The position numbers and the translations under genes are program-made. From positions 124,001 to 188,000 of the forward strand of contig JAXLQJ010000004.1 in the NCBI GenBank assembly GCA_046331705.1: DNA of 64,000 nt, read 5' to 3'. The notes below the pieces were generated by a model. It searched no databases and had not been told where the DNA came from. It saw nothing but the letters and a program-made list of their open reading frames with translations. Below, one piece after another: positions 1 to 64,000 of the stretch; the stretch's first letter is position 1; every line of letters starts with the position of its first letter. Source of the stretch: a bacterium. GTDB taxonomy: Bacteria; JADJOY01.

Positions 1-971
1 CGGCGATGATCGCGTCGGTTGCCGTCATCGGCATCGATCATTGGGGATCGGTGCGCGGCTCGCCGCTCGGCCTCGCGCCAGGCGCCAACGTCGCCGCGGC
101 GCTGGCGTCGCTCCCCGCGCCTTGGAACGTGCTCGGAGGATCGCGCGCGATCGGCTTCGTGCTCGGGCTCGTGCTCATCGTCGCGCTGGTCGGCAACCTG
201 CGCTGGCTCGCGCTGCCATGGTGGCTGCGCCGCGCACGGCGCAGCCGATCGATCTCCCCGGCCACCGGGTTCTTGCTCGCGGCGATCGCGGGCGGGCTGG
301 TGGCGGCCGACGTCGTCCACGAGCCGGATCACCCCGCGAGCCTCGCGCCGCTCTGGTTCGTCCAGCATCCGCTCTTGATCGCGTCTCAGCTGGCGGCGGG
401 CGCCGCGGCGTCCGCTTGGCTGCTCGCGGCCCCGCGCGCCGCGTACCGACGCCGCTGCGCCGCCCTGGCGGCCCTCGCGCTGGGATCGACGGCGCTCTTC
501 ACGATCGCATTGGGAGTCGGCGACGACCCGCTGCGCTTCGAGCGAGCGGAGCGCGACTGCGGCGCCTGGCTGCGTGAGCACAGCGCGCTCGATGCTCGCG
601 TGCTGCATGCCCCGGCGCGAACCGGCCTGCCGATCTTCTCGCTGCGCGCCTCGGTGCTCGCGCTGGAGCCGATCCTGAAGGGCGAGAAGCCCAACGCGAT
701 CGCGCCGACCGAATACCTCGATCGCCTGCACGCGACCGTCGCGGCGCGACGCGCCGAGGTGGAGCGCTTCTTCGCGACGCCTGACGCGGAAGAGGCGCGC
801 GCCATCGCCCGACGCCTGGACGCGTCGTTCCTCTTCCTCGGCGAGCACGATCCGATCGCCGTCGACCCGACGACGACCTTCGGAGCGCCCCTCACCAGCT
901 GCGGCGAGGGCGGACGGGTGTTCCCGCTGGCGCGAGCGACGAGTCCCGGGGACGCGCCGCTGGCGCGCTGA
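1..971 (+). CDS. Polytopic membrane protein, C-terminal part (5' end probably outside window); possibly GT-C-like / glycan-modifying
   Basis: Several hydrophobic helices followed by a soluble C-terminal domain; frame open from the window edge. Confidence 0.5.
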   Translation, partial: AMIASVAVIGIDHWGSVRGSPLGLAPGANVAAALASLPAPWNVLGGSRAIGFVLGLVLIVALVGNLRWLALPWWLRRARRSRSISPATGFLLAAIAGGLVAADVVHEPDHPASLAPLWFVQHPLLIASQLAAGAAASAWLLAAPRAAYRRRCAALAALALGSTALFTIALGVGDDPLRFERAERDCGAWLREHSALDARVLHAPARTGLPIFSLRASVLALEPILKGEKPNAIAPTEYLDRLHATVAARRAEVERFFATPDAEEARAIARRLDASFLFLGEHDPIAVDPTTTFGAPLTSCGEGGRVFPLARATSPGDAPLAR

Positions 972-3104
972 TCACGGGACGTCAGCAACGGCGCGCAGCG
1001 ACACCCGCGTCGGCACACGCACCCGATCCTTCGGATACGCGAGGTTGAGGATGAGCGGCTCGCCGCCGCGCGCCACGAATCGGCTGCTCCACGTCGCCGC
1101 GCCGCCCGGCAGCTCGAGGTGCGTGTCCACGGCGGAGGAGAGCGCGATCGCGACACCGGGCGTCGGCTCGCCCTTCTCACCCGCCGGGAACGCGAGCGTG
1201 AGCTCGGCGAGCTGCGTGACCGCCGCGCTCGGCAGATCGATCCGATAGACGAGTCGCTCGCCCTCGCTCGACCACGACACGTCGCGCGCGTGCTCGCGCC
1301 ACGTCGACTCGTCGAGCACCCACGGCGCCCCCGTCCACGCCTCGCGCGTGGCGTCGAGACGATAGAGCGAGAGCACCAGCTGGTCGAAGAAGAGCCGCTC
1401 CACCAAGCCGTGGGCGGCGTCCATGTGCGCCGTGACGCGCTGGCTCACGAGCGGGGCGATCTCGAGCAAGCCGAACTCGCGCTCCCGGAAATCGATCACC
1501 CACACGCGGCGGAAGGCACGGTTCTCGAGCGCCTCCGGCAGCGGGAACTCGCGATCGTCGGCCGGCAGCCACACCAGCGGCCGACGCTCGTCGCCAGCGC
1601 CGAGCGCGAGCCGCGCGAACCCCGAGGCTTCCTGGAAGGACAGCGCACCGCGACTCACCTCGTCCACCACCAGCGGCGAGTAGAAGAAACGCGGCAAGAC
1701 TCCCACCGCATCGCCGTCCGCGAGGTTCGCACGGATGTGGCGCGCCGCCGACCGGATGTCGGGCCGCGACGCGTGCCCGCGGGCGAGCAGCGACGCGACC
1801 AGCGCGACACACGGCAGCGCGACCCATGCCGCTCGTCGGAGGCAGCGGCTCGCGGCGCGCGACACGGGCGCGAGGCGAGCCGCGAGCACGTCGACGGCCA
1901 TCACCGGCACGAGCGCGGTGAGCGGCAGGAACGGGAGGAAATGGCGCGCGCCAAAGTACGTGCCGCCGGCGGCGATCGCGTACTCGTGCTGCTGGTAGAT
2001 GCGAAACGCGGCGTACGGAGCGAGTGCCACCAGCACCCGCAGCAAGCACGACCGGGCTCGACGCTGGCCGATCGCCAGCGTCAGCGCGAGCGAGGCCCCG
2101 CGCCGCACGCCTCCCCCCGCGCCAGGCGCGCCCGTGACGATCCGCGCCAGCTCGCGGAGCTGAGCGGCCCACGAGAGGTCGAGCGCGTAGAGCTCGCGCT
2201 CGCGGCTCACGTAGCGCCGAAACAGCTCGCCACCCCAGCGCATCGCCGGAAGCCAAGGCACGATCGCCAAGCCGAAGAGCGCCGCGATCGAGACGAGATC
2301 GCGGCGCGCTCGACGTCGGCGCGCGCCCTCGAGATCGGCGGCGACGAGCCACGCGCACGCCAGCACGCCCGTGAAGAACGGCAAGGCGACGTAGTGCGTG
2401 TAGAAAGCCGCGGCCGCCAGGAGCGCCGCCAGCCAGCGCGCGCCGCGTGCGCCGGCGAGGACCGCGAACGCCAGCGACGCCGACCACCACGACAGGCACG
2501 CGAAGAGCCCGTAGGGAGTGGCGTCGAAGCCATAGCGCGCACCGAGCGGCGAGAGCGCCACACAGCCGAACGCCGCGAGCCTGGCCAGGCCCGGCGGGTC
2601 GCCAGCACCCGCCGACGATGCTGGGCGAAGCTGCCCGAGCCAGCGCCACACACCCACCAGCGCCAACGCCCACGCGAGCAGCTGACACCAGCGTGTCGAC
2701 TCGGGTCGCAGCCCGGCGCGTCGCGCCAGCGCGATCGGCACGCGGGAGAGCGGCTGATGCGCCTGCTCGATCCCGACCCGGTTCACGAGCACCTCGCTCC
2801 AGCTCTCGGCGAGGTCGGTCTCGACCACCAGCGCGTACTCGAGGTGATCCATCGGCTCGGCGCGCCGCCAAGGCACGCAGATCCCGATCGCCAGGAGGCC
2901 GATCGCGAACGCGGCCGCCACGATCGCGCGGCTCGCGCCACCCGAGCGGGCGCCGCGCTCGGCCGGCGGACCGCGATCGTCTTTCGGATCGCGGCCCGCG
3001 GACCCGCCGCGCCATGACGCGACCACCGCGATCGCGCCGAGCGCCAGCGCGAGCGGAAGCTGGACGACGAGATCGACGAGCCGAGCGTCGGCGGCGTCGC
3101 TCAC
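972..3104 (-). CDS. Multi-pass membrane protein, glycosyltransferase family 39 / ArnT-PMT (GT-C)-like
   Basis: About 11-12 hydrophobic segments, acidic motif in first loop (DHLEY), YTHY motif, soluble C-terminal domain. Confidence 0.5.
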   Translation of the reverse strand: MSDAADARLVDLVVQLPLALALGAIAVVASWRGGSAGRDPKDDRGPPAERGARSGGASRAIVAAAFAIGLLAIGICVPWRRAEPMDHLEYALVVETDLAESWSEVLVNRVGIEQAHQPLSRVPIALARRAGLRPESTRWCQLLAWALALVGVWRWLGQLRPASSAGAGDPPGLARLAAFGCVALSPLGARYGFDATPYGLFACLSWWSASLAFAVLAGARGARWLAALLAAAAFYTHYVALPFFTGVLACAWLVAADLEGARRRRARRDLVSIAALFGLAIVPWLPAMRWGGELFRRYVSRERELYALDLSWAAQLRELARIVTGAPGAGGGVRRGASLALTLAIGQRRARSCLLRVLVALAPYAAFRIYQQHEYAIAAGGTYFGARHFLPFLPLTALVPVMAVDVLAARLAPVSRAASRCLRRAAWVALPCVALVASLLARGHASRPDIRSAARHIRANLADGDAVGVLPRFFYSPLVVDEVSRGALSFQEASGFARLALGAGDERRPLVWLPADDREFPLPEALENRAFRRVWVIDFREREFGLLEIAPLVSQRVTAHMDAAHGLVERLFFDQLVLSLYRLDATREAWTGAPWVLDESTWREHARDVSWSSEGERLVYRIDLPSAAVTQLAELTLAFPAGEKGEPTPGVAIALSSAVDTHLELPGGAATWSSRFVARGGEPLILNLAYPKDRVRVPTRVSLRAVADVP

Positions 3105-3132
3105 GCGTCTCGCGGATGCAGGACGAGACCCC

Positions 3133-5412
3133 TCAGGTGCCCTGCGAGACGCGCTGCACGCCCTTGACCCCGCGCAACAGCTCGGCGATCCGCTGGATGG
3201 TCTTGGGCGCGTTGGTGCCCACCACCAGCTTGAGCTGACCCTTCTCGCCGGCGACGTCCATCTTGAGCTCGTCGATGTTGACGTCCTGGTCGGCGATCAC
3301 CTTGGCGATCCGGTGGATGAGCCCCACCTGGTTCTCCACCAAGAGGTCGAGCTTGAGGCGGGCCGGCAAGGCGCTCGGCTCCCACTCGATCGAGACCTGC
3401 CCGATGGGATCGAGGCGCGCGAGGCTGGGACAGCGACGCAGGTGCAGGCTGATGCCGTTGCCCGTCGTCAGGTAGCCGAGGACGTCCTCACCGAGCACTG
3501 GCGTGCAGCAGCCGGCCAGCCGGATGAAGGCGTCGTTGAAGTCGCGGATCGTGAACCCCGGTCGGTCGATGCTGGCGCGACGGAAGAGAATCCGCGACAG
3601 CAGCGAGCCCTGCGCCCGCCGGTTGCGCTCCGCGCGCCCCGCGGGAACGAGCTTCGCTTCCTCGAGGAACTTGAGCGTGTCGATGTTGCGGAACCCCACC
3701 TCGATCAGGAACTCGTCGAGGTCGAGCTTGTGGGCGCGCAGCGCATCCTGGAAGGCGGGCGTCGCGATCACCTCGGTGGCGACCAGCGCATCGCGCTGCA
3801 CCTCCAGCCGGAAGAGGTCCCAGCCCACCTCGCGCGACCGGTCCCGGCGCTGGCGCTTGAGCGAGCGGCGGATCGCACTCTGCGCGCGCGCGGTCACCGT
3901 CCAATCCAGCCATTGCTCGGTGGGTCGGACGTCGCGCGCGGTCTGGATGTCCACGACGTCGCCGTCGCTCAGCGCCGTCGAGATCGGCATGCGCCGGCCG
4001 TTCACCGTGGCGGAGAACGCCCGATCACCCACCTTCGTGGAGTGGATGCGGTAGGCGAAATCGAGACAGCTCGCGCGCCGCGGGAACGTGAAGGTGTCGC
4101 CCTTGGGGCTGAACACCTGAATCGAGTCGGGGAGCGCGTGGCTGAGCACGTCCGCCATGCGCAGATCGTCGTCCTCGGTGAGCGTCTCGAGAAGCTGGAG
4201 GTAGCGCAGGTAGTACTCGGACACCTTGCCGGGCCCGTCACTCCAATTCGCCAGCACGCCACGCTCGTTGGTGACGTGCATCTCGCGCGTGGTGAGCTCG
4301 ACCTCGAGGATCTGACCCTGGCGGTTCACGCGGGTGACCACGGCCTTGTAGCCGTTGGGCCTCGGGTTCGAGATGAAGTCGCGGATACGCCCCGGGACGG
4401 CGCGGAACATCTCGTGGACCACGCCCAGGCTCGCGTAGACCTGCACGCGTTCGGCGGACAGAACCGTGAAGCCGCGGTGCACGTCCTCGACGATCTTGCC
4501 CGAGTGGATGTAGTCGGTGGCGTCGCGCCAGTTCGGCAGCACGGTGGCGTCGATGTGGGCTCGAACCAGGGCACTCGAGATCTCGTCGGCGAGCGCCCGG
4601 ACCGCGTCCTCCCGCTCTGCGCGCAGGCTCTCGATCTCGCGCTGCATGCGGGAGAAGCGCTTCGGATAGAGGTACCGGAACGAGTGGCGCGAGAGCTCGC
4701 GACAGATCTCCCCGAGTCCGAGGCGAGCGGCGACCGGGACGTAGACGTCCAGGGTTTCCTGCGCGATTCGGCGCTGCTTGTCCCGGCGCATCGCGGCCAA
4801 GCTGCGCACGTTGTCGAGCCGGTCGAGGATCTTGACGAGCAAGGTGCGGATGTCGCGCACCGTGGAGACCAGCATCTTCGAGTACGTCTGGGCCTTGCCG
4901 CGCTCCCAGCCCTTCGCCTCTTCCGCCGTGATCTTGGTGAGACCGTCGACCACGTCGGCGATCTCGCCGAAGTCTCGGCGCAGCTCGACGAGCGTGACCT
5001 CGGTGTCCTCGAGCGCATCGTGCAGCAGCGCGATGGCGACCGTGTCCGGATCCAGCCCGAGCTCGGTCGCCTCGAGCGCGATCCGCAACGGGTGGTGAAA
5101 GTAGGGCTCGCCCGATTTGCGCGTCTGACCCGCGTGCAGCCGCTCGCCGTCGCGGCGTGCGCGCTCGACGTGGCTCAGGTCGACGTCCGGGTAGCGGCGG
5201 CGCAGATTCGCGAGGATGCGTCGCCAGTATCCGGCGGCGATCTCGTCGTCGCCACCAGCGGTCGGCTCGGCGGCGCCGCCACCGCGCGCGCCGGGCTCGG
5301 TGGCGCCGGGCTCACCAGAAGCGCCCGGAGCGTCCCGCCCGGAGTCGCCACGCCCGAGCAATGGGCCGTCCCACGAAACGCCGTCGACGCCCCCGACTCC
5401 GGGCGCCAGCAT
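3133..5412 (-). CDS. Long RelA/SpoT homologue (HD-SYNTH-TGS-ZFD-ACT); synthetase motifs degenerate; start uncertain
   Basis: HAGQTRKSGEPYFHHP, ALLHDALED, TGS (VFSPKG..LDFAYRIHS), CCTPVLGE..HLRRC zinc finger, C-terminal ACT. Confidence 0.9.
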   Translation of the reverse strand: MLAPGVGGVDGVSWDGPLLGRGDSGRDAPGASGEPGATEPGARGGGAAEPTAGGDDEIAAGYWRRILANLRRRYPDVDLSHVERARRDGERLHAGQTRKSGEPYFHHPLRIALEATELGLDPDTVAIALLHDALEDTEVTLVELRRDFGEIADVVDGLTKITAEEAKGWERGKAQTYSKMLVSTVRDIRTLLVKILDRLDNVRSLAAMRRDKQRRIAQETLDVYVPVAARLGLGEICRELSRHSFRYLYPKRFSRMQREIESLRAEREDAVRALADEISSALVRAHIDATVLPNWRDATDYIHSGKIVEDVHRGFTVLSAERVQVYASLGVVHEMFRAVPGRIRDFISNPRPNGYKAVVTRVNRQGQILEVELTTREMHVTNERGVLANWSDGPGKVSEYYLRYLQLLETLTEDDDLRMADVLSHALPDSIQVFSPKGDTFTFPRRASCLDFAYRIHSTKVGDRAFSATVNGRRMPISTALSDGDVVDIQTARDVRPTEQWLDWTVTARAQSAIRRSLKRQRRDRSREVGWDLFRLEVQRDALVATEVIATPAFQDALRAHKLDLDEFLIEVGFRNIDTLKFLEEAKLVPAGRAERNRRAQGSLLSRILFRRASIDRPGFTIRDFNDAFIRLAGCCTPVLGEDVLGYLTTGNGISLHLRRCPSLARLDPIGQVSIEWEPSALPARLKLDLLVENQVGLIHRIAKVIADQDVNIDELKMDVAGEKGQLKLVVGTNAPKTIQRIAELLRGVKGVQRVSQGT

Positions 5413-5744
5413 CGCCGATCCGCGCTCGCGATAGGGATCCGAAGCCATCCGATTGGACCACCCGACACACAGTGTCATCGCTCCAACTGTGCGTATTGGC
5501 GACGATTCTTGAATCGAAGTGTAGCACGCGGCGAAATCGTGCCCAACTCGCGCGACCTCCGGCACGTTGCTTGCGGCACCGGGAACGCGAAGGTATGGTG
5601 GCCGCGATTCGAGCCGAGTCGCCATGCAGCACGCGTCGCGTGATCGTACGCGACGTCACCGGCGCTCGGTCGAGTGACGATCGCGCTTCGACCGACGCGG
5701 CGATCGAACGAACCCACGCAGGCCCCGAGCTCGACGGAGCGAAC

Positions 5745-7238
5745 ATGGCGCGGATCCTCCTCTTCAAGGCGTTTCGCCCACTCGAGTACTACACGGTCAC
5801 GCAGCCGCTCGGGCTCATGTACCTGGCGTCGACGTTGCGCCAGCACGGCCACGACGTGGGCATCGTCGACATGATCGCCGACGTGCTCACTCCCGAGGAC
5901 GCGGTCGAGCGCGCCAAGAAATTCGCGCCGGATCTCGTGGGCATTCACGCGATGACCCACGAGGCGCCCACGATGCACACGCTCGCGCGGCTGCTCAAGG
6001 GCTGGCGCGCCGAGCTGCCGATCGCGGTGGGTGGGCCGCATCCGTCCACCGACCCTCACGAGACGCTGCGCAACGAGGCCATCGACGCGCTCTGCATCGG
6101 CGAGGGCGAGGACACCGCGCCGGAGCTCTTCCGTCATCTGTTGGCGGGCGAGCCGCCCGTGGGCGTCCTCGGCACGGCCTATCGCAAGGATGGCGAGGCG
6201 TTCCTCGAGCCGCCGCGTCCCCCGATCCTCGATCTCGATCGCATCCCCTTCCCCGCGTGGGATCTGATCGACGTCCCACGCTACTTCGACCTGCCGAAGT
6301 TCTCGACGGTCTGCAAGCGCAAGCAGTACATGTCGATCTTCACGTCGCGCGGCTGCCCGTATTCCTGTACGTACTGCCACACGATCTTCACCAAGAAGTT
6401 CCGCACCCGCACCGTCGACAACGTGATCGCCGAGCTGCGCACGCTGCACGACGACCACGGCATCCGCGAGCTGCACATCATCGACGACATCTTCAACTGC
6501 CAGATGGACCACGCGAAGAAGATCTGCGACCGCATCGTCGCGGAGAAGCTCGACTTCGCCATCACCTTCCCCAACGGCGTGCGCGGCGACCTCATGGACC
6601 GAGAGCTTCTGCAGAAGCTCTCGGCGGCCGGCTGCTACCGCATCACGTACGCGATCGAGACCGCCTCGCCGCGCCTGCAGAAGATGATCAAGAAGCACAA
6701 CAAGCTCGACAAGCTCCGTCAGGTCATCGAGTGGACCGACGAGATGAACATCCTCCAGAACGGCTTCTTCATGCTCGGCTTTCCCGGCGAGACCCGCGAA
6801 GAGATCCAGACCACCATCAACTACGCGCTCGGCTCGAAGCTGCACACCGCGCAATTCTTCGTCGTCAATCCCTTCGAGGGCACCGAGCTCACCGAGCAGG
6901 CGCGGGCGCTCGGCAAGGAGTTCTCGACCGATCCCGAGATCTTCAGCTACTTCCGCGCCGAGAACACCCTCTGCGAGGTGCCGCCCGACGAGCTCAACAA
7001 GCTCCAGCGCTCGGCGAATCGGCGCTTCTACCTCAACCCGCGCCGCGCCGTCCGCTTCATCACGCTCTACCCGCAGCGCGCCCAGCTGGTCGGGCTCTTC
7101 TTCATCTGGCTGGTGCTCTCGTTCAAGGTCTTCAGCGACAGCCACGAGCGCTACAAGTGGACGAGCTTGTTCCGCAGCTTCCGCTTCTTCCGGCGCCAGA
7201 AGGAGATCTCGACCGCCGTCGCCCCCGCGGCGGCGTGA
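5745..7238 (+). CDS. B12-binding domain radical SAM protein (class B methyltransferase-like)
   Basis: QPLGLMYLAS, GGPHPS, IGEGE, TSRGCPYSCTYC motifs; GGAG RBS upstream of ATG 5745. Confidence 0.9.
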   Translation: MARILLFKAFRPLEYYTVTQPLGLMYLASTLRQHGHDVGIVDMIADVLTPEDAVERAKKFAPDLVGIHAMTHEAPTMHTLARLLKGWRAELPIAVGGPHPSTDPHETLRNEAIDALCIGEGEDTAPELFRHLLAGEPPVGVLGTAYRKDGEAFLEPPRPPILDLDRIPFPAWDLIDVPRYFDLPKFSTVCKRKQYMSIFTSRGCPYSCTYCHTIFTKKFRTRTVDNVIAELRTLHDDHGIRELHIIDDIFNCQMDHAKKICDRIVAEKLDFAITFPNGVRGDLMDRELLQKLSAAGCYRITYAIETASPRLQKMIKKHNKLDKLRQVIEWTDEMNILQNGFFMLGFPGETREEIQTTINYALGSKLHTAQFFVVNPFEGTELTEQARALGKEFSTDPEIFSYFRAENTLCEVPPDELNKLQRSANRRFYLNPRRAVRFITLYPQRAQLVGLFFIWLVLSFKVFSDSHERYKWTSLFRSFRFFRRQKEISTAVAPAAA

Positions 7239-7254
7239 TCGAGTCGCGAACGAC

Positions 7255-8082
7255 ATGAGCGCCGCGGCGATGGACGCGCTGAGAAGCGCGATTCGGGACG
7301 CCGGCCCATCGATCGTCGCGTTCTCGGGCGGGGTGGACAGCGCCCTGGTGCTCCGGGTCGCGCGGGACGTCCTCGGCGACGGCGCGGTGGCGCTCACCGC
7401 CGTCGGCCCGACGCTGCCCGCCGAGGAAGAGGCGGAGGCGCGGCGCTTCGGCGAGTCCCTCGCCGTGCAGCACGTCTTCGTGGCGTCGCACGAGCTCGAG
7501 AACCCCGACTATGCCCGCAACCCCACGGATCGCTGCTACTTCTGCAAGACCGAGCTCTACGCGCTCTGCCACGCCGAGCGCGAACGGCTGGGGCTGCGCT
7601 CGATCCTGGACGGCGTGAACCGCGACGACCTCGGCGACCACCGTCCTGGCCTCACCGCCGCTCACGAGAACGGCATTCGCCACCCGCTCATCGAGGCAGG
7701 CCTCGGCAAGAGCGTCGTCCGGGATCTCTGCCGCGAGCTGGGGATCGAGCTCTGGGACAAACCCTCGTTCGCGTGTCTCGGCTCGCGCTTCCCGTACGGC
7801 ACGACCATCACGCTCGACCGGCTCAATCGCCTGGAGCGTTGCGAGCGGGTGCTTCGCGAGCTGGGATTCCGCGGTTTTCGCGTGCGTTTCCACGACGCGA
7901 TCGCGCGCATCGAGGTGAACGTCGCGGACCTTCCGAAGCTCGTCGATCCGGCGGTACGAAGCCGAATCGTGGCCGGCATCAAGGCCGAGGGCTTCGACTT
8001 CGTGACCGTCGACCTCGAAGGCTACCGAACCGGCAGCTTGAATGCCGGTCTCGCGCGCCTCGAATCGCGCGCGGCCAACTAG
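7255..8082 (+). CDS. larE: ATP-dependent sulfur transferase LarE (PP-loop)
   Basis: FSGGVDS PP-loop, RCYFCK, DHRPG, KPSFACLGSRFPYG, DLEGYRTGSLN. Confidence 0.9.
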   Translation: MSAAAMDALRSAIRDAGPSIVAFSGGVDSALVLRVARDVLGDGAVALTAVGPTLPAEEEAEARRFGESLAVQHVFVASHELENPDYARNPTDRCYFCKTELYALCHAERERLGLRSILDGVNRDDLGDHRPGLTAAHENGIRHPLIEAGLGKSVVRDLCRELGIELWDKPSFACLGSRFPYGTTITLDRLNRLERCERVLRELGFRGFRVRFHDAIARIEVNVADLPKLVDPAVRSRIVAGIKAEGFDFVTVDLEGYRTGSLNAGLARLESRAAN

Positions 8083-8089
8083 GTTCGGC

Positions 8090-8809
8090 TCAGTTCACCG
8101 CTGACGCCGCCTTGGGCGTGGTCGCGGCCGACGCCAGCAGCGCGAGGCGCGCTCGGAAGAGCGCCACGTTCGAGCCGCCTCCCGGTCCGCCCGGACCGGC
8201 CTTCGCGATCTCGTCCTCGAGCAGCTTCTTGGCGTCGTCCGTCTTGCCGCTCGCTTCCAGCGCGCGCACCAGGTCGAGCGTCGTGTGGTCGTCGAGCGTG
8301 AAGCCCTCGCTCTGAAGGGCGCGGTAGCTCGCCACCGCCTCGGACGCCTTGCCGGCCGCCTCCTGGGAGCGGGCCAACGCCAGCTGGATCGCGCCGTGAA
8401 GCGGATCCTTCGGCGGCGTGTCGCGCAACAGTGAATCGAGCTCCGTCACGGCGTCGCCCGCCTTCCCTGCGCGCGTCAGCAGCACGCCCTTCACGAGCCG
8501 CGCTTGCCCCGCCGCCGCGGAGCCGGAGTGGCCCGCAATCACCGCGTCACACGCCGTGATGCCCGTTTCCGCCTGGTCGCTGCCACCGTCGAGCGCCTTG
8601 ATGCAGCTCGTGAGCTTCGCTTGGGCCGCCTTCTCCGCCGAGTCGACGTGCGCCGCCCAACCGGAATAACCCGCGATCGCCACGAGCACCCCCGCGACGA
8701 GACCCGCCCAGAGCTTCCAGCGCGACTGCAACCACGCCAACGCCAGCTGGGCGTCGTCGGTGTGAATCTCCTCGAGGAGCTGGTGCCGCACGTCCTTGTT
8801 CGCAGCCAT
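8090..8809 (-). CDS. YfgM-like single-pass membrane TPR protein
   Basis: N-terminal TM helix followed by helical TPR-like repeats. Confidence 0.65.
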   Translation of the reverse strand: MAANKDVRHQLLEEIHTDDAQLALAWLQSRWKLWAGLVAGVLVAIAGYSGWAAHVDSAEKAAQAKLTSCIKALDGGSDQAETGITACDAVIAGHSGSAAAGQARLVKGVLLTRAGKAGDAVTELDSLLRDTPPKDPLHGAIQLALARSQEAAGKASEAVASYRALQSEGFTLDDHTTLDLVRALEASGKTDDAKKLLEDEIAKAGPGGPGGGSNVALFRARLALLASAATTPKAASAVN

Positions 8810-8839
8810 CGTTTCCCTCGCGCGCCAGGGCGCGCCGCT

Positions 8840-9343
8840 TCACATCTTGTACTTGCCGAACTGATCGGCAGGCAGATTCGCGAGGAACTCCTCGACCTTC
8901 TCCCGATCCGTCACGTCGAGCGCGGGGTCCGGCGAGCTCACCCCGTCCGCTTGCCTCGATTTCTCGAACACCTGCTCGCGCACGAAGATCGGCGAACCGG
9001 TGCGCAGCGCCAACGCCAGCGCATCCGAGGGCCGCGAATCGATCTCGGCGGTCTCCTCCGCCACGCGCAGCGCGACGGTGGCGAAGAACGTGCTCTCGCG
9101 CAGATCCACGACCGTGATCCGCTCCACGCTCCCGCCCAGCCGATCGATCACGGTCGCGAGCAAATCGTGGGTGAGCGGCCGCGCCACCGCGACCTTCTCG
9201 AGGCGGGTGGCGATGGCGCTCGCCTCGAGCAGGCCGATCCAGATCGGCAGCATGCGCTCACCATGCGCCTCCTTGAGCACGACGATCGGCATCTGCGTGA
9301 GCGGATCGAGGGCGATCCGCTCGATCCGCATCTCGACGTCCAT
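8840..9343 (-). CDS. Bifunctional nuclease family protein (DUF151)
   Basis: LPIWIG..EA, RPLTHDL, IDSRPSDALALALR motifs. Confidence 0.9.
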   Translation of the reverse strand: MDVEMRIERIALDPLTQMPIVVLKEAHGERMLPIWIGLLEASAIATRLEKVAVARPLTHDLLATVIDRLGGSVERITVVDLRESTFFATVALRVAEETAEIDSRPSDALALALRTGSPIFVREQVFEKSRQADGVSSPDPALDVTDREKVEEFLANLPADQFGKYKM

Positions 9344-9370
9344 CCGCGCCGTCCCCTTCCCGCCGCCGCG

Positions 9371-10744
9371 TCAGACGCGCCGGCCGGCGAGGGCGTGCGC
9401 CCCCGCTCGCTCGACCCGTACCCGCACCATGCGCCCGCGCAGCGCGTCGATCGCGCCCGGGAAATGCACCGGGTGCAGCGACCCGCTGCGGCCTTCCACC
9501 TCGTCGGCGCGCTTGGCGTTGGCGCGTTCGACCAGCACGTCGACGTCGGTGCCCACCCAGCGCTGATTTCGCTTCGCGCGCACCTCGGCTTGCAGCGCCA
9601 GCAAGCGCGCCAAGCGTTCGCTGCGGACGGCCTCCTCAGGCACGTCGTCGAGCTTGAGGGCGCGCGTGCCGGGTCGCGGCGAGTACGAGAAGCAAAACGC
9701 GTTGTCGAACGCCACCTCGCGCACGAGCGACAGCGTCTCGTCGAAATCCGACTCGGTCTCCCCGGGGAAACCGGCGATCAGATCGGTGGTGAGCGCCAGG
9801 TCGGGGCGCGCCTCGCGCAGCCGCGCCACGAGCTCGACGTACTCGCGCCGCGTGTGACCGCGACGCATGCGCGCGAGCACGCGATCGGAGCCCGACTGGA
9901 CCGGCAAGTGGAAATGCCCCGCCAGCCGCTCGAGATCGCGGAACGCCTCGATCAGGCTGGCGCCCACCTCGGCGGGATGCGAGGTGAGAAAGCGGATGCG
10001 CTCGATGCCCGCGACGGCGTGCACGCGTCGCAGCAGCTCGCCCAGATCCGGCTCGCTCGGGTCCTTGCGCCCGTACGACGTGATGTTCTGGCCGATCAGC
10101 GTGACTTCCTTCACACCGCGACCCGCGAGCCGCTCGACCTCGTCGAGCACCGAGGCCGCCGGCCGCGAGATCTCGCGTCCCTGCGTGAAGGGCACGATGC
10201 AAAACGTGCAGAACCGGTCGCAGCCGCGCTGCACGGCGACGAACGCGCGCACGCCGCTCTCGTCCGGCGCCTCGTGATCGCCAAGCACGTCCTGCCAGCG
10301 CCGCTCGAAGCTCAGCGCCGTCGGTCGCGCTCCGCGCTCTCGGGATGCGCGCTCGATGAGCTCGGGCACCGCCGCGAGGTGATGGGTCCCGAACACGAGA
10401 TCGACGTATGGGGCACGCCGGAAGATCCCCTCGCCCACCTGTTGTGCCACGCAACCGCCCACGCCGATCACGACTTCCGGTCGCTCCTCCTTGAGCTCGC
10501 GGAAGCGGCCGAGCGTCGAATACACCTTCTGCTCGGCGTGATCACGGACGCTGCACGTGTTGAGCAGCAGCACGTCGGCATCGCGCGGCGTGGCGGCGCG
10601 TTCGTAGCCGTGCTGCGAGAGATGGTGAACGAGCGCATGCGAGTCGCGCTCGTTCATCTGGCAGCCATAGGTCTCCACGTACACCCGCGGACGCGGGCGC
10701 ACGGCGAGCCATTCCGGCACGCTCGAATCGAGTTGCGAGGACAT
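9371..10744 (-). CDS. miaB: tRNA-2-methylthio-N6-dimethylallyladenosine synthase MiaB
   Basis: TYGCQMNERDS, NTCSVR, GCDRFCTFCIVP, YSPRPGT, C-terminal TRAM domain. Confidence 0.95.
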   Translation of the reverse strand: MSSQLDSSVPEWLAVRPRPRVYVETYGCQMNERDSHALVHHLSQHGYERAATPRDADVLLLNTCSVRDHAEQKVYSTLGRFRELKEERPEVVIGVGGCVAQQVGEGIFRRAPYVDLVFGTHHLAAVPELIERASRERGARPTALSFERRWQDVLGDHEAPDESGVRAFVAVQRGCDRFCTFCIVPFTQGREISRPAASVLDEVERLAGRGVKEVTLIGQNITSYGRKDPSEPDLGELLRRVHAVAGIERIRFLTSHPAEVGASLIEAFRDLERLAGHFHLPVQSGSDRVLARMRRGHTRREYVELVARLREARPDLALTTDLIAGFPGETESDFDETLSLVREVAFDNAFCFSYSPRPGTRALKLDDVPEEAVRSERLARLLALQAEVRAKRNQRWVGTDVDVLVERANAKRADEVEGRSGSLHPVHFPGAIDALRGRMVRVRVERAGAHALAGRRV

Positions 10745-11084
10745 CGCCGGGAACCTAGCCCTCGGGTCCGGGGCGGTCAAGAATTCCGCCGCCCTCGCTG
10801 CGCCAGCGCCGAGCGGGCGTGAGCATGCGAGAACGCACGCCGCTCCCCTCTCGGACTCCGCGAGCGCGGTCGATCCGTCCGCGAGCCAGCGGCGAGCCGA
10901 CGAGCGAAGCGAGGCGACTCAGGGGTGGGGCCCCGTTCGGATTCACTCCGAACGGCGCGGGGGCTGGAACAACCCGACGTGGTTCCCCGACGGCATGCTC
11001 CGCGCCCCGGTCTCCACGCTCGCCATCCATCTCTCCGCGAGCCGGGGCGAGCGACACGGCGAGGCGACCGGCTTTCCACGCTTC

Positions 11085-12306
11085 GTCAAGGTCGTCTTTT
11101 GGCTTCGGTGTCCAAGCTTTCCGGCGAGTTGGTCGAGGTCGTGCCGTCGCGGAGCACGGATCAAGACGTCGAGCAGCCGATCGGCGATGCCGCGCAGGGC
11201 GCGTTCGTGCTCGTGGCCGGCCGCGGCTGCGTAGTGCATGCGGCCTCGCTCATCGTTGTTGATGTAATGGCGACCAGTGCGGACCGCGTCGCGAAGCCGG
11301 CGTTGCACGCGCGTCGCATGAGGATGCGACCCTTCGCTTGCCGGTCTTTCTCGGACGGTGCTGCGCCGCAGGTGCGCAAGGTGCCGACGTCGCGCTCCTC
11401 AATGGACCGCGGCTCGTGCGTCGCCGTCACGATGCGCCCGGCGCCGGGAAACGACTGGACGATCGCGACGTCAGACGGAGAGGGCAGCGGTCGCCGGACG
11501 GCTCGCCCGTTCGCCGGCGGAGGCGAGCCGCCGCAGCGTCGTCGGGCGCTCCGCCCGATGGCTCGTCCAGGTCGTCCACACCTGATCGATTGATGGCGAC
11601 ACTCGCGCAGTTGCTGCTCAACGAGCTGTAACCGCGGCAGCATCCGACGTGCGAGCTCGCCCTCGACCGCACCGGTGCAACGGTCAGCGCCGGCTCTCGC
11701 AGCCGAGCTACGACCTGATCGGCGGCGATCCGACGGATCCGACGCGCTTTCATCACGGCCACCGTTCGGCGCAGCCGCTGCGCGTCCGCGGCTTCGGTGC
11801 ACGCGCCAGCAGGTCCCAGATCAGGGCCGTCGACCGCCGAGCTGAGCTTCAAGACCTGCGGGTAGTAGCGATGCAGCTGCTCCCAGAGCTGATTGCTGAG
11901 CCGACCGAGCTCGTCGGACGTCGTGAGCGGGTCCCCCGCAGCGCCGTTCGGGTCCAGCTGGACCCGAGCGACAGCGACTCGTCGTGCGCAACCCATCTGC
12001 ACCGACGAATGCATCAAGCGTCGTCCTTCGCGCCACCGACCGAGGACGATCCGAAAACGGTCGATCTGCTTCGGTTGATCGCGAAGACGCGAGCCGTGTG
12101 CCAGCAGCGTCTCCGATCGCGCCGCGTGCTCGATCGCCACCGCCACCTGGTCGAGATGACCGCCGGTGGCCGCGGTCAACCTCGACAATCTCGCGAGTCC
12201 CTTGGCGAGTGCTCGACCCGGACCTCGGCGACACGGCGCCGACTAGCGTCGATGACGCACACCGATGATGCTCGCTACCCCAGTCGATCCCGCCCACCAC
12301 GACCAT
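11085..12306 (-). pseudogene. IS110-family (DEDD/RuvC-like) recombinase, multiply frameshifted
   Basis: Fragments in alternating frames: MVVVGGIDWGSEHH, VAVAIE, KQIDRFR, KDD..DA, NQLWEQLHRYYPQ, FPGAG, MRRACN, ALRGIADRLLDVL; GGAGGAGG RBS upstream. Confidence 0.85.
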
Positions 12307-12329
12307 CCCCCGGTGCTCCGCCTCCTCCG

Positions 12330-12509
12330 TTGGAGGGTTCACCGCGACCCTGCCTGGCCGTCGCCCCTGTCGGGCTCGAAGCGCGACTTTCCACTGGACG
12401 TGAAACCACGGGCCTCCGGCTGGGGCACACGTCCCGAGTAGGCCGAGGCGCGGGGTGGGCCAGCGCTCCCAGCCAGGCGGACCGGGTAAACCTTGTTGAG
12501 GACAAGCGT
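12330..12509 (-). ncRNA. Putative IS110 bridge RNA (5' hairpin, target-binding loop, donor-binding loop)
   Basis: Minus strand: GCCCACCCC (12452-12460) and ACUCGGG (12433-12439) match the two halves of the repeat target; UGGAAAGUC (12385-12393) matches the element junction; loops closed by stems CUGGCUGGG/CCCAGCCGG and CC-UGG..CGUC/GACG-GCCAGG. Confidence 0.7.
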
Positions 12510-12876
12510 GGTGGGGCCCCGTTCGGATTCTCCGAACGGCGCGGGGTGGAACAGCCCGACGTGTTCCCGACGGCATGCTCCGCGCGGTCTCCACGCTCGC
12601 CATCCATCTCTCCGCGAGCCGGGCAGGCGAGCCGACGAGCGAAGCGAGGCGACTCGGGGGTGGGGCCCCGTTCGGTTCACTCCGAACGGGGCGGGGAGCT
12701 GGAACAGCCCGACGTGGTTCCCCGACGGCATGCTCCGCGCCCCGGTCTCCACGCTCGCCATCCATCTCTCCGCGAGCCGGCAGGCGAGCCGACGAGCGAA
12801 GCGAGGCGACTCGGGGGTGGGGCCCCGTTCGGATTCACTCCGAACGGGGCGGGGGGCTGGAACAGCCCCCCGCAAA

Positions 12877-13902
12877 TCAATTGATCAGCACCCGCTGATA
12901 CTCACGCAGCGACTCGAGCACCTCGCCGGCACCGTAGACGACCGCCTTGAGCGGGTCCTTGGCGCGGAAGATGCGCAGGTCGGTCTCCTGGTGCAGTCGC
13001 GGGCCGAGGCCGCGAATCATCGAGCCGCCGCCGGCGAGCACGATGCCCTGGTCGAGGATGTCGCTCGCCAGCTCGGGCGGCGTCTGATCGAGGGCGTTGC
13101 GGATCGATTTCACGATGTGCTCGATCGGCTCGCGCAACGCCTCGCGGACCATCTCGTCGGTGAGCGTCACGGTGGCCGGAACGCCGCGCACCAGGTCGCG
13201 TCCGCGCACCGTGATCTCCTCGGGCTCCTTGAGCGCCACGGCGGAGCCGATCTCGAGCTTCACCCGCTCGCTCTCGTAGAGCCCGATCAGCACCTGAAAG
13301 CGTTCGCGCACGTAAGCCTGGATCGCTTCGTCCATCTCGTCGCCAGCCACGCGCATCGAGGTGCTGTAGGCGGTCGCGAGCATGCTGATGACCGCGATCT
13401 CGGTGGTCCCGCCGCCGATGTCGACGATCATGTTTCCCTTCGCCTCGTGCACCGGCAGCTTGGCGCCCAGCGCCGCGGCCATCGGCTCTTCCATCAGGTG
13501 GACCTTCTTGGCGCCCGCCTGCAGCGCCGCATCGACCACCGCCTTCTTCTCGACCTGGGTGATGCCGGACGGCACCGCGACCAGCATGATGGGCTTGAAG
13601 AGCGGGCTGCGCTTCACCGCCATGCTCAGGAAGTGGCGGATCATCTGATTCGCGATGTCGAAGTCGGCGATCACGCCGTCCTTGAGCGGCCGGATCGCGC
13701 GGAGCCGCTCCGGGGTGCGCCCGTACATCGCCTTCGCCTCGCGGCCGATGGCCAGGATGCCCTGACCGTTCTGCGGCACCACCACCACGCTCGGCTCGTC
13801 GAGCACCACGCCCTTGCCACGCACCCAGATCAGGGTGTTCGCGGTGCCCAGATCGATGGCGACGTCGCCCGATCCCAGCCAGTCGTTGATCCGGCGGATC
13901 AT
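12877..13902 (-). CDS. mreB: MreB/Mbl-family actin homologue (no mreCD adjacent)
   Basis: IDLGTANT, RPLKDGVIADF, EEPMAAALGA, DIGGGTTE, VLAGGG motifs. Confidence 0.9.
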   Translation of the reverse strand: MIRRINDWLGSGDVAIDLGTANTLIWVRGKGVVLDEPSVVVVPQNGQGILAIGREAKAMYGRTPERLRAIRPLKDGVIADFDIANQMIRHFLSMAVKRSPLFKPIMLVAVPSGITQVEKKAVVDAALQAGAKKVHLMEEPMAAALGAKLPVHEAKGNMIVDIGGGTTEIAVISMLATAYSTSMRVAGDEMDEAIQAYVRERFQVLIGLYESERVKLEIGSAVALKEPEEITVRGRDLVRGVPATVTLTDEMVREALREPIEHIVKSIRNALDQTPPELASDILDQGIVLAGGGSMIRGLGPRLHQETDLRIFRAKDPLKAVVYGAGEVLESLREYQRVLIN

Positions 13903-13933
13903 CCCCACACGCTCCCCTGTCTCGCCGTCGAGT

Positions 13934-15355
13934 TCATGCCTGCGCCGCCAGCGCGCGTTCGCGCGCGTGCTCCAGACGATCGAGCGCCCGCCGCAGCAGG
14001 CCCTCGGGATCGCGCGCATCGACCTCGGAGCGCGCCGATACCACCCGCACTGGAAGCGTGCTGGTCGTGTCGCCCACCTCGAACACCTTGTCCGCCAGCG
14101 CGCGCTCCACGAGCTGGCGGGTCCGATCCTCGGCGCGGCTCGATTCCACCTGACACGCCACCGCCCACGTGCCCGAGCCGATCTGCGTGATCCAGGGCGC
14201 GGGGACCAGCACCCGCGCGATCACACCCAACGCCTCGTCGATCATCCGATCCACCGCCGCATGGCCGTGCTGGCGGTTGCGCCGTGTGAGTCCCTCGGGG
14301 TCCACCACCAGGATCTCGACCGGATCGCGCTGCTTGAGCCACCGCGAGACTTCGTCGAGGAAGCGACCGTAGCGCACCACCGCCTCGGGCGCCCCCCCCA
14401 CTCTCGCCACCAGCCGCGAGCGGCTCTCGGCGTTGGCGAGCGCCAGCGCCGAGGCGTCGGCAACCACGCCGAGCACGTCCGTCATCTGGCGCGGATAGGC
14501 GACCGGCTCGGTGCTGGTGAACGCCAGCACGCCGAGCGAGCGACCCGCCGCGCGCAGCGGCACGCCCAGGAACGACTGCATCGGGATCCGCGGCTCGCCG
14601 GGATACGCCAACACGGTGCGCTTGGGCCGCTCGTCGAGCCCCGAGAGATAGATCATGGTTCCCTTGCGATCCACCCAGCCGATCAGGCTCGTGCTCGGTG
14701 CGATCTCGGCGCCGAGCAAGCGCAGATGCTCGGGGCCGTGCGCGCGCGCCACCCACAGCGGGCCGCCGGCGCGTTCGGAAACCGCGACCAGGAGCCCGGT
14801 CCGCGGCACGATCGTCGTGGGCATCGTGGCGATCCGATCGAGCACCAGCTCGGGGTCCTCGAGCCCGGCGATGTCGCGACACAGCTCGCGCGCCGCCTCC
14901 AAGCTGGGCGAGCCGCCCAGCATCTGCCGGATCTGGCGCTGCCGCTCGAGTCGGCGAGCGATCTCCTCGGCGAAGCCCACCAGGATGGAATCGGTGCGCG
15001 GCGAGAACTGGTACGTCCGCTTCGAATCGACCGCCAGCACGCCCACCCCCGACCCGAGACGCACCGGCACGCCCAGGAACGCCTTGAGGTCCTCGGGAGC
15101 ACCGTAGAGCAGGAGTGAGCGGGCGTCATAGCGGAACTTGGCGACGTGGATCGGGCGATCGTTCTCCGCCACCAAGCCGATCAAGCCCTGGCCGGGGCTC
15201 ACTACGCAGTTCTCGACGACGTGCTCGCTCAGGCTGGCGTGGCTCGCGAGCTTCAGGAGCCCGTCCTCTTCCGGCAGGAAGAGCGCTGCGGTGAATGCGT
15301 CCGTGACGTTCCAGACGAGTCGAACGAGCCCGTCGAGGTCCGGCGCGAGATCCAT
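13934..15355 (-). CDS. Tandem GAF-domain protein with degenerate GGDEF-like C-terminus
   Basis: Two GAF-like repeats (GQGLIGLV..FLGVPV..GVLAVDS; SLIGWV..FLGVPL..LGVLAF); C-terminus NRQHGHAAVDRMI..QIGSGTWAV..PEGLLRRALDRL. Confidence 0.7.
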   Translation of the reverse strand: MDLAPDLDGLVRLVWNVTDAFTAALFLPEEDGLLKLASHASLSEHVVENCVVSPGQGLIGLVAENDRPIHVAKFRYDARSLLLYGAPEDLKAFLGVPVRLGSGVGVLAVDSKRTYQFSPRTDSILVGFAEEIARRLERQRQIRQMLGGSPSLEAARELCRDIAGLEDPELVLDRIATMPTTIVPRTGLLVAVSERAGGPLWVARAHGPEHLRLLGAEIAPSTSLIGWVDRKGTMIYLSGLDERPKRTVLAYPGEPRIPMQSFLGVPLRAAGRSLGVLAFTSTEPVAYPRQMTDVLGVVADASALALANAESRSRLVARVGGAPEAVVRYGRFLDEVSRWLKQRDPVEILVVDPEGLTRRNRQHGHAAVDRMIDEALGVIARVLVPAPWITQIGSGTWAVACQVESSRAEDRTRQLVERALADKVFEVGDTTSTLPVRVVSARSEVDARDPEGLLRRALDRLEHARERALAAQA

Positions 15356-15429
15356 GAGCGCGGCCACGGGGGTAGCATGCGTGTGAGCGCAACGCAAGCA
15401 AACTCGCGCGCTCGCGCGCGAGGCGACGT

Positions 15430-16797
15430 TCAGGCAACCAGATCCTGCACCGCCTTCACCAGCTGGTTGAGGTTCCGCACCTCGCGGACCTGATCGCAGT
15501 AGGGCTGGTACTCGTTCATGACGCTGTCGCCGAAGCCCCAGGTGAGGCGGTTCTCGGGGTTGAGCCAGATCACCTGACGCGCCTTCTCCTGGATGGCCGC
15601 GAGCGCGCTCACCTTGGGGTCGTGGTAGTTGCTGCGCGCGTCGCCCAGGATGATGACGGTGGTGCGGTGGGTGATCTCGCGCAGATGGCGGGCCCGGAAG
15701 GTGTCGAACACGTGCCCGAAATCGGAGTTGTTGTAGTAGTCGATCTGATCCGAGGTGAGGATCTTGCCGATCGCCTCGCGGATGTCGCACTCGCTGAACC
15801 AGTCGGTGACCTCGGTCAGCTCGCGCACGTACGCGAAGCTGCGCACCCGGGCGAAGAGGTCCTGGATCGAGTACATGAACTGCAGCATGAAGTGCGCGAT
15901 GTAGCGAACCGAGCCCGAGACATCGCAGAGGTTCACGATCTCGGGCCGCTCCACCCGCCGGCGGCGGAACACCAGCTCGATGGGGACGCCGCCGTACTGG
16001 AGATTGCGGCGAAACGTGCGCTGCGCGTCCAGGCTGCCGCGACGCGCCCGGCGCCGGCGCATCGAGAGCACCGTGCGCAGCCGCCGCGCCAGCTCCGAGA
16101 CCACCTCGTTCATGTCGCGGATCTCGCGCTCGGAGAGGCTGAAGAAGCTGCGCTCCGCCAGGTCCTCCCGTCCCGCTTGCGGCCGCGCCACGGTGTTTTG
16201 CTCGAGGCGCCGCTCCACGTGCTCGCGGGCCACGTCGCGGACACCACGCCGGAACGACTCGAGCAGCTGCTCCAGCCCTTCCACGTCCTCGGGCGAGAAG
16301 CCCGCGCGGGCCAGGGCGCTGCCCAAGCCGCGCAGCGCCGGGTCCGACGGATCGAGCCCCATGCGCTCGAGCAAGCGCCGCGTGAAGTAGCCCACCTGCA
16401 GCCGGTTGCCGATGCGATCGAGCGCCACTTCCTCGCCGAGCCCGCGCAGCCGCATCTCCAGGTTCGCGGGGTCGGCGAGATCCGAGATGCGGTCGACGAG
16501 CTCGCCCAGCCCGTCCACGTCACGAAGGCCGCTCAGCCGCTCGGCGAGCGCCCGGCGATCTTCGGTCCACGCCGTCGCGGACGCGGGCGAGAAGAAGAGA
16601 TCGAAGAGCCGGTCGAAGGTCGGCTGATCGCCGCGGTTCTTGATCACCAGCGCGCGCAGCGAGGTCCGCACGGCCTCGCGATCGGCGAGGTCGCCGAGCA
16701 GCGCCAGACCGCCGATGGCGTCCAGGCTCTCGGAGGTCGACACCCGCACCCCGGCGCGCCTGAGCGAGCCGATGAACTCGACCAAGCGGGCTTCCAT
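15430..16797 (-). CDS. VWA-domain protein, CoxE-like
   Basis: LRRAGVRVS, CDVSGS MIDAS, ILGDARSNY, WLNPE..WGFGDS motifs. Confidence 0.9.
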   Translation of the reverse strand: MEARLVEFIGSLRRAGVRVSTSESLDAIGGLALLGDLADREAVRTSLRALVIKNRGDQPTFDRLFDLFFSPASATAWTEDRRALAERLSGLRDVDGLGELVDRISDLADPANLEMRLRGLGEEVALDRIGNRLQVGYFTRRLLERMGLDPSDPALRGLGSALARAGFSPEDVEGLEQLLESFRRGVRDVAREHVERRLEQNTVARPQAGREDLAERSFFSLSEREIRDMNEVVSELARRLRTVLSMRRRRARRGSLDAQRTFRRNLQYGGVPIELVFRRRRVERPEIVNLCDVSGSVRYIAHFMLQFMYSIQDLFARVRSFAYVRELTEVTDWFSECDIREAIGKILTSDQIDYYNNSDFGHVFDTFRARHLREITHRTTVIILGDARSNYHDPKVSALAAIQEKARQVIWLNPENRLTWGFGDSVMNEYQPYCDQVREVRNLNQLVKAVQDLVA

Positions 16798-16849
16798 CAG
16801 GCACTCCGACCGTGGCAACGCGAGACGATCACGCGCGAGCCGCGCCGCG

Positions 16850-17785
16850 CTAGGGCGCGCTCTCGGCGGCGGACGGCAGCCGCGCCACCAATCGCGGAAT
16901 CTGGTCCTTCGCCTTCTTCACGTCGCCTTCGTGCTTGAGCACCAGGCCCAGCGTCTCGCGCACGATCGAGTCGTCGAGGACACCCACGTTGAGCAGCGCC
17001 AGCGCCCGCGCCCAGTCGAGCACCTCGCTCACGCTCGGCACCTTCTTGAGATCGATCTCGCGCAAGCCGTGGACGAAGCGCACCACCTGACGCGCGAGCG
17101 TGGGGCCCGCCTCGGGCACCTTCATGCGCACGATCTCGGCCTCCAGCGCCTCGTCCGGAAAGTCGAGATAGAGATGGATGCAGCGGCGCTTGAGGGCGTC
17201 GGATAGCTCGCGGGTGTTGTTGCTGGTGAGGATGACGAGCGGGCGCTCCTTGGCGCGGAAGGTGCCGATCTCGGGCACGCTCACCTGGAAGTCGCTCAGG
17301 AACTCGAGGAGGAACGCCTCGAACTCGGGATCGGCCTTGTCCACCTCGTCGATGAGCAGAACCGAGACGCCCTCCGAGCGGATCACCCGCAAGAGCGGCC
17401 GCGAGAGCAGGAAGCGTTCCGAGAAGAACACGTCCTCCTGCGTGGTGAGCCGCTCCACCGACTCCTGGAGGCCGCTCGCGCCCTCCAGCACCTCGCCGAT
17501 CTTGTCCTTCAAGATCTGCGTGTAGAGCAGCTGCTTCGCGTATTCCCACTCGTAGAGCGCCTTGGCCTCGTCGAGGCCCTCGTAGCACTGCAAGCGCGTC
17601 AGCTCGACACCCACGGCGCGCGCCAAGGTCTGCCCGAGGTCCGTCTTCCCCACTCCCGCCGGCCCCTCCACCAGGATCGGCCGGCGCAGCTTGGACGCCA
17701 GAAACAGCACCGTCGCGACGTTCCGCGAGCACAAGTACTGGTGCGCGCGGAACCGCGCCTCCACCTCGTCGATCGACTCGAACAT
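16850..17785 (-). CDS. MoxR-family AAA+ ATPase (CoxD-like)
   Basis: EGPAGVGKT Walker A, RLQCYEGLD, LLIDEVDK Walker B, TSNNTRELSDALKRRC. Confidence 0.92.
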   Translation of the reverse strand: MFESIDEVEARFRAHQYLCSRNVATVLFLASKLRRPILVEGPAGVGKTDLGQTLARAVGVELTRLQCYEGLDEAKALYEWEYAKQLLYTQILKDKIGEVLEGASGLQESVERLTTQEDVFFSERFLLSRPLLRVIRSEGVSVLLIDEVDKADPEFEAFLLEFLSDFQVSVPEIGTFRAKERPLVILTSNNTRELSDALKRRCIHLYLDFPDEALEAEIVRMKVPEAGPTLARQVVRFVHGLREIDLKKVPSVSEVLDWARALALLNVGVLDDSIVRETLGLVLKHEGDVKKAKDQIPRLVARLPSAAESAP

Positions 17786-17925
17786 GCCCGCTCTCTTCCC
17801 GCGCCCCGTTCCCGCGCGCGAGCGAGCGAGTCTAACAGGGCGTCGTTTCGGGGGGCTCGGTCTCGGGTCGCGCGGCTCGAGACCGCGGCGTGGGGCGGAT
17901 GGGCGCGGGAGCGCCAGGGGCGTGC

Positions 17926-19173
17926 TCAGTCGGACGCGAAGCCGATCGAGAGGCCGACCTTGAGCTCCTCGGGCAACGAGTAGGCGTTGATGTCGCTCGA
18001 GCCGAACGAGAACTGGCCGCCGAGATCGATTCGGAGCGGGCCGAGGATCGTGCCGACGCCCGCGGAGAGCTCGGGACCGAGGTCGCTCTCGGCGAAGTTG
18101 TCGAGGATGCCGAGGCGCAGCGCGAGCACGTCGAGCGGCAGCCACTCGACACCCGCCGAGATGCACTGCACGTCGTAGCCGCGCTTCAAGAGATCGTCGA
18201 GGAGCGCGCCGTGGCGCAGCAGGTCGAGGTCCACGGCGAGCGTCACGTTCGGTGCCGGGTGGAGCGCGAACCCGAGACGCACGTCCGGCTCGAGCGCCAG
18301 GCTGCCGCCGAGCTTCGCCACGGGCCCCTCCGGCCCCAGATCGAAGCTCGGCCGCGTGAGGTTCCGCCCCAGGAGCCCCACCTGCCACCACGCATCGTGG
18401 ACCAGCACGCCGACGTCGAGGCCGAAGGCGCTCGAACCCTGGAAATGATCGAAGACCGAGCCGAAATAATCGTTCGGATCGACCTGGTTGATCGCCGTGC
18501 GCTCGACCAACGTCTGGCCGTAGAGGTACTTGGCGGCCGCACCCACCGACAGCCAATCGGTCGGCGCGTAGCCGTACGCGATCGGCACCTCGTGGAGGAT
18601 CAAGCCCTCGTACACCAGCTCCACCGGCAGGTTCGCGGGATCGATCGTGGCGGGATCGATCTGCTCGACCGGCAACGTCGGCCGCGGGATGCCGGAGATC
18701 TCGGCGTCCACTCGGTAGCCGAACGCGAGCGCACCGAAGCGCGCCTGAACGCTCGCGTTGCCGAGCGCGGCGGCTGCCCACTTCTCGCGGACCAGCCCAT
18801 CGACGAGCCGAAGCGCCTGCTCGTACGTGGGCAAGCTCCCCGAGCTGCCGATCGACACCAGCTCCTCGACGGCGCGCCCCACGTCGTTGAACGCCTGCTC
18901 GCCGCCAAGCGCCGCGAGCCCGACCGAGAACGGCGCGGGCCTCCGCGACGACGACGCGCCGACCTCGGCACCCGTTCCGTCGCCGCCCAGCACGCCGAGC
19001 ACGCCGGGATTCCAGAACAGCGCGCTCTCGTCGGCAACGGCGGCGACCGACGCGCCGCCCATGCCCACCGCGCGGGCGCCGACCAGCGGCAGCTCCTGCG
19101 CCGCTGCACCACCGGGCAGCGCGCTCAGCGCCGCCGCCACGACCCACCTCAACGCGATCCGACTTCGATTCAC
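17926..19173 (-). CDS. Outer-membrane beta-barrel, TraF_2/PorV/FadL-like
   Basis: Signal peptide, GARAVGMGGASVA..ALFWNP N-terminal motif, amphipathic strands. Confidence 0.7.
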   Translation of the reverse strand: MNRSRIALRWVVAAALSALPGGAAAQELPLVGARAVGMGGASVAAVADESALFWNPGVLGVLGGDGTGAEVGASSSRRPAPFSVGLAALGGEQAFNDVGRAVEELVSIGSSGSLPTYEQALRLVDGLVREKWAAAALGNASVQARFGALAFGYRVDAEISGIPRPTLPVEQIDPATIDPANLPVELVYEGLILHEVPIAYGYAPTDWLSVGAAAKYLYGQTLVERTAINQVDPNDYFGSVFDHFQGSSAFGLDVGVLVHDAWWQVGLLGRNLTRPSFDLGPEGPVAKLGGSLALEPDVRLGFALHPAPNVTLAVDLDLLRHGALLDDLLKRGYDVQCISAGVEWLPLDVLALRLGILDNFAESDLGPELSAGVGTILGPLRIDLGGQFSFGSSDINAYSLPEELKVGLSIGFASD

Positions 19174-19264
19174 GAGTTCCTCCGGAAGCGTCGCCGACGC
19201 AGGTTCCGCGCGCCTCGCGCGAAGTCGATCGCGAAGCCCCGTGGGGCGGTGCGCCGCGAACCGG

Positions 19265-20332
19265 TCAGCCGTGCTTGCCGAGCGCGTCGCGGCCCAGCAC
19301 CACCACGCGATTGCGTCCCACCTTGGCCTGGTACATCGCGGTGTCGGCGAGGCCCAGCAACACGTCTCGATCGTCGCCCGAATCGCGGCTCGAGGCGCAA
19401 CCGATCGACGAGGTGAGGAACGCGAGATCGTAGCCCTCGTCCTTCAGGAACTCGGCGGCCTCGATCTTGCGCCGGATCTTCTCGGCGATCGCGACACCCT
19501 CGTCCACGGTGCAGCCCGGGATCACCAGGATGAACTCGTCACCGCCGTAGCGGGCGATGAAGTCGTGCTGGCGCGTGTTCTCGCGCAACAGCCGCGCCAC
19601 CGCGATCAGCGTGCGCGAGCCGACCTGGTGCCCGTAGCGATCGTTCACCTGCTTGAAGTGGTCGAGATCGATGAAGAGCACGCAGAACTCGTCGCCCGTG
19701 ACGCGCGAGGCGTTGAGCTCCTTGGCGAGCTGCTCGTGGAGCGAGCGACTGTTGTAGAGACCCGTGAGCGGATCGCGCGCCGCCGCCGAGGCGTGCGAGA
19801 TCGACTGCGTGATGAGCTGCGCCAGCACGTTCAGGAGCTCAAGGTCGCGCTCGGTGTAGGCCGCGTCGCCACCCCGCTCGCCGAGGCGATTGAGGAGCTG
19901 GATGACGCCGAAGCGCCGGTCGCCGACCTCGAGGGGAGTGCACAGCACCGAGCGCGTCGTGAACTTGGCTTCGGTCTCGATGCGCCGGTAGAAGCGCGCG
20001 TCCGCCTGCACGTCGTTCGCGAGCAGCGGCCCGTTCTCGAACGAGTAACCCGCGAAGCCGCGGCTGCGCGGCACGGCCTTGGACTCGACCGACGGCGCCG
20101 AGGCGCCGTAGCTCACCGCGATCACCAGCTCGTCGCGACGTGGGCGAAACAGATAGACGGATCCGGCCTCGGACGGAACCAGCCGATTGGCCTTCGCGAG
20201 CGCGTCCTGCAGCGACGCCTTGAGATCGGGAACGGCGTTCGGGAACGGTATCTCTTCCTCGATGTTCTGGAAGAGCTCGGCGAGCTCCGGATCCGTTCCT
20301 CCGCGGCTCACGGGACGATCGGCAGCGCTCAT
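19265..20332 (-). CDS. GAF-sensor diguanylate cyclase
   Basis: GAF domain; RDPLTGLYN, DLDHFKQVNDRYGH, RQHD I-site, RYGGDEF. Confidence 0.92.
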   Translation of the reverse strand: MSAADRPVSRGGTDPELAELFQNIEEEIPFPNAVPDLKASLQDALAKANRLVPSEAGSVYLFRPRRDELVIAVSYGASAPSVESKAVPRSRGFAGYSFENGPLLANDVQADARFYRRIETEAKFTTRSVLCTPLEVGDRRFGVIQLLNRLGERGGDAAYTERDLELLNVLAQLITQSISHASAAARDPLTGLYNSRSLHEQLAKELNASRVTGDEFCVLFIDLDHFKQVNDRYGHQVGSRTLIAVARLLRENTRQHDFIARYGGDEFILVIPGCTVDEGVAIAEKIRRKIEAAEFLKDEGYDLAFLTSSIGCASSRDSGDDRDVLLGLADTAMYQAKVGRNRVVVLGRDALGKHG

Positions 20333-20357
20333 CGGGACGGATCCCCCGGCGTTGCGG

Positions 20358-20798
20358 TCAGAGATCCCAGCCTCCGTCCGGAAAATCGAGCATCCACTGA
20401 CCGTCCTTCACCACCCACGTCTGCTCGATGAGGCGCGTGCTGTACACGTTCGACGGCAGCCGGGTGTAGCTGATCCGCACCTGGGCTCGGCCCTCGGTGC
20501 GCAGCCCGGCCTTGGCGTCGGACTCGTCGATGCTCACGTCCTCCACCGAGAAATCGCTGATGTCGAGCGTGGTCTCGATGGACTGCGTGAACTTGAGGAA
20601 GGCGCGCTCGCGGCCTGGCGCGACGAAGAGCTTCGCCTTCGCGAACTGCTTCCAGCGCATGAACTTCGTGAACGCCTCCACCGATCGGCCGAGCTCTTCC
20701 GGACCGGGGTCGGTCCAGTGGCTCAAGGTGGAGCAGCCCGGCGCGGCGAGCGTGACGGACAGAGCGAGGAACGAGAGCAGCAGAGTGCGGCGCAGCAC
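20358..20798 (-). CDS. Putative lipoprotein
   Basis: GTG start with GGAGGT RBS; signal peptide LRRTLLLSFLALSVTLAAPG-C. Confidence 0.7.
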   Translation of the reverse strand: MLRRTLLLSFLALSVTLAAPGCSTLSHWTDPGPEELGRSVEAFTKFMRWKQFAKAKLFVAPGRERAFLKFTQSIETTLDISDFSVEDVSIDESDAKAGLRTEGRAQVRISYTRLPSNVYSTRLIEQTWVVKDGQWMLDFPDGGWDL

Positions 20799-20857
20799 GT
20801 TGGCGACCTCCGGCGCACGTCTTACCCCGCGCGCCCGACCCCTGCAACCGAACGCGG

Positions 20858-22606
20858 TCAGAACACGATGGCGAGCTGCGGCCTCAGCATGAAGATGTTC
20901 GACGCCGTGGGGCCGAACGCGTCGCCCGACAGCAGGTAGCCCGCCTTCAGCTCGGCGCGCAGGTTCTCGCCGAACTTGCGATCGAGCCCGAAGTCGATCT
21001 CGACGCCCAGGTCCTTCTTCCGGCCATCCGAGACCACCGTGACCGGCGTGTTGGGATCGCCGTCGTCGGCGCCCTCGATGTGGTAGGTCTCGACGCCGCG
21101 GTTGAGCTGGCCCCAGATCACCGCGGCCCACAGCCGCGTCGAGTCGTCGAGGTTCCACTCGCCCGTGCCCTTCACGTACGTCGTGTTGTGGACGTCGGGC
21201 AGCAGGTTCACCGGCTCGATCGGTCCGGCTTCCTCGTACAGGATCACCGCCACGTCGTACTCGGTGTCGAAGGGATAGCTGCCCGCCTTGGTGCCGGTGA
21301 TCGCCGCGCCCAGCGCGTCGTCCACCTGCGCCTCGAGCGCGGCCTTCGCCTCGGGGCCCTTGGCGTTCACCGGGCCGACGAAGTCGATGAGGACGTTGTT
21401 GTCGTCCCCGCCGCTCGAGTAGCCCCACTCACCGGTGAGCCGGAAGGGGCCGTTCTCCACACCGCCACGCACCACACCGCCGCCCAACCAGACTTCGAGC
21501 GACTCGTTGCGCGCCACGTCGAAACCCGCCGACGCGCCGTCGGCGGCGATGGTCTGCGCCACCTTGGGCGACAGGCCGTTTTCCTCGAGACCCTGGGCCA
21601 CCAGCGTCGCGAGCAGTCCGATGTCGGTGCCGTTCTGGGCGATCGTCGCGCCCAGCGAGCCGAGCTCGCCCACCAACCCCTCGGTGATCGAATCGACGAA
21701 GTCCTGGCGCTTGTTCTTGCCGACCAGACCGCTGCGCTTGCTGGAGCCGAACGCGATCACGCCTTCGCCCTCGACGAAGATCCACGTCTGGTCGCCGATC
21801 GAGCGCTTCAGGTGGAAATAGCCCTCCTGAAGCCCCACGGTCGCCGACGAGCCGGACTTCGTCACCAGCACGCTGTAGCTGCCGAGCTCGGTGTTGCCGG
21901 TGACGCGCGGCGAGATCGAGCCGTCGGTGTAGAGGTTGGCGAGGATGAAGTCGTTGACGTCGTCGCCCTGATCGAAGACGTCGAGCTCGATGGTGCGGTC
22001 GTACGCGAGCGCCACGATGTAGTGCTCGTCGTGCCAGCCGAGCGGCACGCCGAGGTCGGTCAGGAAGAGCGCGCGGTCGACGGTGTCGCCGGTCTCCGGA
22101 CCGTTTCCGTCCGGGCCCCACTCGAGCGTGCCGCCGCCGTTGGCGAGGATGCCGAGGCCGAAGCTCGACGGTTGGCGCCCGATGCGCAGCAGCCCGACGG
22201 GAGTGCGGATCTCGCCGTAGAGATGGTTGATCTCGACGTCGTTGACCGGCTCCAGCGTGCGATCGAAGTTCGAGGTGCCTTTGGCCAAGCCGGTGAGGAT
22301 CGACGGCTCGTTGTCGTTGTTGCCCCAGATCACGTCGTCGAGGATGTCGACGCGCGCCTTGATCTTGATCTCGTCCGTGACCGAAAGCGTCGGATAGAGA
22401 GCGAAGCGGTAGTCGAGGAACTCGGTGTTCAGGTTGTTGCCGGTCGCCGGGTTGAGGGGCGATCCGTCGGCGAAGAAGTACCGGGCCCGCCACCACCCGT
22501 TGGTGTCGAAGTCGAGCGCGTGCGCCGCGGGCGCGACGCCGAGACCTCCAACCAGTGCGACGAGTCCCGTCCACACCAGCCATGCCCGACCGCCCGAGCG
22601 CGTCAT
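20858..22606 (-). CDS. Outer-membrane beta-barrel / porin-like protein
   Basis: Signal peptide ending AHA, G.LRIGRQPSSFGLGILANGG motif, LGVEIDF, C-terminal Phe. Confidence 0.7.
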   Translation of the reverse strand: MTRSGGRAWLVWTGLVALVGGLGVAPAAHALDFDTNGWWRARYFFADGSPLNPATGNNLNTEFLDYRFALYPTLSVTDEIKIKARVDILDDVIWGNNDNEPSILTGLAKGTSNFDRTLEPVNDVEINHLYGEIRTPVGLLRIGRQPSSFGLGILANGGGTLEWGPDGNGPETGDTVDRALFLTDLGVPLGWHDEHYIVALAYDRTIELDVFDQGDDVNDFILANLYTDGSISPRVTGNTELGSYSVLVTKSGSSATVGLQEGYFHLKRSIGDQTWIFVEGEGVIAFGSSKRSGLVGKNKRQDFVDSITEGLVGELGSLGATIAQNGTDIGLLATLVAQGLEENGLSPKVAQTIAADGASAGFDVARNESLEVWLGGGVVRGGVENGPFRLTGEWGYSSGGDDNNVLIDFVGPVNAKGPEAKAALEAQVDDALGAAITGTKAGSYPFDTEYDVAVILYEEAGPIEPVNLLPDVHNTTYVKGTGEWNLDDSTRLWAAVIWGQLNRGVETYHIEGADDGDPNTPVTVVSDGRKKDLGVEIDFGLDRKFGENLRAELKAGYLLSGDAFGPTASNIFMLRPQLAIVF

Positions 22607-22654
22607 CTCGCCTCCCCGTGACCTCGACAGCGCAGCACCGCGAAACGCGGCCTC

Positions 22655-22684
22655 ACAGTAGACGAGCGTCGAGCGTCGCGTCAA
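22655..22684 (-). promoter_or_regulatory. sigma70-type promoter for the porin cluster
   Basis: TTGACG-N18-TACTGT about 50 bp upstream of start. Confidence 0.5.
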
Positions 22685-22844
22685 CGCAGAATCGTTGAGA
22701 AAACAGCCTCGATCGCGATCCGCCGGCGGGGTCACGACGAGCTGCGCCGGGGCCGCCGGCCGAGGAAGTTGTGGCGTCGCGCGAGGCGACTTTGTTACAG
22801 TCGAGCCACGCTCACATCACGCCGAGATGGCGTAGGAGTTCCAC

Positions 22845-24221
22845 ATGCGGCTCGTTTCCCGGCTCGCCATCACCCTGCGCTCGTCCCGCGCGTGGGTCCT
22901 CTCCGCCCTCGTGGCGCTCGTCGGCTCGGCGATCGCCGCCGACCGCGCCCAGGCGCTCAGCCAAGTCGGCCCCTGGATCGATGCGGTCTCGCCCACCGGC
23001 GCCACGATCTCGTTCACGGCCAACGCCACCAGCGCCACCGTCGATTACGGCCACACCACCAGCTACGAGCTCGGCTCCCAGAGCGGAAGCCCGGTGAGCG
23101 TCCAGAACCCGCTCAACCAGTTCACCAACGCGTTCGGCAACAAGTTCGAGATCCCGCTCAGCGGGCTCGCGGCCGCTTCGCACTACGAATACCGCGTGCG
23201 GATCGGCGCGAGCACGTTCGGCTCGGGCAGCTTCGACACCGCCAAGGTCGGCCCCTCGAGCTTCACGTTCGTGGCGCTCGGCGACACCCGCGAGGGTGCC
23301 AACATCGACCACCAGCGCGTCCGCGATTGCGTGATCAGCGACAGCTCGTCCTACGGCCCGTACAGCTTCCTGCTCAACACCGGTGACCTCCAGAACTCCA
23401 ACAACGCGACCACCTGGCAGAACTTCTTCGAGATCGAGTCCGTGAACGCGACCAGCCCGGTCGGCAAGGGCGCCATCTACCTGAACGTCATCCCGTTCTT
23501 CCCGGCCCGCGGCAATCACGACTTCACGCAGATTTGGTACAACAACTTCTTCGCCCCGCCGACCTTCAACTCCGGGAACGAGGACTACTACTCGTTCGAT
23601 TACGGCTCGATGCACGTGGTCTCGCTCAACGCGAACGTGGCCGCCGGCGCGACCGATCCCCAGACCCAGTTCCTCGAAGCCGACCTCTTGGCCCAGAAGA
23701 ACGCGGGCTACCCCGGCCCCATCGTGGTGTTCTTCCACCAGGCGGGCGTGTCCAGCGCCAACCACGGCAACACCTCGTCGGTGAAGAACAACTGGTTCCC
23801 GATCTTCCAGGAATACGGTGTCGACCTGGTGTTCCAGGGCCACGATCACGTCTACGAGCGCTTCGCGACCATCAACGGCGTCAACTACGTCACGACCGGC
23901 GGCGCGGGCGCGGACCTCTACGACATCACCCCCTCGCCCTGGACCGTCGTGGGCCTCAAGACCCACAACTACACGCTGGTGGACGTGAACGGCCAGAACC
24001 TGACGGTGACCGCGAAGAACGACTCGTGCTCGGTGATCGACTCGTTCACGGTGAACGCCGCGTCCAACAACGGCGTCTACCACCGCACCGATCCCTTCCC
24101 CGCCGACGCGGGTAGCGGCAGCGGCTGCAACGTCGCGGGCGGATCGGCGGCGGGCTCGCTCGATTTCGTCTGGGCGTTGGCGCCGCTCGCGCTGCTCGTG
24201 CGGCGCCGCTCGCGATCCTGA
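22845..24221 (+). CDS. Secreted purple acid phosphatase-like metallophosphoesterase with MYXO-CTERM-like tail
   Basis: Signal peptide, FN3-like N-terminus, GD, TGDL, GNHD, FFH, GHDH motifs; C-terminus GSGC..hydrophobic..RRRSRS. Confidence 0.85.
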   Translation: MRLVSRLAITLRSSRAWVLSALVALVGSAIAADRAQALSQVGPWIDAVSPTGATISFTANATSATVDYGHTTSYELGSQSGSPVSVQNPLNQFTNAFGNKFEIPLSGLAAASHYEYRVRIGASTFGSGSFDTAKVGPSSFTFVALGDTREGANIDHQRVRDCVISDSSSYGPYSFLLNTGDLQNSNNATTWQNFFEIESVNATSPVGKGAIYLNVIPFFPARGNHDFTQIWYNNFFAPPTFNSGNEDYYSFDYGSMHVVSLNANVAAGATDPQTQFLEADLLAQKNAGYPGPIVVFFHQAGVSSANHGNTSSVKNNWFPIFQEYGVDLVFQGHDHVYERFATINGVNYVTTGGAGADLYDITPSPWTVVGLKTHNYTLVDVNGQNLTVTAKNDSCSVIDSFTVNAASNNGVYHRTDPFPADAGSGSGCNVAGGSAAGSLDFVWALAPLALLVRRRSRS

Positions 24222-24244
24222 GCGTTCGGCCCGCGCGCCGGCGC

Positions 24245-25351
24245 GTGGCCGTCGCGCTGCTCGTCGCGATCTGGACGTGCAGCGCGACGCTCGCGCGCGC
24301 CGACGGACCGTCGTGCCCGGAAGGTGTCGAGGCGGATGCCGCGGCGCGCTTCGACGAGGCGGCGAACGGCTATCTCGCTTGCGCCGCGCGTGCCACGAGC
24401 CCAGGTGAGACCGCCTGGGCGCTGAGCCGCGCCGCGCGGGTGCTCGCCACCAAGCTCTTTCGGTTCGACGAGGCGCTCGCGCTGCTCACCCGCCTCGAAC
24501 GCGAGTTCCCCACCGATCCGCGCGCGATCGCCGCGCAAGGGCTCGCCGCCGAGCTTCGCGACGGACGCCGCGGCGGCGACGAGCCGCTCAGGCTCTACTA
24601 TTCGTTGCGCGAGCGGCCCGACCTGGTGCCCGCCGCGAGCCGGATCGCGACCCTTCGGCGCTTGACCAACGAGTACCCGGACTTCTTCGCCAGCGACTGG
24701 GTGCTGCGCACGCTCGCCGTCGAGCTGCGCGGCGGCGGCGACGTCGCGGGCGCGCTCGCGGTGCTCGCGACGATGCGCGAGCGATTCGCGGGCACTCCCT
24801 CGGCGGCCATCGCGGCGCTCGAGACAGCCGCGACCTACTTCGCTGCCGGCCGCTTCACCGAGGCCGCAGCGTGGTATCGGCGCCTGCCGGAGTTCGGCGG
24901 CTCGCAGACGCTCGGCGAGCAGAACGCGCGGCGCGCGCTCGCGCACCGCGCTCGACAGCGCGTCGCATGGCTGGCGGGCGCCATCCTGGCGAGCTTCGCG
25001 GCCTGGTTCGCGTTCGCGACCCGCTGGCAACGCCTCGATCGCGCCACGGCGCGTGACGCGCTTCGCGAGGCGTTCGCGATGGCGCCCGCATGGCTGTTGC
25101 TGGTGGTCGTGTCGTTCCGAACCAACCCGGGAATCCACCGTCCGATCTGGTGGATCGCGGGCTCCACCACGCTGCTGCTCACGCTCTCGAACCTCGCGTT
25201 GCTGACGCGGCGCCCGCGCCGCGGCGCCCGCTGGCTGCACGCGGTCTTGACCGTGTGCAGCGCGATCGCCATCGTTTACGTCTCCCTCTACGCCTACGAC
25301 CTCGTGTTCACCCTCGAAGAGACGCTCGGCATCGGATCGGCTGCGGGATGA
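24245..25351 (+). CDS. TPR-containing protein with C-terminal transmembrane helices
   Basis: Signal peptide, TPR-like helical repeats, about 4 C-terminal TM segments. Confidence 0.6.
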   Translation: MAVALLVAIWTCSATLARADGPSCPEGVEADAAARFDEAANGYLACAARATSPGETAWALSRAARVLATKLFRFDEALALLTRLEREFPTDPRAIAAQGLAAELRDGRRGGDEPLRLYYSLRERPDLVPAASRIATLRRLTNEYPDFFASDWVLRTLAVELRGGGDVAGALAVLATMRERFAGTPSAAIAALETAATYFAAGRFTEAAAWYRRLPEFGGSQTLGEQNARRALAHRARQRVAWLAGAILASFAAWFAFATRWQRLDRATARDALREAFAMAPAWLLLVVVSFRTNPGIHRPIWWIAGSTTLLLTLSNLALLTRRPRRGARWLHAVLTVCSAIAIVYVSLYAYDLVFTLEETLGIGSAAG

Positions 25352-26772
25352 GCGCCGCGCCCGGATCGAGCCGCCTGCTTCGGAACACGGTGCTGCTCTT
25401 CGGCACCCGCGTCGCGATCCTGCTCTTGGCGTTCGTGCTGAACGTCGCGATCGCGCGCGCGCTCAAGCCCGAGGGCCTCGGCAGCTACGGGCTGATGGTC
25501 GTGCTCGCCTACGTGTTCCAGACGTCCTCCGCCTTGGGGCTGACCTACGTGCTCCCGCGCGAGCTCGGCAGGCGCCCGCACGAGGCCAAGCTGGTGTTCG
25601 ACGCGGCGCTCGCGATCGCGCTGCCGGCGGCGGCGGTGTTCGCGGCGCTCCTCGCCTCGACCTCGCGAGCGCTCGGCTACGACGCGGAGCTCGTCCGGGC
25701 GCTCGATCTGGTGGGTCTCTCGCTGCTGCCGGGGGCGCTCTCGCAGCTCGGCGAGGGGCTCTTCGTGGCGCGCGGCGAGGGCGAGGCGTGCGTGGTGGTC
25801 ACGACCCTCGAGAACGTGTTCCGCTGTGTCGTGAGCCTGATCGCGCTGGGCTTCGGCGGCGGGCTGGTGGCGCTGGCGTGGACGTACCTGCTGTCGCGCG
25901 TGCTCGGGTTCGCGACCACGATCTGGCTGATGCGCGGGCGGTTACCGCGGGTCGACGAGCGCGCGCTGCCCGCGGCGATCGCGGCGCTGGCGCGCGGGCT
26001 GCCGACCTTCGCCGCGCTCTACGTGCTGGTGGCACTCTTCTTCAAGGGCGACATGATCCTGCTCTCGATCCTTCGACCGCGCGAGGAGGTCGGGATCTAC
26101 ACCGCCGGTTATCGGCTCTTCGACGTCGCGTGCCTCGTCCCGTCCACCGCGGCGTCGGTGGTCTACCCGGTGCTGTCACGGATGCGCCATGTGCAGGCCG
26201 GCAGCGAGGCGCGCCTCACCAACGACTCGCTGGGAGCGCTCTTGGTCGCGGTGCTGCCGATCGTGCTCGTCATGAGCTTCGGTGCACCGGGAATCGTCTC
26301 GATCCTCTACGGCGCGCCCTTCGCGGCCACGGTGCCGGTGCTCGCCATCCTGTCGTGGGCGCTCGTGCCGTACGCGGCGGACACGCTGCTCGGGCACGCG
26401 ATGCTCGCTGCCGACCGGCAGCGCGACGACGTGAAATTGGTGGGCGCGGGCGTGCTGGCGAACATCGCGGTGAATCTGGTGCTGATCCCGCTCTGGGGCC
26501 CGACCGGCGCCGCGATCGCGTCGGTGATCTCGGGTGCGGTGCTGGCTGGTCTTCACGTCCGCTACGTCGCGCGACGTCTCTATCCGGTGCGAACCCATCC
26601 CGACGCGTTTCGGGCGTTGCCAGCAGCGCTCGCGAGCGCGCTCTTCCTGTGGTGGGCGCGCGCTCACCACCCCGTCTGGACGCTACCGACGGCGGTGCTG
26701 CTCTTTCTCGCCGGCGCGCGGCTCGCGGGCGCCATCCGCCCGGGATTCGTGCGCACCCTGCTCGCTCGCTGA
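25348..26772 (+). CDS. Wzx-like oligosaccharide flippase (MOP family)
   Basis: RNT..IARAL..GLGSY, D.ILLS..EVGIYTAGYRL, NLVLIPLWGPTGAAIA; multiple TMs. Confidence 0.88.
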   Translation: MSAAPGSSRLLRNTVLLFGTRVAILLLAFVLNVAIARALKPEGLGSYGLMVVLAYVFQTSSALGLTYVLPRELGRRPHEAKLVFDAALAIALPAAAVFAALLASTSRALGYDAELVRALDLVGLSLLPGALSQLGEGLFVARGEGEACVVVTTLENVFRCVVSLIALGFGGGLVALAWTYLLSRVLGFATTIWLMRGRLPRVDERALPAAIAALARGLPTFAALYVLVALFFKGDMILLSILRPREEVGIYTAGYRLFDVACLVPSTAASVVYPVLSRMRHVQAGSEARLTNDSLGALLVAVLPIVLVMSFGAPGIVSILYGAPFAATVPVLAILSWALVPYAADTLLGHAMLAADRQRDDVKLVGAGVLANIAVNLVLIPLWGPTGAAIASVISGAVLAGLHVRYVARRLYPVRTHPDAFRALPAALASALFLWWARAHHPVWTLPTAVLLFLAGARLAGAIRPGFVRTLLAR

Positions 26773-26871
26773 GCGACGCCGGCGGCGACGCGGGCGCACG
26801 CGAGGCGCTCCGAGCCGAGCGCGCGCGGCGCGGAGTGCTTCCGTATACTGAGGAACGTCGCGGGAGATGCC

Positions 26872-28464
26872 GTGCAGCACTCGAGCCGATCGAATCATCG
26901 CGCGCTTCGTCGCCTCGCCCCGCTGGTGTGGCTCGCCCTCGCCGTGCCGCTGAGCGGCGCGGTCCAGTGCACGTACCGCGGCCTGCCGAATCCCGCTCAG
27001 CCGTTCGACACCTACCTGGATCGGCTCGCGGCCTTCCTCGAATCCGACGTCGGAACGGGCACGATCCTCGAAGAGAACGGTCAGCCGATCCCACCTTATT
27101 TCTATTCGTTCGCGATCTGCGACGAGACGATTCTCCCCTATTGCAGCGGCGCGGATCAGCTCTTCGTCGCTTCGTATCCAGCGTTCACGGGCGCGATGGC
27201 GATCCGCGCGTTCCTCGCCTACTACGCGTACGCCGGTGACGCGGGGGCGCGCGACCGCGCGATCCAGTTCGCCGACTGGGTGCTCGCTCACCGCACCCCG
27301 AGCGGAGACGTCTACGGCGACTTCCCGTACTCCACCACCGCCAACGGCGTCTTCGGCGCGCTCGATCCCGACGTCTTCCCCGACGGCCCCTCGATCGAGC
27401 TCGACAAGGCGGCGATGTTCGCCGACGCACTGCTCACGCTCTACGAGTCCACGGACACCACGAGCTATCGGAGCGCCGCCACCACCATCGCCGCGACGCT
27501 CGCCCAGCACCAGCGCGGCGACGGTTCTCTCCCATTCAAGGTGATTCCCTCGACCGGCGCGGTCTACGTCGACTACACGAGCAACCAGATCGCCTTCTAC
27601 CGGCTGTTCCGGCACCTCGCGGCGCTGGACGGCGACGCCGGTTACGACGCCGCCGCGGACGCGAGCTGGCAATGGATCCTCACGCACCCGGTGGTCACCA
27701 ACGACTGGCACGGCTTCTACGAGGACGTCGACGATCCGGCGAGCAAGATCAACTTCGACGCCCTCGAGGTGGTACGCGAGCTGGTGGCGCGCGCCGGCGA
27801 GGACGCGAGCTACCTCACTCTCGCCGACCACGTCTTCGACTGGATCGAGACCACGTTCCTGATCACCTCGGGGGCCTACGTTCCACTCATCCCGTCGATC
27901 GGCGAGCAGACCGGCTTCGTCCTCGACGGCCAGCAAGCGGGCACGTGCTCGTCGACGATCCAGTGGGCCTTGGCCGGCTTCGATCTCGGCACGGCCACCG
28001 ACGATGCCTTCCGCATCCGCCACGCGGCGGAAGCCGCCAACGTCGTGAACTCGGCCCAGCAGAGCGACGGCCGCTCGTTCACCGTGATCCGCGACGCCAA
28101 CGGCGGCGCTCGTGTGTATCCGATCTCCTGGTACGAGCAGGAGTTCATCCCGCTCGAGATGACGCTCGGATGGCTCGCACGGCGGCCGGATCTGGCACCC
28201 ACCGACGAGAACCACCTGCTCGCGTCGGCGAGCGCCGTCACCGGCATCGGGTACGCGCCACACGCAGTGACGTACTCCACGCGCGCGGCCGGCACCGACC
28301 TGCTCAAGCTGGTGGCCGAGCCGACCGCGATCACGTCGAACGGATTGAACGTGCCGGAAGTGGCCGACCTGGGCGCCGTGAACGAAGGCTACGTGTGGGA
28401 TACGTCCGCCCAGTTGCTCACGCTGAAACACGCGGGCACGAGCCAAGTGCTCACGTTGCCGTAG
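26872..28464 (+). CDS. Secreted (alpha/alpha)-barrel, glycoside hydrolase-like protein
   Basis: Signal peptide; repeats such as ALLTLYESTDTTSYRSAA..LAQHQRGDG resemble six-hairpin glycosidases. Confidence 0.5.
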   Translation: MQHSSRSNHRALRRLAPLVWLALAVPLSGAVQCTYRGLPNPAQPFDTYLDRLAAFLESDVGTGTILEENGQPIPPYFYSFAICDETILPYCSGADQLFVASYPAFTGAMAIRAFLAYYAYAGDAGARDRAIQFADWVLAHRTPSGDVYGDFPYSTTANGVFGALDPDVFPDGPSIELDKAAMFADALLTLYESTDTTSYRSAATTIAATLAQHQRGDGSLPFKVIPSTGAVYVDYTSNQIAFYRLFRHLAALDGDAGYDAAADASWQWILTHPVVTNDWHGFYEDVDDPASKINFDALEVVRELVARAGEDASYLTLADHVFDWIETTFLITSGAYVPLIPSIGEQTGFVLDGQQAGTCSSTIQWALAGFDLGTATDDAFRIRHAAEAANVVNSAQQSDGRSFTVIRDANGGARVYPISWYEQEFIPLEMTLGWLARRPDLAPTDENHLLASASAVTGIGYAPHAVTYSTRAAGTDLLKLVAEPTAITSNGLNVPEVADLGAVNEGYVWDTSAQLLTLKHAGTSQVLTLP

Positions 28465-28504
28465 CCCGGCTGCCCCGCGCCGGAGCCTACGCAGGAGGAG
28501 ACCC

Positions 28505-29902
28505 ATGCGTGTACGTTCGCCGTCGCTCGCCTTGGCCTTCCTCCTGATCGCCGTCGCCAGCGCGCGGGCCGGCACGGACGGCCCGCTGGACGGCACCTTC
28601 GGCAGCTCGGGCTGGGACATCTGGAATCCATCGTTCACCACGTCCGTGAGCGTGAGGGATCTGGCGGTGCGGCCGGACGGCAAGCTGGCGATCACGGGCC
28701 GGGTGTTCGCCGTTGCCAGCCGCGAGGAGCTCTCGTGTGTGCGCAACGCCAACGGCAGCGGCGGCACGTGCGTCAACCGCATGTACGACCTGGGGGGCGA
28801 CAACAACAACGATGGCGCCGGCGTCGCGGTCCAGTCCGACAATCGCACGATCATCGTCGGTGATGCGGACGGTCCGGCTGCCGATCCGGATTCGGTGCTC
28901 ACGCTCGTGCGCATGACCTCGGCGAACGGCATCGACGTCACCTTCGACGGCAACACCGGCCCGTTCCACCTGAACGCCGCGACGAACCTCACCGGCCAGG
29001 CGGTGACGACCTTCCACGACGAGATCTACTTCGCCGGCTCGATCGAGGTCCCGACCAGCGACAAGTCCGGGAGCGACTTCTACGTCGGCGTCCGCAAGGC
29101 CGACGGCACTCCCAAGACGACGTTCAGCGGCGACGGCGTCCAGACCGTGGCCTTCGATCTCGGCGCCAACGGCTCCGACTATGCGGAGGGGATCGCGGTG
29201 GATCACCTCGGACGCGTCGTCGTCGCGGGGACGGCCAGCGACGGCACGGACACCCGCTTCGCCGTCGCCCGTCTCACGACCACGGGCGCGCTCGATTCGA
29301 CCTTCAGCGGCGACGGCAAGAAGACGGTGGTGGTCGATCTCGGTGGCGGCGCCGACGTCGACTTCGGCGGTGTGACCGTCGACCGCTTCGGCCGCGTGAT
29401 CCTCGCCGGAGTGGCCCGGGCCGCGAGCGGCAACCGCGCGGTGGTGGTTCGGCTCACGTCGAGCGGTGCGCTCGACGCGACGTTCGGAGGCGGCGACGGC
29501 ATCGTCGACTACGCCTACGGCGCCACCAACGACATCGCCGCCGTCGTGGACGTGCTCACGCTTCCGCCGCCCGAGGACCGCATCGTCATTGCGGGAGACT
29601 ACGACCCGAGCGGCTCGGACGTGTCGGATGGATTCGTCATGGTCCTGACGCCGGCGGGCGACCTCGACAGCGCCGATTTCAACCACACCGGCAAGCGCAG
29701 CTTCGCGCCCACCGGGGATCCCTGGAATCACGCCCAGGGTCTTGCCGTGCAAGCCGGAAAGCTGGTCGTCCTCGGCGGCTACCACGTGACCACGACATCG
29801 GCGAACGCGGCGTGGCTGGCGCGTGTGGAGATGTTCCCGATCTTCGGCGACGACTTCGAAGCCGGGCACCTGGCGCTGTGGTCGAACGCCGTTGGCGACT
29901 GA
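28505..29902 (+). CDS. Secreted Delta-60 repeat (DUF5122-like) beta-propeller protein
   Basis: Repeated G.LD.TF.GDG and V..DGRVVVAG..FAVARL motifs; signal peptide; AGGAGGAG RBS. Confidence 0.8.
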   Translation: MRVRSPSLALAFLLIAVASARAGTDGPLDGTFGSSGWDIWNPSFTTSVSVRDLAVRPDGKLAITGRVFAVASREELSCVRNANGSGGTCVNRMYDLGGDNNNDGAGVAVQSDNRTIIVGDADGPAADPDSVLTLVRMTSANGIDVTFDGNTGPFHLNAATNLTGQAVTTFHDEIYFAGSIEVPTSDKSGSDFYVGVRKADGTPKTTFSGDGVQTVAFDLGANGSDYAEGIAVDHLGRVVVAGTASDGTDTRFAVARLTTTGALDSTFSGDGKKTVVVDLGGGADVDFGGVTVDRFGRVILAGVARAASGNRAVVVRLTSSGALDATFGGGDGIVDYAYGATNDIAAVVDVLTLPPPEDRIVIAGDYDPSGSDVSDGFVMVLTPAGDLDSADFNHTGKRSFAPTGDPWNHAQGLAVQAGKLVVLGGYHVTTTSANAAWLARVEMFPIFGDDFEAGHLALWSNAVGD

Positions 29903-30035
29903 GCGAGCGCGTCCGAGCGAATCAATCGATGCGAATGCAGTACGAGCGCGCCGCGCGAGCTGCGTGCGAGCGCGCTAGCTTCGGTATCGGGACCGGCTCC
30001 TCACGGGCCTCTCACCTCGCGCGGGCGCGCCCTGC

Positions 30036-31805
30036 TCACGCGGGCCGGTCGCCGAGGTAGTGGCGGTGCGGATCGAAGAGCCGCACCACGGCGAGCTCGC
30101 GCGGATCGGGCTCGGGCGAGCGCTCGAGGTCGACGCTCACGTCGAGATTCCAGCCCACGCGTTCGCGGATCTCGCGGACGTGCTCTTCGGCGGTCGCCAG
30201 CTCGGGGCGCGGCACGTAGCTGACGAGCCGAAGCGGCGAGGCGCCCGGCTCTTTCACGAAGGTACCGCGCTCGGTCACCACGGCCCGCACGCGGCTTCCT
30301 GGGCTGGTCACGTAGCCCACGCGCTCACGGAAGCGTCCCGGCGCCAGGCTCGCGCACACCACCACGGCGTGGGCCGCGCTCGCGATGTCGTTGCCGCCAC
30401 CCGAGCCGGTGATGGGCGTGCCATCGCCGAGTCGCGTGGTGTTGAGATGGCCGAACCGATCCACTTCCGCCGCACCGATCGAGCCGATGCACGGCTGGCG
30501 CTGGCTGGGCAGCACCAGCGACATCATCGTCCTCACGTCGCTCAGCCAGATGGCGGTGGCGAGGTTCCGCATGCTGAAGACCACCGGATCGAACGGGCGC
30601 GGCTCGTAGCCGTAGAGGCCGAGCTCGGCCATCAACGCCACGTGGGCGCCGCGCTCGGCGAGGCGGCGCTGGGCGAGCCACGCGGCCAGGTTGGCGTTGC
30701 CGATCCCCGCGAGGATCGAGCCGGCGCGCGCTTCGAGCGCCAAGCGTTCGATCCACCGCGCCGCGTCCACCACCTGGCGCTCGGTGGCCGTCGCGGACGC
30801 GGGTGAGGCGCTCGACGCGAGAAGCGCCGCGTGATCGTCGATCTCCTCGCGCCAGGCGTCGTGGCGATTGCGTGCGCGCAACCGGCGCACCCGCGACTCA
30901 CCGAGCTTCGCGACGTAGCCGGCGTGATCGCGCGTATCGATCACCCACTCCTCGAGCCAGCGCTCCGCGGTCTCGTCGGAGCGCGTGGCGTCGTGAAGCT
31001 CGCTCAGCATCGCGTAGTCGTCGGCGTAACCCTCCACCTCGCAGTCCGCCGCCCACAACGGCGCGGGATGAGCGCCGAGCGGCGCTTCCACGACCGCGCG
31101 CACGAACTGTCCCGGCAACAGCCCCAGGTGGCTGTGGCGGCGGATCCACTCGGTGGATACGATGCGCTCGGCCGAGACCAACGCTCCGTCGCGCGCCGCC
31201 ATCGCGCCGAAGATCCCGCCGCCGCGTGGCGCGGGCAGGATCGCGTTGCCGGCGCGGTCGGCGGCGAGCGCATGGACGAACGAGAGGTCCGGCACCAGCG
31301 GCTTCACCCAGCCGACACCGTCGCGAACGCCGAACGCGTGCGCGTTCTCCACGGCCATGGTGCTGCCGAGGAGCGAGTGCGTCGGAAGCTCGGGAACCGA
31401 CATCGCCGCCGCCTCGAGCCTGAGCGGCAGCGTGAGGATCGACCAGTTCTCCACGGCGAGACGGCCACCGCGGATCGCCCGACGCAGCACTCCGTTCGGT
31501 GCGGGCGCGGGATACGAATCGCCGCAGAACGTGGTGATCGCGCGCGTCGCGACGCCCGCGTGGACGAGCAGCGATGCGTTGGCGCTCAGCGTGAGCGTGA
31601 CGAGCGTGAGCTCGGGCGAGCGCCCCCGGAAGGCGCGAATCAGCTCGTGGATCCAGGCGTTGGGCCGCGCCAGGCTGACGGCGAGCTCGATGGCCATGCC
31701 GGGCCGCACGAAGCGGCGCACGGCATCCGCGAGGGTGGTCTGCTTGTCGGGACCGAGTGGGTCCGGGAGCGTGAACGATTCCTCGATCGAGAACGGGCCG
31801 CTCAC
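30036..31805 (-). CDS. Fused alpha/beta family I CoA-transferase (glutaconate CoA-transferase-like)
   Basis: VHALAADRAGN, VEAPLGAHP (alpha); LAGIG, MAELG, GAAEVDRFGHLN, GSGGGNDIAS (beta). Confidence 0.85.
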   Translation of the reverse strand: MSGPFSIEESFTLPDPLGPDKQTTLADAVRRFVRPGMAIELAVSLARPNAWIHELIRAFRGRSPELTLVTLTLSANASLLVHAGVATRAITTFCGDSYPAPAPNGVLRRAIRGGRLAVENWSILTLPLRLEAAAMSVPELPTHSLLGSTMAVENAHAFGVRDGVGWVKPLVPDLSFVHALAADRAGNAILPAPRGGGIFGAMAARDGALVSAERIVSTEWIRRHSHLGLLPGQFVRAVVEAPLGAHPAPLWAADCEVEGYADDYAMLSELHDATRSDETAERWLEEWVIDTRDHAGYVAKLGESRVRRLRARNRHDAWREEIDDHAALLASSASPASATATERQVVDAARWIERLALEARAGSILAGIGNANLAAWLAQRRLAERGAHVALMAELGLYGYEPRPFDPVVFSMRNLATAIWLSDVRTMMSLVLPSQRQPCIGSIGAAEVDRFGHLNTTRLGDGTPITGSGGGNDIASAAHAVVVCASLAPGRFRERVGYVTSPGSRVRAVVTERGTFVKEPGASPLRLVSYVPRPELATAEEHVREIRERVGWNLDVSVDLERSPEPDPRELAVVRLFDPHRHYLGDRPA

Positions 31806-31821
31806 GAGCCGGGCGCCGCGG

Positions 31822-32769
31822 CTACGACGGGATCTTGCCCTGACGCACGAGCTTCTCGCGGTAGAACGCGGTGGCGCGACGCACGCCATCCTCGAGGCTC
31901 ACCTCGGGCGTCCAGCCGAGCCCTTCGCGGGCACGATCGTTCGCGAGCGCGATGTGGTCGATCTCGCCGGGGCGCTTCTCGCCGTACGCCGGCTGCAAGT
32001 CCGGCTTGCCGAGGGCGTTGCGCACCAGGTCGAAGATCTCGAAGTCCGAGGTCCGGCGCCCCGTGCCGATGTTGAAGATCCCGCCGTCGCCGCGGCTCAG
32101 CGCCGCCACGTTCGCGCGCACCACGTCCTCGATGAAGACGTAGTCACGGGTCTTCGAGCCGTCGCCGAAGAGCGTGCACGCCTTCCCGAGCAAGATGTTC
32201 TCCGAGAAGATCGCCGTCACGCCGGCCTCGCCGTGGGGCGATTGGCGCGGCCCGTAGATGTTGGCGTAGCGCAGCACCACCGAGCCCAGCCCATAGAGCG
32301 AGTGGTAGATGAAGAGGTAGTGCTCGGGAGTGTGCTTGGTGGCACCGTAGGGCGAGAGCGGGTTGATCGGATGGTCTTCGCGCACCGGCAGCGACTGCGG
32401 CTCGCCATACACCGCGCCGCCGGTCGAGATGTAGATCCAGCGCTTGACGCCGATCTCGCGCGAGAGCTCGAGCAGACGCAGCGTGCCGAGCACGTTCACC
32501 TCGGCGTCGTAGAGCGGCTCGCGCACCGAGCGCCGCACGTCCATCTGTGCCGCGTGGTGGTTCACGACCTCGGGGCGCTCGTCGCGAAAGACCTCCGCGA
32601 TCTTCGCGTCACGAATGTCGAGCTCGTAGAACGTCGCCTTGGGGTTCACGTTCTCGCGAAACCCGGTCGCGAGGTTGTCCACCACCACGACGTCGTGCCC
32701 GTCGGCGATGTAACGATCGACCACGTGCGACGCGATGAAACCCGCGCCTCCGGTAACCAGAATCTTCAA
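31822..32769 (-). CDS. NAD-dependent epimerase, UDP-glucose 4-epimerase-like
   Basis: TGGAGFIAS, STGGAVYG, YGATK, RYANIYGPRQ. Confidence 0.9.
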   Translation of the reverse strand: MKILVTGGAGFIASHVVDRYIADGHDVVVVDNLATGFRENVNPKATFYELDIRDAKIAEVFRDERPEVVNHHAAQMDVRRSVREPLYDAEVNVLGTLRLLELSREIGVKRWIYISTGGAVYGEPQSLPVREDHPINPLSPYGATKHTPEHYLFIYHSLYGLGSVVLRYANIYGPRQSPHGEAGVTAIFSENILLGKACTLFGDGSKTRDYVFIEDVVRANVAALSRGDGGIFNIGTGRRTSDFEIFDLVRNALGKPDLQPAYGEKRPGEIDHIALANDRAREGLGWTPEVSLEDGVRRATAFYREKLVRQGKIPS

Positions 32770-32947
32770 GCCCCGTCTCCCCCGCGCGCGCCGCGGATCA
32801 TCCCCACCCCAAGGCCATCGAGCGATTTAGCGAATCGCTTTCCAGCACGGCAACCGGCGAGCAGCGCTCCGCCCGCCCCACCCGGCGGCGCCGGGCACCC
32901 CGAGCACCGGGCCGCGCACGGCGAGTGAGCGACGGCGAGCGCACTCC

Positions 32948-33397
32948 TCATTGCCACGGCCCGGACTTCACGCCGGTGTGATTGAGCGCGAGCGTCTGAC
33001 CCGATACGGGTGCGGCGATCCCGGTCGCCGTGATCGTGTACGTCTCGCACAGCCGATCCCCGTCCAGGTCCGCCACCTCGATCGTGTACCGGTAATACGA
33101 GCCGCGGATCGAGGTTCCCAGATCGCCGATGGTCGAGCCGTCGGTGAACGTCTGCGTCCCCGGGCACGACCCTGCCCCGCTGGTGAACGAGAAATTTCCC
33201 TCCGCGAATCGGCGCTCCATGAGCAGCGCGATGCTGGCGAGGTTCTCCATCCCCTGCTTGCGCACCGCCTTCTCGCGAACGCGAGCGAGGTGCGGAATCG
33301 CGATCATCGCCAGCAACCCGAGGATCGCCATCACCACCAAGAGCTCCACCAGCGTGAACGCGCCATCCATTCCTCGCGAGGGTCTCGATCCACGCAT
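32948..33397 (-). CDS. Type IV minor pilin, PilE-like
   Basis: Class III signal A|FTLVELLVVMAILGLLAMIAIP; YTITAT..TLALNHTGVK C-terminus. Confidence 0.85.
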   Translation of the reverse strand: MRGSRPSRGMDGAFTLVELLVVMAILGLLAMIAIPHLARVREKAVRKQGMENLASIALLMERRFAEGNFSFTSGAGSCPGTQTFTDGSTIGDLGTSIRGSYYRYTIEVADLDGDRLCETYTITATGIAAPVSGQTLALNHTGVKSGPWQ

Positions 33398-33557
33398 CGT
33401 CGGTCCTCCCTCGGCGTGCTCGACGCCGATCGCTCAGGTGCTCGATGCCGAACCCGGTGCGTCGCCTTCGCGACGGCGGCGCAACCTGCCGCACACTAGC
33501 AAGCCTTCGGCGATGGGCTCAATCGATTCCGCAGGCGCGCGGCACCCGCCGCGGCGC

Positions 33558-35258
33558 TCACACCGGCGCGGGCGTGTACGCCGAATCCATGAGCAGCGCC
33601 CGCGCCTGCGCCGATCCGACCGCCGGAAAGATCACGCGGAAGAGCGCGCCGCCGCCGGGCGAAGACTCGGCTTCGACGCGCCCACGGTGCTCGGTCATGA
33701 TGCGGTGCACGATCGACAAGCCGAGCCCCGTGCCCTTCTCCTTGGTGGTGAAATACGGCTCGAAGAGCCGCACTTGCCCCTCGGCGGGGATCCCGGGGCC
33801 CGTATCGCGCACCTCGAGACGGACGGCCGGTTCCTCGTCGAGCGTCGCGGGCGCGATGGTGATGTCGATCCGACCCCGCTCGCCGGCCAGCGCCTCCACA
33901 CCGTTGCCCACCAGATTCGTGATCACGCGCCGCGCCATCTCGCGGTCGCAGAGCGCCTGCGGCGTGGTCGGGTCGGCGCGCACCTCGCACGCGACGTTCT
34001 CGTGCGGCTTGGCGACCAGCGTGAGCACGGCGTTCGCGAGCTCGGCCAGGTCCACCGGCTCGGGGCGCGGCTTCGGCATCCGCGCGAAGCGCGAGAACTC
34101 GCCCACCAGCTTCTTGAGCCCTTCGACCTCGTCGAGGATCGTCTGGCTGCCGTCGTCGAAGGCGCTCTCGAATTGCGGGTCCGCGCGGCGCTTGAGTCGC
34201 GAGAGCGTCTGCACGGTCAGCTGGATCGGGAAGAGCGCGTTCTTGATCTCGTGCGCCATGCGGCGCGCGATCTCCTGCCAAGCCGCCAGCCGCTCGTTCT
34301 GGACGATCTGCGCCTCGGCCTTGCGCAAGCCCTCGACCATGCCGTTGAACGCCGCCACCAGCTCGCCCAGCTCGCCGCTCGCCTTGAGCTCGAGCGCGCC
34401 CGAGCGCTCGCCGCGCCCCACCGCCCGCGCGCGCTCGGCCAGCAGCTCGACCGGCCGGGTCACGCTCGCCGCCAGCACCCCGCCCAGCACCACCGCCAGC
34501 GCCAGGGCGCCCAGCCCGAGTGCCGCGAACACCCGGAAGAGATCGCGCTCGAGCTCGTCGATGCGGGCACGCGAGAGCTCGGCGCGCAGCAGCACGTGCG
34601 CCTCGGGCGCCAGCGCATCGAGCTCGCGCGTGACGGTTCCCGGACTCGGCGCCGCGCGCGGGTCGTCGCTCATCTCGAGATGCGTGGCGCCGATTCGCCG
34701 CGCGATGGAGTCGAGCAGCATCGCGTCGACGACCTTGCCGCCCACGATCACCACCGTCGCCGAGCCGAGCGTCACCCGGCGCGCGCTCGCGAGCACCGCC
34801 CGGTCCTCGTTCGGGAACGCCTCGCGCACCACCCGCGCGTCGCCGCCGAGCTTCTCGAGATCGAGGCCGAGGGCGTCGCGATAGCCGAAGCTCGCCGGAC
34901 GGTGGGCGCTCGAGAGGATCCGTCCGCCGGCGTCGAGGATCTTGAGCGCCGCCAGCCCGGTGCGCCCGGCGATGGGCCGCGCGCGCTCGATGGCCGCGCG
35001 CTCGTCCACCTGGCCGCGATTCATCTCCACCAGCAGCTCGCGCACCGAAGGATCCTGCGACGCCTGCTCGACCCGGGCGCGGACGTCGCGCGCCAGCTCC
35101 TCGATCTCCGCCGTGAGCGCCTCGCCGATCGCGACCCGCCGGCTCTCGTACTCGGACTCGATCCGCTCGATCACGACGTGGTGGATGAACCAGGCGGCCG
35201 CGCCGTTGGGCAGCACCACCAGCAAGAAGCCGAGCATCAGGCGTACCCGAAACCGCAT
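33558..35258 (-). CDS. NtrY-like membrane HAMP sensor histidine kinase
   Basis: 2 TMs, HAMP, AWQEIARRMAHEIKN H-box, NLVGN, DTGPGI, FEPYFTTK..GTGLGL. Confidence 0.92.
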   Translation of the reverse strand: MRFRVRLMLGFLLVVLPNGAAAWFIHHVVIERIESEYESRRVAIGEALTAEIEELARDVRARVEQASQDPSVRELLVEMNRGQVDERAAIERARPIAGRTGLAALKILDAGGRILSSAHRPASFGYRDALGLDLEKLGGDARVVREAFPNEDRAVLASARRVTLGSATVVIVGGKVVDAMLLDSIARRIGATHLEMSDDPRAAPSPGTVTRELDALAPEAHVLLRAELSRARIDELERDLFRVFAALGLGALALAVVLGGVLAASVTRPVELLAERARAVGRGERSGALELKASGELGELVAAFNGMVEGLRKAEAQIVQNERLAAWQEIARRMAHEIKNALFPIQLTVQTLSRLKRRADPQFESAFDDGSQTILDEVEGLKKLVGEFSRFARMPKPRPEPVDLAELANAVLTLVAKPHENVACEVRADPTTPQALCDREMARRVITNLVGNGVEALAGERGRIDITIAPATLDEEPAVRLEVRDTGPGIPAEGQVRLFEPYFTTKEKGTGLGLSIVHRIMTEHRGRVEAESSPGGGALFRVIFPAVGSAQARALLMDSAYTPAPV

Positions 35259-35259
35259 G

Positions 35260-36825
35260 TCAACGGCCCTCGCCGGTGTTGGCGCTCGGCGGCAGCGCCA
35301 GCGCGGGAAGCTGCCAGACGTCCTCGAGCCACAGCCCGCCGTCGGCAGCGACGTCGCTCTCCGCGCGGATGCCCACGCGCTCGCCGCTCGCCACTCCGAT
35401 CTCGCGGTGCACCAGTGGGATCCACACGGCGTCGGCGGCGATCCGCCGCTCGGCGGCCAACAGGCCGCGCAGCGCCAGCTCGATCGAGCGCGCCCGGCTC
35501 GCCTCCGCCGCCGCCGCGAGCGCCTCCGCGGGCGCGGCCGGCGTGAGAGCGGCGAGGAAACGCGGCAACACGTCGGGCGTCGCGCCGTCGCCGAAGGTCC
35601 GCGACGTGATCCACGCCGCGAGCGTTCCGTCCGCCAAGCGCGCGGGCGCCTCGCTCGGATCCACGGGCACGACGCGCATCGCGAGCCCCGCCTCCTGCAG
35701 ATCCGCCTGGACGCGCTCGGCGATGGCATCGAGGTCCGAATCGTCGCGCGCGACCCCCAGCGCGAGCGGCGCCCGACCGTCCCGCGCTCCCGGGCGCGGC
35801 GGCGCCGGCGGAACCGGTGCGGCGAGCAGCGCCCGGTATCCGGCGCGCGTGTCGGGCAGCACCGAACGCGCGATCCGCGCCCGGCCACGCAGCATCACGT
35901 CCGCGATCGATTGACGATCGATCGCCGCGGCGACCGCGCGCCGCCCGTCCGACGAGTCGAACGGAGCGATACCGCGCGCCAGCACGAGGAAGACGGTATC
36001 GAGACCACCCACGCGAAACCGGCTGCCCGAGTCCGCAACCCGCGCGGCGCCGACCACGGCGTCGATGGTGCCGATCTCGAGCCCGCTCGCCACGTCGCTC
36101 GCGGCCTCCGCGCGCCGCAAGGTGACGCGATCGAGGAACGGGCGGCCACCGCGCGCCGCTTCGTTGGCTTCCAGCACCCACTCGGTGGCGCTCGCCGCGA
36201 CCAGGCGGAAGGCACCGGTGCCGACGCCGCCGACGGGCTGGCTGGCGGTGGGATCGACGGGCGGCGCGGGCAGGATGGCGGCGCGCGGATCCGCGAGCAT
36301 GTCCGCGAGCGTGGGACAACCGTTCGCGAGCTCCACACGAACCGCGCGCCTTCCGCGCTCGGTCACGGTCGGCGGCTTGCCGCCGTCCAGCGGAAGACAG
36401 CCGCCATGCGCGACCGGCGCCGCGAAGAACCGACGCAACGAGTAGGCGACGTCGCTGGCGCTCACGCTTCGCCCGTCGTGGAACGCGAGCCCCGGCGCGA
36501 GCGCGAGGTCCCAGACGCGAAACTCCGCGTCCGAAGCGCTCTCGCTCACCAGATGAGGCCGGGCGTGTCGATCGGCATCGACTCGAAAGAGCGTGTCGTA
36601 GAGCGCGCGGCTCAGCGTGCCGCCGAGCGCTCCTTCGAGAGCGAGCGGATCCAGGCTCGGCGCCGGCTGGTCGCGGCCGACGACCACCAGCGATCCTCCG
36701 TAGCGCGGCCGCTCCGCCGCTCGGGACGCCCCCCAGCTCGTGCCGATCACCAGCGCGGCGGCGAGCGCGCGGCGAATCGGCGCGCGGCGGGCGCGCGGCG
36801 CCACACGCGAGTCGAGCCCGCTCAC
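35260..36825 (-). CDS. Family 5 solute-binding protein-like periplasmic protein
   Basis: RYGGSL, SLDP, LYDTL, FHDG..VSASDVAYS, GTGAF, AIDR motifs. Confidence 0.75.
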   Translation of the reverse strand: MSGLDSRVAPRARRAPIRRALAAALVIGTSWGASRAAERPRYGGSLVVVGRDQPAPSLDPLALEGALGGTLSRALYDTLFRVDADRHARPHLVSESASDAEFRVWDLALAPGLAFHDGRSVSASDVAYSLRRFFAAPVAHGGCLPLDGGKPPTVTERGRRAVRVELANGCPTLADMLADPRAAILPAPPVDPTASQPVGGVGTGAFRLVAASATEWVLEANEAARGGRPFLDRVTLRRAEAASDVASGLEIGTIDAVVGAARVADSGSRFRVGGLDTVFLVLARGIAPFDSSDGRRAVAAAIDRQSIADVMLRGRARIARSVLPDTRAGYRALLAAPVPPAPPRPGARDGRAPLALGVARDDSDLDAIAERVQADLQEAGLAMRVVPVDPSEAPARLADGTLAAWITSRTFGDGATPDVLPRFLAALTPAAPAEALAAAAEASRARSIELALRGLLAAERRIAADAVWIPLVHREIGVASGERVGIRAESDVAADGGLWLEDVWQLPALALPPSANTGEGR

Positions 36826-38159
36826 GGAGCGTCCTCGATCCGCAAGGTCGCCAGCGGGGCGCGCTCGCCGCAGCCCACCGCCACCACCGACGGCGCATCC
36901 GAGGAAGAGAAGCGGCCCGTCACGACTCCGCAGACGCGAAACGGCGCCGGCCCACTCCACGCCTCGCTCGCCTCGCCCCCCGTGATGCGCGCGAGGACCA
37001 GCGTCGCGCCGTCGTCGCGATCGCCGATCAGCCACGCACCCTCCTCGTCCAGTCGGGTGAAGGGCGCCAGCGCCGAGCCGAAGCGCCCCACGGCGACGCG
37101 CTCGGAGACGCGCGGCGCCGACGCCAGCGCGACGGCGCCGCTCGGCTCCTCGAACGCCAGCCAATCTCCGTGGACGGCAACCTCCAGGAACGGCCCCTCG
37201 ACCAGCGGCACGGCGCGCGACGTGTCGAGGGGACCGCGCACGCTCGCGACGCTCGCGAGGACGTTGGTCCCGTCGCGCACCGGGGCGACCCATGCTCCCC
37301 CGCCCACACGCGGCGCGAGCGGGATCTCGCCGTGCCGCCGCGCGACCGCCGCCAGGCTCGTGCCGATGGTCCAGGTGTAACCGGCGCTCGACGGCGGCTG
37401 GACCCAGAGCTGGACGGGCTCGCCATCGCGACTCGACACCACGAGGCCGGCGCGCGGATCGCGCGAACGGGGCGGGGTGTTGCTCGCGTCGCCACGCACG
37501 TGGGTGATCGCGGCGACCTCGGTCACCGCGCCGTCCATCACGGCGAGCACGCGCGTCGCGCCATCCGTCACGACCGCGAGCCGATCCGATCCAGCCTCGG
37601 GCGCGGGGACCGCCGCCGCGGCGAGGACCGGCCCGGCGATCGTGCCCAGCGACGAGAGCTCAACGCGCAGCCGCCCCGGCATGCCGCTCGATTGCGTCAG
37701 GGCGGCGATCGTCGTGTCGACGCTCGGCAACGCGGCCAGCAGGTCGGGCTCCGCCGGCGCCTCGCCCAAACGCGGTCGTAGCCGCCCCGTCAGGACCACC
37801 GTCTCGCGCGTGACGTCGAGCGCCGTCGCGAGCACCCAGGCGCCCTCCGGCGCGCTGTCGAGCTCGCCCGGCGTGACCCTGAGCGAGCTCAGCTTGGCCA
37901 TCTCGAGCAACAGCGCCGTGCGCACGCGCTTGGCAGCGCCAGCGAAGGCCCCGCTCGCCTCGCGCACGGGAGCGACGACCACGAGCGGCACGGGCTCGCC
38001 GCGGCCCTCGAGGTACGCGCGCGCCTGGGCAGCGAGCGACTGCGCGAGGCGGCGTGCTGGATCCGAAGCCGCGGCGGTGGGCGCGGCGGTCTGCGCCGTC
38101 GCAGCGGATGACCACAGCGCGACGGCCGCGAGGACCCAGCAGATCGTGCAGCGCCGCAT
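36822..38159 (-). CDS. Secreted hypothetical protein (N-terminal alpha/beta domain plus beta-rich domain)
   Basis: Signal peptide; stop overlaps start of the downstream SBP gene. Confidence 0.55.
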   Translation of the reverse strand: MRRCTICWVLAAVALWSSAATAQTAAPTAAASDPARRLAQSLAAQARAYLEGRGEPVPLVVVAPVREASGAFAGAAKRVRTALLLEMAKLSSLRVTPGELDSAPEGAWVLATALDVTRETVVLTGRLRPRLGEAPAEPDLLAALPSVDTTIAALTQSSGMPGRLRVELSSLGTIAGPVLAAAAVPAPEAGSDRLAVVTDGATRVLAVMDGAVTEVAAITHVRGDASNTPPRSRDPRAGLVVSSRDGEPVQLWVQPPSSAGYTWTIGTSLAAVARRHGEIPLAPRVGGGAWVAPVRDGTNVLASVASVRGPLDTSRAVPLVEGPFLEVAVHGDWLAFEEPSGAVALASAPRVSERVAVGRFGSALAPFTRLDEEGAWLIGDRDDGATLVLARITGGEASEAWSGPAPFRVCGVVTGRFSSSDAPSVVAVGCGERAPLATLRIEDAP

Positions 38160-38362
38160 GGCGCTCACGCTATATCACGCGCGGTCACCCGCGATCGGGT
38201 GCGGCCGAGACGCAGCCGCGCTCGCCGCGGCAGCGGCGAACGAGCGTGGTCGATGCGAGCAGCAGCGGAAACGCGTGGGTGGAATCGAGGGGGCGGCGGG
38301 AGCCGCGAATCGACGAGGGCGGCCGCTCGACGCACGAGGGGCCGAGCCGGCGACCCGAGCGA

Positions 38363-38476
38363 TCAGTGCTCGCGCGTCTCGATCGCGCCGAGCGTCACCT
38401 TGAGGGCCGCCGCGGTCATCGCGATGCCGAGCGCGACCGAGCCAGCGAATGCGATCACGAGAACCAGCGCTTGCAT
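38363..38476 (-). CDS. Small 37-aa hydrophobic peptide MQALVLVIAFAGSVALGIAMTAAALKVTLGAIETREH (not in ORF track)
   Basis: ATG with GGAG 9 nt upstream, GC3-rich codons, one TM helix, sigma54-type promoter upstream. Confidence 0.6.
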   Translation of the reverse strand: MQALVLVIAFAGSVALGIAMTAAALKVTLGAIETREH

Positions 38477-38549
38477 GGGCAGCATCTCCGAATTGAACCG
38501 CTGGTTGAACCAACGGGGTGCGCTCTTTTACTCCTCGAGCGCACGAGTC

Positions 38550-38564
38550 GCAAGCCCCATGCCG
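38550..38564 (-). promoter_or_regulatory. sigma54 (-24/-12) promoter
   Basis: CGGCATG-GGGC-TTGC, with canonical GG-N10-GC spacing. Confidence 0.65.
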
Positions 38565-38689
38565 CCAGATCGCGCGCCGCGAATAGCGAAAGTGGCCGCT
38601 ACCACGAGAAAAACGCCCTGAAAACGAGAGGCCGACGCCGAGCCGTGGCGAGCGCCGGGGGGAGGCTGGTGGCGAGGCTGCGCCGGCGG

Positions 38690-38728
38690 CGTGTCAACGA
38701 AGACACGCCGCGTGGTCGGTGTGCCACG
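38690..38728. promoter_or_regulatory. Tandem palindromic enhancer (UAS) candidates for an enhancer-binding protein
   Basis: CGTGTCAACGAAGACACG (38690-38707) and CGTGGTCGGTGTGCCACG (38711-38728), both CGTG-N10-CACG, about 125-165 bp upstream of the sigma54 site. Confidence 0.5.
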
Positions 38729-38786
38729 CCGATCAACCGCTGTTTGATGCCGCTCGAGGGGCCGCTCGACGAGCGCGCGCGGCGCT

Positions 38787-40151
38787 TCAATCGCGCGCGA
38801 TGCCCAGCAACCGCATCTTCTTGTAGAGGTGGCTGCGCTCGAGCCCGAGATCTTCCGCGGTGCGCGTGACGTTGCCGCTCATCTCCGCCAGCCGCGACAC
38901 GATCACCCGCCGCTCGAAGTCGGCGAGCAAGCCCCGCAGCGAGCGATCGTGACCGAGCGGCACGTCACCGCCCGCGTTGCTCGGCGCGGCGGGCAGGCAC
39001 ATGCGTACGTCCTCGGCGGTCACGCGCTCGCCGGGCACCAGGATCACGATTCGATCCACCACGTTCTTGAGCTCGCGGATGTTCCCGGGCCACGGGTAGC
39101 GCGTGAGCAGCTCGAGCGCCTCCGGATCGAGGCGCTTGCGCACTTGCCGCTCGTCTTCCTCGACGCTCAGCCCGATGAAGTGCTCGACCAGATCGGGGAC
39201 GTCCTCCTCGCGCTCGCGCAACGGCGGGACGTGGAACGGGATGACGTTGATGCGGAAGTAGAGATCCTCGCGGAAGCGGCCTTCCTTCATCGCCTTCTCG
39301 AGGTCCTGATTGGTGGCGGCGACGATGCGGACGTCCACGCGGATGGTCTCGCTGCCGCCCACGCGCTCGAACTCGCCCTCCTGGAGGACGCGCAAGAGCT
39401 TCGCCTGGAGATCGGGCTTCAGATCGCCGATCTCGTCCAGGAAGAGCGTGCCGCGATCGGCCTGCTCGAAGCGGCCCTTGCGCATGCGGGTCGCGCCGGT
39501 GAACGAGCCGCGCTCGTGGCCGAAGAGCTCGCTCTCCGCGAGCTCGAGCGGGATCGCGGCGCAGTTGAACTTCACGAACGGCGCTTGCGCGCGATTCGAT
39601 TCGCGATGGATGCCGCGCGCCACCAGCTCCTTGCCAGTGCCGTTCTCGCCGGTGATGAGGACGCGTCCCTGGGTGGGCCCGACGCGGCGGATGCGCTCAC
39701 GGACGCGCTCGATCGCGGCGCTCTTGCCGACGATCTCGTAGCGCCGCTCGAAGCGCTCCTTCAGGCTCACGTTCTCCTCGGCGAGCCGGTGGAAGTCGAG
39801 GGTGTTGCGAACCGTGAGCAGGATCTTCTCGTCGGAGAGCGGTTTCTCGATGAAGTCGTGCGCGCCGAGCTTGGTGGCCTCGACGGCGGTCTCGACGGTG
39901 GCGTGCGCCGACATCATCACCACCGGCACCCGCGAGAGACGGCGAATGGCCTTCAACGCGTCGAGTCCGCCCATGCCCGGCAGCTTCACGTCGAGCAGCA
40001 CGAGATCGGAGCCGCTCTTCTCTACCGCGCCGATGGCGGTCTCGGCGTCCGGCGCCTCCTCGACGCGATACGACTCGACACGCAACAGCTGCCCGAGCGA
40101 GCTGCGCACGCCGCGCTCGTCGTCCACCACCAAGATCCGCTCACCCGCCAC
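38787..40151 (-). CDS. sigma54-dependent response regulator (NtrC/NtrX family)
   Basis: REC (VVDDE, LLDVKLPG), GENGTGKE, FGHERGSFTGA, WPGNIREL, Fis-type HTH. Confidence 0.93.
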   Translation of the reverse strand: MAGERILVVDDERGVRSSLGQLLRVESYRVEEAPDAETAIGAVEKSGSDLVLLDVKLPGMGGLDALKAIRRLSRVPVVMMSAHATVETAVEATKLGAHDFIEKPLSDEKILLTVRNTLDFHRLAEENVSLKERFERRYEIVGKSAAIERVRERIRRVGPTQGRVLITGENGTGKELVARGIHRESNRAQAPFVKFNCAAIPLELAESELFGHERGSFTGATRMRKGRFEQADRGTLFLDEIGDLKPDLQAKLLRVLQEGEFERVGGSETIRVDVRIVAATNQDLEKAMKEGRFREDLYFRINVIPFHVPPLREREEDVPDLVEHFIGLSVEEDERQVRKRLDPEALELLTRYPWPGNIRELKNVVDRIVILVPGERVTAEDVRMCLPAAPSNAGGDVPLGHDRSLRGLLADFERRVIVSRLAEMSGNVTRTAEDLGLERSHLYKKMRLLGIARD

Positions 40152-40182
40152 GGCACGTCCTCCCGAGAAGCCCACCCATCGA

Positions 40183-41058
40183 TCAGCGACGCCCAGCGCT
40201 GCGCGGATCGAGAACGTCGCGCATCGCATCCCCAAGCACGTTGAATGCCACACCGGTGAGCACCAGCACGACGCTCGGGGCGATCAAGAGATGCGGCGAG
40301 GTCCGGTACACGAGCCAGCCTTCGTTGACCAACGTTCCCCAGCTCGCGTTGGGCGGCCGAAGACCGAGCCCGAGGAAGCTCAGCGTCGACTCGGCGAGGA
40401 TCGTCGACGGGATCTGGAACGTGAGCGCGACCAGGATCGGGCCCGCCAGGTTCGGCAGCACGTGGCGAACCAGGAGCCGCCGCCGGCTCGCCCCCAGCGC
40501 CCGCCCTGCTTCCACGAACGCTTCCTCGCGCACCCGCATCGTGAGCCCACGCACCAGCCGCGCCTCGGAGACCCAGCCCACCGAGGCCAGCGCCAGCACG
40601 ATCCCGATCGGCTCGCGCCCGAGAAAGAGCGTGAAGAGCGTGATCACCAGCAGGTCCGGAAGCGAGTAGACCACCTCGACGAGCCGCATCAGCGCTTCGT
40701 CGACCCAGCCGCCCGCATACCCCGAGACCAGGCCCACGCCGGTTCCGATCAAGAGCGCCGTGAGCGCCGTCGCGACGCTCACTCCCAGCGAGACGCGACC
40801 GCCTGCCAGCAGGCGCGCCATCAGATCCCGTCCCAGGCGATCGGTGCCGAGCCAATGCTCGTGGCTCGGCGTCTCCATCGCGCGCGTCGCATCCTGGTGC
40901 TCGGACTTCGCCCCCTGCACGATCCCCGCGCCCAGGCAGGTGAGCGCCAGCACCACCAGGAAGCTCGCCGCGGCCACGCCCAGGCGATGGCCCGCGAAGC
41001 GCCGCGCGGCGTCGACCCACAGACCGGAGGTGGCGCGTGCCGTGTCGCCGTGGGTCAT
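40183..41058 (-). CDS. oppC: Oligopeptide ABC transporter permease OppC
   Basis: HWLGTDRLGRD, EAGRALGAS, ESTLSFLGLG..WG. Confidence 0.88.
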   Translation of the reverse strand: MTHGDTARATSGLWVDAARRFAGHRLGVAAASFLVVLALTCLGAGIVQGAKSEHQDATRAMETPSHEHWLGTDRLGRDLMARLLAGGRVSLGVSVATALTALLIGTGVGLVSGYAGGWVDEALMRLVEVVYSLPDLLVITLFTLFLGREPIGIVLALASVGWVSEARLVRGLTMRVREEAFVEAGRALGASRRRLLVRHVLPNLAGPILVALTFQIPSTILAESTLSFLGLGLRPPNASWGTLVNEGWLVYRTSPHLLIAPSVVLVLTGVAFNVLGDAMRDVLDPRSAGRR

Positions 41059-41993
41059 GCGCCCTTCCCTTCGAGCCGCACCCGCGGATCGAGCGCCGCC
41101 GCGGCGACGTCGACCACCAAGTTCGCGATCACCAGCGCCGATGCGTAGATCACGGTCACCGCCATGACCATCGGGTAGTCCCGATCGATGACCGCCGTGA
41201 CGAAATGCCGGCCGGCGCCGGGCAGCGCGAACATGTGCTCGACCACGAACGAGCCCGTGCAGAGCGTCGCGGCGAGGGGACCCAGCATGGTCACCATCGC
41301 CAGCAGCGCCGGCCGCAGCTGGTGCTTGAGCAGCACCACCACCGGTGCCAGGCCCTTGGCGCGCGCGGTCTGGACGAACTCACGGGTCTCGAGCTCGAGC
41401 AGCTCGGAGCGCGTGAGCCGCGCCAGATAGACGCCGGGAGCGAGCGCGAGGGTGAGCACCGGCAGCACGCCGTAGCGAAATCCTTCCCAGAGCGCCGGCG
41501 GCACGATCCCCAGCCGCATGGCGAAGACCTCGATGAGCGCCACCGCCAGCACGAACGACGGCACGCACATGCCGACCACGAGCAGCACCGCGACCACCAC
41601 CGAGCCGGCTCCCGAGCGCACCTGGTACGCCGCCACGCCCCCCACCACGCCGAAGGCCACCGCCAGCGCGAGCCCCGCGGCGCCGATCGTCGCGGACACC
41701 GGCAGCCCCTCGGCGAGGATCTCGCCGACGCTGCGCCCGGGAAAGCGCAGGCTCGGGCCGAAATCGAGATGCGAGAGATCCACCAAGTAATCGAGGTATT
41801 GGCGCGTCACCGGTGCGTCCAGGTGGTACTTGCGCGCGATGTTGGCCTTCACCTCGGGCGGGAGCTGCTTCTCGCGGTCGAACGGACCGCCCGGCACCAC
41901 GCGCAACAGCACGAACGTGGCGGTCGCCACCACGTACACCACCGCGATGCCCTGCGCGAGGCGCCGCGCGACGAAGCGAATGAGCTCTGCCAA
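41055..41993 (-). CDS. oppB: Oligopeptide ABC transporter permease OppB
   Basis: PGGPF, DFGPS, TARAKGL, GSFVVE..PG.G, RDYP, DPRVR; start approximate. Confidence 0.88.
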   Translation of the reverse strand: MAELIRFVARRLAQGIAVVYVVATATFVLLRVVPGGPFDREKQLPPEVKANIARKYHLDAPVTRQYLDYLVDLSHLDFGPSLRFPGRSVGEILAEGLPVSATIGAAGLALAVAFGVVGGVAAYQVRSGAGSVVVAVLLVVGMCVPSFVLAVALIEVFAMRLGIVPPALWEGFRYGVLPVLTLALAPGVYLARLTRSELLELETREFVQTARAKGLAPVVVLLKHQLRPALLAMVTMLGPLAATLCTGSFVVEHMFALPGAGRHFVTAVIDRDYPMVMAVTVIYASALVIANLVVDVAAAALDPRVRLEGKGA

Positions 41994-42022
41994 GGCGCCG
42001 TCGAAGACTGGAAGGTGGCCGT

Positions 42023-43618
42023 TCAGGAACCCGGCGCGAGCGAGACGCGCGCGAGGTCGATCAGATCCATGGGGTTGGGCTCGTAGCCCACCAGGCGCGG
42101 CGACACGAGCTGGTTCTCGGCGCGCGTGTAGAGGCAGATCACCGGCACCTCCTGCTCGGTGAGGATGCGCTGGGCTTCGTCGTAGAGCACGCGGCGCTTG
42201 GCGACGTCGGGCTCGGCTGCGGCGCGCGACACCAGCTCGTCGAAGCGCGGGCTCTTCCAGCGCGTCCAGTTGTTGCCGCTGTCGCTGGTGAACTGCGACA
42301 TGAAGTTGTCCGGATCCGCGAAGTCCGCCTGCCAGCCCAGGCGCCAGATCGCCGGCGGATCGGTGGCCAGCGCCCGCAGGTAGACCTTCCACTCCTGGCT
42401 GTCGATCGTCACCTCGATGCCCAGGTTGCGCCGCCATTGCGCCGCGAGGTTCTCGGACACCGCGCGATAGTCCGGGTCCTCGTTGTAGCTCACGTCGGCG
42501 CGGGGGAAGCCCTTGCCACCCGGGAACCCAGCGGCGGCGAGCAGCTCCCGAGCCCGCGCGGGGTCGAAGCCGAGGCCGATGGTGGGCTCGTAACCGACCA
42601 AGCCCGGCGGGATCCACGAGGTGCTCGGCACTTGCCCGCCACGCAGCACGCGCGGCAGCTCGCTCCGATCGATCGCCAGCGAGAGCGCTTGCCGCACCCG
42701 CGCGTCGTCGAACGGCTTCTTGGAGACGTTGAAGCCGTAGTAGACGCCGTAGAACTGCGGCTTGCTCTTGAGGCGCGGATCGTTCTCGTAGGCCGGCAGG
42801 TCCTGACCGGTGAGCGCGATCCAGTCGAGCTTGCCGGTCTCGACGAGGTTGAGGCCGGTGGACTTGGTCGCCACCACGAACGCCTCGACGCGCGGAACCG
42901 GCGGTGGGCCGGCGCGGTAGTAGCGGTTCGCGGCGAGCACCAGCCGATAGTCGTGGTGCCAGCTCTCGAGCACGTAGGCGCCGTTGCCCACCAAGTGGCC
43001 CGGTGCCGTCCAGCGGTCGCCGTGCGCCCGGACCACGTCCTCGCGTACCGGGAACGTGTTCATCATCGACGCGATCGCGGGGATCGTGACCAGCGGATGG
43101 GTGAGCCGCACCTCGAAGGTCTCGGCGTCGAGCGCTCGCACGCCCAGCGCCTCGAGCGGCAGCTTCCCCGCGTTCACGTCCTTCGCGTTCTCGAGGTCGT
43201 AGAGGATGTACGCGTACTCGGCGGCGACGTTGGGATCGACGAGCCGCCGCCACGCGTACACGAAGTCCTGGGCGGTGACGGGCTTGCCGTCGCTCCAGCG
43301 CGCCGCGGGATCCAGGTGAAAGAGGTAGACCCGACCGTCCTCGCGGGTCTCCCACGACCGCGCCACCGCCGGCGAGGTGCCGCCGTCGGGTGTCAGCTTG
43401 GTGAGCCCCTCGAAGAGGTTCGTCACCATGTGGAACGAGGTGACGTCCTGGGCGAGCTGAGGGTCGAGGCTCGGCGGCTCGGTGTCGAGCGGCATGCGGA
43501 TCGTCGGCACGGACGCCGCGGCCTCGCGGTCTCGACAACCGCTGCTCGCCCACGCCGCGCACGCGAGCGCCAGCAGCGTCGCCCATCGATGCACGGGACT
43601 CGGCGGGCGCACGCTCAC
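42023..43618 (-). CDS. oppA: Oligopeptide-binding lipoprotein OppA
   Basis: Lipobox SSG-C; SLDP, LFEGL, WSDGKPVTAQDFVYAW, GNGAY, GWQADFADP. Confidence 0.9.
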   Translation of the reverse strand: MSVRPPSPVHRWATLLALACAAWASSGCRDREAAASVPTIRMPLDTEPPSLDPQLAQDVTSFHMVTNLFEGLTKLTPDGGTSPAVARSWETREDGRVYLFHLDPAARWSDGKPVTAQDFVYAWRRLVDPNVAAEYAYILYDLENAKDVNAGKLPLEALGVRALDAETFEVRLTHPLVTIPAIASMMNTFPVREDVVRAHGDRWTAPGHLVGNGAYVLESWHHDYRLVLAANRYYRAGPPPVPRVEAFVVATKSTGLNLVETGKLDWIALTGQDLPAYENDPRLKSKPQFYGVYYGFNVSKKPFDDARVRQALSLAIDRSELPRVLRGGQVPSTSWIPPGLVGYEPTIGLGFDPARARELLAAAGFPGGKGFPRADVSYNEDPDYRAVSENLAAQWRRNLGIEVTIDSQEWKVYLRALATDPPAIWRLGWQADFADPDNFMSQFTSDSGNNWTRWKSPRFDELVSRAAAEPDVAKRRVLYDEAQRILTEQEVPVICLYTRAENQLVSPRLVGYEPNPMDLIDLARVSLAPGS

Positions 43619-43630
43619 ACGGGGTCTCCG

Positions 43631-44767
43631 TCAGGGTGACGCGCTACCGGGAGCCGCCGAGGTCACCACGGTGGTCACGTTCGGCACCGCGCGATAGCGC
43701 AGCAGCCCGGCGCGCGCGTCCACCGACACCGTGGTGGTCTGGGCCGGTGCGATGGCGAGCGGCACCTGCACCGTCTCGCTCTCCACCACGTCGCCGGACT
43801 CCGAGTGCTTCCGGTAGGCAAAGGTGAAGCGATGATCGCCGGGATCGACGATCGAGTCGAAGAGCTTCGTGGATCCCTGGCACGGCAGGTCGGCGTCGGG
43901 AGCAGCGAGCGCGAGCGGCTTCGCGTCGAGCTCGGCCTTGGCCACGGTGATCCGCTGGCAATACGCGGGCGCCAGGTGGCCGACGAGCTCGATTCGGACG
44001 TGGGTCGCCTGACGGATGCGCTCGGACTCGGCCCGGGCGCGCTGCCGGGCGAGGCGCTCGTCGCGATCGAGCGCCACCAGCTTGTCGACCCACGAGCGCA
44101 GCGTGTCCTCGATCGCGCGGATGGTGCTCGCGTTCACGTAGGCACCCGCCCCCGCCTCGGCGAAGCACGCGAGCTGCTGCTCGGCGTCGGTATCGTTCAC
44201 GGCGAGACCGATCACGTAGACGAGCGGTCCGTCGGCGCCGCGCCACGCGCGCAGCGCCTCGCACGGGTTCGCGACGCAGCCGTCGCCGCCATCGGCGACC
44301 ACCACGATCGCGCGCTTGCCCTCCTCGCTCGCCAGCGCCCCGCCCGCGCGCTTGATCGCCTCCACCACCGGCGAGAGCCCGCGCGGGTTCAGGTTGGTGA
44401 GCGCGCCCAGCACGTCCGCGTTCTCCGCGGGCGCCAGCGGCACGACGGTGTCGACGTTGTCGCAACCCGTGCTCGCGAGCGTCCCGAACGTGGTCATGCC
44501 GATGCGGACGTCCTGACGCTCCATGCGGTCCATGAGCGACTTGAGCGCCTCGCGCAGCACGATGGTCTTGGGCAGCCCGCCGAGCTGCCCCCACATGCTG
44601 CCCGAGCCGTCGACCACCAGCTCGAGCGCCAGCTGCGCACGCGCTGGCGCGGCGAACGACACGGCCAGCGCGAGCACCGCGACCGTGCGCGCGGCCACCG
44701 CCGCGAGCGCCGAAGGTCGCGAGCGGGCGCGCCGCTCAGCGCCCGCGGGTCGGGTTCGAGCGCCCAT
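43631..44767 (-). CDS. Secreted VWA-domain protein
   Basis: Signal peptide; VVDGSGSMW MIDAS, P.GLSP, VVADG..C. Confidence 0.8.
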   Translation of the reverse strand: MGARTRPAGAERRARSRPSALAAVAARTVAVLALAVSFAAPARAQLALELVVDGSGSMWGQLGGLPKTIVLREALKSLMDRMERQDVRIGMTTFGTLASTGCDNVDTVVPLAPAENADVLGALTNLNPRGLSPVVEAIKRAGGALASEEGKRAIVVVADGGDGCVANPCEALRAWRGADGPLVYVIGLAVNDTDAEQQLACFAEAGAGAYVNASTIRAIEDTLRSWVDKLVALDRDERLARQRARAESERIRQATHVRIELVGHLAPAYCQRITVAKAELDAKPLALAAPDADLPCQGSTKLFDSIVDPGDHRFTFAYRKHSESGDVVESETVQVPLAIAPAQTTTVSVDARAGLLRYRAVPNVTTVVTSAAPGSASP

Positions 44768-44782
44768 GTCGCGAGCGGCCCC

Positions 44783-45064
44783 TCACGCGCGCCGCAGCAC
44801 GATGAGCGCCAGCACCATCAACAAGAGCCCCGTGCCGTTGAAGTGGACGTGGAAGCCCAGGGTCAGGTCGATCACCCAGAAGTCGAAGCGCGTGGGCGCC
44901 ATCCCGAACGGCTGGCGCCCGGCGATGATGTCGTGGAGCAAGCCCTGCCCCGGCAGCAGCGAGCCGATCCCTTGGCCGAGCCCGGTGCCGAGCACGCCCG
45001 AGATCAACAGCACGCCGAGCGTGACTCCCAGCCCGGGACCACGTCTTCGATCGTCGCCGAACAT
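44783..45064 (-). CDS. Small membrane protein, DUF4321-like
   Basis: Two hydrophobic segments, FDFWVIDLTLGFHVHFN motif. Confidence 0.55.
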   Translation of the reverse strand: MFGDDRRRGPGLGVTLGVLLISGVLGTGLGQGIGSLLPGQGLLHDIIAGRQPFGMAPTRFDFWVIDLTLGFHVHFNGTGLLLMVLALIVLRRA

Positions 45065-45140
45065 GGTCGGAGGAGGCGGCGCAACGCCGCCGAGCACAAC
45101 GAGTGTCGCGAGCGAGCGTCCGGTCGCGGCGAGGCGGCCC

Positions 45141-45170
45141 GTGCTAGCGCGCGCGGAATTCGAGTGTCAA
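45141..45170 (-). promoter_or_regulatory. sigma70-type promoter
   Basis: TTGACA-N18-TAGCAC upstream of the DUF4321-VWA-opp cluster. Confidence 0.45.
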
Positions 45171-45265
45171 TGCGATCGCGCCGCGAGCGCGGGTTGCCTG
45201 CCGCGATCTCCACGGCGTTCGCGTGCCGATCGAGACCGCGAATCCGTGCGCCCACCGACGCCCCC

Positions 45266-45305
45266 AAAAGAACACGCGGGAAGTGGCGAGACCACTTCCC
45301 GCGTG
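45266..45305 (-). terminator. Intrinsic terminator after pilX-like gene
   Basis: 14-bp perfect stem cacgcgggaagtgg/ccacttcccgcgtg, 5-nt loop, followed by TTCTTTT on the minus strand. Confidence 0.8.
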
Positions 45306-45340
45306 AGCGGCTGCATGCGCGCTCGTCGCGCGCGGCGGGG

Positions 45341-45916
45341 TCAGCCGCTGTAGAAGTTGAGGTTGTAGGTCTGGCTCACCATCTGCGAGAGCGTGATGCT
45401 GCCGACGCCCGCGTGCGTGGCCACGGACTGCAGCTCGAACGAGTACTTCACGGTCTTGCCCGCTTCCTCGCCGGTGCTGCGGCTCGTGAAGCTCACGGTG
45501 TTCGGCATCGTCGCGATCTGGAACCACACGCGCGTCTTGCCGCTGTTGAGCGTCATGTCCGGCGTGATGGCGGAGAAGTTCGCGGCGGTGCTCGACCCGC
45601 TGCTGCCCACCCCGCCGTAGTTCCGGATGTTCCAGTAGCCCGCCGACGACGAGGTGGAGATGTCGTTGGCGTTGGTGCGCTGCGGCGGCCCGAAGTAGCG
45701 CTTGCTGCGGAACCAGCTCCGCGCCGCCTGCAGCCCCGCGTCGCTGCCGAAGAGCGCGGTCTGCTTGGCCACCTCGCGTCCCACCGAGGCCACGTCGCGC
45801 TGGCTCGCCGTCATGAGACCGGTGGCCGCGAACGTGAGCGCCACCAGGATCAGCAGCACCAGCACCAGGGCCACACCGGACTCGCCGCCTGGACCGCTTC
45901 GGATCGTGCGTTTCAT
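45341..45916 (-). CDS. PilX-like minor pilin
   Basis: ESG|VALVLVLLILVALT N-terminus lacking E5, ..ALFGSDAGL. Confidence 0.75.
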   Translation of the reverse strand: MKRTIRSGPGGESGVALVLVLLILVALTFAATGLMTASQRDVASVGREVAKQTALFGSDAGLQAARSWFRSKRYFGPPQRTNANDISTSSSAGYWNIRNYGGVGSSGSSTAANFSAITPDMTLNSGKTRVWFQIATMPNTVSFTSRSTGEEAGKTVKYSFELQSVATHAGVGSITLSQMVSQTYNLNFYSG

Positions 45917-45951
45917 GTTGCCACTCCGTTCGTGGGACTGCGTGTCGAGGT

Positions 45952-48900
45952 TCATCGGTTGAGGATCTTCCAGCGGTCGGCGCTCACGGGCGATCCACCC
46001 GTGTCGATCACGACCGGGTGCAGCAAGGTGTCGCTGGTCTGGACGATCAGGGTCTTGCGCTCGGTATCCATCACCGGCTGCGACGGGACGCCGGCGCCCA
46101 GGTTGATGGCGCGAGCGGGCTGACCGCTGCGCGTGTCGCTCGAATCGACCGCGCCGTCGCCGGTGATGTCGAGAACCGGCGAGCCCGGCGCCGAGCCCGT
46201 GCCGGAGTTGAACACCAAGAGCGTCGGTGTGCCGCCGAAGTCGCACACGTTGTTGGTGGGCGTGAACGCGGTGATGAAGAGCATCCCGTTGACCAGCACG
46301 CCGGAGTAGATGGCGCGTGCGCCGGCCGCGGTGTTGCCGGATCCCGGCTCACCCGTGGTGGTGTTGAGCTTCAGGTCGACGTACCAGCCCGAGCCGCTGA
46401 AGCTCGTGGACGAGGTACCCGTGGTGGAATCGGTGGCGTTGGTGAGGCTGCCGTCGACCACCAGCGCGGTGGACGGGGTCCCGTTGCGCGCGCCGGTGTC
46501 CTTGATGCCGTAGATCCGCTGCACGCTGAGATCCGTGATGTCCGAGATGGTCTCGAGCTTGCCCGTGCCGAAGTACACCAGCACGTTCGGGTCGTTGGTC
46601 GTCTGGCTGTAGAACGAGAGGATCGGCCGCGCCATGATCGGCCGGGTGCTGCCGGCGCTGTAGACCAGCTGGGTCGGGTTGGTGGCCTGGCCGACGTCCC
46701 AGCGCCACATTCGGCCGAGGCGGTCGCCGACGTACACGCGATCGGTCGCCTGGTCGCCACCGATGTCGATGATCGCGGGGTCGCTGAGGCCGTTGCCCGT
46801 CTCGTTGGCGGGGTCGACGTTGATGACGGTCGCGTTCGCGAGACCGGTGTCCAGCGCCACGTTGAAGAGGTAGGCCTGGCCGTCCGAGTTGTTGGCGCCG
46901 GACGCGATGGTGGCCGCCCAGCTGCTGGTGGTCGTCGGGAAGGTCGCGCCCGAGGCGTTCAGGAAGTGGATCGCCGGGCGGGCCTGCGCGGCGCCGAGGC
47001 GAGCCTCGGAGAGCGTGCCGGGCACCGCGAACGACGTGGGGTTCGGCCACTGCCAGAGCACCACCGGCGGGTTGGGATTGGCCTCCGGGCCGGGGTCGGT
47101 GACGTCGAGGGCCACGTAGCCACCGTGCTTGCCGCCGCCCGCGATCAGGACCGTGTGCCAAGACGCGGCCGCACCGTCGACGCCGAAGTAGGCATCGACC
47201 ACACGCGGCGTGCCGTCGAACGAGAAGTAGTGGCAGTAGCCGGGGCTCGAGAGCGTGCTCTTGAAGATCGGCAGGTTCCAGTTGGGAACGAAGGCCCAGC
47301 GCTCGCTCCCCGTGACCGAGTCGAAGGCGTGGAGCATGCCGTCGTTGGCGGCCACGTAGATCACCGTCGGGCGGCTCTGATACGTGGTGTAGAAGGTCTG
47401 GTAGCTCGACTGCGGGTAGAAGAACGGCGGCGTGCCCACCACCACCGGGTTCGAGTCGACGATGTCGCCCAGCTTCCAGACTTGGTTGCTGGTGACGACG
47501 GTGCGCGTGCGATAGCCGGAGACGTCCGTGCCGCGCGCCCAGTTGATGAGGTTGCTGCCCTCGGTGGAGTCGGCGGCGCCGAGGTACGAGCGTAGCGTCG
47601 CCTCGTTCGCCACCGTGAAGTCGATGCGGTCGTCGATGCGCGTATCGGCATCGCCGCCGTCGATGGCGGTGTAGATGCGGCGTGTGCTGGGATCGCGCGC
47701 CGCCAGCAAGTTGCCCGCGCGCCAGATCGGGTTGGCGCCCGAGACGTAGGGAAGCGCGTAGCCGTAGAGCTGGCCCTGCCAGGTACCGCTCTGGAAGCTC
47801 GCGGTGACCAGCGTGTCGGTGCCGACGCCGGTGGTCGACACCACCGCGGCCGAGGTCGCGGACGCCGCCTTCTCGATGATCGACTGCGCGGCGCTCGAGA
47901 TGGCCTGGATGAACTCGCTCTCGTTGGTCGCGAAGTACGAGTCACCGCCGCCAGCGGAAGCGGTCTTCTCGAGCAGGTCCTGAACGCTCGACACGTCGTT
48001 CATGAACCCGATGGTGTAGATGGAGAGCGCCTGCCGGCCGCTGAACGCGGTCGAGGCGTCGAGCTCGCGGTTCACGCACGCCGCGAAGTCGTTGACCGCG
48101 GCGTCGTCGGTGTCGCTGCCCCACATCCTGGTGTCCGACCAATCCTGAGAGCAGTACGAGGTGATCTTGTCGGTGCCGTTGGACGTGTTGTCCGAGGCCT
48201 CGCGCATGTCGGTGTTGGGACGACCGTCGGTGGCGAGGATCACGAAGTTCGGCTGGCACGCGTAGGTGATCGGGCTCGAGAAGGTGCTGCCGCCACCCGG
48301 GTTCGAGAACGTGCCCTTGTAGTACTTCCAGGCATCCCGGAGCGTGTCGGCGAGGAACGTCTGGTACGGGTCGTTGATGATGTCGCCCGAGCCGACCGTG
48401 AACGAGGGAGAAGACGTGGTGAGCGACGAGTTCCAGCCGATCGTGCCGCTGTAGTTCATGAGGGCGTTCATGACGCCCGTGGCGCTGGTCACCGAGTCGC
48501 CGCCGTTGATGGCCGAGACCAGCCGTCCGCCGAGGCTGCCGTTGCCTGGGCTCGAGCTCGAGATCGCGGTCACGAACGACATGAGCCCCCAGTTGAGCTG
48601 GGTCTGGGTGGCGGCCACGGCGTCGCGCAGCGCCTGGCGCATGACGTCGTCGCGGTTCTTGGCCAGGTGCTGGTAGTTGAGGTAGCGGCCCTGGTAGAGG
48701 TAGCGCGTGCTGGAGGTGTTGCCGGCGCCGCTGGTGCCGCTCACGTGCGGAATGATGTTGCAGGGGTTGCCTCTCTCCACGTAGCGCCCTTCCGACGCCG
48801 TCATGTCCGGCTCGGCGATGCCCTTGCCGTGGTCGTAGCAGTGGTTCGGATTGGGCTCGCCCGACACGCCCGAGTTACCCGAGTGGTTGTACTTGGGGAT

Positions 48901-49506
48901 GCTGGCGGTGTTGGAGCTTCCGACGGTGTCCTCGCAGGTCAGCTTCTGCGCCGCCGAGCCGTTCTGGTACATGCCGAGGTTGCACTTGGCGGCGGTGGAG
49001 AGACCGAGCAAGCAGTTGCCGCTCTGGAAATCGTTGCAGACCTTGTTCTCGGCGTAGTCGTAGATCGCCGCGTCGGTGAAGCCGATCCCCGCGGATCCCA
49101 GCAGATCCGAGAGGTGCTTCTTCATGATGTTGGTCGAGATGTTCTGGCTCGCCAGGTAGGTCTCGAGCATTCCCTTGTAGTCGGGATAGCCGCTGCCGGA
49201 GCGGGCTTCGTAGGTCTGGACGGTCGCGTAGCCGTTGTTGAAGGAATACGGCGTCGAGGTGTCCGCGAAGTCCTGCTTCATCGACCCCGAGGTATCGTGG
49301 GCGATGAGCACGTTGGGCTTGACCGACGAGCTCACGATCACGGGGATCTCGCAGCTCTGCGCATGCGCCGCGCGCGCCGCCAGTCCCTGACCGATCACCC
49401 CCGCGAGCAGCAGGCATACGATTCGCTGCGCACGACCGACAGGCCGGATGGATCGACCACGCGGCCGCAAGCTCGAGGCATGTCCCACGTCGATTCGATT
49501 GCTCAT
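45952..49506 (-). CDS. pilY1: PilY1/PilC-like type IV pilus adhesin (N-terminal VWA, C-terminal beta-propeller)
   Basis: PNVLIAHDTSGSM, ILATDG, LGDIVDSNP, VAANDGMLHAF..GSERWAFVP, VYFGTG, GWYVDL motifs. Confidence 0.88.
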   Translation of the reverse strand: MSNRIDVGHASSLRPRGRSIRPVGRAQRIVCLLLAGVIGQGLAARAAHAQSCEIPVIVSSSVKPNVLIAHDTSGSMKQDFADTSTPYSFNNGYATVQTYEARSGSGYPDYKGMLETYLASQNISTNIMKKHLSDLLGSAGIGFTDAAIYDYAENKVCNDFQSGNCLLGLSTAAKCNLGMYQNGSAAQKLTCEDTVGSSNTASIPKYNHSGNSGVSGEPNPNHCYDHGKGIAEPDMTASEGRYVERGNPCNIIPHVSGTSGAGNTSSTRYLYQGRYLNYQHLAKNRDDVMRQALRDAVAATQTQLNWGLMSFVTAISSSSPGNGSLGGRLVSAINGGDSVTSATGVMNALMNYSGTIGWNSSLTTSSPSFTVGSGDIINDPYQTFLADTLRDAWKYYKGTFSNPGGGSTFSSPITYACQPNFVILATDGRPNTDMREASDNTSNGTDKITSYCSQDWSDTRMWGSDTDDAAVNDFAACVNRELDASTAFSGRQALSIYTIGFMNDVSSVQDLLEKTASAGGGDSYFATNESEFIQAISSAAQSIIEKAASATSAAVVSTTGVGTDTLVTASFQSGTWQGQLYGYALPYVSGANPIWRAGNLLAARDPSTRRIYTAIDGGDADTRIDDRIDFTVANEATLRSYLGAADSTEGSNLINWARGTDVSGYRTRTVVTSNQVWKLGDIVDSNPVVVGTPPFFYPQSSYQTFYTTYQSRPTVIYVAANDGMLHAFDSVTGSERWAFVPNWNLPIFKSTLSSPGYCHYFSFDGTPRVVDAYFGVDGAAASWHTVLIAGGGKHGGYVALDVTDPGPEANPNPPVVLWQWPNPTSFAVPGTLSEARLGAAQARPAIHFLNASGATFPTTTSSWAATIASGANNSDGQAYLFNVALDTGLANATVINVDPANETGNGLSDPAIIDIGGDQATDRVYVGDRLGRMWRWDVGQATNPTQLVYSAGSTRPIMARPILSFYSQTTNDPNVLVYFGTGKLETISDITDLSVQRIYGIKDTGARNGTPSTALVVDGSLTNATDSTTGTSSTSFSGSGWYVDLKLNTTTGEPGSGNTAAGARAIYSGVLVNGMLFITAFTPTNNVCDFGGTPTLLVFNSGTGSAPGSPVLDITGDGAVDSSDTRSGQPARAINLGAGVPSQPVMDTERKTLIVQTSDTLLHPVVIDTGGSPVSADRWKILNR

Positions 49507-49581
49507 GATGTGCAGTCCTTGGCGCCAGACCACCCGGCATCTCCGAACCGAGTGACCCTCCTGGCTTTGCGCGGGGGGAAG

Positions 49582-49597
49582 AGCAAGGAGCGCGCCA
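49582..49597 (-). promoter_or_regulatory. sigma54 (-24/-12) promoter for pilY1-pilX
   Basis: TGGCGCG-CTCC-TTGCT about 75 bp upstream of pilY1. Confidence 0.65.
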
Positions 49598-49934
49598 GCT
49601 CGCGGGCGGAGGGCGGCAGCCGCTACGGATCCCGGTGCGGCGCGGCGCCGCGCGACGAATGTCGCGATATGTCGAGGATTTTCGGGCGCCTGATGGGGAT
49701 CGGCGGGGCTACGCGACGATCGTGTACCTCCGCCGAGCGCCCGGGCGGCGTCGGCAGGGCCCGAATGAACCGTCGGATTTGACGGTGCTATGAAAAAAAG
49801 TCAGAGCGCGGAGGGAACCGGCACGATCGCATCGCCGTGGACGCGACCTGGTCCAGCCCAGACGCAAGCGAGCGCACGTCCCTCGGGGCGTGCGCTCGCG
49901 ACAGCCGCGTGAAGCGGCCAAGGGCCGCCCGCGC

Positions 49935-50192
49935 TCAGTTGACGATCTTGCCGCTCTTCGCGTTGCACTCGGTGACGCTCGACCACACCCATCCCTTGCT
50001 GGCGCAATCGTTCTTGCCGGCGCAAGCGTGATCGGCGCTCTTGCACGCGCCGTGTCCCTTGCACGAGTTGATGCCCTCGCACTTGACCTTGCGAGCGCTC
50101 GCCGGCGGCTCGTCGCCCGCCTTCGCCGTCCCTGCGAGGAAAAGCCCTGCCACCGCCGTGGCGATGAGCGCGCCAGTGATCTTCGAGTTCAT
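49935..50192 (-). CDS. Secreted Cys-rich small protein, bufferin BufA2-like precursor
   Basis: Signal peptide plus KCEGINSCKGHGACKSADHACAGKNDCASKGW..EC..K.G (6 Cys); GGAGGT RBS. Confidence 0.75.
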   Translation of the reverse strand: MNSKITGALIATAVAGLFLAGTAKAGDEPPASARKVKCEGINSCKGHGACKSADHACAGKNDCASKGWVWSSVTECNAKSGKIVN

Positions 50193-50398
50193 GGGTGACC
50201 TCCCGCATTCGCCGACGAACCGCTGGTCCGGGTCCACCATGGACACGGCCGACTCGGATCTACGCCGGAACGATGCCGCAACGACGTTCCCGCACCACGC
50301 GGGAACGACTCGTTTGTAACGGCACTCGCGAGCGGATGCACTACGCATCGCGTCGCGCCGACCAGCGTCCGCACCCGGCTGTCGCGCGCGCGCATCCG

Positions 50399-51775
50399 TC
50401 ACGGCGCTGCCGGCGCGGGCCCCGCGGAGGTGCGATCGGGCTCGAGCCGCCAGGTGTCTTCGCTCAGATCCGCGACGTAGAGCGCATCGGTGCGAGCGTG
50501 CGGATCGGCGACCAGCGTGACGCCCTGCCCCAGCACGAGCACCCCCGCGGCCAGGGCACCTTCGAAGCGCGACCCGTCCGCGAGCGTCACGCGGGAACGA
50601 GGCGCGAACACCCAGCTGCGCACCAGCGTCGCTCCCAGCACCAGATCCGCGTCCGAGCGCGCGACGATCGAAAGATCCCCCGGCGCGGGGACCTCGAGCG
50701 TGGCACCCGCAGCGATCTCGAACGGCCCCGCGCCGCTCAGCTCGAGGCGCACCGGCGCGCTGATCCGCAGTGTGCTGGTGGCGGCGAGGTGCAGCCGCTC
50801 GAGCGCATGCCGTCCGCCCGCCAGCTCGCAAGTCTCACCCGCGGGCACGGCGAGCGCCACGCCGTCGAGCCAGCGTGCGCAGCCCTGCGCACGTGCCGGG
50901 GGTGTGGCGGCGGCGGCCGCGGCACGCCCGGACTTCGCGGTGGCCGGTGCCACGGGCGCGGCCGCCGGGGGCTCGGCAGCGACGGCGAGCTCGCGCGCGG
51001 GCACCGTGTCGTCGCAGCGGCACGGCCGCGGCGTGGGCAGCACGTGCGCCGTCCCGCCCAGGGCGTTCTCGCCCCCCGCGTACGATCCACCGGACGGCAA
51101 TCCGGTTCCCAGCAGGTCGGCGCCGGCGATCACACCGCCGGCGATCTTAGCCGTTGCCAGCCGCACGCTGCCGTTGGCGGCGAGCAGCAGGCGCGCGGGC
51201 GCGGTGACATCGTCCGCGGGCGCGGAATCGAAGCGAGCCGAGAACGAGGGGCCGGCGCTCAGGTCACCGCACGCGCAGAAGGGGATCTCGAATGCCGAGC
51301 GCGTGAGCGCGTGGCCCTCGACAGTGACCTGGACCTCGGTTCCATCCTGGTCGCGGCAACGCGACGTCACCGTGAGCGGCTGGTCGATGAGACGCGTGCC
51401 CGCTGGAACTTCGTGGCCGCGCGCCGTGACTCGATACGTCGCCCCCTGGATGGCGCCGCTCGCGAGGGCCTGCTCGTCGCCGGGGAACGTGGCGCCGCTG
51501 CGAAAGAGCGCATCCATGCGGCGAACGAGCCGCCCCTTCCCTTCGAGCAACGCGGTATCCGCCAGCAGCGAGCAGCTCGCGAGTCGCGACGGTGGCGCTT
51601 CGCCGAGCTTGGGGGTGCCGCGCGCCGTCGCCCACGCCACCGCCGCGACCACCAGCGCCAGCACCGCGAGCAGCAGCAAGGTGAGCGCCAGACCGCGCTC
51701 GTCGCGCCACACGGCGCGGCGTTCGCGCGGGACCGTGCGGCGAACGGCACGCCGCGGAGCGAGGGTGGGTCGCAT
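50399..51775 (-). CDS. Protein with PilX-like N-terminus and beta-rich C-terminus
   Basis: DERG|LALTLLLLAVLALVV prepilin-like leader; C-terminal VFAPRSRVTL..FEGALAA repeats. Confidence 0.55.
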   Translation of the reverse strand: MRPTLAPRRAVRRTVPRERRAVWRDERGLALTLLLLAVLALVVAAVAWATARGTPKLGEAPPSRLASCSLLADTALLEGKGRLVRRMDALFRSGATFPGDEQALASGAIQGATYRVTARGHEVPAGTRLIDQPLTVTSRCRDQDGTEVQVTVEGHALTRSAFEIPFCACGDLSAGPSFSARFDSAPADDVTAPARLLLAANGSVRLATAKIAGGVIAGADLLGTGLPSGGSYAGGENALGGTAHVLPTPRPCRCDDTVPARELAVAAEPPAAAPVAPATAKSGRAAAAAATPPARAQGCARWLDGVALAVPAGETCELAGGRHALERLHLAATSTLRISAPVRLELSGAGPFEIAAGATLEVPAPGDLSIVARSDADLVLGATLVRSWVFAPRSRVTLADGSRFEGALAAGVLVLGQGVTLVADPHARTDALYVADLSEDTWRLEPDRTSAGPAPAAP

Positions 51776-51937
51776 GGTCGAAGGATGAGACGCGGGCGCG
51801 CAGGCCCGGCCCGCGCGCGCGGCACCGAGCATAGCCCGAAGCCGTCCGCTGCCAACGCGACGCAGGGGCTCGCGTTCGTGCTTGCCACCTCGAAACGGCG
51901 GGCCGCATACTCGCCAGCCTGCGTCCAAGGAAGCTGC

Positions 51938-52798
51938 GTGCGTTCGACTCCGGCCGTCGTCCATCTCTGCTTCGCCCTGATCCTCGGCGTCCAGGTCGGC
52001 TGCGACAAGCGACAGGACTCGGCGATCCTGGACATCCAGAACGACCCGCGCTTTCGCTACCAGAACGGCCTTTCCGCGCTGCGCGCCGGCAACGCCGAGC
52101 GCGCCGTGCGCGACCTCGAGGCGGCGCGCACGCTGGACCCCGACAACGTCGACGTGCTGCACGCCCTGGGGCTGGCGCTCAGCCAATCGGGCAACAACTC
52201 CCGCGCCGCCGACATCCTCGCCGAAGCCATCGAGCGAAACCCCAAGAGCCCGCAACTGCTGAACGCGCGCGGCGTGGTGTTGCTGCGCGCGCGCCGCTTC
52301 GACGAGGCGATCCACGACCTGCAAGCGTCCCTGGCACCCGAGCTCCACTACGAGACTCCCGAGGCGGCGCTGCTCAACCTCGCCGACGCGTTCACCGAGA
52401 CCCAGCGCTTCGACGACGCCATCCGAACCCTCGAGCGCGGGCTGCTGCTGCGACCCCGCAGCGGTGCGATCGAGACCGCGCTCTGCCGCACCTACGATCG
52501 GGGCCAGCGCCCCGACGACGCGCTGCGTGCGTGCCAGCAAGCGATTCAGGACGAGCCCACCTACGCCGCCGGCTACTTCGAGCTCGGCAAGCTCGAGCTG
52601 AGGCGCGGCCGCAACGCGGAAGCCCTCGACGCGTTCGAGAAGACCCTCAAGCTCGAGCCGCGCGGCGATCTCGCCGACCAAGCGCGGCGCTTCCGCACGC
52701 TGCTCGCACCCGAGTCCGCGGCGACCGGCTCCGCCGCTCCCGGCGGCGCGCCGCCGGCGAAGGAGCTGGTGCCACCCGAAGCGGGCGCGCCACGCTGA
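51938..52798 (+). CDS. TPR lipoprotein, PilF/Tgl pilotin-like
   Basis: Lipobox-like VQVG-C, multiple TPRs, YETPEAALLNL motif; directly upstream of rodZ-like gene. Confidence 0.7.
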   Translation: MRSTPAVVHLCFALILGVQVGCDKRQDSAILDIQNDPRFRYQNGLSALRAGNAERAVRDLEAARTLDPDNVDVLHALGLALSQSGNNSRAADILAEAIERNPKSPQLLNARGVVLLRARRFDEAIHDLQASLAPELHYETPEAALLNLADAFTETQRFDDAIRTLERGLLLRPRSGAIETALCRTYDRGQRPDDALRACQQAIQDEPTYAAGYFELGKLELRRGRNAEALDAFEKTLKLEPRGDLADQARRFRTLLAPESAATGSAAPGGAPPAKELVPPEAGAPR

Positions 52799-52832
52799 CG
52801 GAGCGCCTCCGGATGGCGGCCGGAGTCGGATC

Positions 52833-53795
52833 GTGAAGGCGTTCGGCGATTACCTTCGGCACGAACGCGAGCTGCGCGGCATCAGCCTCGACGAGCTCGC
52901 GCAGAGCACCAAGATCAGCCCGTCGATCCTCGCGAGCCTGGAGGGAGGCCACCTCGAGTCGCTGCCGCCGATCGCGTTCGTCAAGGGCTTCCTGCGCGCC
53001 TACGCCGAGTACGTCGGGCTCGATCCGGCCTCGGTCGTCCTTCGCTTCGAGGCGGCGTTCCTGGCGGACGAGGCCGAGGCACGCCGGGGCCGCGGCTTCG
53101 CGTGGCCGCGCGTCCGTCGCCTGGCGGGGATCACGGCGGCGCTCGCGGCGCTGACCGCCGTCGCCGTGACCGTGGCCACGCACGGTGACGAGCTGCGGGC
53201 GCTCGCGCACCGCCGCAAGGAGGCGCCCGCACCGGCACCGCCGCCCGTCACGCCCAGCGAGCCCGCATCGCCCAGCGACGAGATCGACAAGCTCAAGCAA
53301 GAGCTGGGTCTCAAGGAGATCGAGCGGCACATCGGCGCACCGCCGGTGGAGGTCCCCACCGATCCGCCCTCGGCGCTCACCCAGGTTCCGGACAGTCTGT
53401 CGCCCATCTTCCACGTGCCACCCGCCGGCCCCGGCGATGCTGGCGGGGCGGAACCGCGCTCCCGGGATCGACGCGCGGAGGCACCGGCCACGTCGCTCGC
53501 CAAACCCGGCACTGGAACGCCCGCGGCAACCGCCACGAGCGGCGTAAAGCTGGTCTTGCACGGCCTCGCGCGAACCTGGGTGCAGGTGGCGTCGGACGAC
53601 GGCGAGCCGGTGAGCCGCGAGCTGGAAGCCGGCGAGGACTGGGCGCTCGCGGGTCGGCGCTTCGTCTTGCTGCTGGGCGACGGCGGCGCCGTGAGCCTTG
53701 GCTGGGAAGGCCGCGACCTGGGTGCGGCGGGCGCGCCCGGGGTGCTCGTCCGCCTCGAGATCCCCAAGGACCTGCGCGCGTTGCCGCGCAACTAG
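52833..53795 (+). CDS. rodZ: RodZ-like helix-turn-helix membrane protein
   Basis: FGDYLRHERELRGISL..FVKGFLRAYAEYVGLD, TM, C-terminal WVQV..DG domain. Confidence 0.8.
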   Translation: MKAFGDYLRHERELRGISLDELAQSTKISPSILASLEGGHLESLPPIAFVKGFLRAYAEYVGLDPASVVLRFEAAFLADEAEARRGRGFAWPRVRRLAGITAALAALTAVAVTVATHGDELRALAHRRKEAPAPAPPPVTPSEPASPSDEIDKLKQELGLKEIERHIGAPPVEVPTDPPSALTQVPDSLSPIFHVPPAGPGDAGGAEPRSRDRRAEAPATSLAKPGTGTPAATATSGVKLVLHGLARTWVQVASDDGEPVSRELEAGEDWALAGRRFVLLLGDGGAVSLGWEGRDLGAAGAPGVLVRLEIPKDLRALPRN

Positions 53796-53805
53796 CCAGC
53801 CGCCG

Positions 53806-55584
53806 ATGACGTCCGCGAGCTGTCCGCGCTGTGCCCGAGAGCTGCCGCGGGCGAGCACGCGTTGCCCGAGCTGCGGCGCGCTCACCGACGCGGCCGCCGC
53901 GCCGGAGGCGCGCGTGCGCTGGTCGGACCCGCTCACGTACACGCTTCACGTCGACGATCTGAGGGGCGTGGACGACCGGCGGGCGCTGCTCGCGTACCTG
54001 CTCGACACGGGACGATTCCCGGATCGGCGGGTGCTCGCGGAGCGTCTCGACCGCGTTCCGTGCGTGCTCGTGGAAGGCCTGACGCTCGAGGAGTCGACGG
54101 AGCTCAAGTCGAACCTGTTGCGTCTCGGCGTCACGGTCCGTGCCGTGCGCTCGCCGTCGGCGGAGGTGGCCGAGCCCGGCACCGCGCGCAACCCCTCGTT
54201 GGCAGCGTGGACGCCACGACGGAACGAGCGCCGGGTCGCGGTCCACACCGTGCGCACCTGGGCGTGGGTCGCCGCCGGTCTCGTGATCGCGCTGATGCTC
54301 GGCGGCATCGGTCGACTCGCGTACGACCTCCACGGACGGTCACGCACGTACGGCGAGCGCCGCGCGGCCATCGAGGAAGACGCCCGCGCGCCGCTGGTGC
54401 AGGTCGCGCGCCTCGGCCACGAGCGCCCCTCGGGCGAGGCCGACCGGGCGCGTGCCCGGGCCGAGCTCGAACGCGGCCACGAGGACTTCAACGCCGGCCG
54501 CCTGGGGGACGCGCTGGCGCGCTACCAAGCGGCGCGAGACCTCGATTCGGCGAACGCGGACGCACGGCGCGCGGTGGCGGACGTGTGGGTGGTGCGCGGC
54601 CAGGCCGCGCTCGGCGCGGGGCGATTCGACGAGGCGCGCGCGGCGTTCGAGTCGGCGCTCGCGAGCGATGCCGACGCGCCCCGCGCGATTCGCGGCGCGG
54701 CGCGGGCCGCCATGCTCGCAGGCGACCTGGAAGGCGCACGGCGGTCCTGGGACCGGCTGCTGTCGCTCGGCGGCGCCGATCGCGAGGCGCAAGGCTTCGC
54801 CGCGGAGGTCTATCACTCGCTCGGCGAGCTCGATCGCGCCGCCGCCGCGTATCGCGCCGCCGCCGCCGCGACCGCCGACTCCTGGCTCACCGATCGGCTC
54901 GCGCTGGTCGAGCGCGAGCGCACGGCCATCGTCGAACCGGCCGAGGACCTGCGCGCCGTGTGGCTCGGTGACGTACCGCGAGGCGCTCGGCGCATGCTCG
55001 AGGACGCACTCGAGCGCGCGCTCGGCGAAGTCCGCGCACGTCTGGGGCGCGCTGCCGACCCCGAGTTGCGCGTGATCCTCGACCCCGCTCGCCCCTTCGC
55101 CGAGCGTGCCGGCGTGCGCTGCGGCTGGCAGCTCACGAGACTCGCCGGGCCGCGACTTCCCGTCGGCGGAATCGAGGAGATCCACGACTTCGAGCGCTGG
55201 CGGCCGGTCTTGCGTCACGAGCTCGCCCACGCCGTGATCCATGCGCGCGGCGGCGCGCGAGTTCCCGCGTGGTTCGAGGAAGGCGTCGCGGAACGGCTCG
55301 CCCTTGGCGATGCGCCGAGATCGACCGCCGCGAGCCCGGTGACCGGCACGCTCACGCTGATCCGCTGGCCGTTCGCAAGCCTGCCTGCGCAGGCCTGGGA
55401 CGAGGCGTTCGCGAGCGCGGATCGCGCCGCCGAGCGGCTCTTCGCGAACGGCGGCTGGACGGCGGTGGAGCGGACGATCGACGCCGTCGCGGGGGGCACG
55501 GACTTCGACGCCGCGTTCGGCGCGAGCTTCGCGCTCGATCCCACGACCCTCGCGAGCGCCGGCGATCGCGAGCGGCGGCCCTGA
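53806..55584 (+). CDS. Zn-ribbon + TM + TPR + peptidase MA-like protein
   Basis: CPRC..CPSC, TPRs, LRHELAH..PAWFEEGVAE. Confidence 0.7.
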   Translation: MTSASCPRCARELPRASTRCPSCGALTDAAAAPEARVRWSDPLTYTLHVDDLRGVDDRRALLAYLLDTGRFPDRRVLAERLDRVPCVLVEGLTLEESTELKSNLLRLGVTVRAVRSPSAEVAEPGTARNPSLAAWTPRRNERRVAVHTVRTWAWVAAGLVIALMLGGIGRLAYDLHGRSRTYGERRAAIEEDARAPLVQVARLGHERPSGEADRARARAELERGHEDFNAGRLGDALARYQAARDLDSANADARRAVADVWVVRGQAALGAGRFDEARAAFESALASDADAPRAIRGAARAAMLAGDLEGARRSWDRLLSLGGADREAQGFAAEVYHSLGELDRAAAAYRAAAAATADSWLTDRLALVERERTAIVEPAEDLRAVWLGDVPRGARRMLEDALERALGEVRARLGRAADPELRVILDPARPFAERAGVRCGWQLTRLAGPRLPVGGIEEIHDFERWRPVLRHELAHAVIHARGGARVPAWFEEGVAERLALGDAPRSTAASPVTGTLTLIRWPFASLPAQAWDEAFASADRAAERLFANGGWTAVERTIDAVAGGTDFDAAFGASFALDPTTLASAGDRERRP

Positions 55585-55611
55585 GCCGCGCCCGCGGCGG
55601 ACCCTGGATTC

Positions 55612-56331
55612 ATGGCGGAGACCGAAGCGATCGCGCTGCGCGCCACCGCCTACGGCGAGTCCGACTGGATCGTGACCCTGCTCGGCGCGCACGGCGGGAA
55701 GATCCGCGGCATCGCGCGCGGCGCGCGGAAATCGCGCAAGCGCTTCGGCGCCGGGTTCGACCCCGGCACACGCGGCACGCTGAGCTTCCGGGTGCAGCCG
55801 CGCTCCGAGCTGGCGACGATCGAGGGCTTCGGCAACGCGCGACCGCCGGCGCTCGGACCCGATCCGGTGGCGGGCTTCGCGGTGGTGAACGTCGCGGTCG
55901 AATGCTGCGATGCCGTGAGCGTCGAGGACGAGGACGCCGCGCGCCGCTTCACCCTGCTCTCGGAGCTGCTGGCGCGCGTGGCCGACGGCGCCAGCCCGGC
56001 GGTGACGCTCGCGTGGTTCCTCGCGGCGCTGCTCGCGGACGCCGGCTTCGCGCCGCGCTTCGACCGCTGCGTGCGCTGCGAGCGCCCGGTGGGCAATCGC
56101 GCGCGTTTCGACGCCGCGCGCGTGGCGCTGGTCTGCGCGAGCTGTACGGGCGAGGCACCGGTGGCCAGCGTCTCCGCCGAGATCGCGGCCCGCATCGCGG
56201 CGCTCACCCCGGCCAGCCGGGACGTCGAAGCCGCGCGCACCACCGTCGACCTTCTCGGCGCGGCCGTGGAGCACCTGGTGGGACGACCGCTCAAGTCGCT
56301 CGAGTTCCTGCGCTCGACGCCACTCGGGTGA
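55612..56331 (+). CDS. recO: DNA repair protein RecO
   Basis: YGESD.IVTL..GKI..ARGARKS.KRF, C..C/C..C zinc finger. Confidence 0.9.
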   Translation: MAETEAIALRATAYGESDWIVTLLGAHGGKIRGIARGARKSRKRFGAGFDPGTRGTLSFRVQPRSELATIEGFGNARPPALGPDPVAGFAVVNVAVECCDAVSVEDEDAARRFTLLSELLARVADGASPAVTLAWFLAALLADAGFAPRFDRCVRCERPVGNRARFDAARVALVCASCTGEAPVASVSAEIAARIAALTPASRDVEAARTTVDLLGAAVEHLVGRPLKSLEFLRSTPLG

Positions 56332-56402
56332 ATCCGGTTCTTCGCGCCACCAGCGCGAGCGCGCGCGACACGAAAATGGTGCGCGAACTGGCCTGGGCGC
56401 GG

Positions 56403-56431
56403 TTGACACGTCGCGGCACGGCCCCTAGACT
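56403..56431 (+). promoter_or_regulatory. sigma70 promoter of glyQS-ppdK
   Basis: TTGACA-N17-TAGACT. Confidence 0.7.
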
Positions 56432-56506
56432 CGCGCAAATTTTCCGCCTGATTCCGCGCTCATCCACCGGATCCGCTCGGCCCTCGGCCAGTCGCGTGCT
56501 CGCGGC

Positions 56507-57472
56507 GTGACGCGGGGCGCGCCTCGTGCATCGAGCGTTTCCCTGGATTTGGCATTGAATTCCTCGCGATCCCCGCTCAACTTCCAAGACCTGATCCTGA
56601 CGCTGCAGCGGTTCTGGGCAGATCGGGGTTGCGTCATCCAGCAGGGGTACGACCTCGAGGTCGGCGCGGGAACGTTCCATCCCGCCACCTTCCTTCGCGT
56701 CTTCGGCCCCGAGCCCTGGCGCACGGCGCTGGTCCAGCCGTCGCGCCGTCCCAAGGACGGTCGATTCGGAGAAAACCCGAATCGTCTCCAACATTATTAC
56801 CAGTTCCAGGTGATCCTGAAGCCAGCCCCGGACGACGTGCTGGAGACCTATCTCACGAGCCTCGCCGCGATCGGCATCGACCCGGCGGAGCACGACCTCC
56901 GCTTCGTGGAAGACGATTGGGAATCGCCCACGCTCGGCGCCTCCGGCCTCGGCTGGGAAGTGTGGTGCGACGGGATGGAGATCACCCAGTTCACGTATTT
57001 CCAGCAGGTGGGCGGCATCGAGCTGCGGCCGATCTCGGCCGAGATCACCTTCGGCCTCGAACGCATCGCCATGTTCCTCCAGAAGAAGGACTGGTTCCAC
57101 GAGATCGAATGGCAGCGCGGCATCCGCTACGGCGAGATCCACAAGCGCACCGAGGTGGAGTTCTCGCGCTACAACTTCGAGCTCGCCGACGTCGATCTCG
57201 CGCGCGCCTCGTTCGCCGGCTGCGAGCGCGAGGCGCGCAAGCTGCTCGACGCCGACGCGGTGCTGCCCGCCTACGACCACACGCTCAAGTGCTCGCACTA
57301 CTTCAACCTCCTCGACGCCCGCGGCGCGCTCTCGGTCTCGGAGCGCACCGCGATGATCGGGCGCGTGCGTGCGCTGGCGCGAGCCTGCGCCCACGCGTAC
57401 GTCGCGAAGTACTGCACCTCGCCCGCCGTCGGCGCCGCTGACGCGCCTCCCGCCACGGGCTCGCCACGATGA
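56507..57472 (+). CDS. glyQ: Glycine-tRNA ligase alpha subunit (true start probably ~56549-56575)
   Basis: [42 protein letters not shown]. Confidence 0.95.
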
Positions 57473-59553
57473 ACGCCGAGCTCCTGCTCGAGATCGGCAC
57501 CGAGGAGCTGCCGGCGCGGTTCGTGGCGCCGGCGCTCGAGGCGTTGCGGGATCGGGTCGTGGCGTTGCTGGACGAGGGGCGGATCGCGCACGGCGCGGCG
57601 CGCACCCTCGGGACTCCGCGGCGGCTGGCGCTGATCGTGGAGGGCGTCGCCGCCGAGGGCAGCGCCGAATCGACGGTGGCGATCGGGCCGGCGGCGAGTG
57701 TCGCCTTCGACACGCACGGCCAGCCGACCAAGGCGGCGGAGGGCTTCGCCCGCAAGCAAGGCGTCCCCGTCGCCGCGCTCACCCGTGTCCGCACCGACAA
57801 GGGCGAGTACGCCGCCGCCGAGGTCACGCGCGAGGGCGCTCGCACCGCGGAGCTGCTCGCCGCGGCGCTGCCAGCGCGCATCCTCGCGATCCCCTTCCCC
57901 AAATCGATGCGCTGGGGCGAGCCGGAGATCAGCTTCGGACGGCCGATCCGCTGGATCGTGGCGCTGCTCGGACGCGGCGAGATCCGCTTTCGCGTGGGAC
58001 CGGTCGAGAGCGGCAGCGCGACGCGTGGGCACCGCGTCCACGGCACGGGCGGCGCGGTGGCGGTCGACGGGGTGGACGCCTACCTCGCGGCGCTCGCCGC
58101 CAGCGGCGTGATCGCCGATCCCGCGGAACGCCGCGACGCGATCGAACGGGGGGTCCGCGAGCTGGCGGCGTCGGTGGGCGGGCGCCCCGTGCCGGACCCC
58201 GGGCTCCTCGACGAGGTGACGAACCTGGTCGAGTCGGTGACGCCGGTGCTCGGCGGCTTCGAGCGCGAGTTCCTCGCGGTGCCACGCGAGGTGCTGCTCA
58301 CCGCGATGCGCACCCATCAGCGCTATTTCGCCGTCGAGGACGCGAACGGGAATCTCCTCCCGCATTTCGTCACGATCTCGAACACGCGGGTGCGCGATCT
58401 CGGTGTCGTTCGCCACGGCAACGAGGCGGTGCTGCGCGCGCGCCTGGCCGATGCGCGCTACTTCTACGACCTGGACCTGAGGAAGCCGCTCGCCGAACGG
58501 GTAGATGCGCTGGCAGGCGTGACCTACCACAAGAAGCTGGGCTCGGTGCGCGACAAGGTCGAGCGTGTCCGCACGCTGGCCGCGACCTTGGCTCACGAGG
58601 TGGGGCTCGCTTCCCAGCTCGCCGCGATCGACCGAACGGCGCTGCTCTGCAAGGCGGACCTCGTCACCGAGATGGTGGGCGAGTTCCCCGAGGTGCAGGG
58701 CACCATGGGCGGCTACTACGCGCTCGCGAGCGGCGAGCCGCCGGTGGTGGCCGCCGCGATTCGCGAGCACTACCTGCCCCGCTTCGCCGGGGATGCCCTG
58801 CCCGCCGGCGACGTGGGCGCCCTCGTCGGCCTCGCCGATCGGCTCGACACCCTCGCGGGCTCGTTCGCCGTGGGCGAGGTGCCCACCGGCGCCGCCGATC
58901 CGTTTGGCCTGAGGCGCAGGGCGCTCGCGATCATCCAGATCGTGATCGCGCGCGGCTGGCGCCTCGACGTGGGCAGGGCCATCGACTCGGCGCTCGGGTC
59001 CGTCGCCGCCGCGCTCAAGCGCCCTCGCGCCGAGGTCGCGGACGAGCTCGTGCGCTTCCTCGTCGCTCGTCACGCGACGCTCCTGCAAGCCGAAGGCATC
59101 GGCGCAGACGTGCTCGACGCCGCCGTGCAGGGCGGCCAGGCGGTCGACTTTCTGGATGCGGCGCGGCGCGCCCGGGCGCTCGAGGCCTGGAAGGACTACC
59201 CCGAGGCGATCGACCTCTACCGCGCGGCGAAGCGCATCGCGAACATCCGCAAGGACGAGCCGCGCGGCTTCGACGAACGCCCCGAGCTGCTCACCGAGGC
59301 GGCCGAGCGCGCGCTTCTCGACGCGGTCGCTCGGCTCGAACCGGAGGTTCGCGCGCTGACGAGCGAGACGCGCTACGCCGAAGCGCTCGAGCAGCTGCGC
59401 GCACTGAGCGCCCCCGTGACGCAGTTCTTCGACAAGATTCTCGTCATGGCCGAGAATCCCGAGCTGCGCCACGCGCGCTTCGCATTGCTGGACACCGTCG
59501 CCGCCTTGATCCGCAGCGTCGGCGATCTCACCAAGATCCAGATCGAAGGCTGA
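57469..59553 (+). CDS. glyS: Glycine-tRNA ligase beta subunit
   Basis: [42 protein letters not shown]. Confidence 0.95.
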
Positions 59554-59580
59554 ACACGCTCCGCGAACGGAGGACCACCG

Positions 59581-62391
<2,811 letters not shown>

Positions 62392-62447
62392 GCCTGCGCC
62401 GCCAGCCGGCGCGAGCGGCCCGCTCCGCGGGCCACGGGGATCCTGGA

Positions 62448-62861
62448 ATGGTCAAGACCAAGCAGGTGTCGATCCGGACCGAGAAGAATCGCGACGTCCG
62501 GAACATCTCGGACCTGCTCTCGAGCGCGGTGCTCGAGAGCAAGGTCCGGGATGGACTGGCGGTGGTGTTCTCGCCCCACACCACCATGGGCCTCTACCTC
62601 GCGAACTACGACCCCACGCTGGCGCCGGACGTGACCCGCTTCTTGAGCGAGCTGGTCCCGAACCACCCGGACTACGCGCACAATCAATCCGAAACCGACC
62701 CGAACACGGACTCGCACCTGAAGTCCATCGTGGTGGGCTCGAGCGTCACGATCCCGGTCGTCGGGGGCAAGCTGGCGCTCGGCCAGTGGCAGGGAATCTT
62801 CCTGGTCGAGTTCGAGGGGCCGCGCGCCCGTCACCTCACGGTGCAGATCCTCGGCGAATGA
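62448..62861 (+). CDS. yjbQ: YjbQ / UPF0047 family protein
   Basis: PHTT, DSHLKS, LGQWQGIFLVEFEGPR. Confidence 0.9.
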   Translation: MVKTKQVSIRTEKNRDVRNISDLLSSAVLESKVRDGLAVVFSPHTTMGLYLANYDPTLAPDVTRFLSELVPNHPDYAHNQSETDPNTDSHLKSIVVGSSVTIPVVGGKLALGQWQGIFLVEFEGPRARHLTVQILGE

Positions 62862-62913
62862 CGGACGGCTGACCGGCACGCATCGCGCACCGTTCGCGGT
62901 GCGCTCGAGTGAG

Positions 62914-62953
62914 AACGGCTGCGAGGCTCGATGCCTCGCAGCCGTTTGCTTTC
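62914..62953. terminator. Hairpin terminator between convergent genes
   Basis: 14-bp stem aacggctgcgaggc/gcctcgcagccgtt followed by tgctttc. Confidence 0.6.
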
Positions 62954-62973
62954 GAACGAAGCCGAAAGCCGGA

Positions 62974-64000
62974 TCAGGCTTCCGCGGTGCGCACCTGGAA
63001 GTTGCGCAGCAGGACTCGCAGGTAGCGGTGCACGCGGATGAAGTTTCCGCCGAAGATGTCGCGCAATCCCTGCAGCGCCAGGTAGACCGGGCGACCCAGG
63101 AACCACAGCGGATAGAAGAGGAAGTCCGGCTTGCGCTTCACGATGGCCGGGCTCAGCAGCAGCTTCTCGATGGGCTTCGGAATGCGATAGGCGCCGAAGA
63201 GGTAGGCAAGCCCGTTCATGTAGGTCCGGTTCACCCGCAGGTAGTCCTTCTGGTAGATGTCGCGGATGTCGTCCTGGATGATCCCCTCTTCCTTCGCGCG
63301 CGTGTAGAGATCCGTGCCGGGGAAGAACGTGAGCGAGTAGAAGATGATCCGAAACGGACGCGGCAGCTTCTGCAGGAGCTGCATCGTCTCGACGCGGTCG
63401 TCGTCCGTCTCCCAGGGGTTGTCCAGGATCATGTCGTACACGGGAAGGCGGATGTTCGAGCGGAACTTGTCGAAGATCGTGGCCGCGCGGACGATGACCG
63501 AGTCCGCGATGTTGCGCCGGTAGATCCGCTTGGTGTTCTGGGCACCGCTCTGGATGCCCATGCGGATGTTGAACAGCCCGGCGTCCACCAGCGCGGCGGT
63601 CTTGTCCTCCGTCACGGTGACGGGGATGAAGCCCGTCACCATGAACGGCATGCCGATGCGCTCCTTGTATTGCTTCGAGAAGTCCTGGATGTACTCGATC
63701 GACGCATCCATGAACGAGTCGTCGTCGAAGACCAGATAGCGGATGTACGGCATGTTCGCGCGCACGTAGTCGAGCTCCTGCATGACGTGCTCGACCGAGC
63801 GTCGGCGGGTGTTGGAGCCCGTGCCGTAGATCTTGCGGTACGCGTTGTGGCAGCAGAACGAGCAGTTGAGGATGCAGCCGCGCGAGCACGACGCCATGTA
63901 CTTGTAGACCAGGAACTTCTCCTGAAGCTCGTGGGTCATCGGCACCACGCGACCCTCGTTCAGGATGTAGTGCTCCACCAGGCTGTAGTCCGGGTGCGGC
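62974..64000 (-). CDS. B12-binding-type radical SAM protein, 5' truncated by window edge
   Basis: SRGCILNCSFC, FDDDSF, MGIQSG, FFPGTDL. Confidence 0.8.
   Translation of the reverse strand, partial: PHPDYSLVEHYILNEGRVVPMTHELQEKFLVYKYMASCSRGCILNCSFCCHNAYRKIYGTGSNTRRRSVEHVMQELDYVRANMPYIRYLVFDDDSFMDASIEYIQDFSKQYKERIGMPFMVTGFIPVTVTEDKTAALVDAGLFNIRMGIQSGAQNTKRIYRRNIADSVIVRAATIFDKFRSNIRLPVYDMILDNPWETDDDRVETMQLLQKLPRPFRIIFYSLTFFPGTDLYTRAKEEGIIQDDIRDIYQKDYLRVNRTYMNGLAYLFGAYRIPKPIEKLLLSPAIVKRKPDFLFYPLWFLGRPVYLALQGLRDIFGGNFIRVHRYLRVLLRNFQVRTAEA

Follow-up and report, generated by a model that had tools for sequence, protein, structure and literature searches.

A bridge RNA, very probably aimed at a host tandem repeat, in the left end of a G+C-rich IS110-family element

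The region under study, 12330–12509 of the 64,000-nucleotide stretch of bacterial DNA analysed here (the window), is very probably the left non-coding end of an IS110-group element and the source of an IS621-type bridge RNA. The element itself, 11072–12509 on the minus strand, is by its sequence assigned to the IS110 family as an ordinary member of a large, already described kind. It interrupts one unit of a dispersed ~158-nt host tandem repeat, and we consider it highly likely, from comparison of related sequences, that the two-loop RNA in its left end is a genuine system aimed at that repeat. On the window sequence alone the bridge-RNA pattern is suggestive and no more; the support beyond chance for its arrangement of guides and loops comes from relatives. 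Two of these, both found in one sister genome of the same genus, serve as reference throughout. IS-A (G003:C3:519847-521405) is a full-length copy, 84% identical to the window element, with an open frame of 445 codons, whereas IS-B is more distantly related, with 47–55% protein identity, and its sequence is divided between two contig ends. The element and its immediate surroundings comprise the following features.

11072–12509, minus strand: IS110-family insertion sequence, 1438 nt as assembled; identity to IS-A extends over its whole length
11086–12306, minus strand: reading frame of the transposase, split into many frames in the assembly (three-frame translation)
11070–11071, minus strand: core CC at the right junction; GGAAAG-CC-GGTCGCC in the window, GGAAAGT-CC-CGAGT in IS-A
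12510–12520, minus strand: left flank GGGGCCCCACC, the left target within the repeat unit; the assembled text lacks the core copy and the element's first three letters
12510–12868, minus strand: host tandem repeat left of the element, 2.3 units of ~158 nt (Tandem Repeats Finder, period 158, 92% matches; BLAST)
10878–11071: continuation of the host repeat array right of the element (BLAST of the unit)
12652–12665, minus strand: exact copy of the cognate target CCCCACCCCCGAGT, without an insertion, in the neighbouring unit
12809–12822, minus strand: second exact copy of the cognate target CCCCACCCCCGAGT, likewise without an insertion, in the unit after that

The repeat array with its element is bordered by mreB-like and miaB-like frames, one on each side. 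BLAST with the 159-nt repeat unit returned 97 hits, which are spread over at least 20 contigs of the 8.17-Mb genome and frequently form arrays. It placed unit positions 1–53 to the left of the element and 55–159 to its right, and this puts the element at the core of one copy of the target. The exact 14-mer target occurs 10 times in this genome, compared with ~0.5 occurrences expected from its G+C content of 70.1%. Core CC is found on both sides of IS-A and of IS-B; the assembled text of the window has the right copy but lacks the left one. The ~158-nt repeat has an internal hairpin, CCCCGTTCGG...CCGAACGGGG, and forms tandem arrays at many intergenic places (contigs C1, C26, C60, C62 and others); it may be REP/BIME-like or a mobile miniature element. 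The window target lies directly 3′ of this G+C-rich hairpin. A target-side hairpin was considered as a family feature of the kind reported for ISPpu10 and was set aside, the fold signal in 62 distinct left flanks of the family being a weak tendency (mean z −0.57; 10 of 62 below −1.5). Searches of the element's own genome, both by sequence and with the bridge-RNA model described below, found no other copy. Elsewhere in the same genome, two short stretches resemble the 3′ part of the transposase gene at 76–78% identity (L002, G000:C88:18393-18470; L003, G000:C49:35084-35134); neither matched the bridge-RNA model, and they probably represent other IS110-family genes.

Three-frame translation of the window places the GIDWGSEHH and QLWEQLHRYYPQVLKL pieces of the transposase in different frames. 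The intact protein of IS-A (P0001, 445 aa) matches PF01548 with 110.3 bits (cut-off 29), PF02371, the C-terminal domain with the conserved serine, with 32.3 bits (cut-off 21.3), and NF033542, the curated NCBI model ‘IS110 family RNA-guided transposase’, with 153.2 bits (cut-off 140). Across 32 homologues, residues D13, E66, D106 and D109 are fully or almost fully conserved, and S313, invariant in alignment A1, would by its position be the catalytic serine. A phmmer search of the PDB with P0001 as a single sequence gave no match; the family profile matched the IS621 transposase (8wt6_A) at E 1.9e-12 and also the ISCro4 transposase. Among 8000 scored candidates, 2764 proteins were homologues of P0001 at E ≤ 1e-20 carrying both PF01548 and PF02371; the element is part of a large and well-populated subgroup. 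The window's own intact protein was sought among the homologues, of which the closest, P0002, is not identical to it. A protein search of genome contigs with a single relative's protein retrieved only that relative, and the search of the phylum covered 6 genomes.

As assembled, the window element is shorter than its intact relative (1438 versus 1562 nt) and differs from IS-A by 193 substitutions, 49 deletions (126 nt) and 1 insertion. Such a record might mean that the copy has truly decayed and is dead, the deletions being biological, as in deletion-biased decay of pseudogenes, and the RNA a fossil here with active relatives elsewhere. This would agree with the preponderance of deletions over insertions, with a frame broken many times, with the sole copy in the genome and with the open mreB-like and miaB-like frames alongside, which imply that the assembly is not bad everywhere. 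Moreover, no indexed sequencing run contains at least half of the words of the stretch (20 rows from 12 studies have 0.18–0.19), and the stretch was not found in any run recorded as RNA. Nevertheless, we regard decay as improbable. Over 11072–12509, contigs from four runs of four studies differ from the window at only 0, 1, 3 and 0–1 letters, yet they carry 124–134 gap letters relative to it; one contig of 1624 nt has 1560 of its own letters over the window's 1438. The insertions listed for the contigs fall at places where IS-A has letters and the window has deletions (11090, 11130–11135, 11156–11158, 11225–11229 and 11267–11278). It is very unlikely that natural decay would leave 49 deletions with hardly any substitutions; the pattern is unlike gene decay, and we conclude that it probably reflects assembly error. 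Furthermore, the substitutions that separate the window from IS-A are in excess at third codon positions (26.2%, against 8.8% at first and 9.1% at second positions, with 5.8% in the non-coding ends). Short-read polishing of long-read assemblies fails in repeats, and the missing letters, ~125 within the element and ~10 more in 54 nt of the adjacent repeat, lie in such DNA. Overall, the deletions are likely to be assembly errors confined to repeated DNA, the natural element being co-linear with the intact relative. Most likely, these errors account for the broken gene and left junction, for the damaged right donor guide and for the loss of one hairpin per loop, and other repeated stretches of the assembly may carry errors of the same kind. 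The case for assembly error rests on the contigs; that the frame is open in them we infer from their co-linearity with IS-A. The first-pass annotation of this DNA had envisaged a recombination assay with a repaired transposase, a repair that is probably unnecessary, the letters in question being present in short-read contigs of four studies. Contig cover is absent at 12512–12600 in three runs. In run X2, the contig continues beyond the right end into sequence that differs from the window flank and would match the right target guide at only three of five non-core places; either that copy is inserted at a near-cognate site, or the contig follows a mixed path through repeats.

The left end, with the putative promoter halves, can be read as follows.

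12348–12484, minus strand: predicted bridge RNA core, a target-binding stem-loop followed by a donor-binding stem-loop (full-length match to covariance model R1)
12416–12476, minus strand: target-binding stem-loop; basal stem CUGGCUGGG (12476–12468) pairs with CCCAGCCGG (12424–12416) in nine pairs, one of them G-U, and inner stem GCGC (12466–12463) with GUGC (12428–12425); the distal hairpin is shortened in the window, where three of its letters are missing
12452–12460, minus strand: left target guide GCCCACCCC, in the sense of left target plus core; 8/9 to CCCCACC+CC of the repeat
12433–12439, minus strand: right target guide ACUCGGG, reverse complement of core plus right target (CC+CGAGT); 7/7 to the repeat
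12385–12393, minus strand: left donor guide UGGAAAGUC, equal to the IS-A right end TGGAAAGT plus the first core C; 8/9 to the window right end as assembled
12366–12370, minus strand: ACAGG, remnant of the right donor guide GUACAGG, three letters of which are absent
12505–12509, minus strand: ACGCT in the left end, remnant of the putative −10 half TACGCT, whose first T is absent from the window text
11084–11089, minus strand: TTGACG, putative −35 half, which in IS-A lies 13 nt before the core

The letters of a CTTGT/ACAAG pair, of the stem and of the guides had been read on the minus strand in the first-pass annotation, and all of them are found where it placed them. Its two target guides indeed match CCCCACC-CC-CGAGT at 8/9 and 7/7, and this target is carried as CCCCACCCCCGAGT by the repeat units at 12652–12665 and 12809–12822; the left target guide thus fits the common repeat variant of its own genome at 8/9 and not 9/9. 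Likewise, the left donor guide matches the right-end/core junction of the assembled window at 8/9, as had been noticed. The hairpin assigned to CTTGT (12506–12502) and ACAAG (12496–12492) fared less well: its energy is −3.2 kcal/mol, 129 of 200 shuffles fold as well and it is absent from both IS-A and IS-B. Its 5′ arm overlaps the putative −10 half, so that the hairpin probably lies outside the RNA. The minimum-free-energy fold of the window text does not give the two-loop shape, and its energy is no better than that of shuffles (z −0.92; z 0.15). A scan of 10000–14000 against Rfam 15 at E ≤ 10 gave no bridge-RNA match, although Rfam 15 may not contain such a model. Five weak matches in the same interval are to unrelated snoRNA and miRNA models, below thresholds and at chance level. 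Two of them lie inside the host repeat, at 12590–12652 and 12748–12809, and score 20 bits against a gathering score of 40 for a trypanosomatid snoRNA model; these are chance matches to the GAUGGAUGG-containing stem of the repeat.

In IS-A, the guides can be compared with intact ends. Its left junction reads GGGGCCCACC-CC followed by TGTACGCTT, the element starting with TGTACGC, and its right junction reads GCGTGGAAAGT-CC followed by CGAGTC, the right end being TGGAAAGT. The target guides of IS-A are those of the window: GCCCACCCC fits the flank GCCCACC+CC at 9/9 and ACUCGGG fits at 7/7. Its left donor guide, GGAAAGUC, equals the right end GGAAAGT plus the first core C (8/8), and its right donor guide, GUACAGG, is the reverse complement of CC+TGTAC, that is, of core plus left end (7/7); a GCGC-loop-GCGC hairpin lies between the guides of each pair. 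The target guides of IS-B, GCUCGCCCC and GUGUAGG, are wholly unlike those of IS-A, and they match the IS-B flanks, GCTCGCC-CC and CC-TACAC, at 9/9 and 7/7. The right donor guide of IS-B, AUACAGG, pairs with CC+TGTAT, its left end being TGTAT. The comparison also accounts for a misfit reported in the window, where AGGGG had been set against an expected right donor guide AGCGUGG. This expectation was mistaken: the true left end, TGTAC, calls for GUACAGG, which is intact in IS-A and reduced to ACAGG in the window, and the window lacks both CCTGT at the junction and three letters of the right donor guide.

For a family-wide test, metagenome contigs were scanned with the alignment of 32 homologues, which gave 537 encoding stretches among 600 pattern matches; 80 loci were kept. 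Three loci with <200 nt upstream were dropped, leaving 77 together with IS-A, IS-B and the window. The conserved donor-guide anchor was present in 76 of these, L044, L047, L088 and the window being without it. After removal of four duplicates, 72 sequences were aligned, guides were read by alignment column and the guide test was carried out on 71 parsed left ends. Because element ends were located by each element's own donor guides, donor matches arise by construction and only the test of the target guides is independent. Among 40 distinct right target guides, 28 match their right flank at 7/7, nine at 6/7 and three at fewer places, whereas cross-pairings reach at least 6/7 in 2.3% of cases. 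Left target guides, taken in the best of three registers, match at 9/9 in 11, 8/9 in 16, 7/9 in 17 and fewer places in 11 of 55; 27 of 55 thus reach at least 8/9 on their own flanks, against 0.8% of cross-pairings. The 11 left guides at 6/9 or less reflect partly problems of register and partly near-cognate sites. Four members (L033, L071, L080 and L083) have a CT core, and CT is likewise read by both of their right guides, target and donor, and at their right-end/core junctions. The left target guide is also CT in L033, L071 and L083, while that of L080 ends in CC against a CT flank. One of the loci without the anchor, L044, has a transposase homologue that is 51% identical and an upstream region with neither a match to the bridge-RNA model nor the anchor; its left end may be truncated or replaced.

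The fold was assessed on the same relatives. The structural alignment comprised 58 of 70 distinct sequences, 12 near-duplicate or truncated rows being left out, and yielded a consensus of 34 pairs in six helices, in which 91.2% of cells are paired and 26 of the 34 pairs show changes on both sides. In helix 1, the target-binding stem, 12 of 14 pairs have changed on both sides and 94.6% of cells are paired. None of 500 shuffles reached any of the five measures, and sliding the partner by 1–3 columns left at most 50.3% of cells paired. The covariance model R1, built from the 58 relatives without the window, matches the window over its full length at 12348–12484 (62.3 bits, E 9.4e-11), and this is its sole match in the window's genome. 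The window's lower score is explained by its shortened hairpins and missing guide letters: on other loci 22 of 23 score 89–126 bits, although many of these are close to seed members and their scores are not independent. Two weaker R1 matches were seen in the sister genome, one of 52.7 bits (L104, G003:C1:431251-431380) and one of 15.9 bits in which most of the first loop is absent (L012:1148-1247); both may be relics or divergent elements.

Taken together, the intact relatives, the covariation between guides and flanks and that between the arms of the stems bear out what the first-pass annotation had claimed from the letters: a bispecific, IS621-like RNA, encoded in the left end, whose target loop precedes its donor loop, whose core is CC and whose target lies within the host repeat. 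Right target guides covary with their flanks among homologues (at least 6/7 in 37 of 40), and the two-loop fold is conserved in the 58-sequence structure. That the left end is instead only a leader regulating expression of the transposase, its flank matches being due to chance in G+C-rich, C-run-rich DNA, is extremely improbable: the sequences are low in complexity, with runs of C and G, fold energies are no better than those of shuffles and small RNAs have been proposed to modulate recombinase expression in an IS110 member (mentioned in PMC11208160), yet the target guides differ among relatives and track each relative's own flanks (37/40 against 2.3% of cross-pairings), IS-A and IS-B have wholly different guides that are each perfect for their own flanks and the change to a CT core recurs across the loops (in both right guides 4/4 and in the left target guide 3/4).

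A bridge RNA aimed at the repeat suggests the following cycle, in which excision, transcription and strand exchange are steps that we infer by homology. The element would excise as a circle, and its right end, core and left end, once joined, would form a sigma-70-type promoter (TTGACG, 17 nt, TACGCT) from which the left end would be transcribed. In the joined ends of IS-A, the 17 nt between TTGACG and TACGCT include the 2-nt core and TG. Among distinct right ends, 35 of 47 have a hexamer matching TTGACA at five or more of six places, 13 nt before the core, and TANNNT is found at positions 3–8 in 48 of 53 distinct left ends. A promoter formed across the circle junction is described for the IS110 family in PMC11208160, and we propose that here, too, the putative −35 and −10 halves would make a promoter only when the ends join in the circle. 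The transcript would then fold into two stem-loops with internal loops, the second of which, through GGAAAGUC and GUACAGG, would read the right-end/core/left-end junction of the element. Finally, the DEDD/Ser recombinase would exchange strands at the CC core, leading to insertion into CCCCACC-CC-CGAGT within the ~158-nt repeat, which is present many times in the genome.

The closest known system is IS621 of Escherichia coli (Durrant et al. 2024, PMC11208160; structures 8wt6–8wt9), with which the window element shares the order of a DEDD domain followed by a Ser domain. Left guides of IS621 pair with the bottom strand and right guides with the top strand, both including the core, and the published bridge-RNA model has a variable target loop first and a conserved donor loop second (PMC11208160). 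The RNA in the left end, the order of the loops, the strand logic and the inclusion of the core by guides in both loops are the same here, as are a core common to target and donor and a target in a host repeat, which for IS621 is REP (PMC11208160); the promoter that is split over the circle junction in IS621 has a putative counterpart here. The IS621 core is CT, whereas that of the window subgroup is CC, with CT in four members. The right target guide pairs over 4 nt in IS621 and over 7 nt (2+5) in the subgroup, whose left donor guide comprises 7 nt and only the first core base. In addition, the guides and ends of the window element are very G+C-rich compared with those of IS621, and the IS621 chains have 328 aa while the IS-A protein has 445 aa, their similarity being detectable by profile only (E 1.9e-12) and not with a single sequence. 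In ISPpu10 of Pseudomonas putida, all insertions are in copies of one conserved intergenic repeat (bioRxiv 10.64898/2026.03.19.712850); the window element likewise lies in a copy of a host repeat. A stem-loop next to the target is also reported there, and the window repeat has one too, although as a family tendency this is weak. IS1111-group (seekRNA) elements have a transposase of the same superfamily and RNA-guided targeting; their RNA, however, is located in the right end and they have longer subterminal inverted repeats, according to PMC11208160, whereas the window element has its RNA in the left end.

From the raw sequence of an uncultured, high-G+C lineage one can thus directly read the bridge-RNA logic that was published in 2024. 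The relatives add a CC-core subgroup that is well supported, has a right target guide of 7 nt and strongly conserves its donor, and this subgroup could supply further orthologues for genome engineering. More tentatively, and with less than even confidence, the element may be a currently active, high-G+C, CC-core bridge recombinase that is colonising a genus-specific tandem repeat, being near-unchanged in sludge and wastewater from 2015 to 2025 in four studies, and may represent a natural 14-bp (7+2+5) system orthogonal to IS621. The pseudogene-like appearance of the window copy and its one misfitting guide most likely stem from the ~125 letters missing from the assembly inside repeats. For repeat-borne elements in such assemblies, reads should be checked before an element is called dead or is ‘repaired’. 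A last observation concerns column 37 of alignment A3, where the left target guide of most subgroup members ends in U opposite the second C of the core and would therefore pair with the bottom strand through a G-U wobble; the window, IS-A and IS-B all carry C at this position. This wobble might matter for directionality or for strand exchange.
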